Source: Flaccisagitta enflata (lineage: Eukaryota). From it: a DNA stretch of 64,000 nucleotides. The DNA lies in the NCBI GenBank assembly GCA_965153355.1, contig OZ231126.1, positions 49,910,001 to 49,974,000 of the forward strand. Direction: 5' to 3'. The notes beneath the pieces were generated by a model that saw only the letters and a program-made list of their open reading frames with translations, did no database searches and was not told the DNA's origin. Numbering within the stretch: the stretch's first letter is position 1; each line of letters opens with the position of its first letter. Both the position numbers and the translations under genes were made by a program. Below are positions 1 through 64,000 of this stretch, piece after piece.

Positions 1-123
1 GCAGAATGTCGAGTAAGTCAAGTCTTTAAATGTACATAAGATCATTACCGTTCAACTTCGTTTCCTGTCTATGACTTCATCGATCATCATGGCCAGGTTA
101 CATATTTCTAGGTTATTGAGATA

Positions 124-273
124 AACAAGGCCGGATACACGGCTACTTGATCATTTGGGCAGGAGTAGTGAGGCCAAAGACCGCAAAAAGTAAAAAAAAA
201 AAAGTAAAGTGTGACGGACCGACGGACTAACCGACAAAGCGGGGTGTAGAGTCGCGTAGCACGCGACTAAAAA
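124..273 (-). mobile_element. HINE/DINE-like non-autonomous Helentron-associated element (family A)
   Basis: Reverse complement of the recurrent layout TTTTTAGTCGCG..CGCGACTCTA hairpin, (GTCC/GTCG)n tract, and GCCGTGTATCCGGCCTTGTT 3' end; many related copies in the window. Confidence 0.6.
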
Positions 274-435
274 CGATAAATGGAGAGGGGCAAGAGAATG
301 TCATCAAGTGGGTGTAAAGGTGAGTTGGACGTAAATTTACTGCCGCACTTCGGGACGCCTTCCGGTGTCCCCGTCATTGTCTCTCTCCGTGAAATATGAC
401 GATCGATAGAGTAGAGGGAAATGTGGAGGGTGAAA

Positions 436-767
436 GGGAGAAAGAGAAGAAAGAAAGAAGAGGGAGAAGAAGAAGGAAAAGAAAAAAAAGAAGGAGAAGA
501 GGAGGAAAAAGAAGAAGAAGAAGAAGAAGAAAAAGAAAAAGAAAGAAAAAGGAGATGAAAAGAAGAAGAAGAAGAAGAAGAAGAAGAAGAAGAAGAAGAA
601 AGAGAAAAAGAAAAAGAAAAGAAAAAGAAAAAGAAAAAGAAAAAGAAAAAGAAAAAGAAAAAGAAGAAGAAGAAGAAGAAGAAGAAGAAGAGAAGAAGAA
701 GAAGAAGAAGAAGAAGAAGAAGAAGAAGAAGAAGAAGAAGAAGAAGAAGAAGAAGAAGAAGAAGAAG

Positions 768-799
<32 letters not shown>

Positions 800-905
800 G
801 AAGAAGAAGTCGAAGAAGACGAAGAAGACGAAGAAGAAAGAAGAAGAAAGAAGAAGAGAAGAAAAAAAAAAGAAAAAAAGAAGAAAGAAAGAAAAAGAAA
901 AAAAG
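436..905. repeat. (GAA)n/(GAAAAA)n purine microsatellite tract
   Basis: Directly visible; explains the spurious poly-K/R/F ORFs. Confidence 0.95.
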
Positions 906-1046
906 ATGCGAAATCTACGAAATCGCATCACCTACCTTCGCCCTCCTTCATATTTACCTACGGACTGACCTAAACAGGGAAAATGATATGAAAGGAATGT
1001 ACGTTGAAAAGGCCACACACGCACAAAATCGACCCTTCTTGTAAAA

Positions 1047-1144
<98 letters not shown>

Positions 1145-1384
1145 TCGTCTTCCTCACCCATTTTCAGTCCAGTAACCGAGGTTGATTACCTCACTTTCGC
1201 CGAGCGATTGGAGAATGTGGGTTAACCTACCGACCGACGGATCCGGACTACATAAACGAACCGACAGACCGACCGACCGAAAGACCGACGCATCAACTTC
1301 CCCAGTTCTCATCCTTTAAATGGCTCGGAACTTCACACAATCACACACCTCATCGAACAACACACGTGCATTAAACCTACGTTC

Positions 1385-1501
1385 ATTCTTCTTTTACTCT
1401 TTCTTTCTTTTTTGTTCATTTTCTTTTTTTCTTTCTTACTTATTTTCTGTCTTCCTTGCTTTCTTTTTTTCATTGTTAGTTTCTTTCTTACTCTGTTTCT
1501 C

Positions 1502-1558
<57 letters not shown>

Positions 1559-1696
1559 TTTCTTTCTTTCTCTCTCTTTCTTCTTCCTTTTTTCTTTCTT
1601 TCTTCTTTCTTCCTTTCTTTCTTTCTTTTTTCTTTATTTCTTTTTTCTTTCTCACTTCCTCTCTTTCTTTCTTACTTCCTCTCTCTTTCCCTACTG

Positions 1697-1736
<40 letters not shown>

Positions 1737-1842
1737 TTTACTTCTTCTTTTTGTTCTCTCTCTCCTAACACACTCAACCCGTTAAACATCATTTTTTCTT
1801 ACTTTCTTACTATCTCTTTCTTTCTTTTTTTTTTCCTTTCCT

Positions 1843-1910
<68 letters not shown>

Positions 1911-1951
1911 TCCTCCTTCTCTCTTTCCTTTCTTTCTTTCCTCTTTCTTCT

Positions 1952-2007
<56 letters not shown>

Positions 2008-2050
2008 TTCTCTCTTGTCTTCTATCTTTCTTCTTTTTACTTTCTTTCCT
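1385..2050. repeat. degenerate (CTTT)n microsatellite
   Basis: Directly visible. Confidence 0.95.
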
Positions 2051-2236
2051 TATACACTCAACCCGGTAAACACAGGTTTAATCAAGATGTAAATTGAGCA
2101 AAGGCCTAACTAAACGCAAGAAGGAGGAGGAGAAGTAGAAGAGGAGGAAACAGCCGCTAGCCATCGCTGGACTCTCTTAATCTCCGTTAAGTCCTCTTGG
2201 ACGCGTAACTGACCCTTCTCTTGACACGGTGGATAT

Positions 2237-2371
<135 letters not shown>

Positions 2372-2541
2372 AGAGAGAGAGAGAGAGAGAAAGAGAGCCT
2401 TCTTTCCAGGCTAAATATTGACTCTATCAAAATGCCCACTTTTCATTCTGTGGTCTTCACATTTCTTTATCTTGGGCAACCCTTATTCCCACTCACTCAG
2501 TCACGGGTCCACCTTTTTTTTTTCTTTTTGTCTTTTTTTCC

Positions 2542-2829
2542 TTTTTGGGCAGCGGCCCCGAAGGGGCCGATGACCTATGCTTTTGCCATAGGGGAAATTT
2601 CTCCTTCTTCTGAGGTTCAAATTCTAGTCCTCGAGGCTCAAATCCCAGCCTCGAGGCCCAAATTCTGGTCTCGAGGCTCAAATCCCAGCCTCCAGGCCCT
2701 AATTCCAGCCTTGAAGCTCAAATAAAAATAGCATAGGTCATTGGCCGCTGCCCCCTCTACCACCACACACCCATACACTACATAGGGGCAACGGGTACCG
2801 CTGACCATCTGACGCTTTTGCGACTATTC
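2542..2829 (+). mobile_element. HINE-like element family B with 20-bp minisatellite
   Basis: TTTTTGGGCAGCGGCCCCGAAGGGGCCG start, CCTCGAGGCCCAAATCCCAG-type repeats, end CTTTTGCGACTATT; a reverse-complement relative lies at 19522-20109. Confidence 0.55.
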
Positions 2830-2840
2830 TTTTCTTTCTT

Positions 2841-3032
2841 TATAGTTGCGACACGCAACTATAAGAGGCTTTGTCCGTCCGTCCGTCCTTCCGTCCTTCA
2901 TTCCGTCCATCCATCCTTCTGTCCTTCATTCCGTCCGTCCGTCCGTAATGATTGAGTTGAAAAGTGTGAAAACGCGCATTTCCGCCCCTGCCCACTCGTC
3001 CGCATCTGGTGGCCGTGTATCCGGCCTTGTTT
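2841..3032 (+). mobile_element. HINE/DINE-like element family A
   Basis: TAGTTGCGACACGCAACTA hairpin, (GTCC)n tract, 3' hairpin GGCCGTGTATCCGGCC followed by TTGTT. Confidence 0.6.
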
Positions 3033-3627
3033 TACAGTAATTTTCTTTTCCGCCCGTACCTTCCCTCGTCCGTGACGATCTTGTAACCCTGCATTACTTA
3101 TTCTGTTTTTCTTTTCCTAAATATATCTCACATATAATGTTTTGCTCACTTAACTTGCTCTCACTTTTTTCTCACGTCTTATCATGTGACATGACCCATG
3201 TTTCGTTTGTTTTTTTCTTCTTTATTTTCTTCTTCTTTATTTTTTTCTGCGTCTGTTGCCCATTTGTTCCTCTCATTCTCTTCCTTTACCTACTCTTATA
3301 CTTTTTCTTCCATTCCTTTATTTGTCAGTAATTTTTTCTTGATTTTGTTCCTTTCTTTTTCTCTTTCATCGTCTCACTTCTATAATTCTATTTTTCTTCT
3401 CTTTCTTTTCTTTTCTTTTTTCTTTTTTCTCGTCTGTCTTTCATTCTTTAATTCCCCCTTCCTTTTCCTTCTTTTCTCTCATTCCCTTTTTCTTTTCCAT
3501 TTTTTCCAGGATGCCACTTGCAAAAACACCAAAATGAGATTAGCATTTGATATGGCGAAGGAGAGAGAAGAAGAAAAGTAAACGTGGCTCTGGTGACGGA
3601 TCCTGTAGAACGTGCCACGGGGATGAA

Positions 3628-3710
<83 letters not shown>

Positions 3711-3758
3711 GAGAGAGAGAGAGACCTTCAACGATGATTTTGTGTTCTATTGACAGAA

Positions 3759-3942
<184 letters not shown>

Positions 3943-4955
3943 GGAGAACAGATGAACAGAGTCAGACAGACTGACACAAAATCAAACACGCAAACAAAAA
4001 AGAAAGAGGTTTTTTGATAAGTTTCCTTTCTCAAAAAAAAAAAAAAACAGTTAAAACTAAAAGGCCTTTGAGGGCTCTTGAATTTCAAATCCTCATTACT
4101 GTCTCGTTTAGCCTAATTTGAATATTAAAATAAGGGGGGAAAAGACCTGGAAGACGGAAGAAAGATTTTCTCCGTCAACTTGTTAGAACATAAACGTGTC
4201 CCCTGATAATCGGCCATCTTTATGCAAAAGTAAAGATAACGTTTTTAAGCCTTTAGAGAGGTGGCATAAGAGTGCTAGAAGGATGATAGGGGGCTGCAAA
4301 GGGGTGCTCGGGAGTTATGGGGGATGGTACATGGGGGGGAGGCTGATATTGGGGGAAGGAAGATGAGGGGGGAGTTTAAGAATGGAATATTGAATAGAAC
4401 ATTGTAGAATGCGACTGAAGTCTGAATTGTCATCGAGGCGCTGTTCTGAGGAAGGAAATCGTGGAAGAAAAAAAGATAATGAAAAAAATACAGGGTGTTT
4501 CATCAAATGATATATAAGAAAACGATATCATTCTACTTCTGAAAATGAGTAAACAATTCTGTAAAAAGATTCATAAAGCTCTTAAACTCTGATTTTTCAT
4601 GTGAAAATTGCATTGGTCTAAGTTCAGTAGTTTAGCCACAATATAGATTTGAAGTAAAATGAATATTTTCAGTCAATGTTTTTTTCATCCTGGAAGTTTT
4701 TCTTCAAATCATTCTCAGTTTGAGCTACAGATGCCAGATTGGTCTCAAATTAAAAATATTTTAATTTTCTTTCATTTGAATCCAATCTGGCATCTGTAGC
4801 TCAAACCGTGAATGAATGAATGAATGAATGAATTTATTTACGAAAAGGCACAAAAATTACAATAAGGTCGAGGTATTGTAAGTAAGCCCAATTCGAAGGA
4901 TAGCCCATGAAAGTCGATTAAAATGACTTTTTTCCAACAGGGTCCTTTAAAAGTA

Positions 4956-5095
4956 AACAAGGCCGGATACACGGCAATCCAGTCGCGGACGGTTGGGCAG
5001 GAGACAGTAATACGCAAAACCGCCAGTGAATTCAGAAATATTTCTGACGGACCGACCGACACGGGAAGGTGTAGAGTCTCGTGTTCGCGACTTTA
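4956..5095 (-). mobile_element. HINE-like family A copy inserted in the LINE 3' UTR
   Basis: AACAAGGCCGGATACACGGC...GACGGACCGACC...AGAGTCTCGTGTTCGCGACT. Confidence 0.6.
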
Positions 5096-5184
5096 AAAAT
5101 TCATAAAATCGTTAAAAGTAGAAATCGTAAAAGAGTAAATCCATAACATTGTCAAGAAGATCCGTCGATAAAAACCCGTGTAAA

Positions 5185-6470
5185 TCATTCATATTGAGTG
5201 ATTAAATACTCCTTCATTTTACGTTTAAAAACTTTAAACTCGGAAATAGACTTGATAGAGTCTGGAAGCTCATTCCAATGCTTGATTGCCGTGTACGCAA
5301 AACCGTTAGGGAAAAGAGAAAGTTCCTTAGACAAATGAAAGTTATGACTACTTCCGCGAGTATTGTATGAGTGAGCAGCAGAAATCAATTTAAAATTCGG
5401 CAGTAGATAAGTGGGAGCCAACTTGTGACGAATACGAAAAAGGTGATTCAATTTGAAAAATTTGACTCGGTCCGGAACAGTAAGCCATGCCAACTCTCTT
5501 AAGTGGTTGACACCTACATGAGCACGATTTTCCAAACTAAAAACAAATCGCACCATTTTGCGTTGAATAACGTTTAACCTTTCCTTCAATGCTACAGACA
5601 TTCCACTGTACCACGAGCTGCAGCAATAATCCATATATGGTTGAACAAGAGCAGAGCATAGTGTCTGTCGGCACTTTTTATCTAAAAGAGAGGACTGACG
5701 GTACAGAAAAGCCAATCTACCCGCACAAACTTTCATTAAATTTCCAGCGTGTACGGAACCATTCAGATTTTCATCTAATAGAACACCAAGATACTTTACG
5801 CTTGACTTGCGTTCAACAGGCGTCCCGTCACAATGAACCCGGAAATCATCAACCCCTTTCAATTTTCTCTTTGAGCCGAAAAGCAATGCTTCTGTTTTCC
5901 CCACGTGAAGGGACAGCCTGTTGTCCACCAGCCAACCCTTACAAGTTGATAATTCAGTACTCAGACGATCTGAAATAACCTTTGAATCACGATGAGAATA
6001 AATGAGCGCGGAATCATCGGCGTATAGAGACAATCTACAAGTCAAACTAACATTCATGTCATTGATATAAATCAAGAACAATAGAGGGCCCAAAATGCTA
6101 CCCTGGGGAACTCCGCAAGTTACGGGTAAAAATTCCGACCTGGTACCACCAATATCAACACATTGACTACGATCGGCTAGATACGATTCAAACCAACCCG
6201 TTGAAGACATACCAATGGATTTTAACTTTTCACAGAGAATAGAGTGATCCACAGTGTCAAAGGCTTTCTGTAGATCAATCAAAACCATGCCAATCAAATT
6301 TCCTTTACCAATTTCGCTTCTAATAAAATCGGTCAGACCAATTAAACATGAATCCGTGGAATATCCACCTCTAAACCCAGATTGATTTTCAAAGAGCAAA
6401 TCACGCTTCTCTAAATATTCACTTAATTGGGAGTGAGCAGCACGTTCTAAAATCTTGGAAAGAACACCGT
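5185..6470 (-). CDS. LINE ORF2 reverse transcriptase, C-terminal part
   Basis: Motifs LSKILER, QSGFR, DLQKAFDTVDH, GVPQGSILGPLLF, YADD, KYLGV; uninterrupted to the stop codon; the ORF-track N-terminus (MKFFFK) comes from the flanking MITE. Confidence 0.92.
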
Positions 6471-7208
6471 TTAGACGTGAAAATGATTTAAAGAAAAACT
6501 TCAAAGATGAAAAACATGTTGACTGTAAATATTCATTTTACTTCAAATCTATATTGTGACCAAACTACTCAACTTAAACCAATGAAATTTTTGCATGAAA
6601 AATTGGGGCTTAAGAGCTCAATGAATCTATTTTCAAAATTGTTGTCTTATCTTTAGAAACAGAACAACATTGTTTTCTTATATATCATTTGATGTGAAAC
6701 ACCTTGTATATGGAAAAGAAGAGGAGGGAAAAAAAAGAAAAAAAGATAAAGACAAAAAAAAGAGAGATACTAAAGATAGAAAAAGGAAAAATGATTACAT
6801 TATCAAAAGATGCACATGGTTGGCCTTTTATGGAAAGTTGTCAGATATTCTGACAAAACTATTGAAGTTGGCAACACGTGAAAAAAAGAGGATGAGAAAA
6901 AAGGCAACGTGAGCTGTAACATAAAGTGCCAAGAACGAAAAAAACGTGATATGATAACGTTGTGAATTTGTAAAGAAGGAAAGTTGTTTTTTTTATCAAA
7001 TTTTTCTGATACTCAGCTTTTTAATACAAGTATGGCATGAAACATGTAAGTAAGAAAATTTATGCCGACGAACTACTAAACTTCATCGCTACAGAAGGTC
7101 ATGGCCGTCAGTTGGTCTGTTGGTCATGCAAATGGTTTTTTTTTTTCGAAAAATCTTAGGCTCTTCCATTGAAAAATCTTAGGCTCTTCCATTGGAGAAC
7201 AGTACCTA

Positions 7209-7799
7209 CAGTGCGATGGTAGCAATGACGACCTAGACTGGAGGATAGATTTAAAGTACTATAATTTTGTTTGTATCATAAAATATTTGAGATCTAGGGT
7301 AATCAAAGGTTGCGTTATTGAGTGAAAATGTTTGCATCTCTTAAACTTCAACTTGCGACTCGACCTCATTAAGACTTCATTTTTCAAAGTTCTATCCTAT
7401 CTTAATAGATCGGGTGGAAAATTTTATATGGTGTTAAAAAAAATCAGCTCAATCGGTCTATTTTTACAGGTTTTATGGTCATTTTAAGTTTTGCCCAAGT
7501 ATTAATTTGCATAACTTTCGTTTATTAAACATAGCTGTAAAACCTATAAAAATAGTCAATATACTGATTTTTTTCAAAAATTATATAAAAATTTTCGCCT
7601 GATCTAATAAAATAGATAGAACTCGAAAATGAAGTCTTGATGAGGTCAAGCCACAAGCTGAGTTTGGTGAGATGCAACGCATTCACTCAATAGAGCAACC
7701 TTTAATTAGCCTAGATCTCAAATATTTCATGATACAAATGAAATTAAGACACCAAAAATCTATCCTCCAGTCTAGGTCGTCATTGCTCCTATCGTACTG
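7209..7799. mobile_element. mariner-type fold-back MITE
   Basis: TA-CAGTGCGATGGTAGCAATGACGACCTAGACTGGAGG ... CCTCCAGTCTAGGTCGTCATTGCTCCTATCGTACTG-TA; nearly the whole element is an inverted repeat. Confidence 0.8.
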
Positions 7800-10700
7800 T
7801 ACCTCATTATCATTTTGTTCATTAAATTATTCATTTATTCATCTATTCATTCACAAGAGACGTTCAGTCATACAGGACGCATCTTTGGCCTTCATGGTAG
7901 AATTCCTTTTCACGAACACGTAACTCTAATAGTTGTTGCTCACACGCATATGTCAGTTGGTCTGTCCTTCCACCCGTGCATTACTCCTATGACCAAATGT
8001 TCGCGCGACGACAATGACTGTCCAAGTGAAGGAAAGGGAAAGTTAGCAATCAAAGAGGAATAAGGTTTCGGCCTTAGTAAATGCGAGACCATAAACTGAT
8101 ACGACTGCTCATAGACGTGCTTCGAGGCACGTAACAAAATGAATGTTGATACAAATGAAGCGTTTTAAAATGTCGACTTCTTCCACATTTCTGTCAGCTT
8201 TGCTAAACGACTCTAGCTCTGGTTCATAGACTCGTTTCCTCACTTAATCGCGTTTTGACTTAGTTTGTATTCCATTTACAACCTTCATGAGATCATGATG
8301 GATGAAATCCATTCAACTCATGTGTGAAAACCTGATGATGAATGGTTAAACTTTTTTTCTTTGTTCGACATTAGTCAAATCATCAACGGGTTTTGCCTAT
8401 GAAAACCCAGTTAAAGATTCATGTGATTATGAACTAACAAGGCCTGCTGCAAAAGTTTCTTTGGTCCCGAGCGAGTGGGAAGGGTCAATGATGGTGGCGG
8501 AGGAGGCGGAGTCAGTGACTCGAACAGCACTTGTGAGCATCAAAAAAAATATACTAACCATCGACCGATCAACCGACAGAAAGACCGACGTACAGACAGA
8601 GCGGATTTCATAGTTGCGTGAACGCGATTAAAAAGTGATCCACGCCAGTGAGACATCACGTCGGTTGTAGAAGTATCACACTTACATGAGTGCGGATTAT
8701 GGATGGGATGACAGACGGATGCGGTGTGTGTGTGGGCTGGTGTCACCTTAAGGGGAGCGCAGACAGAGTGAAATTTGTCAATTTTAAATGTTTTAAAATT
8801 GAACAAAACACTGTACATCACCATAGCTTACCTATTATTGAAAATGAATCCATACTTGGATTTTCTTATTCAAGCTCATTTTGTATACAAATTAGGCCTA
8901 AAAGACATTAATTATCAATTTTTTACTAACATATTTAGCTAATTACAGTAAGGCAATGGGTATGAGAGTCAAAATTTTTGATGATAACGTTCAAGCAATC
9001 ATGTGTGATCATGTTTTTGAGATTTTTTCCACGAAATTTGAGTTTTTTAAAAAAATCTCTATAAGCACCATTTTTGGCTGGGCGGGCTGTTGGAGGAGAA
9101 TTTTTCCCACCAAGCTCGTTTTGATGCCAGTGACAAGGAACCTTTAAAGGAAGCTTCATGCAAAATTTCAACCAGATCGGACAATTATTTTGGAAGTTAT
9201 GCCATTTTTACATTTTTTTATCTGGTAGGCTGGTTGGTCTGGTTGGACTGCTTGACATTTCTTGAGTCACATCAGAAATAAGATGAAGGACCTTCTTGAT
9301 CTGGGTATCAACCATGCAAAATTTCATTGGGCTAGCTCTGATTAGTTGGTGAGATATGTCAATTCTGAATTTTACGTAATTTACTAAATCAAGGCACCAG
9401 AACATGCGCGCATTTCTGTGCAAAGTGCTGTGGCAAACAAAGAATTAACTATGAGACTTGGTTGGCGAGCGTTACAATTCATTCCTTATTTTGGTAGTGA
9501 TCAACTTTGAAATTTCACTGTGACCAAACAAATTTGAGTTAAGACTTGAAATTTTAGAGGCATGTACAGAATTTCAACCTCTTTCACATCATATAGATAA
9601 ATTTAGCGTTAAGTATATTACTATGCTGTGACAAAGTAAGAATCATAGTGTGACATAAGTGTGACAGCTACAACATGGAGCACCTCTGAATTGTAATGCT
9701 TCAAGGAAATGTTGATTTCTAACCAATGGAATGGAAAAAATCTTTGAAAATTGGAGGGAATGTCCTTCAACTAGTTGTCATTGCAATGGAAAAAGAAAAA
9801 TTGCTTAATGTTTGAGTAGTGATAGGCTAACAAAACAAATTGTCAACTTACCTCATTTTTAGCAAAAAATGACTGAAAAATGAAGGGGGGAAGTACTATG
9901 TTTCAAAGCTATTTTTTGTCATCTTACAGTTGAAATGTTGAGTTCAAACTTTCCACACATATCGAATTTGTAATGTGCGGGCTACGTTGAGTCATTTACA
10001 CTCACAGTGCTTATCATGCCTCAGATACATGAAAAAACTGTGACACATTACAAAAAAAAACGCACATAAATTGACTGGGGATAGAGAATGAGCTGCAACC
10101 ATCGCTTACACCCACTTTTGAATAGCCAAAAAACATATTGAAAAAAATATTATGAATCAGTGATAAACTAGTGGCTAATATAAATACTGGTTAGTATGTG
10201 GGTCCTAGAAGTCAGGACGCAGGCCTTGGCTGTTTGGAAGTGAGTCCCGGAGGTCAGGATGTGGGTCCTGGAGGCTTAGATCTGGGTCTCATGAGGCTAG
10301 GGTGTGGGCCTTTAAGGCCAGAATCTGGGACTCCAGGGCCGTAATCTCAGTGCCAAAAACAAGGTTCTGGGTCTCAGAGACCAAGATCTGGGTCTCAGAG
10401 TTCAGGATCTGAGTCTCTAAGGATCTGGGTCTGAAGAGGCCAGAATCTAGGTAATAACAGGTCACCAAACGGCGATACACCGTCTTTGGATCGGACTGTG
10501 GATCCGACTGAGGATTGGTCTTTGGATCAGACTCCTAAACCACCAGGAAAAAAGTCATGAAGTTTTCAGTGAATATTGTAACATGTGACAGTTTTGCATG
10601 TAAAAGCTCAGCTCATAATATACAAAAGGTGAGGGGAAAACAAAATATTAAAAGAAGGTTCTTTTACTTTTTTTTTTGCTGTTTTTTTTCTCAGATTAAG

Positions 10701-10809
10701 TAGCAAATAGATATAACATAAGTTAACATCTGTCATTGAAAATAAATCCTAGAGTTTTTGTTGAAATGCAAAGAAATTTCAAGCAAATAAAAATAACTCT
10801 TTTCTAAGG

Positions 10810-11650
10810 AGGGCAGATTTAAGGCCTGAGAGGACAGGTTTTTAAGGCATGAGAACCAGATTTCAGGCCTGAGAGGGCAGATTTCAGGCCTGAGAGGGCA
10901 GATTTCAGGCTTAAGAAGGCCTTGGGGGACTAACAAACGGACAAACCAATGGACGGACAAACAAAAGTCCCCCTGTGTTCTACAGGAATTCGTCCCCTTC
11001 GGAGCCGCTGCCCAAAAGCCAGAATCCAAGGAGCCAAAATGATGGACTTCAGACCAGTATTAAGGTACTCTGGCCAGATTTGAGCCATTTTGCTTGGGTT
11101 TGGGTAATTTTGCTTGGATTTGGGCAATTAGGCAAAATTTGTGTCAGAATGGGCCCCAAAAAAGACCATTTGAATGTGGTGGGGGAGATGGACATTCATA
11201 CAGACGGACAGATGGATATACAGACAGATCCCTATTTTGCTCTAAAATTAGGTGGATTTGCTGTAAAAAATTTCATTTAATTTCGAAGCTTGTGTAAAGT
11301 CATTTTTAGGCAGCAGCCCCAAACAGGACAAAGTCCTGTAAAACACAGGGGGACTTTCTTTTATAAGGCTGTCATTCCGCCTGTTCATCCCCTATTAAGC
11401 CTCTGAGACCAGAAACATATTATTTCCGGCCAGAAATCTGCCCTCTCAAGCCTGAAATCTGCCCTCTATGACCTGAAATCTGCCTTCTCAAGCCTAAAAT
11501 TTGCCCTCTCAAGCCTCAAATCTGCCCTCTCAGGTCTCAACTCTGGCTTCTCAGGCATCAGTTCAGTCCTCAGGATTCAAATCTGCTGTCTTAGATATCA
11601 AATCTGCCCTTTCAGTCCTCACATCAGCTATTCTAGGCCACTTATCTACC
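10810..11650. repeat. two oppositely oriented family-B-like elements with 21-bp minisatellite (GCCTGAGAGGGCAGATTTCAG)
   Basis: Repeats at 10810-10910 (+) and 11430-11620 (reverse complement), each next to a GGGCAGCGGC-type terminus. Confidence 0.55.
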
Positions 11651-12001
11651 CTAACAGATTTAGAAGCATTTTTGTCATTTTTGGTTATTCTTGGTCTTTA
11701 TTCCGATTTTTACAAAGCCTGTTTTGTAAACCAGAGTCAAATTTTGTGCAGTTATCAGTCTCTTGCACTCCACTGAGCCTATATGTTTAGAGAAATTGAC
11801 ATTAAGAGGAAAAGAGTTTATCATTTTTCTTTAATTTTGAAGTATGTCTGGAATGGTTCATTTTTAGGTTTTTTTTTTGTCAGTTTTTGGTTCTAAACAG
11901 CCCCCTATTGCATGCGCTTGCCATTTTTTGGCCTATATCACATCCATGACTCATAACTGAATGAACCTGTAGAAAAAAATTGAGTTGATTTGCCAAAATA
12001 A

Positions 12002-12205
12002 TTTTTAGTCGCGCGCACGCGACTCTATAACCCGCTTTGTCCGTCGGTTGGTCGGTCGGTTGGTCGGTTGATCCGTCACACTTTACTTTTTTTTATGATT
12101 TTATTTTTTTGACCTCACTGCTCCTGCCCAAATGGTCTGGTGACCTCAAATATGGCCCCTGCCCACCCGCACGCAACTTCTGTAGCCGTGTATCCGGCCT
12201 TGTTT
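12002..12205 (+). mobile_element. HINE/DINE-like element family A
   Basis: TTTTTAGTCGCGCGCACGCGACTCTA ... (GGTC)n ... GCCGTGTATCCGGCCTTGTT. Confidence 0.65.
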
Positions 12206-12961
12206 TTTAAAATTTTGAGGCATTCTTATTATTTCTAGTCATTTTTTTTAACTTTGCAAAGGCGGAGTTACTCGTAGAGGCTTGTGGATGGCCAACTATA
12301 GTGCATGGGGCCTTTATTTAACTTAACCACAATTCTAAATTTAGAGCTTGCCCACTCGGACACCATGACCTTGATTTAAAACACAGATGCATAACATTTT
12401 TTTCAATGTCTTTTCTGGCAAGTTAGAAATTAGTGTTAGCGATGGTTGCAGCTCATTCCCTATCCCCAGCCAATTTGTGTGCATATTTTTTATAATGTGT
12501 TACAGTTTTTTCATGTATCTGAGGCATGATAAGCACTTTGAGTGTGGTTGACTCAGCGTAGTGCGGGCAAAACATACTTTTTTTGGCAACAAGATACAAT
12601 TTGCAATGTCAAGCGTAAAAGTTAGAATGAATGTCAAACTTTGAACAAAGACATAAATGTTTCCACTTTTTCATATCATAAAAGACGGATAAACTGATGG
12701 GTGGACCGACGGACGTACCAACTTAAATCTAGAAAGGTTTTCCTTAGGACTACTTATAGATTTTCTAATTTACGTAGATTAAAAAAAAGAGACTTGTGAA
12801 GGCGCCAACGATTTGATTGCAATAAATCAAAACAAGAGAACAAAGAGAAATCGCCGGCTCAACTGCAAAGGACAACATTTGTTCTCTCATTTTATTGGTA
12901 CATCTCTTTTTTTCCTCTCTCTCGCTCTTAATCTCATTGTCTCTTAATCTCTCTCTGTCTG

Positions 12962-13213
<252 letters not shown>

Positions 13214-13468
13214 TCTCTCTTTCTCTCTCTCTCTCACCCATATTTAATCAGGTTTCTGTTGTGCGGTAATTCCATTCTCATCTTTTTTTCGTTTCATTCT
13301 CATTTCTCATCAATTTCTCATTCAGATTTCAGTGCAGTCGTTCTCATCCGTTATGAACTAATTGTTGCATGTATAATTGTACAATGCTTAATGTCGATCA
13401 CGTATTAAATGGATATTGGTGGTTTTCCAGGTTAAATGATGTCTGTTGGCCTACCTGTCTCTTGGACT

Positions 13469-13540
<72 letters not shown>

Positions 13541-14333
13541 ATGACACCTTTTTTTTTCTTCAACCCGCAGTCTATTTCTTCTCTCAAAATCAAACTCTCA
13601 ATCTCAATATCGTTTCTAGGCACTTTCTTTTTTTGCGCTTAACATTCTATTATAACTCAATTTCGAAATTCTATTCTCGATTTCTCTCAAAGAATTAAAA
13701 TAAAAGTGTAAAAAACGACTTCAACAACATAAGAAAAATGCTGGAAATAATGGAAACAAATTAGATTTTGTTCGCAGTATGAACCATTTTCAATCTAATA
13801 CAGAAAACCAAAACGAGCACAGATTATAGAATAGACTGCCCAGGGGCCGAAGATGAGCAACAGTACCCATACTCTTCTTGTTTGTGAGGCTGGTTAATAC
13901 AGATGATATTATGGCAGTAGGCTTAGCTTAAAAAAAAAGTCTTATAGGGCTTATTTGATTTTGGGAGGGATGATTTTAGGCCTGAATTTTGAGTCACAAG
14001 AGCTACAAAAGAGATAACTGTAGTGGGGGGGGGGGCGAGTCAGAAAGTTAGGCAACAAACAAGATATTCACTAAATTGGAGCCGCTGCCCAAAAATAGTG
14101 CCTACTCCAGATCTTTCTTTTCTCTATATATTCTTTAGCTGTATATTGCTATATCTTATGGGTTTCCCTGTCTGTTTACAATTTTGTTCTATCTCTTGTT
14201 AAAACTGTGCCATTGTGGACGCACAAATTCAGCTTCAATGCCCTTTCCGGAGATGAGGCAGTAATTTTGCTTTTCCGATGCCGAAGACAAAGGATAAGTT
14301 TCGTATTTCATTTCGCCGCTGAAATTGCTGTGG

Positions 14334-14452
<119 letters not shown>

Positions 14453-14779
14453 CTATCTCCACACGCATGGACTAAAATTAAAGCGAAGCTCCACCGAGTC
14501 TCAACTTTCATATATGAGTTTGTCAGTTTCGAGATTGAACCAACGATGGCGGTGACATCGTTTATAACTGTGCTAATAAAAGAAGAATGAGGCTGTGTAG
14601 GGAGCACAAAAGCTTCCTCGAGCCTTTGGTGGTTTCACCGCAATGGCGCGAAGGAACCCTCAGAACCAATGAGAATTAGAGACAGTAAGGCTACAATGGA
14701 GAAAGTACTGCAGCTCATGTGAATGTCGCCACTAGGAATGTGGAAGCGGCTAATCGCTTCCAATTTGGAGGATGGGATA

Positions 14780-15381
14780 CAGTGGGGTTCGTGGAATAAC
14801 AGCCTAAACTGGAGGAAGGTATTTAAGTGTCTTAATTTCATTTGACAAACTTTATATTTGAAATATAAGTTGTTCACTCGATGCTTTTGTCCCTGAGTTT
14901 TTTGGTTGCTATGGAAACTAAAATTATTTTTTCAAACATTCATAACCACTAAGATATCAATATTTTGAGAAATATTGTCAAGGAAAATTGCTCAAAATTA
15001 AATTTGCTACAACTTTCCCACAGTATGTTCTGTAAGAATATTGCTGGTTTGGCCGTTGCTAGGGGGCATCACACCTAGCAACCGCTAAACGATGCTCCCT
15101 AGCAATGGCTAAACGAGCAATATTCTTAAAGGACATACTGTGGGAAAGTTGTAGCAAATTTAATTCTGAGCAATGTTCCCAGATAACATTTGTCAAAATA
15201 TTGATATTCTAGTTGTTATAAATGTTCAAAAAAATAATTTTGGTTTCCATAGCAACCAAAAAACTCAGGGACAAAAGCATCAAGTGAACAATTTATATTT
15301 CAAATGTCAAGTTTGTCAAATGAAATTAAGACACTTAAATACCTTCCTCCAGTTTAGGCTGTCATTCCACGAACCCCACTG
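14780..15381. mobile_element. mariner-type fold-back MITE
   Basis: TA-CAGTGGGGTTCGTGGAAT ... ATTCCACGAACCCCACTG-TA; ~300-bp arms of high identity. Confidence 0.85.
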
Positions 15382-15902
15382 TAGCTACTTCACACAGTAT
15401 TCTTCACCCACTCAGTATAAATGAATGGGTGGTGATTAAAAGGTGATAGTTGGGTGACGAATACTGTGTGTAGTGGCTATCCCATCCTCCAAAGTGGGCC
15501 TGTACTAGTATTAATGTTTAAGCTAAACAATGAAAGCGGAAGCGGCATGAAAATCGAGCGCTTCCATATCCCTCGCCACAATAACAATCAACATGACCGC
15601 GATAGCACCTTATACCTTATACCTTATACCTTATACCACCACCAAGTCACTCGACCGTTGTTGAAGAATTGTATTCATTTCATATTGTCATGTTATTTCT
15701 CGAATGTCTCGTGCTCATTCTTCCGTTGGCTGTTAGCGTAGTTGTGACCCCTTTCGCAACCAAGCGTGTCTATTTCTGCCGGATAATTGGTAAAGTGCTG
15801 GTGGTTGACGCAGAGGCTAAAGTCGATATTTTTTTCACATTTTGAGATGATGTGATTTCATTTCTACAAAGACATTCCCTCTCCACACTCCATTAAGAAT
15901 TA

Positions 15903-16185
15903 AACAAGGCCACGTAGGCCAACGATGCGTCTACTTTTTTTTTTAGTTTTTTTTTTATGAATGAATGTTTTTATGAATGAATGTTTTTTTATGAATGAAT
16001 GTTTTTTATGAATGAATAAATGATTTAATGAATGAACTATTCAATGTATGCTACTTTTACTGAGTTGGTATAAATTTTCTGATTAAAAAATGCAAGATTC
16101 TGATGCTTTTTATGAATGCGTTACAGACCAACCGACAGACCAACAGACATAGACTATTATAGAGATGCGAGGACGCATCTAAAAA
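15903..16185 (-). mobile_element. HINE-like family C element with (TTTTATGAATGAATG)n repeat
   Basis: Reverse complement of TTTTAGATGCGTCC-CGCATCTCTA ... GACGCATCGTTGGCCTACGTGGCCTTGTT. Confidence 0.55.
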
Positions 16186-16616
16186 GAAGGAGAATTAAAT
16201 ATCGAAAAGGGCTTTTATCGGTTAAAGATGTTTTTCACTTTACCAAGGCCGGATACACGGCTACCGAAGTCTCGTGCGGGTGGGCAGGGGCCATATTTGA
16301 GGTCACCAGACCATTTGGGCAGGAGCAGTGAGGTCAAAGAAAAAAAATCATAAAAAAAAGTAAAGTGTGTCCAACCATACGACCAACCGACGGACAAAGC
16401 GAGTCGCGTGTCAGTTTTAAAAACCAATAGAGATGACTTCGTGATCTGGTTGATACAATGGAAAAAAATACTCTAACGTACACGCCTGTAACGAAAATTA
16501 AATGTCAAGTCCCTGACAAGCTGAACAGCCATATGAAATAATGTCAACAAGACTACGTTGTGAGAAACAAGTACTCCATGTAATTCCGGCCAGCTTTGAA
16601 AAAAGTTAGCTTATCT

Positions 16617-16782
16617 TTAGTCGCGGACACGCTACTCTACACCTTGACGTGTCGGTCGGTACGTCGGTCGGTATGTCGGTCGGTACGTCGGTAGGTAACA
16701 AATATTTCTGAATTTCGAGCGGTTTTGCATTACAGCTCCTGCCCAACCGTCCGCGACTATTTTGCCGTGTATCCGGCCTTGT
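16617..16782 (+). mobile_element. HINE/DINE-like element family A
   Basis: TTTAGTCGCGGACACGCTACTCTA ... (GTCG)n ... CCGCGACTA ... GCCGTGTATCCGGCCTTGTT. Confidence 0.6.
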
Positions 16783-17044
16783 TATATTAGATTCCACAAA
16801 TGGCACAAATATTCACCACTACCACATACTTTTATCGAGGGGGGAATCTTTCGAGCGTGTAAATCTAAAACGTCACTCAGATACTCACAGACCGAAACCA
16901 TCGGGGACACCAAAATTTCTTTCCACCAGCTTTTAGATTAAAAAACAAACTTTTTGGATGGGGAAAAAACGGCCTGAAAGGAGCAAGGTCAACGTTGCAA
17001 CGAACCAGAAAGTAAAAGGACAAATGTCCCAATTAAATGAATTA

Positions 17045-17350
17045 ATGGACAAATGGACAGGCGGAAAAAAGGGAAATTCAGACAAATGATCAAGTGGACA
17101 AGCGAACAAGCGGACAAGCAAACAGGCGGACAAGCAAACAAGCGGATAAGTGTACAAATGAACAAGTGGACAATCGGACAAGCAGACAAATGAACAAGTG
17201 GACAAGCGGACAAATGACAAGTGGACAAGCAGACAAGCGGACAAGCGGACAAGCGGACAAGCGGACAAGCGGACAAGCAGACAAGTGGACAAATATCCAA
17301 GTGGACAAGGGGACAAGTGAACAATCAAACCAACGGACGAGCGAACAAAT
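17045..17350. repeat. 8-bp minisatellite (GCGGACAA)n
   Basis: Tandem GCGGACAA/GTGGACAA units. Confidence 0.9.
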
Positions 17351-17987
17351 AACAGAGATGGGTTCTTTTAAATGTGCGCGAAGGACATCCAATGTAAAAT
17401 AGGACGGGGAGAAAAGGAAAAAGAAGCGGAAATGAAATCGGAGACAATATATAAAACGAATGGAAAAAATTACAGACTTATATCGCTGACATTTAACTAA
17501 AACAACGATGAAAAAGAAAACAGAAAGAAAAAGAAGAATGAAAGAAACAACTAAATAGCATTTGATTCATTTGCAAGTAAAGCAACACAGCATTTTCACT
17601 TACAAACAATGAAATGAAGAGCACTTTCAGTTTTTTTTATTCCCAACAGATGCCCATCATCCATCGCAAGTTTTGCTATAGTCTGGAGTTGATGATTACG
17701 TCATACTGAGGTCACCATGCTAGGAGAAGCTCGTTGCAAGTTAACCACCCACCTCTTGCCTTTTGCAATTTGCACTCCAACTACCGTCTTTCCCTCGTTA
17801 ATTCAAATAAAACTCGGGACGAGAGACGGCCTCCTCCCGATTCATTATTTCTTTCCAATTAATTACTTATTTCGGATATAGAAAAAAAAATGACAGAAAG
17901 AGAAGAACAAGTACCCCGGGGGTACAACGATGCGTCCACATGCGGCTTAGCTCGTAAATGACATTCTTATTAAAACTAAAACAGACA

Positions 17988-18070
<83 letters not shown>

Positions 18071-18756
18071 AACATTGCATCATCCCTATGTCAGATCATA
18101 GAATGATGAAATTGACCCCGCGATCTTATGCGATCGTTTTCAACTCGAGCGTGACGGACCAACCAACGGACGGACGGACGGACGGACGGACAAAGCCTCT
18201 TATAGAGATGCGTGGACGCATCTAAAAACGATGTGAGCAAAATCGTGATTTTCGCCGGATTCATTTTTCCTCCCGCAAACGCACACACAGAGATAGATAA
18301 TAAAAAAAAATCACGTGAAGGAAGTCGCTTTAAAACCACTTGGATACACTCGAGACGCACATTTATAACGCTTTTGCCTTTGGCAGACTCATTTTTCAAG
18401 CTGGAATATTGGGTTTACCAAGCCATTTTTTCCATGTGTGTGTGTGTGTGTTCTATGTTGTGGTGATTTTTTTTCTCGCTGTCTCATTCGATCTAAGAGG
18501 ATTCATATTCAACATCGACTCTGGAGATGTTCATTGAAACTTTTGTCTCTAGTTGCAGACACTGTGCTGAAAGTCTGAAAAATAAGAGGTCATAAAGTTT
18601 CAACGAACATACTGGGAACGTGTTTACAACTTTCAATGAAAATATGGAAAGCAATAAAGGACAATGTCGAACGGCATAGATAGAGCTAGATAAAACTATA
18701 TGGGAAAAGAGAGAACAGAGAAAAAGACAGAGACAGAGACAGAAAGAGAGATAGTG

Positions 18757-18865
<109 letters not shown>

Positions 18866-18947
18866 GGGATCATGGGAGAGAGGGAGACAAAGCCAGAAAA
18901 GAAATAAAAGATATAGAGATGAAGTAAAAACTAAACAGTATTGAATC

Positions 18948-19422
18948 TTTTTTTAGTCGCGTGCTACGCGACTCTATAAGCCACTTTTCCGTTGGTCCGT
19001 CGGTCGGTCCGTAACAAAATTGTTTAAACGGCTTTTCACATAAAATAAAGCCTTTTTTAATATTTTTTAATGTTTCTAAGGCATTTATATGCCTCTATAA
19101 GCCACTTTTTGGTTGGTCATTTGGTCTGTCTGTCTGTCCGTCTTTCAGTCACAAAGTTGTTTTAAGAGTGTTACAGCCTATTTAAAGACATATTAAATGT
19201 TTTTGAATGTTTTCATGTCGTTCATACAGCTCTATAAACCACTTTTTGTTTGTCTGTCTGTCCGCCGTCCGTCTGTCTGTCCATTTGTATGTCATGAAAT
19301 CGTTTTTCAGACTTTGTTGCTAGTTCAAAGGTATTCTTAAATGTTCTAGTCTGCTCATCTGTCTGTCTGCCTGACTATTTTGAAAGTGCCGACGCACGCG
19401 ACTTAGGTCCAATGACCTTGTT
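18948..19422 (+). mobile_element. longer HINE-like element with internal ~125-bp degenerate repeats
   Basis: TTTTTAGTCGCGTGCTACGCGACTCTATAAGCCAC start; CTCTATAAGCCACTTTT-like motif recurs at ~18972, 19093 and 19230; end ACGCACGCGACTTAGG...CCTTGTT. Confidence 0.55.
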
Positions 19423-19521
19423 TCAAGTTCTTCTGACTCTGACCGAGAGTGAATAATGAATTAATGATTGAGGCAGCTTATGATGAACAAATTTACATAG
19501 AGAAGACAGTCAACTAAGAAA

Positions 19522-20109
19522 TAATAGTCGCAAAAGCGTTAGATGGTCAGCGGTACCCGTTGCCCCTATGTGAGTGTATGTGGGTGTAAGGTGGTTAGAG
19601 GGGCAGCGGCCCCGAAGGGGCCGATGACCTATGCTGTTGTTATTTGGGCCTCAAGGATGGAATTAGGACCTGGAGGCTGGGATTTGAGCGCAGAGGCGGG
19701 GATTTGAGCCTCGTGGCTGAAATTTGAGCCTCCAGACTGGGATTTGGGCCTCGAGGCTGGGATTTGGGCCTCGAGGCTGGGATTTGGGCCTCGAGGCTGG
19801 GATTTGGGCCTCGATGCTGGGATTTGGGCCTCGAGGCTGAGATTTGGGCAAAAAGGCTAAGATTTGGGCCTCGAGGCTAGGATTTGGGCCTCGAGGCTGG
19901 GATTTGGGCCTCAAGGCTTGGATTTGGACCTTGAGGCTTGGATTTGGGTTTCGAAGCTAGGATTTAGGCCTCAAGGCCGGGAATTGGGTCTCGAGGCTAA
20001 AAGCGGGGGGGGGGGGGTACGAAGAAGAAGGAGAAGGAGAAGGAGAAGGAGAAATTTCTCCTGTGTGAAAGCATAGGTCATCGGCCCCTTCGGGGCCGCT
20101 GCCCAAAAA
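19522..20109 (-). mobile_element. HINE-like family B element with expanded 20-bp minisatellite (GAGGCTGGGATTTGGGCCTC)n
   Basis: Reverse complement of the 2542-2829 layout; ~17 repeat units at 19645-19997. Confidence 0.6.
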
Positions 20110-20251
20110 GTGATAGAGTGTGTACCAGCTACAAGCCAAATGAGTCAGCAGGAAAGTGCATTGTTGACACGAATGTTATCACAGTGACCAAACTTCATGA
20201 AAATAACGGTGATGACAACAACGAAGATGATGATGGTATCGGTGACAACAG

Positions 20252-20636
<385 letters not shown>

Positions 20637-20705
20637 ATCACAGCCGTAGTAATGATGACGATAATACCAAATGGAGTTGGTGATAAGAACGATGAGCATG
20701 ATGAC

Positions 20706-22126
20706 TAGGGGTGGGGATAATGCACCTTAGTCAATGGATCAAGCTGCAGGTGAAGAATATGTGCTAACATGATGAGAATAGATGGTATACCAAGTTTCAG
20801 GACCTTTGGGACAGTTTCAGCCTAGCCCTCCACCCCCCCCCCTGCCCCCAGGGCTTCAAAACCCAGAAAAAGCGATTTTTTTGCTATATTAAGCGTGTTT
20901 TGCCTTCCAAATGTGTTGAAAAATGATAGAAACTACTAAAACACATTCTAAAATGTGTAACCTGACATGTGATTACTCATTTGGGGTGTGATACAGGATT
21001 TCTTATGGGTATAGACCCTCCAGAATTACTGCAAAATGATGATTTTTGCCAGTTTTAAGTAATTCAAGTTATATTGTGATATCATCTGTTCAAAAATTTA
21101 TGTTACATGTTTATGGCAAGTATGTTGTTAGGGGCAGTCAGTGGTGGGCAGGGGCAGTAATGCAGGTGGGCTGGGGATGTCTTGTAGGTGGGCAGGAGCT
21201 GTTATGCTTAGAAATCAAAATTTTGGCCAATTTTGCATCATCGTAAATTTTCCTATTATGAACCATTCTAAAATGTGCAACCTGACATGTGATTATCCAT
21301 TTGGGTTATGATGCTAGGTTGCATACCACTCACCTTTGGAATCCTTTTCATACCACTCTCAAATATGATCACGAAATTCGCTTTGGATGAAACAACAGCA
21401 AAGACACATTTAGAACATTTCTTAGATTTGATTGCAAAACTGATGTAATAATAAAAAGAGTGTCTGCTTTGAGATGTACAACATCATTATTCATTTTTTC
21501 ATGTTTAAGTTGCTTGCAAAGTGACTCTTTAAGAGAGTGTGCCCATCCATCCTAGGGTTGGTTCATAATATGAAATAATACAATGATGCAAAATTGGCCA
21601 AAATTGTGATTTTTAAGCATAACAGCCCCTGCCCACCTACAAGACAGCCCCAGCCCACCTGCATTACTGCCCCTGCCCACCCACAGACTGCCCCTAACGA
21701 CATACTTGCCATGAACATGTAACATAAATTTTTGTACAGATGATATCACAATAGAACTTAAATTACTTAAAACTGGCAAAAATCATCATTTTGCAGTGAT
21801 TCTGGAGTGTCTATACCCATAAAAAATCCTGTATCACACCCCAAATGGGTAATCACATTTCAGGTTACACATTTTAGAATGTGTTTTAGTATTTTCTATC
21901 ATTTTTCAACGCATTTGGAAAACATGCTTAAAACATGCTTAAAATAGCAAAAAAAATCGTTTTTTCTGGGTTTTGAAGCCCTGAGGGCAGGGGGGGGGGT
22001 GGAGGGCTAGGCTGAAACTGTTCCAAAGGTCCTGAAACTTGGTATACCATCTATTCTCATCATGTTGGCACATATTCTTCACCTGCAGCTTGATCTGTTG
22101 ACTAAGGTGCATTATCCCCACCCCTA
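20706..22126. mobile_element. non-autonomous hAT-type element with long (~550-bp) TIRs
   Basis: TAGGGGTGGGGATAATGCACCTTAG ... CTAAGGTGCATTATCCCCACCCCTA; perfect 8-bp TSD ATGATGAC at 20698-20705 and 22127-22134. Confidence 0.85.
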
Positions 22127-22601
22127 ATGATGACGACTTTGACGATGACGGCGACGTAAACGTATTTACGTTGGTTGAATCGCGAGCGCGAGTTTGAAAT
22201 AAAATCGCATTTCATCCTGAAACACTTTCCATCGCTATCGCCAACACTGGCATCGAGCCAGGCTTTTGAGAAGAAAAAAACTCCTTAAGGGTTCAACACA
22301 TCTATCTCTGCAATGGATCTCCTCGTCTGTCCTTGACTATCTCTCCAAGTTGATGTGTCACTCGTCATGTTTATCATGGCTACCGTACATTTCCAACTTC
22401 ACTGGGCAGTTTTCTTTTTTCATCCCACAACAGATTCTCAACGCACGTAAGCAAGCGAGCTTGATATATCGCTTTATTACCGACACTGAAATTCCGTGCG
22501 CTATTGTCGATTTTTTACGTGGCCGCATTCCAGTCAATCGGCCTGTCTTTCTGTCTGCAAAGCATTATCTCCGTTTGTCTGTCTATCTGTCTGCCTCGGT
22601 T

Positions 22602-22676
<75 letters not shown>

Positions 22677-22827
22677 CTTTCTTCATCTTGGTTTTTAGCG
22701 CCCAAACTCCTTTTTTCGTAGGCAAATCGTCAGACGAATAACCATTAGTAAAAATCAAGGGACCAAACAGGGATCAGGGTAGCCTCAAGGATGGCCGCCA
22801 AGAGATCTTGCCTCTCCTGCTTAGGCC

Positions 22828-23345
<518 letters not shown>

Positions 23346-23470
23346 GCTGATGGCATGTTTTTTGTGTGTGATGCTCAGTCACCAAGTTACCATCTTGGAA
23401 CAGCATATCCACACCTGATAATTTGTCATTCTGTGCTCATCCTTCTGTCTATGTGTCTTTCAGCCTATGA

Positions 23471-23511
<41 letters not shown>

Positions 23512-24006
23512 TCTCTCAGCTTGTGACAAAGAAAGCATCGAACTGCTGAAGCAATTCTGGTTAAAAGTCTCTTTGGGATCTTTATTGGAATTACTGTTTA
23601 AAGTACTCGGAGAAAAGATTTAGTTAAGAGTTATGTATTCTAACATTAACTCACTTAGCTCTCTTGGATTCGGTTTTTGTTTTTGTTTTTGTTTTTGTTT
23701 TTGTTTTTGTTTTTGTTTTTGTTTTTGTTTTTGTTTTTGTTTTTGTTTTTGTTTTTGTTTTTGTTTTTGTTTTTTTGTTTGTTTTTTTGTTTGTTTTTGT
23801 TGTTATTTTGTTTTTTAATTTTTTGTTTCGTTTTCGTTTTTTCTTTTTTTTTTTGCCGCCGATCTGCATTAATTTCCTATACCATTAACTTTTTTTCAGA
23901 GTGATGTGAAAGAGGCCAATATTTATGGATGATCTAAGCTTGTCAAGATTCTGAGAATCTTGAAACAGGAAAGAATACCTAAACAAAACTAATAGAACAA
24001 GGAAAA

Positions 24007-27138
<3,132 letters not shown>

Positions 27139-27259
27139 GTAAGATTTACATTTTTTTATTCTTGAATAATCTTGTTTCTTCTCTTTCCCTCCCCCCCCCT
27201 TAAAAAAAGGTGGCGGAATTTTTTTTTTCTTCCTTTTTGTCTTCATTTGTCATTTTTAA

Positions 27260-27363
27260 ACGTTCATCGTCCGCTTCATCCGAATATTTCTTCGTCTTTT
27301 TTACCCGGAGGCAACCGACCATTTTGAGTATCTCTCTCTCTCTCTTCTCTCTCTCTCTCTTCT

Positions 27364-27450
<87 letters not shown>

Positions 27451-27729
27451 CATGTTTGGTTTCCATCAGCAGTTTCTAACCATCTGTTGATGCGATTTCA
27501 GAGTCTTGTATTTTGAATTCATTTTCATACGAATGACAAGTGTGATACTTTTAATATTGCGTTGATTTGGCGTACAAAAGAAAAATACTCCCCCAGTAAG
27601 CGGGAAGCTATCTAACATGTTACGTTCATCGTCCGCTTCATCCGAATATTTCCTTCGTCTTTTACCCGGAGGGCAACCGACCATTTTGAGTATCTCTTTC
27701 TTTTTCTTTTCTTTTTTTTCTTTTTCTTC

Positions 27730-27785
<56 letters not shown>

Positions 27786-27950
27786 CATGTTTGGTTTCCA
27801 TCAGCAGTTTCTAACCATCTGTTGATGCGATTTCAGAGTCTTGTATTTTGAATTCATTTTCATACGAATGACAAGTGTGATACTTTTAATATTGCGTCGA
27901 TTTGGCGTACAAAAGAAAGATACTCCCCCAGTAAGCGGGAAGCTATCTAA
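27260..27950. repeat. local tandem duplication (~360 + ~330 bp)
   Basis: ACGTTCATCGTCCGCTTCATCCG...GCGGGAAGCTATCTAA occurs at 27260-27616 and 27622-27950. Confidence 0.9.
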
Positions 27951-29557
27951 TATGTAAAAACATATATTTGAATGCAAAAGAAAAACACGTACCTTCTGTG
28001 TAGGCTCAAATATCAATTCAATTCACAACTTGTGAATCACAAGTATGTGGAAACTAAGTTTCCATTCAAAAGAGAGAGATAACAAGTCCATAAGAGATAG
28101 AAATACCTTCGAAATCACGTTTAGAGAAAAAGAAGAAATAAAAACCAAGCAAAAACAACTTCATTAAGGACCAACCTACCTGCCTATCTACCGTAGATGT
28201 GAAGGCCTTATTGTCGGACTGTGAAACCTGTCGGACTCACCTGAAATGTTCAAAACAGAAGAGAGAAAAAACCGATGATAGTGGTTCATTTGTTTAAAAA
28301 AATCACTATTACCCTGCTTTCAAAATCGAGTGTTACCAGCAAAACCTTTATTGCGTCTGAAGTATACATTTTTGGAAATTCAGATTGGATTTGCCAAAAA
28401 GCGAATAACCTACCATTTGTTCATTCAAAATTTCATCACGCTGGCTCTAGCGGTTTATCGTCCACATATTTTTAAAATTTGATGAAATTTTGAGCAAAAT
28501 TTGCTAAAAAAACCGCATTTTTGAGCAATTTTGCAACTAGAAACTTTTATAAACTTTGCATATTATGAGTTTGAATGACCAAATAAGTCATGTATAGTCA
28601 GTAATTGACACTTACATTGTATCATTTTAGTTTTTCACCATTTTATAAGAAATTTTGGCGCTGAAATATAGTTGTCGTTATTTGAAACCTGCTCAAACTT
28701 CAAAAAATGAAAGGAAAACCCAGATTTTCCTCATAGATTTTAATGATTTGGTGTTTTCTAGAGAGATATTATAACTGTGTCAATGTAGGCAATGAGGAAA
28801 AGGAAAAGACAAAAAAAGACAATAAAATCAAAGACAAAACAATGTTGTACCTCAGCCGAGGCTTTGGACTCGCAGGAGAAAGGGTAAAACAAAATATTAC
28901 CCTTAATCCTGGCCGGTTTAGGCCCCATCACCGTTTCCCAAAGTACAACAAATAAATTGAGACAAAAATATAAAAACATAAAAATATAAAAGAGAATAGG
29001 AGAAGGAGACAGCAGCTTAGCAAGAGCAGAAATGAAAACTAAAGAGTGAAGGACTGAAGAGGAAGAGGAAAGGTTTGGTCAAAGAGAAAGAGTGGTCAAG
29101 AAAAGCCTGGTCAGAATGACAGAGGTCCTAAATTAGGAGAGGCAGAGGTTATGAAATGAAATGGAAAAAACATAAGGTAGTGAAATATGACAGAGGTCTT
29201 AGAGTGGTTATGAAATGAAATAAAAACCTAAGGTGGTAAAACATGAGGATTGGAATGCGCAAATCTATAAATAGTTCAAAGAGATTGTACAGATTACATA
29301 GATTACAAAAATAGTTCACATATTTTATTAAAACAAAGATTGAGCCTGCTATATGAATAGACCAGGCCCAAATTTCCCCAAAATTACAATTTTTTATACA
29401 TTTTTTACATATATATATAAATATATACAAATATAGATCAAAGCTATGTGAATAGACCAATGATCTATAAGATGAGGTTCGAGTCTGCTATATGAATAGA
29501 CCACAACTCTTACCTCATAGAAATTTTAAAAACAGAATAAACCTGGAAAAAACTAGA

Positions 29558-30152
29558 CTAATTGACTGGCTGAGTGGAAATAGTATTAAAACTACCTGAA
29601 GAAATATCTTTAAACCACTTATCAAAATCTAAAGGAATGACCCATCTCTGAAACTCTGAAATATACTTGTTGATAACCTTACAAAATTCGCTTTTCAAAA
29701 AACAAAAGTTATATCCCCTATTTAACAATGTCACCAGTAGAAATCTCACCCTTTCTTCAAAATCATAAATGTTACTACATAGCCTCTGAAATCTCAAAAC
29801 TTGTCCATAAAAAACCTTGTAACAAATCTTCCCATCAAGATTGCTCTCAAGAAATGGCAAAGAAATGACATCAAAAGGAAAAGCGTTGGTCTTACAATAA
29901 ACCTTAGTACTTATACCACCGTCCTGAATCCTGACCTCCATATCTAAAACATCAGCCTTTTCTAGGTCATCATTCTCCTTTGTAAGAGTCAAACTAGGTG
30001 GATATATCTCCGATGAAATTGCCATAAAATTCCTTATATTAAGAGAAGTACAGTCATCCCGATATCTTCTGAAAAATTCCAACCTTTCTGCCTCAATTCT
30101 TGCCCCTGATTTAACCTTAGAGTCAACATACCTGAACTCATCCACCATAAGT
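29558..30152 (-). CDS. Naiad-type PLE reverse transcriptase, C-terminal fragment
   Basis: LMVDEF..RRYRDD..IYPPSLTL..VLDMEV..SNL..FYGQVLRFQRLC. Confidence 0.8.
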
Positions 30153-30567
30153 AGGTGGGAAATTTCCAGCTAAAAACGCAAAGTACCAGTCAAAAAAATA
30201 GATAAGTGAATGAGGGGCTGTCTTAACTTGCTGGGTGTAAGTGGACAATGCTCGGTTCCAGGTGGAACATATCGCGCTTTTGAGTTTTAAATGTGTACTA
30301 TTATCATAAATTCTTCAACAATCAAGCAACCGCAGCTGCTTTCAAGTCCTCTGCCGCTGCTCCTGCAGGTGCTGCCGCATTTCCAATAGAAAGAAAAACA
30401 AAAGAACAGTTTTTGCCAGTGATTTCTTATGTACAATAATAAAAGGCTTAGGCGATTGGTGATTTTTGATAGGACAAGGTCAAATTTACGTCAGAACTGA
30501 AAGTTAAGACAGTCTATAACTCCCCGATGTGCCCTAAATCCCAGAATTCTCGATACATTGGATGCCT
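30153..30567. mobile_element. 415-bp insertion with 9-bp TSD splitting the PLE RT
   Basis: ACCATAAGT at 30144-30152 and 30568-30576; only AGG..CCT terminal complementarity. Confidence 0.8.
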
Positions 30568-31697
30568 ACCATAAGTGAGCAGTCAGAGAGCCATCCGGAA
30601 CTCTTCCCGCCCATTATGATCCCTAGATTCTGCTTGAAAATGCTACCAAAAGCCTTAATAAATGTGTTACGAACTAGGTAGTCTATCATATCCAGAATCT
30701 CATCAATTGAATAGACAACGCCCTCAGAGTTAGAAGAAACCCACCAGGCCTTCTCATGACCTATTCTAATCAATCTCATACCACTGTTCTTGCTAAGCTT
30801 ATTAATCAGCCAAACCATGTTACCTATCAAATGATCATGGTCAAAAAGGGTGTATAAGGTAGAAAAATCATTTATAGAGATAGTCTCCGCCTGACCATTT
30901 GCCTTACTAAACATTTCCTTCACTTCTAAACTCGTCTGAACATCGAAAAAGTACCTGATACCTGAGAATTCTGTATTCTTATTACAAAGATTCTTAAAGT
31001 GTCCCTTACACATCTTCAAGACACTAGCAACAATTCTATCAAGTCTCGAAGTAACAACGCTAACATTACCTGCAATATAGCGCATCTTAGGAGGGTTCTT
31101 ATGAAACTTAGGGGTCTGGTATAACAAAGCCAACCTTTCCTCTCTAATATTGGGAGTTATCCTGAACTGTGAAAGGTCAGCCTTGATCCTTGTTATAATC
31201 GTATCCTCAGAATCCGAAGAGAAGCCATAGGTCTCATTACACGGGATGTCATTATTCAAACCTAACTCTTCTGCTAACTCGAGAAAATAGAATTTCTTAC
31301 ATGTAAACGCGAAATTACAGGCCGCCTTATCTACAACAGTAATGACATAGTTCTCCTGAAGTCTGGATAGCTCATCCTTACAACCTCGCTGCAATAGAAC
31401 TGGTTTTCTATAGTTAACCCTGCCATAACATGACATTAGCTTACTATTGAAATTGCTCAACAAAGACTTCTTCCAAAATTTGAAAGCAGCACGTGATATC
31501 TTAAATTTACCAGCCATCTTAATAGCAAAGCTGTCAGTATCTTTCTTCATTTGTTCCCTAATCTTATTCAAGTCTAAATACGGGTTCTCGCGAAACTTAA
31601 AACCGAAAGAACATACCTCACGTAGTTGAGGATCACCAATGATACATAAATCGCCAGTGTTGACATGTCCAAAATGATCATGACTAATATCCTTCTT
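30568..31697 (-). CDS. Naiad-type PLE reverse transcriptase, N-terminal fragment
   Basis: Open frame from KDISHDHFGHVNTGD to SDCSLMV; joins the 29558-30148 ORF in frame once the insertion is removed. Confidence 0.8.
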
Positions 31698-32381
31698 TTA
31701 AGACAAATCTGGTCATTTTTGCTTGATTCGTTAAGAAATGACAATGATTTTAAGTCACAGTGTCATTGAATCTATCTTTAAAAAATCCTCTTAAGGAGTT
31801 TATCTCATTTTCATTCAAAATCATGTGGAAGCCAAACGGCTTGAGCTAGTCCTATGAAATTTTGCATGAACAAATGGTAGGTTATTTGCTTTTTGGCAAA
31901 TCCAATCTGAATTTCCAAAAATATATACTTCAGACGCAATAAAGCTTTTGCTGGTAACACTCGATTTTGAGAGCAGGGTATCATAATGACAAAACAGGTG
32001 TGTAAACTTGTTGTTTCAATGGATAACAAGAAAAGATACTTATCAGGGCTGTCGGAATAAGATTGGTTATCACACTTGAACTGGGTGTTGACGGCCCCAA
32101 GTATTTTGCCCACCATATGCGAGGAAACATTTGAATACACGCTTCAAAAAACATCAACGCGATTAAAGGTAGTAAATGGAGCGCAGAGCGGCAAACAGCG
32201 GCTGAGGTCGGCAAATGTTGGAGTATTATGTTTTTTACCTTTCCAGGTTATTTGATTCTAGAAAGTCGAAGCTTTCTGGCATGAATCCACGATTCGCCTG
32301 TGGTAACTTTTTTAGAGCAAGGTATCACGGATCTGAAAGTTAAAAAAATGAAAAAAATGTTAGTCCCTAAAAGGAGACATC

Positions 32382-32690
32382 TTTTTAGACGCGTCCGTTA
32401 GGAACGCAGCTCTATAAGGGGGGTTGTCCGTCCGTCGGTCCGTTTGTTCGTCCGTCCGTCCGTCCGTAACGCCTGTGCGAAAATCGCGTTTCTCGGCTGA
32501 TTTAGGCCACCGTGAGATCCTATACTGAATCTAATGCTCAACAAACGTGTTTTGAGAGCCTCCATTGCTACTCAGTCGCTTCATCTGCCTGTCCATCTGT
32601 ATCTCCATATATGTCACATAAATAATTAGCGCTAAAGTCAATACACGCAGAGACACAGTCCGGACGCCTCGTTGTCCGGTCGGGCATGTT
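32382..32690 (+). mobile_element. HINE-like family C element
   Basis: TTTTTAGACGCGTCC ... (GTCC)n ... GGACGCCTCGTTGTCCGGTCGGGCATGTT. Confidence 0.55.
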
Positions 32691-34076
32691 ATTTCCTGTA
32701 TAAAGGAAACCCGCCTATGACATGCACAATTTGTGTTTAACTGTTTAGTTTTTTTCTCTTCTGAGGTCCCATTTGAAAAGCGTCGGATTACTTTCAGACG
32801 GGGATATGAACCCCCTCTCTGTCTGCTCCCCCACCCTCCCTCTTGCATCGCGTCATCTTCTCTCACTCTTTAAGGCTTGTCGCTCTTCTTCCTCTTCCCC
32901 CTCCCCAATAGACAGAGGCATTAACGAATGCATTATTACAGAGAGAAGGCCCAACGTAAGCGACTCAATAATATACACCCCTGCTAACTTCATAAGCTGC
33001 TACATGAGCCTTATCAATTGACACAGACCTCACACTTTTATCAGCGAAATTACTCTCATGACTTAAACGCCGACACACCCTCCTAGTCACTGGCTTATTA
33101 AGGTGTGTCTATTGGTAGGGCTGTCCGTCCACAGGCAGGTTCGTAGGTCAGAACTGCGATTTTTTGATGACGCGAAATCGACTGATATAGTGGAGGCTGC
33201 TCCTACTCAACCACAACCGACTACTTGTTAGTTCTGGGCTGTGGGCTGTGGCTGTACTCGTTTGCTGTAAAATACGTGCATATAGACGCGGATATATCAC
33301 CTTTCGCTATTGTACACGTGGATAAAGCAAGCTTTATGCGACACATAACAGTCAGACAACTGCTTTAAGTGTCAGGAACAAAGCTATGTTTTTTTTCTGG
33401 CATTTAATCGATTTGTTCAGCGTAACAACCGTACGCCGAATACAATACAACATAGCGATATTGCACCCTGTTGCCTAGTTGTGGTTGGTCGGAATTGGTA
33501 TTTCTTTGATTTCTATATTTGATGTTCGTAGAAGTTTATCGTTTTGTCAGACGTTTCCTGTCGCCATGATTTAACTGCGTTCTCCTCCTTCTTTATGTCT
33601 TTTTTTCAATTCCTCTCCTTCATTTTCTTTTTCTTTTTCTTTTTCTTTTTCTTTTTCTTTTTCTTTTTCTTTTTCTTTTTCTTTTTCTTTTTCTTTTTCT
33701 TTTCCTTTTTCTCCATCTTCATTTTCTTATTCATTTTCTCCTTCCTCTTATTTTTGATGACATTGGCGCAGATTCTTGGTTCCCCTACTTAAGCTGTAAC
33801 CTTTTTACATCTTCTTAGGTTCCTTCCTTCGTGCTTTGATTCTTTCTCTCTTTCTCTGTCTCTATCTGTGTGTCTGTTTGTCTATCTATCAATATCCGTC
33901 TGTGTATGTGTCTTTGTAAGTCTCTTTATCTCTCTCCTTCTCTGTTTCTCTCTGTGTTCTTCATTCGCTCTCCCTCTGGTACTGTCTCTTTATCTGTTTG
34001 TCTGCCTGTCTGTCTGTGTTTGTCTGTCTATTTGTGTCTGTCTGTCGGTCTCTTTCTGTCTGTCTGTTCGTCTGCC

Positions 34077-34124
<48 letters not shown>

Positions 34125-34247
34125 AAGCACGATAGTTTCCCCCTCCTTAGCTATTCATTTTCAACGTTTAACGGCTGCCTCCGTCAACGTCTCTCTTTTT
34201 TGGGTCCTATTGTGAATTCACGTTGGAACCAAGACTCAGTATCAGAG

Positions 34248-34409
<162 letters not shown>

Positions 34410-35985
34410 TCTATGATAGGGCGTGTCCGTAGGTAACGCAAAATAGACTGAAATATTGATTTTAGCGCATTATTGCCCCCTGCCCAGCCACATGACAGCC
34501 CCCACCCTACCCCATATAATGCCCCTGCTCTCCTGCTCACCCGCCAGCGACTACTTATTGGCCATGTATCCGGACATGTTTGGAAGTGTCTTTAAAGTTT
34601 ATGTTACTAATGGAGTAACAAGGCCGGAAACACGGTAAATAAGTAGACGCATGCGGGTGGGCAGGGGCAGTAATACAAGTGGGCAGCGGCAGTATGTGGC
34701 AGGACGGGGGCTGTAATGAGAATGGCCGGGAGCATGAATGCTCAGATATTACTTTTTTTGCCAATTTCGCGTCGAGGACCGACAGACCCACAGATGCTTA
34801 GCGAGCTTAGCAAGCTTAGCAAGCGACTTATAATCAAAATTAGTAGTATCAGTTTTAGTTAAGGCCTTCATGGGCTCCAATAAAAGATGACAAAAATTAC
34901 TACACTTGTCATGGCGTACTGTAATTCCTAAAGATCTTGAACGAGGGAGTATCAATCACTCATTTTTGTTTTCTTGTTTCCACTTATGCGGCCCTACATA
35001 CTCTAGCGTTCTATAGCTTTAGAAAAAATATATGGATGACGCTTTCGCGGTCACCCCAAAAGGTCACTGATCTCATTATGCATATTGAATTAGAGGTTCG
35101 TTACTATTGACTTCAGCGGAAAACGAAGCCTTTACCAAGTACAACACCGATGAAGAAAGATAACGATTCTGCCCTATGCAGTCAGTGCTCAAAATAATGT
35201 TACAAAATATTCCTTGTCACAGTGTTAAGTCTAAGCATTCAAAATTATCAGTTACATTGAACAGACAAAATTGTCAATGTTTAGATCATATTACAGAACA
35301 AATGAAAGCCACTTGTGAGGGATTTAACAAGGATGATCAAATCGAGGTTTCTGAGGCAAAATTGTCGGAGAATTAAAATCATCTTGTTGTTACAGTCCTA
35401 CTACCAAAGAAGAACTGCCCAACTTATAGATGAACACCGGATTGGAACTTAATATAAATAAGGAAATTCTATTCAATGAGGCTCTTTTCCATAAAAACAA
35501 GTTCCAGTTTGTTGAGAAATGTAGTCTCTACCATTTTGTTCACAAACCGAGCGAGGACCGAGGTAGAAATAGTAGCACCTGCGGTAGTAGTTTATTGGAT
35601 TAGTTTCCTAATGGTGAGTAATTGAGCTTGGTAAAAATGGAAATTCTCAGAAAGATCGCTGATAAGCGCAAGGGTAGAAGGAAAGAAGAAAAGATTAGGG
35701 TACAATGGTACAACAGAGATCTACAAATACAAGTCAAGGTTGCATGAAGAAAACAGTCTACCTTTAAATCCAAAGGACTGATCAATCGATAGATAAAGAA
35801 TAGAACAAATAACGCAGTATTACAATATCGTCACCGATTAAGAGGGGGGGGGGGGCAGCGACGGAAATGTGCGTTTATACACTTGTTGAATCAATCATTA
35901 TGGAATATGGATACTATCATTGGATAGCCTAATGGGCTGACGAAACAACGGATCGATGGACAGACAGACAAACCTTCATTTAGCG

Positions 35986-36168
35986 TCGCGATTCCGCGAG
36001 TCCGCGATTCCGCGAGTCCGCGATTCCGCGAGTCCGCGCGTCCGCGAGTCCGCAAGTCCGCGAGTCCGCGAGTCCGCGAGTCCGCGAGTCCGCGAGCCCG
36101 CGAGTCCGCGAGCCCGCGAGTCCGCGAGTCCGCGAGTCCGCGAGTCCGCGAGTCCGCGAGTTCGCGAC
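35986..36168. repeat. 8-bp minisatellite (TCCGCGAG)n at a HINE terminus
   Basis: ~22 tandem units, versus ~8 in the duplicate at 60959-61022. Confidence 0.9.
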
Positions 36169-36387
36169 TAAATAAGGCCATATACACTCCCCCTAAGTCC
36201 CGCATAAACGTGGGCAGGAGTGGAAAACAGAAATGTGACGGACCGACCGACGGACCGACCAACCGATCGTTATTCTATCCTTGTTCAAAGGAAAGTATGA
36301 CAAGAATAAAAGAAAACAGACAAGAGAAAAGGTCAAAGTGGGTCGGTTAAAAAAATGAAGCGGGTGAAAATTGAGAGAACCGGGAAA

Positions 36388-36680
36388 GATGTAAAAAGCA
36401 TTAGCCAAAGAGTAGCGAGGAAAGTAGAAGAAAGAGAAGAAGAAGAGAGAAGAAAAAAAAAGTGGGAGAGATGTAAAAAGCATTAGCCAAAGAGTAGCGA
36501 GGAAAGTAGAAGATAGAGAAGAAGAAGAGAGAAGAAAAAAAGAAGTGGGAGAGATGTAAAAAGCATTAGCCAAAGAGTAGCGAGGAAAGTAGAAGATAGA
36601 GAAGAAGAAGAGAGAAGAAAAAAAGAAGTGGGACAGATGTAAAAAGCATTAGCCAAAGAGTAGCGAGGAAAGCAGAAGAA
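36388..36680. repeat. ~80-bp tandem repeat (GATGTAAAAAGCATTAGCCAAAGAGTAGCGAGG...) x4
   Basis: Units start near 36388, 36470, 36553 and 36637; collapsed to about one unit in the inverted duplicate. Confidence 0.85.
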
Positions 36681-37158
36681 AGAGGCAGGGGTGTATAAAA
36701 TTGATTCCCCCCTGCCTTGATTTTCTTCCCCATGAAGCAAAAGATCAGTGTAGTTAAATTGTGTTTTAGTAATCAGTTTTATTTTATCAGTTTTATTTTT
36801 TTATGATTTGGTACTGCCAAAAGTTTTATTTTCCCAAATTTTCTTTTTTTCTTTTTTTTCCCACTTTGATTTCCTTCCCCATCTCCAAACCCTTTGATTC
36901 CCCCCCCCCTCCCCCGTGGGGGTCAATTATATACAGGCCTGGAAAGAGGTGAAGAAGAGAGGAGAAAAAGAGAAGTGAGAGAGATGTAAAAAGCATTAGC
37001 CAAAGGCAAAGAATAGCGAGTAAAGTGGAAGAAAGAGGAGAGGATGAGAGAAGAAAAGTGGGAGAGAAGATCTCACTGAGAGGATTATCCAACAGAGCCT
37101 CGGGGGCCATATAAGCGATAAGAACTTCCTTGCTGGGATGAGACCCCTAAGTTTATGA

Positions 37159-37261
<103 letters not shown>

Positions 37262-38908
37262 ACAAAAAAAAGTAGAGAACATGAGGAGAAGAAAAATACT
37301 GATAGATAGGAATGAGGGAGGAAAGAAGAAAAATAAAAATATAAAAACTCGACTTGATAAAGAATGAGGAGTAAGTGCCAAGGAGGCAAAAACTACAACT
37401 TACTTGCCCCTAAAAATGAGGGGCCGAGTAGGCCAATGGGAACTCCAGAGTCCAGATCCTCTTTCGCTCTGTTACCGGACGTCCAAACCCATCATTATAA
37501 GAGATGTATATCAAAGAGACTCATATATCAGATATTCCGTGGACATGATTTCTTATAGACGTTCAAGGGGGGCTTGTAAGAATATGGAAAGAACGATGGA
37601 AAGAAAGAAAGAAAGAAGGGAGATGGAAAAGCTAAACAAGGAGTATGAATGGTGAACCAAAAAAGAAAAGACAGATGGGATGATAGCGAAAAAGTGATAT
37701 GGGAAATGGTGTAATACTCGTAAAAACAAGATTGGTCACTAGAACGTGAATCTGCCCGGGCGGGATTGGGTAAAGAACATCAAGAGTAATGGAGAATGTA
37801 AATGAGTTCTTGGCCCGCTGATGCCACGGATCAAAAATGGTCGTAGTACCTTATCAAAAAAGCATAACGAGTCACGACCGGAGGAGACGGAAGACGCAGA
37901 CGTGGATGTGGCAACGAGGATGTGAAAAAAAGATCAAAGGATAACAAGGCCGGATACACGGCAATCCAGTCACGGACGGTAGAGCAGGAGCAGTAATGCA
38001 AAAAAAAAAAAAAAAAAACGCTCGCAATTTCAAATAAGATGGACCGACGAACCAATGGATGGACGGACCGACCTAATGGACGGATGGACTGACACGGACT
38101 AAAAACTGTTGATGAGTCTATAAAATGCATAATGATGACTGGTTTTGATACTTACAGAAAATAATTGACACTTAAAGAAAATAATTGAATTATGTCTGTT
38201 CTTAGTTGTCTGGTCTTAGTTGTCTGTTCTTAGTTGCAGTCTGTTCTTAGTTGCAGACAAGCGACTTGTTAATCTTCGGTATTTGTCCATCCATTCAGTC
38301 TATCCATTCATCCATTCAATCATCCATTCAATCATCCATCCATCCATTCATTCTTTTGTGAATCTTTTGTGAATCTTTTGACATAATCTAGCTAGGTGGA
38401 TGGTTAATGTGGAAAATTAGTATCATTATGATCGTTGATATCTAGCAGCAACTGTTAGCAGTTATATCTTTTTAATGAAGTTAAAGAGGGGTACCAAACG
38501 ATGCAAATTTTTGATCACGATGACTACTTTAAAGGATAAAAGACAAATAGATATGTGACCTTCATGAAGTCTCAACAAAACATGGAAGTACAGCGAAAGA
38601 GATAAAAATCCAGTCCATAAACGTACGAATAAAAATTACAGAGTAAATTGCTTTGGGCTATTTGTCCGTCAGACCGACCATTTGGCCAACAATCCAAACG
38701 ACTGAAAAAAACTTAGTTCCGCGTGCCCAGAGCGGGAATTGGGTTTTCTTTGGCTCACAAGACTGTGTTCTCTTCGGCGTATGTGAAAAAGAATCCTGGC
38801 AGATATAAAGGAAGGACAGAGCTCTTTGAGTCAAGGATGAGAGAAACCAAATGACGGGTACCAAAACCAGCGCCTTGGATGCGGAACGTAACTGCTGATG
38901 GAGGAAAG

Positions 38909-39002
<94 letters not shown>

Positions 39003-39543
39003 CAGAGAGAGAGAGACAGAGAGACAGAGACAGAGAGACAGAGACAGAGAGAGAGACAGACTGACAGACAGACAGACAAGCAGACAGCGAGATTGTGTGA
39101 CAAAAGGAAAAAAAAAAGAAGACAAACACACAGACAGACAGACAGACAGACAGACAGAGAGCCAGACAGATAGACACACAGATAGACAGACAATCACACA
39201 GTGAGATTGCGTAAAAAAAAGAAAGGAAAAAAGAAAGAAGAAGAAGAAGTCGAAAAGAAGAAGAAAAAGAAGAAGATCATGATGATGATTATTATGATGA
39301 AGAAGATGGAGGAGAAGAAGAAGAGGAAGTATGACATGATGAAGACTAGAAAGAGTGAAAAGAAGAAAGAAGGAACAAGTGAAGAAGAAGAAGAAGCATG
39401 ACATGGTAAAGGCTAGAAAGAAAAAAAGGAAGAAGGAACGAGTGCGAAAGCCAGAAAGATGAGATTTAGAAGCATCATTTCACCGCGGTTTAATGAATTT
39501 TTACGATGGACGTAAACACAGTTGAGACGCAAAGCTCACTCTG

Positions 39544-39604
<61 letters not shown>

Positions 39605-40632
39605 CTCTTATGACAGCGTGCCCACTACGTTGGTGAGAGCCAGGCCTCTTGATTCTTCTTCTCTGCCGAGAAGCAAAATTCTTTCCTGCAAAGCTGCCGA
39701 CCAGAAAAGTGAAGCCCCCGCCCATCGCACTCTATGGCAGTTAGACACCTACCTTACTTACCACACTCATAAAGCTCTCAGAACTCACTAAGCGGTGAAC
39801 AAATTCACGTCTAGACATGAGTCCGGAAAATACCCACTTTCTCAGATTTCAGATGCTATAATTTCATAATGATTGCATCTAATAGCTTAAAATTTGAGCC
39901 TTATACTCAGAATTTCATACTCTTTTAGATCATATAAAAAAAGATATTCTAATAATCAAAATGTGTTCAACTATGTTAATTTTATCATAATCAGAGTAAC
40001 ATAAGTGTAACAGGGTGTTAACATATTAAGTCACTCTCTTTAAAAATCAATATCTCCAGCTAGAATTGACATTAAGGTCTGAAATTTTGCTTGTAACTTG
40101 GGTTATGTATGTACTAAAGGGGGAAAAAAGAAATTTTACATAATACCTAAGATTGTGTCATTTAAAGTATAGTATACTACTATGTGTCAAAATCAAATAA
40201 ATCCTCAATTTAGACAAATCAACAAAAAGTCAAATTTTACTATACTAAATGACAACTGGTCACTATGAAATCTTTAGTTCTTCTGTAGGGATTGCAATTA
40301 AACAAAAATAACCTATAGTTGGGTAGGTTTAATGATTTTTTGATGTCTTTTTCATCGTGGTTTTGAGTGTGACATCAGTGTGACATAAAAAAGGGGGTGA
40401 TTTTGGCCTATTTTTTGCTACAAAACCTATCAAAATTTTAAGTATGAAGGATACTAGCTAGGCACTTAATTCCAGATAATGCTTCTATCATGAAAAAAAA
40501 GTATTAGCATAACAAAAACATTTTTTTTGCCTGTTACATCATGAATTTCAGCTGGGCTGGTTTATTGTGGAAATGACCTCTAGGGTATTTCAGGGTACTT
40601 TAGGGTACTTGAGTTTTCGAGGTACTTAGGGT

Positions 40633-43345
<2,713 letters not shown>

Positions 43346-43673
43346 GTTGATCTGTTGTCATGATTGTTATCCTTTTCCACCCTTCGATTATGTGTTGGCG
43401 AACATCCTTACTCCCCTTCACAGTCCTTGATTCTCACATTTCTCTGGGGAGATTCCTCCCCTAATCCTCCTCCGTCTTCTGCTTTCTTTGAATATTTCTT
43501 TTTTCCTTTACATTTTTTCTTTTCTCTCGTTCTCTCTGATGTTTGTTCTTTTCTTACTTCTTACTTTATTTACTTCTTACTCTTTCTTTCATTCCTTCTT
43601 TATTTCTTCCATTCCTTCTTTATTTCTTCCATTCCTTCGTTATTTCTTTCATTCATTCATTCATTCATTCTTC

Positions 43674-43743
<70 letters not shown>

Positions 43744-44216
43744 ACAACAAGCAAAAATCTTAGAACGATAGGCTAATGGTCCTGCCCACCATGAACATTT
43801 ATTGTAGAAAGGGGAGTCTAGGTTGCTCGCTTGCAAGGAAAGCGATCAAAATCTTATTCCGTTTGTTCACTTTTAGTTTTTGTTTTTATTTTCATTTTTA
43901 TTTTTATTTTTATTTTTTTGCCGCACAAAAAAGTAATTTGAGAAATTAGAAAGCTCGGAAAAATTGAGGGTAACAACCTTTATGAAAGCTCTTGGAGTGG
44001 ATCCCAGGGTTTTGTCAGTTGTCTACCTCCACCAGCTCCTCTCTCCCCCTCCATCCCCCCTTCTATCTATTCAGCCAACTGTTCTTATTCTGCCCTCTTG
44101 TCTTCCTCTCTCAAACCTCGGCCCCGGCCGGATGGGGCGCTGGAAAGAAAAATGATTCGTGCCCAAAAGTGGAAAGATTAAATTGGTGGTCGCTCTCACC
44201 ACGAGGAGTGCGTGGC

Positions 44217-44333
<117 letters not shown>

Positions 44334-45037
44334 AACAGAAAGTCAGTGTCAGATAGACAGAAGATATAAGAGAGAGGCAGAGACAGTGACAGAAACAGAC
44401 AGAGACAGAGGGACAGCGACAGGGAAAACAGAGAGATAGGAGGGAGGAACAGAGACGGGAGCAGACGAGAGTAAAGAGGAAGAGTAAAAGAATAATGTAC
44501 ACCAAAAGTGAAGCGAGCACGTGCTCGCAGACCGACCGGCAGACAAATCGACAGACGGACAGATGGAAGTTCAGACGTGGCCTCTCAATGCCCCTTCATG
44601 CGGTCACGTCGACAAAATTAATAAGTGCGAATGAGAGCATAGATAGAGAGAGAGGAGAAAAAAGACTGAAATATGGATAGACAGGCAGGGGAAAATAAGA
44701 GGATAGAATAAAAGATTTAAAAGGGATAAAGAGGTAACGATATTGTTTTTCGTTGATTGTCTTTAATTCTATCGAGCAGATGGATTTCCCCAAATTGAAT
44801 TTTTCAAAATCATATTTGAAAAAAAATCATACATGAATTTTCATAAAACCCGCACATCATCAACTAGATTCTATCAAGTGAAATGTTCAGCATTTCTCAA
44901 TGGCGTTTTGATTGATTCAACACTTATAAGTAATAGGTAACCTGCGCAAACATCGACCCGGATTGGACAGACTGACCGAGACTCCTTCCTGCATCGTTGA
45001 TCCGATATCTAGTGTGCAACACCGAGACAGACCGCCG

Positions 45038-45124
<87 letters not shown>

Positions 45125-45269
45125 TCACCAAAACAGAGCGCCGATACACAATGGGGATTACTAAGAAGGAGAAGAAAGGGAGAGGTCGAGGAGAGACAAT
45201 GGAAAGAAGGAAGTGTGAATGGAGAATGGGTAAAAAAAGTCGGAGAGACAGAGAGAAAGAGAAAGCGAG

Positions 45270-45377
<108 letters not shown>

Positions 45378-46636
45378 GTTCGATTTTTCAAAATTGATAG
45401 CAGTAGAAGAACAGACAAAAGAGGTTTGATGACAAGCTCATGCTCATGCCATGGACGAATTCTTCATGTCTGGATTAAAACAACCAGTTAAAAAGTCTCC
45501 TGTCTCCAATAAATCCCATTTCTTCTTCTTCTGTCTCAATTCGAATTTTTTCTAATTTTCACCTAACATTTTTTTTCCATTGGAATAAAAACGGTCTCAG
45601 AAATAGATTTCTCTGAATCCGAATTTATTATTTAGTAATAATAATAGTGAATCGTATCGGAAATCGATATCTAGCTATATCTAATAATAGATATATAACT
45701 ATCTCTTCTCGTATCTATTGGAGACGAGAATCACCTTGATCGTGTAGTAGATCGTATCTAGTTTGTACGACCTGGATCGTCAGAGGTTAGTAATAGGAGG
45801 AGACGAGGAAGATAGGCACCCCTTTTGGAGGGTAGATTGAGCCACAACATCACATATCGGGTTATAGATTCGCGTGCACGCGACTAAAAGAGAAATAAAA
45901 GCATATTATAATTATTCTTCGGTTTCGCGCAATTTGAGTCATTTCGATCAGGTAATCTTTGTACTCAGAGCGAGCCCGTATGTGCGAAAGAATCAATCGA
46001 GTGTGCCATGGCACTGGTAATGGTATTTCTATGTCACGGAGAGACCAAATGACATCTCCAAACGAATTACCGACCGGCAAATTTTTTGTTCGGAACGACC
46101 CACGGAACAAAATGACATGAACATTCAGGTCTTCCATCAATTTGGCACACCTACAATTTCAGAGGATCTCGCTCCCCCAATAATATTCATACATGAATAG
46201 AGGGACATCTACATCATCTGCTGTTGGCTGTAGAATCAAATTTGCGGTTCGATAGTAGAATCATCTGCACAATCTAGTAATTGAAAATGATATGATTTTT
46301 ATAAAGTTTCTACCAAAATGAAATTCATACGGTAATTAGCAAATCAACCGGATTGAATTTATAATCTACTCCTTGTTAATGAGTATGTCGGTCAGTCGGT
46401 CGGTCGGTTGGTCGGTCGGTAAGTCGGTCGGTCTGTCCGTCCATCTGCGTTAGCTTCTTCGGCGTTATGGGCAGTTTCTGCATTACTGCTCCTGCCCAAA
46501 TGCTTGGGTTAGCCTTTTTGATCATTGCCCCTTTCCACTCGCATGTGACTTCAGTAGCCTTGTTTTACGGTATTAAAGATATGCGCTTGCGGTCGACCGA
46601 ATTACCCAAACGGAATCATAAGGATGTGCGAGGTCC

Positions 46637-46913
46637 TTAAGGTCATTTCCACAATAAACCGGCCCGGCGGAAATCCATGATATAATAGGCAAGAAAACAT
46701 TTTTTTTTACTGCTAATCATTTTGTTGTTCAAGAAAGCTGTTATAAGACATTACCTGGGATCAAGTGCCAAACTACCTTCCTTCATATTTGAGATTTTGA
46801 TATGCTATGTAGCCAATAACAGGGCAAAATCAGCACATTTTCACGGTCACATTTGATGTCACACTCAAAACCACTATGGTAAAGGCATCAAAAAATCATC
46901 AAGCCTACCCAAC
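46637..46913 (+). mobile_element. terminal fragment of a TTAA-GG element (Kolobok-like?) interrupted by the LTR element
   Basis: Reverse-complement match to 40318-40580; the match stops exactly where TGTTAGA begins. Confidence 0.5.
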
Positions 46914-47824
46914 TGTTAGAAATGTATGTCTGTCCGTTTCTTAAGTATGTGTGCTTTTGTTTCTTTTGCGTGCTTTGGCTTTTCTTCTTTCTCTATTATT
47001 CAATGCCAGCGTCTTTTGTTTCTCGCCATTTTTTATATTGAACGCTAGATGGGTAACCATATGGTTGCGCCTTGTATTTTGTGCCATTTGTTTTTATTAC
47101 GTAGGCATACATACGTAACTCGTCTTTCGTATCATCCAATTTTTGGATTGATTGATTTTATTTATTTGCGGCATTGCTTCTTAAAGTGATTGATTGATTT
47201 TTCGTGATCGATTGAATGCGCCCTTGGAATTCACTAATTTCAATAATCTCTCATCTTTTTCTTGCAGATAAACTTATGAACGGACAATTAACGTTAGTTT
47301 GACATCGACAGACTGTGGGTTGAAACCAACGAAAGTGGGCCTAAAAGTAAGTTTTATAGACGCGTCTTTTCTTTTATTAACGTTGTTTTTATCTTGTCTT
47401 CCGGTCTGTTATTTTTGTCTTTTGCCCTTTTGCATTTTTATCGCCGGATTTTAGTATGGTTTTTATCGCTTGCCCGATCAGCTTGCTATAGGGATGATAT
47501 GGATGAATTTAATGGGATGGGCCGGGGCAGGGGCAGGTATTATCAGGTGGCATCTGAAGAAGATGAACATGTTATCATGTGCTGTTTCTGTCCTTTATTG
47601 TGTCCTATCTCGATTTCATGTTATCTTTTGCGTTTGCTGATCATCATTAATGCCCACTTTCCCTTTCATTTTTCCCCCTCTCTTCAGTTGTTGAAATTTT
47701 TATGGAATAAACGAGACGATCGCCTTCCTATTTTCCAATTCGCCAACTTTCTTCACCACAAGTCGCCAGTCAGATAGACGCTCATAGACAGTGCCAGTTG
47801 AAACTGCGTGATTATATTTCAACA
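46914..47824 (+). mobile_element. putative 5' LTR of the BEL/Pao element
   Basis: Starts TGT at the break in the host element; AATAAA at ~47707; ends AACA ~60 bp before the gag-like region; second LTR not visible because of the gap. Confidence 0.55.
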
Positions 47825-48526
47825 ATTTAAAAACGACTCGATTCTTTCCATCTCTCTCGACCTCCGAAAGCGAAATTGGACAATGGCAGCCGCTGCAACG
47901 ACGACAACCGCTCGACCGCTTCAACGCCCTCCTCTCGTGTATCTCACTTCGGCTTGAATCAGTGTCCGAGGTCGGATCGTTTGCGCGCGATGAGAAACGA
48001 CATCACGGCGGAGATGGAAGGATGCCGGCGCCTTTTCGACGCGGTTATACTTGCGCCGAAGGGACGAATGATTTCGACGACGCCGCCTGTGAATCAGATG
48101 GCGCGACACGGCCTTCGGGACATGGTCTACGACTTGCATTTCATTCGCAAGGCAAATGGCGCTCGACTCGATGCCCGGCGACCCTCTTCGATTCGCGGCG
48201 TCCACTCTGCGTCGAATCCGGCGCGAATGGAACTCCATGCGTTTCTTCGATCGTGAAAACTATCCAGAGGGTTTTCCTTCCAACGCCGACATCGTTAACG
48301 CAATGCACAATGACATTGGGAATCGTAAAAGACCCGTCAACGAATTCTCATGGAATAGTCTCCCAACTGATACTCATGCCGCCCGTGACAATGTGACTGG
48401 CGCTCCAACACCATGCGAACGCTTCGCCAAACCCCGACGGATCCGAGTATCTACCACTTCCGGCTCGCGACAGCGCAATCTCCAACTGGCGGCCAATTTT
48501 AAATCTGCCGCCGATCCAAAGAGGAG

Positions 48527-51500
48527 ATGCCGCCAATCAATGGGTATCGGATTTGGTCTCGGAAATTGAACTGGCGCGTGCGTCTCCGACTGGAGCAAGC
48601 TGACGACATGCTTGCGGATCTCGACGATACGCCGATGCTCTCGCAAGAGGTCGGGATCATCAACGGACTGACGCCGCAGGAGAGGGCAAGGCGGCGCCAA
48701 CAGGAGTGCGGAGAGAGAGACAGATGGGGTAGGCAGTTGGAGGAGGAAATGCGACAAGGCCGGCGGCTGATAGATGATATGCAGCAGCAACAACGGGAGG
48801 AGGAGCAGCGACAGCAGCAGGAGCAACAGCAGCAGCATCAATTGCAGATGCAGCAGCAGCAACTCCAACAGCAACGTCAACTCCACCGACCACAGGAGCA
48901 GCAGCAAACGACAGCTCAACAGCAGCAAGAGCTGTTGCAGCAGCAGCAGTTGCAGCAACTTCAACAATTTCGTCAACAAGACCAACAACAACGTCAAATT
49001 TTGCAGCCGGCGCCACAACATGTGGTCCAACAACAGCAACAACACGAGCAGCAGCAGCAGCAACAACAGCAACAACAACAAGAGCTGCAACAACATCAAC
49101 CAGCAATGCAGCCGCATGAACAACAACAACAGCGGCAAAATAACGCAGACGAACGTATGCAACAGCAACTGCAGCAGCAACAGCAACCTTCCGCCGCGAT
49201 CCCAGCGGTGGTAGTGGATCCTCCAGCGTCAAATAACCATCCTGTCGAAAGCATGAACGTCAGTGAAGAAACAGAGGAAGAGAGACAGCAACGCCTTGCA
49301 GAACAACGTCTGCGCATGATGGCTGAAGGTGAAGGTGGTGGTGCAGCAACAGCTCCAAAGGCGCCGATCGCGGTGCCATTGGGATTCCAACAGCGAAGCT
49401 CATCACAAGAAGACAAAGAGTTATACGACAGAATGTGTAACTTTCGCCAACAGCAGCAACGAGATGAAGATAGAAGAGCAGGGGTATTCAACAATGCGGC
49501 AGAAATGCAACGAAAGCACTGGAATAGCCTGAACGACGGCGGCATTGGTGGAGCTTTAGAGCAGCGGGATGTGAAGCTTAGACAATTGTCTGAGCTGGAC
49601 AAGCAGCAGCCGCAGCATCCGCCAAAAGACCGTCGATCTATCTTCAGAAATTTCAATCCGGGATTGTTCAATTCGAACTTACAGCAACATCATGTGCAGT
49701 CAGTGGAAACGTCCGTCAAGCAGCCGATGCAGCAGCAGCAACAGTTGGAGCAGCAGCAGCAGCAAGGACAACGTCAGCGTCAACTGCAGCAGCAGAATGA
49801 ACAGCAACAGTATCCTGACCAGCAACAGCAGCTTCAACATCAACAGTGGCAGCAGCAACGGCTTCAACAACAGCAACAGCATCAGGATCAGCATCACCAA
49901 ACCCCAGCAGCAACGATTCTCCCTACCGCACCGGAAGTGATCTTCGAGAAGCAGATTGATTCTGCTAGAAGGGAGACTGGCCTTCCCCATCAAGAGGAAA
50001 AAGTCTTCAACACAGCCGGAAGCGGAGGTGATGCAACGGAGGCGATGCGCAAGAGGCAGAGGCAGGAGGCCGCTGACGCGAAGTTGGCACAGCAGCTGCA
50101 AGATAAGGAGAGAAGAAAAGTCGCTCCCAAGAAGACAACGAGTGGATTGCAGCCGAAGGCGCCAAAAGTAGCGCAAGCGCCTCTAGCAACGCCTCAAGCG
50201 GAAGTCATCCAGCAGAATCAACGTTTGCAGCAGGAAGTGGATAGTTTGAAGATGCAGATTCAGCAGAGAGACTTTGACCTTGCCGCGGCGAGAGAAGAAG
50301 AGAAACAACGTAAAAAAGAACAACAACAGCGACAGTACGTCCGCCAAGATTTTGATGCTCCCCGATTCCATCAAGATGATCGTCAACAACAGATGAATCA
50401 GCAAGAAGAAGTTGGGTGGAGCGTAAAAACCACCAAAAAGAGATCTCCGGTCAAAGTCGGGGGTCAATACGCGCTGACCCAACAACCTCCAGCGTACCAT
50501 CAGGTGGAGCATCATCAAGTGGCCCGTCAACCGGAAGTCCACGTTCAGATGCCCAACAATCCGGCTCTGGACATGTTTTTGGAAAGAGCGGCGTACAACG
50601 ATCTCATGCGAGCAAGGGAGGTCGGCCTCAAAGCATTGGAGAGAGCAAGACCCGAGAAGCCTCTGCAGGAGCTTTCGTCCACCGACTTTATGATGTGGAA
50701 GAGGAAGTTCAAGGATGCTGAGAAGCATGAAGGCTTGACGCAAATGGACATCTTATTGGAATTGCCTAAGTGGTTTGCTGGTCCGGCAAAGGAGATCATT
50801 GAAACTGCGACGATTGATGCAACTGAAGCGACAGCAAGAGGAGAAATTGACGACGCCTTCGCAAAAATGGACGTCGTCTTTATGGCAAGGCGCTGCAACA
50901 TTGCGGCGCTGTTCAACGAAATCGTCGCGGAGGCGAAGATCCAGTCGGCCGACCATGCAAGGCATTTCAATTTGTCTGCAAGGTTGCAAAAGGCAAAGAA
51001 GATTGCGAGGACCTGTGGAGAAGTGCAACAATGCTATCGCGACGAGCTGCTGCAGGAGATCCTCAATAAGAGGGTCCCTCATCTTGCGGATAAATTCTGG
51101 GAAAAGCAACATGAAGCAGCCCAAAATGGACAGTTATTCTCATTCGACAACTTGGTTCATATGATTGAAACATGGGCGGTGATTCAGCGCAACAAAGGCG
51201 CAAGCTGCAAAACGGCATCAGTGGCAGCAGTTGCAACGACAGAAAAAGAGGCGCCATCTTCATACGAGGACGCCTTGACCAATGGCAAGCAAAAGTGCAG
51301 TCGATGGACCGCTGCAACGTCTGCAGTGGAATGCATCAAACGGAAGAGTCATCAATTGTCAGAGCTGGAAGTGGACAGAGTTCAGAAGATCATGTCTCGC
51401 CGTCTTTGCTTCCACTGTCTCGCGCCAGGACACAACGCCAAAGGGTGCGCGAACAGACCAACTTGCCAGATCTGCAAGAAGCGGCACGCGACTATTCTCC

Positions 51501-51760
51501 ACGGGCGCACCTACAAGAAAGAAGAAAAGGAAGAGAAGAAAGGAGAAAATAAGCAGGGAAATAAAGTACCGCTGGCTCCCTTCAAAAAGTCAGAGGATGC
51601 GGCTGCAGCAGCACCAACAGCTCGTCGACGGGCGGAGGCAGCTAATCCAATCGAAGTAATCTCCGAACGCTACGGCATTTACTCGGCGGCGACGGCAACG
51701 TCATGTCCGTCTCTTTTCATTCTGGCCGTACGCTTAACCCTCATCTCATTGTTCCAGTGA
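48527..51760 (+). CDS. BEL/Pao Gag with polyQ-rich N-terminal region (true start probably ~47883, frameshifted)
   Basis: FMMWKRKF..GPAKE capsid-like region; CFHCLAPGHNAKGC and CQICKKRHATILH knuckles; first knuckle CNVCSGMH lies in an alternative frame at ~51313. Confidence 0.85.
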   Translation: MPPINGYRIWSRKLNWRVRLRLEQADDMLADLDDTPMLSQEVGIINGLTPQERARRRQQECGERDRWGRQLEEEMRQGRRLIDDMQQQQREEEQRQQQEQQQQHQLQMQQQQLQQQRQLHRPQEQQQTTAQQQQELLQQQQLQQLQQFRQQDQQQRQILQPAPQHVVQQQQQHEQQQQQQQQQQQELQQHQPAMQPHEQQQQRQNNADERMQQQLQQQQQPSAAIPAVVVDPPASNNHPVESMNVSEETEEERQQRLAEQRLRMMAEGEGGGAATAPKAPIAVPLGFQQRSSSQEDKELYDRMCNFRQQQQRDEDRRAGVFNNAAEMQRKHWNSLNDGGIGGALEQRDVKLRQLSELDKQQPQHPPKDRRSIFRNFNPGLFNSNLQQHHVQSVETSVKQPMQQQQQLEQQQQQGQRQRQLQQQNEQQQYPDQQQQLQHQQWQQQRLQQQQQHQDQHHQTPAATILPTAPEVIFEKQIDSARRETGLPHQEEKVFNTAGSGGDATEAMRKRQRQEAADAKLAQQLQDKERRKVAPKKTTSGLQPKAPKVAQAPLATPQAEVIQQNQRLQQEVDSLKMQIQQRDFDLAAAREEEKQRKKEQQQRQYVRQDFDAPRFHQDDRQQQMNQQEEVGWSVKTTKKRSPVKVGGQYALTQQPPAYHQVEHHQVARQPEVHVQMPNNPALDMFLERAAYNDLMRAREVGLKALERARPEKPLQELSSTDFMMWKRKFKDAEKHEGLTQMDILLELPKWFAGPAKEIIETATIDATEATARGEIDDAFAKMDVVFMARRCNIAALFNEIVAEAKIQSADHARHFNLSARLQKAKKIARTCGEVQQCYRDELLQEILNKRVPHLADKFWEKQHEAAQNGQLFSFDNLVHMIETWAVIQRNKGASCKTASVAAVATTEKEAPSSYEDALTNGKQKCSRWTAATSAVECIKRKSHQLSELEVDRVQKIMSRRLCFHCLAPGHNAKGCANRPTCQICKKRHATILHGRTYKKEEKEEKKGENKQGNKVPLAPFKKSEDAAAAAPTARRRAEAANPIEVISERYGIYSAATATSCPSLFILAVRLTLISLFQ

Positions 51761-54700
51761 CTATCATAAACAATTCTTCGGGCGCGCAGAGGACGACACG
51801 CCATGATCACCGGAAGCGCCAGATCGCGACGTGATTGCACCAGCAAACACCGCGAGTCTTCTGATTCCAACAAAACAAAAATGACGACAATGGAAGTCAT
51901 GCTGTTGAGGATCGCTATCGCATCATTCACTATGCAATCGGTCGACGAGGAATATGTCGTCGACGCCAACGACGCATTGGTGGGTGATTTGTTAACAAGT
52001 GAACGCGACATTCCTCCCTTTCTCCGCCACCTATCTGACCAACCTCACATCGAAGGCATAAAATTTCGAGAAGCTGAAGGCGGTGTGATGATGATCATCG
52101 GAGCGGCGCATGCGGATGCCGCCGTCGCTCAAGAAATCCGTCGAGGGCCTTCAGGACTTTTGACTTGCTTCAGATGTCTATTCGGTTGAACTGTATGTGG
52201 AAAAATGGCAAAGAGGACAGATATTGACACTGCTTATCGCGACGGATGACCGCGTCCTCACCCATAACATCGACGATCTCGACAATCGCGTCCTCAACAA
52301 AAGCAAAATATCAACGATTCTACCAAGGACTTTGCATCATCAATCGTCTCAAGGAAGAGGAGATGGGTGATTCCCTTGAAAATGGCTGGAGCTGCAAAAT
52401 AAAGAGGAAAAGACATATTTTTGCCCAATTGTGAAAAATACTTTTGTTCTCACATATGGAAATTTCATCACGAAAAAATCATGGAAATTCTGAGAAGATG
52501 AAATCAATGACCGACTGCGATGAAGCGTGCCTGCAACCAACGCTTTCGCTTCTGGCCGTGATCCAGCCTTCAAAGAAAGAGCTCCAGGGAAATCTAGAAG
52601 CCACAGACGGGAGTGGTTGAGATTGACAGCGCCGACGACGACGACGGCATTGAGAAGCCGCGCTGACACTTGCCGCTTCATATTGTCTAATCACGCGGAA
52701 AAACGCACGTATGTCACGATGTGCGTGCTGTGACCGACGGGATCTCACTCAATGATTTGCTCGTCGGAGGTCCAAACTTGATGAACAGCTTGATGGACAT
52801 CCTCATGCGCTTTCGTCAGTGGAAGATCACCTTTATGTGTGATATAAAGGCGTTTCTTCCACCAGATCCGCGCGTCCATCCTGACTACGCTGATCTGTTC
52901 AGATTCTTTTGGTTCAAAGACTTCCACTTTTTACTTAGTCATTTTGAATCTGTTCTTACCCATGTTCGCAGCCAATCCAGGCTCATTCATTACGTCACCG
53001 CCAGAAAGCATGCAGACGTCATCCGGCTCAAAGATCCCCACAACGTCAATGATCTTATTCGCTTCGGCTTCTACGCCGACGACGGTAGTGGGGGTGGGGA
53101 TTCGTTCGACTAAGCACGGCAACGAAAGGTGGATGCAGTGGCGGCGATAGCTGAAGGCGTGATGGATCTGGTGAAGTGGAAGAGCAATGCGCTGCACTTG
53201 ATGGATGGAGATCCGAACGTGCCTATCTCCACTTCAGATAAGCAAGATGATGGGCCGACGTAGGTGCTAAGCGTGGCATTGCTTCCGGCGGAAGATGCCT
53301 TCATCTTCATCTGCTACTAGGAATTTGAAACTTTTTGAGAAAAAACACCTCGTCAATTGGTCTCCATGCAAGTTAAACTTTATGATCCATTGGGATTTTG
53401 GAGCCCAAGCGCATACATCGGCAGACGACATCTTCAACTCTGTCGTCCACAGGAAGTGGGATGGGATTCGCCCTTGGAAGAGAGCGTCGAGGAATCTTTC
53501 TTCCGCTACACTTCATCTTGGCCTCTTCTACAACAATACCGAATTGAACGCTGGTGGAATGGCGGCCGATAACAGTGACACTGCGGAAATAACAATTGAG
53601 ATTTTCTGCGATGCGGCTCCAAAAGGCGGATATGGAGCAGTTGCATATCGACACTTCAATCGAGATGGAGATGTTCACATTTCATTCATCGCTCCAAATC
53701 CCACGTCATTCCACTGACCCCAAACGGCTTTATCACAAACAGCGCTCCACGCGTCGAGATTGTATCCGCAGAAAAAGCAGTCTAAACGCTTCGTCGGAAG
53801 GACCATCAACTTGGACAATCTTGTCGTCAGATTTTGGTCTGATTCTGAATCTGCACTGAAGATGATTTACAATCCGGCGAAACCGAGGCCTGTATTTTTC
53901 GCTAACGTCTCTCCAAGATCCATAGCGGGTCTGATCCTCAACAGTGGCGCTGGTTGACTCGCCAAACAACCCGGCGGACCACTGCAGCAGAGGCATCCAG
54001 GCTCATGAAGCCGAAAAATGGCGTCAATTCCATCACGGTCCTGCATTTTTGCGTCTTCCCTAAGATCAATGGCCAAAGACGAACATCGCGACGTGTCCTA
54101 TTTCTGCCACAAGTCGCCGCATTGTATGTGGCTGAAAGTGAAAAGAAACAAGTGGCTGACGCGATACTTCTTGCAGCAGCTTCTCGGGAAAATGGATGCA
54201 TAAGTTATGGATCATCGGCATGGTTCTTATCACGGTCAAAGGTGGAGAGCGATCCAAGGGCGAAGACACGAGCAGCAAAGGATCTCCTTCCTAAACTGGA
54301 AGTGACGCAAGACGTCTTGGAGGAGGCGCGCAAACAGCTCGTCAAGTCAATGCAGCGGCATCATTATTCAGACGCCTTCGAACAATTGGAGTTGGGAAAA
54401 GTCTTTAAACCAGAAAGCCGTCATGACTTCATCATAAAAAATAAAGAGATGCGGAAATTGAATCCTTTCGTCGACGACGACGGTATTATTCGCGTCGGTA
54501 GTCGATTGGAAAACGCCGACATCGCACATGACGCTAAATTTCCCTTCATCCTGCCGCCAAAAGACGAGAATGTGAAATCATTGACTGGCCATTATCATCA
54601 CAATGATTTTCACGCGGGTGCAAAGCATGCTGCCATTGTGTCAATTACGCGAATTTGTGGATTACAAAGGTCTTTGCCGCCAAGAGCGTCAACACGTGCT

Positions 54701-55693
54701 TTAGATGCCAGTGAAGAACTTTAAAAAAGAACGCAAATCAGCAAATGGCCAATCTTCCATCAAATCGCGTCAATCCGTGCGCCTGTTTTTGCAGAGACTG
54801 GATTGGACGTCATGGGGCATTTCATGGTAAAAATGAACGGGCGTGTTGGATCACAAGGTGTGGATCGCAGTGTTCACCTGCTCTCGTGAGCCTACCGTCC
54901 ATGTGGAATTGCTTTCAACATGTCAGCTGACAGCATGGTAAATGCACCATCCGCTGCAAAGCAAGGCGCCCAGGAATCCGCCGTTTCACTTCAGATTGTG
55001 GGAATAATCTAGTCGGCGCCAACAATATCCTCAAGAAGGAAATGAAGCTTGGAACCGTCATTAACTCCCGATCTGCATGGCGCGTCTTCGTGGGATTTTA
55101 TCACGCTCGAACACCCACCATGGGAGGGGTGGAGAGAACTGTCAGCTTCTTAAGCGCCCATCTTCTTCCATCTCGACTGGCGCCATCCTCCACGCCGACG
55201 CTTCAACACTGCGTCGTCGTGTTGAAGGAATTCTCAATCGCCGTCCTCTGACAGCTCTCAGCGATGATCCAAATGACTCTGAGGCCCTTACATCAATCAT
55301 ATCCTCAACTATCAACATCCGGCCATGCCCCTCTGGATCTGGTGCAACAACATGTCAACTCGGACACTGACTCCGCCGAAGATTCAATGGAGGCGTGCGC
55401 AATCGCGTGTGGATGCGTTTTGGAAATCGGGGAGGGTCGAATATTTGTCGCTTCTTCACGCGCGAAGCAAATGGTCGAGATCCGAGAGAGACTTTGCGAT
55501 TGTTGACATGGTCATCGTCATGGACGAAACGCTACCTCGCCACAATTGGAGCTTAGGACGGTTCAGGGGCGTCGAGGGTTCGTCAGCCCATGTCCGGAGG
55601 GCTCACATCCGGCGCCAGGACGGAAAGATCGTGACGAAAGACCGCACGAAGTCAGGCGGCTGGAATTGGACTCATAAAAACGCTAAGTTTTGA
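51761..55693 (+). pseudogene. BEL/Pao pol (PR-RT-RNaseH-IN), heavily frameshifted
   Basis: SLNDLLVGGPNLMNSLMDILMRFR..DIKAF, FYADD, KLYDPLG, IFCDAA..YGAVAY, FWSDS, LNPFVDDDGIIRVGSRL, MANLP..RV, LNRRPLT, FWK..EYLSLL scattered over several frames. Confidence 0.88.
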
Positions 55694-56835
55694 GAGAGAG
55701 AGAAAAAGGCGCATGGGCCTGTCCATTAGTAACTATAGATATGAGTGACGAGGACTCTGACTGTTATATATATTTACAAAGAGTTGTTATTATTCATATT
55801 TGGTTCTGATTATCCATGCTTTCATCTTTCCACTTATCAATTATGTTGTCCATTTCCACTTACACATCAAACACTGATTCATTCGCTCTGTCTATATGTA
55901 CATATTATTATGCCAAAATCCGTTCTTGCCGCCATCTGCCCTCAAACGAATATTTCAAAGCTTCCGCTGACGCCGTCATTCCATCTACGAAGTCTGCCCG
56001 CATCTTGAAGTCGCTCGTCGGAGTCAAGATGTCCTGTCAGCAGCGTCTCGAGGCTGAAGCCGACGTGTCGACGTCGTACGGATCCTTGGATCTCCATCGA
56101 CTTTCAACGACGGCTCGACTCGGAAGGGGATCTGCATCCACGACGTCGTTCGAAGCGGAGGAGGAGGCTGTCTCGCTGGCAGCCTTCAATGGCGACCTTC
56201 GTTCCCCCGTTGACGCAAAAATGGCTAATAAAAAGCGCCAACAAGATGACGCGTTGGTAAATCGCCAACAGCCATCCAACGCCGCTGATCCCGCCGCCTT
56301 CTTCCATTGGTGGTCACTGATGGAGGTTCGAGGCGGATCTCGATCAATCGGCCGCCGACGGACTTATCCATCACTTCCGCGGCGGCGCCATCATCATCGG
56401 ATTTGCCCCCATCGCCTCCACTTTGCTCTGATTTCGTCGCCTGTGCGTCTCAGGATCAGCGCCTGCAGCTGCATGTCAACGCGGGGGCGAAGAGAGAGAG
56501 AGATCGGTCACTGATGGAGCAAGAGTGGAGGAGGAGGGGATGGAGACAGAGGAGGAGGTGTTAGTGAATGGGGAGGCGGAGGAGAAAGACATTGACCCGG
56601 AAGTGGACACTGCGACGCCGGAAGAGAAACACCAACGGATGCAGGCACGTTGGTGTTATCGTATCATCAGTCCGGACGTCGGAGTATCTCTCCTCTTCAA
56701 AGAGTTTGAAAAAACTTTCAGTGTGCTGCAACAAACAAACTCCTCATGCGCCTATCGGCTAATCAAACAGAGCTTGGCTCGGAGACTCTGGAGCGCAAAA
56801 TCCAAAGCAATAAAAGAAGGAGGGAGCATGATAAG

Positions 56836-56845
56836 NNNNNNNNNN
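56836..56845. other. assembly gap (10 N)
   Basis: NNNNNNNNNN. Confidence 1.
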
Positions 56846-57871
56846 TTATGTAATTATAGGTAATTATAGGTCATTAAGGGTAATTATAGGTTGTTATGCA
56901 ACTGTAGGTCATTATGTGTAATTATAGGTCAGTATATAATATTAGGTAAATATAAGTAATTATAGGTAATTATAGGTCATTATAGGAAATTACAGGTATT
57001 CATAGGTAATTATAGGTAATCATAGGTCATCATACCTAACTATAGGTCATCATAGGTCATTATGCAATCATAGGTCATTATTGGTAATTATAGGCCAAAA
57101 TGTAATTATAGATAATTTTAGGTAATTAAAGGTTATTATAGATCATTATAAGTAATTATAGGTCATTATGTAATTATAGGTAATTATAGGTCATTAAAGT
57201 TAATTATAGATAATTATAGGTCATTATGAAATTATGGATAACTATAGGTAATCAAAGGTCATTAATGGTATTTATAGGTCATTTAATTATGGGTAGTTAT
57301 AGGTAATCATAGGTCATCATAGGTAATTATAGGTCATTAGGTTATTATAGGTAATCATAGGTAATATAGGTAATTATAGGTCATTATCTTATTATAGGTG
57401 ATTATAATAGGTAATCATGGGTAATAATAGGTCATTATAGGTAATTATTGGTCCATATGTATTTATAGGTGATCATAGGTCTTTATAGGTACTTAAAGCT
57501 CAGTATTTGATTATGGGTAACTGTAGGTAATTATAGATAATTATAGGTAATCATAGGTCATTATGGGTAATTTTAGGTCATTATGTTATTATAGGTAATT
57601 ATGGGTTTTATGTACAATCATACATCATTATAGGTAATTATTGGTCCTTATGTAATTATAGGTAATCATAGGTCTTTATAGGTACTTATAGGTCATTATT
57701 TAATTATGGGTAATTATAGGTAATTATAGGTAATCATAGGTCATTATAGGCAATTATAGGTCAATAGGTAGTTATAGTCATTATCGTCATTACAGGAAAT
57801 AACGTACTTATACAATTAGGCGATTACGTAATTAAGTAAGTCTCGCACGCGACTTATAGGTGTTGGCCTTG
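56846..57871 (+). repeat. ~10-bp minisatellite (ATAGGTAATT/ATAGGTCATT)n ending in a HINE-type 3' terminus
   Basis: ~950 bp of degenerate units followed by CGCACGCGACTTATAGGTGTTGGCCTTGTT. Confidence 0.85.

Positions 57872-64000
<6,129 letters not shown>

What the first reader, a model, noticed from the sequence alone, without database searches (positions are those of the whole stretch)
29340..29518. Three hairpins with a shared core and different outer stems just 3' of the Naiad RT stop codon
Seen: the core GCTAT(A/G)TGAATAGACCA occurs three times (29348-29364, 29443-29459, 29487-29503). Each copy is closed by a different but pairing outer stem: TTGAGCCTG/CAGGCCCAA, TATAGATCA/TGATCTATA, and ATGAGGT..GAGT/ACTC..ACCTCAT. 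On the element-sense (minus) strand each reads stem, G, GU bulge, CUAU-UCAY-AUAG, C, stem, and the single mismatch in the first stem becomes a G-U wobble only on that strand. Established: Naiad PLEs are reported to lack canonical hammerhead ribozymes. Inference: structure kept with different stem sequences suggests a selected, repeated RNA motif (RT or host-protein binding, template selection). I know of no description of it.
Basis: partly seen in the sequence, partly recalled or inferred. Interest (0 to 1): 0.75.

Follow-up and report, generated by a model that had tools for sequence, protein, structure and literature searches.

The report
Triple bulged hairpin in Naiad 3' UTR
Just after the stop codon of a dead copy of a Naiad-type Penelope-like retrotransposon lie three small RNA hairpins with the same tip but different, still-pairing stems; this is most likely a signal on the element's own RNA, and I found it described nowhere, though I could confirm it only in this one element family.

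Summary
The 17-nt core occurs exactly three times in 64 kb (0 expected). Each copy sits in a hairpin whose flanks pair far better than shuffled flanks (39, 8 and 12 of 5000 shuffles reach the observed energy).

The host element is a Naiad-type Penelope-like element on the minus strand. It is 5'-truncated, and a 415-bp insertion splits its RT. The native stop lies 39 nt upstream of the first hairpin.

All three hairpins share one geometry: basal stem, G-C pair, GU bulge, 4-bp CUAU/AUAG stem, UCAY loop. Four basal-stem positions pair in all three copies with two or three different pair types each. The three wobble states seen are G·U on the element-sense strand and A·C on the other.

A second copy (P0051) and high-depth contigs from public runs carry the same hairpins, so the module belongs to the family.

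It matches no SECIS, hammerhead, tRNA or other Rfam family.

The core is absent from the 54 published Naiad consensus sequences and from two large contig collections. Conservation beyond this family is untested.

Best reading: a sense-strand RNA signal bound by a protein, probably the element's own. Function is inferred, not shown.

The parts
29472..29518 (-). Hairpin H3 (47 nt). Outer 7-bp stem AUGAGGU/ACCUCAU, a 2x2 internal loop, an inner stem homologous to the H1 stem, one bulged G, then G-C, GU bulge, CUAU/AUAG and a UCAU loop. Core at 29487-29503.
   Evidence: -16.1 kcal/mol on minus, -13.5 on plus; 39 of 5000 flank shuffles as good; pair table. The high-depth contig of run X5 has 29481 G>A, which is G-C to G·U on the minus strand.
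29432..29469 (-). Hairpin H2 (38 nt). 9-bp stem UAUAGAUCA/UGAUCUAUA, a UU/UU internal loop, then G-C, GU bulge, CUAU/AUAG and a UCAC loop. Core at 29443-29459. It starts 2 nt after H3.
   Evidence: (-11.0 on minus, -10.3 on plus; 8 of 5000).
29372..29431 (-). A/U-rich spacer with a (UA)-type tract between H2 and H1. It is internal to the element and varies in length by one TA between copies.
   Evidence: sequence; in P0051 the distance between the H2 and H1 cores is 93 nt, against 95 in the window; reads and contigs break at 29395-29439.
29340..29371 (-). Hairpin H1 (32 nt). 9-bp stem UUGGGCCUG/CAGGCUCAA with one G·U, then GU bulge, CUAU/AUAG and a UCAU loop. Core at 29348-29364.
   Evidence: (-14.1 on minus, -9.8 on plus; 12 of 5000). 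X5 contig 13 matches 29207-29362 exactly at depth 579.
29558..29560 (-). Native stop codon (TAG) of the Naiad ORF, 39 nt upstream of H3.
   Evidence: the ORF aligns to residue 979 of the 980-aa relative P0005, then runs 7 more residues to the stop.
29561..30152 (-). C-terminal part of the RT ORF. It matches P0005 residues 790-979 at 62% identity.
   Evidence: tblastn 30151..29582.
30153..30567 (-). Foreign 415-bp insertion that splits the RT. It has a 9-bp target-site duplication, ACTTATGGT, at 30568-30576 and 30144-30152. It is not part of the hairpin module.
   Evidence: k-mer depth in X5 is 48,787-189,879 over 30158-30300.
30568..31697 (-). N-terminal part of the retained RT ORF. It matches P0005 residues 421-792 at 67% identity and contains GFKF and VVDKAA. 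The copy is 5'-truncated just after the CxC motif of its relatives; no endonuclease is present.
   Evidence: no match to P0005 residues 1-420 anywhere in the window.
28992..29339 (-). Remainder of the repeated unit downstream of H1 (3' UTR or pseudo-LTR). It includes AAUAAA at 29329-29324 and two copies of a roughly 59-nt tandem unit. The lower limit is approximate.
   Evidence: exact high-depth contigs cover 29068-29176 (depth 1027) and 29207-29362 (depth 579), and depth steps at about 28970. (D12). P0051 matches down to 29263.

Best explanation
The three hairpins are cis-acting structures in the sense-strand RNA of this Naiad family. They occupy the first ~220 nt of a roughly 570-nt 3' UTR / pseudo-LTR.

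The sequence-invariant tip (closing G-C, GU bulge, 4-bp CUAU/AUAG stem, UCAY tetraloop) is the recognition surface for a protein. The basal stem only has to be double-stranded, so it has been free to change by compensatory substitution.

I think the most likely partner is the element's own ORF product. It would bind its mRNA just downstream of the stop codon as it is made (cis-preference and template selection), with several sites allowing several protein molecules to bind. The two copies seen do not end in the hairpins, so I take them to be binding sites, not the points where reverse transcription starts.

Shown: the structure, the covariation, the strand bias and the presence in other copies of the family. 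Inferred: that the molecule is RNA and not sense-strand DNA, that a protein binds, and which protein.
For: (1) Three exact or near-exact cores, with none expected by chance.

(2) Flank pairing beats shuffled flanks in all three hairpins: 39, 8 and 12 of 5000. The whole 221-nt region has z -4.59.

(3) In one common register, basal positions u2-d3, u3-d4, u4-d5 and u5-d6 pair in all three hairpins with different pair types: C-G/A-U/U-A, G-C/C-G/G-C, G·U/U-A/A-U and G-C/A-U/G-C. H1 and H3 have homologous arms (81% over 36 nt, D11). They differ by one double compensatory change (C-G to U-A) and two one-sided changes that keep pairing.

(4) The two non-Watson-Crick pairs in the window (H1 u4-d5, H3 u1-d2) and the variant 29481 G>A in the X5 family contig are all G·U on the minus strand and A·C on the plus strand. 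All three hairpins are more stable on the minus strand.

(5) The 17-nt core is 16 of 17 identical in H2, while all 9 basal pairs of H2 differ from those of H1. So the tip is held constant while the stems turn over.

(6) The module belongs to the family. X5 contig 14 (579 nt, depth 677) and X1 contig 3 (1753 nt) run from the RT through H3 and H2. P0051, a spurious 80-aa ORF from another contig, encodes H3-H2-spacer-H1 and downstream sequence in the same order and spacing.

(7) Precedent: a purified Poseidon PLE protein starts reverse transcription inside a stem-loop of its own RNA (PMC11167929, abstract and main text).
Against: No copy from another Naiad family could be examined. The core is absent from the 54 published Naiad consensus sequences and from every hairpin-context match in the viral and metagenome contig collections. 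By eye, the two published ctenophore Naiad 3' UTRs show no such module.

The covariation rests on three paralogous hairpins in one locus plus one variant. The strand bias is 3 of 3, which chance gives 1 time in 8.

No transcription was seen. The poly(A) RNA run X24, about 6% of it read, laid 1 read on the 1.6-kb stretch and none on the hairpins. The X7 RNA-library contig stops at 29530, 12 nt short of H3.

Both copies continue well beyond the hairpins (to 29263 or further, and 29068 or further). The hairpins are therefore not where these copies end, unlike the Poseidon initiation stem-loop. Nothing tested here identifies the binding partner.
Confidence: 0.4

Rival explanations
1. The hairpins are selected sense-strand RNA structures, but they serve host machinery and not the element's RT. 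Possible roles are mRNA stability, localisation, translation termination or 3'-end formation, given that AAUAAA lies 10 nt after H1.
For: All the structural evidence for the best explanation applies equally. The hairpins lie at the start of the 3' UTR, not at the 3' end of the copies. AAUAAA is at 29329-29324.
Against: Nothing tested here separates this from binding by the element's own protein. No Rfam cis-regulatory family matches. The repeated unit continues more than 250 nt past the AAUAAA in other copies, so that signal does not mark the end of the copied RNA.
Confidence: 0.2
2. The hairpins are neutral DNA palindromes. A short hairpin-prone core was duplicated in an A/T-rich UTR, and its flanks became inverted repeats through fold-back or template-switch synthesis or slippage, with no RNA function.
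For: PLE insertions are known for inverted and tandem rearrangements (PMC8557442 section 6). The context is A/T-rich with a variable TA tract. The core is confined to this family as far as could be seen. Only three hairpins support the covariation.
Against: Fold-back would give perfect arms. Instead, the same asymmetric GU bulge and register are kept in all three hairpins, H1 and H3 arms differ by a compensatory pair, and all three wobble states favour one strand. H2's arms differ from H1's at all 9 pairs while the core is 16 of 17 identical. That would need three independent fold-backs on a 4-bp A/U-rich stem.
Confidence: 0.2
3. The hairpins form a small self-cleaving or processing motif that replaces the hammerhead ribozyme of canonical PLEs and cuts tandem transcripts into units.
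For: The hairpins lie in the pseudo-LTR region, where other PLEs carry hammerheads, and Naiads lack canonical hammerheads.
Against: No ribozyme family of Rfam 15 matches at E up to 10 on either strand. No CUGANGA...GAAA core lies on the sense strand of the 3' UTR; the pattern matches 7 times in the window against 14.5 expected, and the only match near the element is on the + strand. A 4-bp stem with a tetraloop and a 2-nt bulge has no known catalytic core (my knowledge).
Confidence: 0.05
4. The hairpins are a SECIS element, as in the selenoprotein-encoding Naiads, or an unrelated inserted repeat such as a tRNA-derived SINE or a MITE.
For: Published SECIS elements of Naiads lie 1-21 bp after the stop. 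There is a weak tRNA-model match on the + strand (15.4 bits, E 1.9).
Against: Neither RT ORF contains an in-frame TGA. No SECIS family matches. The hairpins are 32-47 nt long and lack the AUGA/GA quartet on the sense strand. ARAGORN finds no tRNA in 28000-31000. The hairpins are contiguous with the RT in other copies.
Confidence: 0.03

Closest known systems
RT-initiation stem-loop of the Poseidon PLE of Anolis carolinensis (PAc; Frangieh et al. 2024, PMC11167929; abstract and main text read)
   Same: Both are stem-loops in a Penelope-like element's own RNA, near the junction of UTR and ORF, used in cis by the element's protein. In PAc, two adjacent start sites 30-40 nt apart explain the 'tail'. 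Here two hairpins sit 44 nt apart, core to core.
   Different: The PAc stem-loop is AC-rich and lies 111-118 nt inside the ORF start, and genomic copies end in it. Here the hairpins follow the stop codon and have a U/G-rich tip with a GU bulge and a UCAY loop. There are three of them with a shared core, and the two copies seen run on past them. The clade also differs: Naiad, with an N-terminal endonuclease.
Hammerhead ribozyme motifs in pseudo-LTRs of canonical PLEs (PMC8557442; PMC11167929)
   Same: Both are structured RNA in the UTR or pseudo-LTR of a Penelope-like element.
   Different: There is no hammerhead catalytic core and no three-way junction, and no Rfam match. Naiads are reported to lack canonical hammerheads.
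SECIS elements of selenoprotein-encoding Naiads (Naiad_Scon, Naiad_Mmer, Naiad_Sdum, Naiad_Smim; PMC8557442 section 8; passages read)
   Same: Both are RNA hairpins directly downstream of a Naiad ORF stop codon.
   Different: Here there are no in-frame UGA codons, no SECIS core and no Rfam SECIS match. The hairpins are much smaller and occur three times.
3' UTR stem-loops recognised by the RTs of 'stringent' non-LTR retrotransposons such as eel UnaL2 and insect R2 or SART1, and bulged protein-binding hairpins such as HIV TAR and the MS2 or PP7 operators (recalled; no call)
   Same: The logic is the same: a conserved loop and bulge read by a protein, on a stem whose sequence is free to vary.
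   Different: Those LINE stem-loops lie at the very 3' end of the element, whereas these lie at the start of the 3' UTR. No sequence or family relationship was tested.

Membership tests
Naiad clade of Penelope-like elements (host element) | N-terminal GIY-YIG endonuclease upstream of the RT in the same ORF | tested here: met
   Met in full-length relatives, not in the window copy itself, which is 5'-truncated. PF01541 lies at residues 106-203, 89-156 and 118-174 of P0005, P0028 and P0023. These are 3 of the 4 relatives scanned; the 792-aa P0001 has none. These proteins are 54-67% identical to the window RT.
Naiad clade of Penelope-like elements (host element) | DKG motif changed to DKA, and a GxKF/Y motif (PMC8557442 section 6) | tested here: met
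   The window ORF 31697..30534 reads VVDKAACNF and GFKFRE.
Naiad clade of Penelope-like elements (host element) | CxC motif in the linker between the endonuclease and the RT | tested here: met
   P0005 has CSC just before residue 421, where the window copy starts. The alignment consensus reads CDC. The motif is missing from the window copy because of the truncation.
Naiad clade of Penelope-like elements (host element) | Placement inside the Naiad clade in an RT tree with reference sequences | not tested
   The reference ORFs exist only in the paper's supplement and could not be handed to the alignment tools.
Naiad clade of Penelope-like elements (host element) | No canonical hammerhead ribozyme | tested here: met
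   No hammerhead family at E up to 10 in 27000-37000 or in 29250-29600. No core motif on the sense strand of the UTR.
SECIS element | In-frame UGA codons in the upstream ORF, plus an AUGA...GA kink-turn core and a match to a SECIS model | tested here: not met
   No TGA in either RT ORF. No SECIS match.
Hammerhead or other known self-cleaving ribozyme | Catalytic core (CUGANGA...GAAA) or a match to an Rfam ribozyme model | tested here: not met
PLE RT-initiation stem-loop (as in PAc) | The 3' ends of genomic copies and the RT start sites fall inside the stem-loop | tested here: not met
   The window copy, P0051 and the X5 contigs continue beyond H1 to 29263 or further and 29068 or further. Among the 14 loose ends listed, none is at 29340-29518; 93 more were not shown. 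RT start sites cannot be tested with these tools.
tRNA-derived SINE | tRNA-like fold or tRNA gene model | tested here: not met
   The Rfam tRNA model gives 15.4 bits against a gathering score of 29, E 1.9. ARAGORN finds 0 genes in 28000-31000.

The most novel reading that the evidence does not exclude
The hairpin triplet is the Naiad counterpart of the stem-loop and hammerhead module of canonical Penelope-like elements. It would be a multivalent 'copy me' tag that the Naiad protein reads on its own RNA just after the stop codon. Any RNA carrying the small tip (G-C, GU bulge, CUAU/AUAG, UCAY) on any stem could then be mobilised. That would explain how hammerhead-less Naiads select templates and reach very high copy numbers, and it would give a minimal portable recognition element for this RT class.
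Probability: 0.2. Interest if true: 0.7.

Novelty: new variant of a known kind. Interest (0 to 1): 0.45.

Why it matters
How Penelope-like elements choose and copy their RNA is largely unknown. The only biochemical study (PMC11167929) found initiation inside a stem-loop of a Poseidon element. Naiads are the most abundant PLEs in many invertebrates, and they lack the hammerhead motif that marks other PLEs (PMC8557442).

A small, repeated hairpin with a fixed tip and covarying stems, directly behind the stop codon, is a concrete candidate for the missing cis signal. It can be tested with the existing in vitro system using loop, bulge and compensatory stem mutants. If it is confined to one family and has no effect, it is a minor structural curiosity of one retrotransposon UTR.

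Tried and rejected
1. No whole genome is held for this window. Other copies could not be collected directly.

2. Exact-core scan of viral contigs: 11 loci in two sequence families, none with outer stems (-2.1 to -7.4 kcal/mol against -11.8 to -16.6 for the window's hairpins in the same 57-nt frame). These are chance matches.

3. Exact-core scan of metagenome contigs: 74 loci.
- None encodes a PLE RT (tblastn with 4 relatives found nothing).
- Similarity to the window UTR is limited to 19-32 nt around the core.
- One group of 4 loci (L023, L047, L062, L083) and L021 fold about as stably, but with other sequence and no RT.

4. The RT protein and a 23-sequence RT alignment found no relative in viral contigs or genome contigs.

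5. Searches with the spurious 112-aa ORF across the hairpins found one protein, P0051, in the 'near' length class, none in the 'shorter' class, and P0051 again in the representative library.

6. Earlier-findings look-ups by sequence and by place returned nothing.

7. Supplement of PMC8557442:
- 10- to 13-nt words of the core, on both strands, gave 0 hits.
- Of the peptide words from the window RT, only FSTLYT matched (6 rows of a figure). ORF sequences there are cut at 400 characters, so the closest published family could not be named.

8. By-eye reading of the Naiad_Bfor and Naiad_Mley 3' UTRs showed other hairpins but no window-like core. Naiad_Mley has an 11-nt word twice, 53 nt apart. This is not a formal test.

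9. MAFFT alignments A1 and A3 of the hairpins put the H3 gap in the wrong place for the structure. I therefore made the pair table by script from window coordinates and did not use the count of structure pairs or a covariance model.

10. RNA evidence from read laying:
- The poly(A) run X24 gave 1 read, outside the hairpins.
- The X7 RNA-library contig covers 29530-30067 only.
- There is therefore no evidence for or against transcription of the hairpins.

11. SECIS, hammerhead, tRNA-SINE and snoRNA readings were rejected.
Full report
**What is there**

On the + strand the 17-nt word GCTATRTGAATAGACCA lies at 29348-29364, 29443-29459 and 29487-29503. These are the only matches in the 64-kb window with up to 2 mismatches or up to 3 mismatches. 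Dinucleotide shuffles expect 0.00 and 0.25 matches, and 0 of 100 shuffles reach 3.

RNAfold places each core in its own hairpin on either strand:
- Minus strand, 221 nt: -53.6 kcal/mol, z -4.59, 0 of 200 shuffles as good.
- Plus strand: -39.4 kcal/mol, z -4.06, 0 of 200.

With the core fixed and each flank shuffled separately, 39, 8 and 12 of 5000 shuffles reach the observed energy for H3, H2 and H1.

**The host element**

The element lies on the minus strand. Two ORFs, 31697..30534 and 30169..29558, match residues 421-792 and 790-979 of the 980-aa protein P0005 at 67% and 62% identity.

P0005 and 49 other proteins from metagenome assemblies match the first ORF. The top 47 are 49-69% identical; the remaining three are 26-35%. 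Of 4 relatives scanned, 3 carry a GIY-YIG domain near their N-terminus. P0005 also has a CSC motif just before residue 421.

The window ORF reads VVDKAACNF and GFKFRE. An N-terminal endonuclease, the CxC motif, DKA in place of DKG and the GxKF motif are the diagnostic features of Naiads (PMC8557442 section 6).

This copy is dead:
- It is 5'-truncated. Nothing in the window matches P0005 residues 1-420.
- A 415-bp insertion at 30153-30567 splits the RT. It is flanked by the 9-bp duplication ACTTATGGT.

The stop TAG at 29560-29558 lies 7 codons past the last aligned residue, which is residue 979 of the 980-aa P0005. It is therefore the native stop, and H3 starts 39 nt after it.

**Anatomy on the sense (minus) strand**

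The order is: stop, 39 nt, H3 (29518-29472), 2 nt, H2 (29469-29432), a 60-nt A/U-rich spacer with a UA tract, H1 (29371-29340), then AAUAAA 10 nt further on (29329-29324).

All three hairpins share a tip: a closing G-C, a 5' GU bulge, the 4-bp stem CUAU/AUAG and the loop UCAU (UCAC in H2). Below the tip the stems differ.

In one common register, allowing one bulged G in H3, the pairs are as follows (H1 / H2 / H3):

| Position | H1 | H2 | H3 |
|---|---|---|---|
| c1-f1 | U-A | U·U | U-A |
| u1-d2 | C-G | U·U | U·G |
| u2-d3 | C-G | A-U | U-A |
| u3-d4 | G-C | C-G | G-C |
| u4-d5 | G·U | U-A | A-U |
| u5-d6 | G-C | A-U | G-C |

Outer pairs then differ completely between the hairpins.

H1 and H3 have homologous arms (81% over 36 nt, D11). 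They differ by one double compensatory change and two one-sided changes that keep pairing. H2 shares 16 of 17 core bases but none of its 9 basal pairs with H1.

Both non-Watson-Crick pairs are G·U on the minus strand and A·C on the plus strand. Each hairpin is more stable on the minus strand: -16.1 vs -13.5, -11.0 vs -10.3 and -14.1 vs -9.8 kcal/mol.

**Other copies**

No genome is held for this window. Public runs labelled 'marine metagenome', and runs of a coded 'organism A', hold 53-63% of the sampled words of 29200-30200.

Laying four runs on 28700-30300 gave these results:
- X5 contig 14 (579 nt, depth 677) and X1 contig 3 (1753 nt) run from the RT through H3 and H2 to 29440, where the TA tract breaks assemblies.
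- Inside the hairpins the only difference is 29481 G>A in X5. It turns a G-C of H3 into G·U on the minus strand. That makes a third wobble state on the same strand, so 3 of 3 (chance 1 in 8).
- Exact contigs of similar depth cover 29207-29362 (depth 579) and 29068-29176 (depth 1027). Depth changes sharply near 28970.
- One X1 contig joins 29466 to 29340 through 14 other letters. I read this as a variant copy whose H3 has H1-like arms.

A search with the spurious 112-aa ORF that crosses the hairpins found one protein, P0051 (80 aa), from a 3230-nt contig. It matches the window in two frames:
- Residues 1-34 match 29504-29403.
- Residues 23-80 match 29436-29263.

This fits one TA unit fewer in the spacer, giving 93 nt against 95 nt between the H2 and H1 cores. 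The H3-H2 spacing is the same 44 nt.

The three hairpins and the spacer are therefore an integral, conserved part of this family's 3' UTR or pseudo-LTR. The copies do not end at them.

**What it is not**

- No Rfam family matches the hairpins at E up to 10, in a 10-kb search or a 351-nt search. In the latter the best were tRNA at 15.4 bits (E 1.9, plus strand) and SNORA38 (E 2).
- ARAGORN finds no tRNA.
- The hammerhead core pattern is not on the sense strand of the UTR. It has 7 matches in the window against 14.5 expected.
- The RT ORFs hold no in-frame TGA. The SECIS reading, which is valid for four published Naiads whose SECIS lies 1-21 bp after the stop, does not apply.

**Reach beyond this family: not shown**

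- Exact-core scans gave 11 viral-contig loci and 74 metagenome-contig loci. None has the outer stems in a PLE context and none encodes a PLE RT. Similarity is limited to 19-32 nt around the core.
- RT-based scans of viral and prokaryote-genome contigs found nothing.
- Words of 10-13 nt from the core are absent from the supplement of PMC8557442, which holds 54 Naiad consensus sequences. Its FASTA is line-wrapped, so a word split by a line end would be missed.
- By eye, the Naiad_Bfor and Naiad_Mley 3' UTRs have other hairpins but no such module.

**Mechanism**

The tip is held constant while the stems turn over but keep pairing, with wobble pairs only on the sense strand. This is the signature of a structured sense-strand RNA whose loop and bulge are read by a protein and whose stem need only be a helix.

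For PLEs there is one biochemical precedent. The purified Poseidon protein of Anolis starts reverse transcription at two adjacent sites inside a stem-loop of its own RNA, and the 30-40-nt 'tail' is the stretch between those sites (PMC11167929, abstract and main text).

Here the hairpins follow the stop codon and the copies run on for at least 75-270 nt beyond H1. I therefore favour binding sites for the element's own protein (RNP assembly in cis and template choice) over initiation sites. I put about 0.4 on this specific reading and about 0.7 on 'selected sense-strand structure of some function'.

The rivals are a host-factor 3' UTR element (0.2), neutral fold-back palindromes (0.2), a small ribozyme or processing signal (0.05), and SECIS or a foreign repeat (0.03).

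**Novelty**

The Naiad paper's main text has no occurrence of 'hairpin' or 'stem-loop'. Full-text searches for Penelope-like with stem-loop, or with hairpin and UTR, listed only ribozyme and general papers plus PMC11167929 (listings only, except the papers named).

Two earlier AI notes from this scan describe hairpin modules at unit junctions of Naiad/Chlamys-type elements in other genomes. I did not check them.

I class the finding as a new variant of a known kind: cis-acting stem-loops of retrotransposon RNAs. It rests on one family.

Noticed in passing
window 30153-30567: A 415-bp insertion splits the Naiad RT. It is flanked by the 9-bp target-site duplication ACTTATGGT (30568-30576 and 30144-30152). 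Its k-mer depth in run X5 is 48,787-189,879, against roughly 600-1,600 for the RT, so it is a very-high-copy short element (SINE- or MITE-like). It was not characterised.
   Followed up: partly
window about 28767-28954: A very-high-copy repeat of about 190 bp. X5 depth is 16,000-42,500, and contigs from three runs begin and end there. It lies next to a T/TA-rich tract at 28962-28991, where depth falls to about 960. This is probably the 3' limit of the Naiad unit.
   Followed up: no
window 28310-28476 and 31814-31980: A 167-nt inverted repeat, 89-90% complementary, brackets the whole truncated Naiad copy. It could be the inverted partial copy typical of PLE insertions, or the arms of another element into which the Naiad inserted.
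   Followed up: no
proteins P0022-P0045 (relatives of the window RT): Many relatives end in FSQP, about 17 residues, then SQP and the stop. P0023 has tandem 16-aa repeats there. The window ORF ends STQPVN-stop. This may be a conserved C-terminal peptide or a conserved nucleotide motif at the ORF end.
   Followed up: no
window 24007-27165 (+): A 1052-aa ORF with very long polyQ and polyS runs and no Pfam match. It is presumably an exon of a host gene.
   Followed up: no
window 29144-29226: Two copies of a roughly 59-nt tandem unit lie in the UTR downstream of H1 (D12: 24-nt cores, 88% identical). Contigs in run X1 diverge at 29165 and 29167, which suggests the unit number varies between copies.
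   Followed up: no
loci L012, L013, L016, L019, L025 and related loci (metagenome contigs): About 30 of the 74 metagenome matches to the core belong to one repeat family found on many contigs of one group of samples. It has a conserved context of its own and no PLE RT. It is unrelated to the window element beyond the 17-mer.
   Followed up: partly
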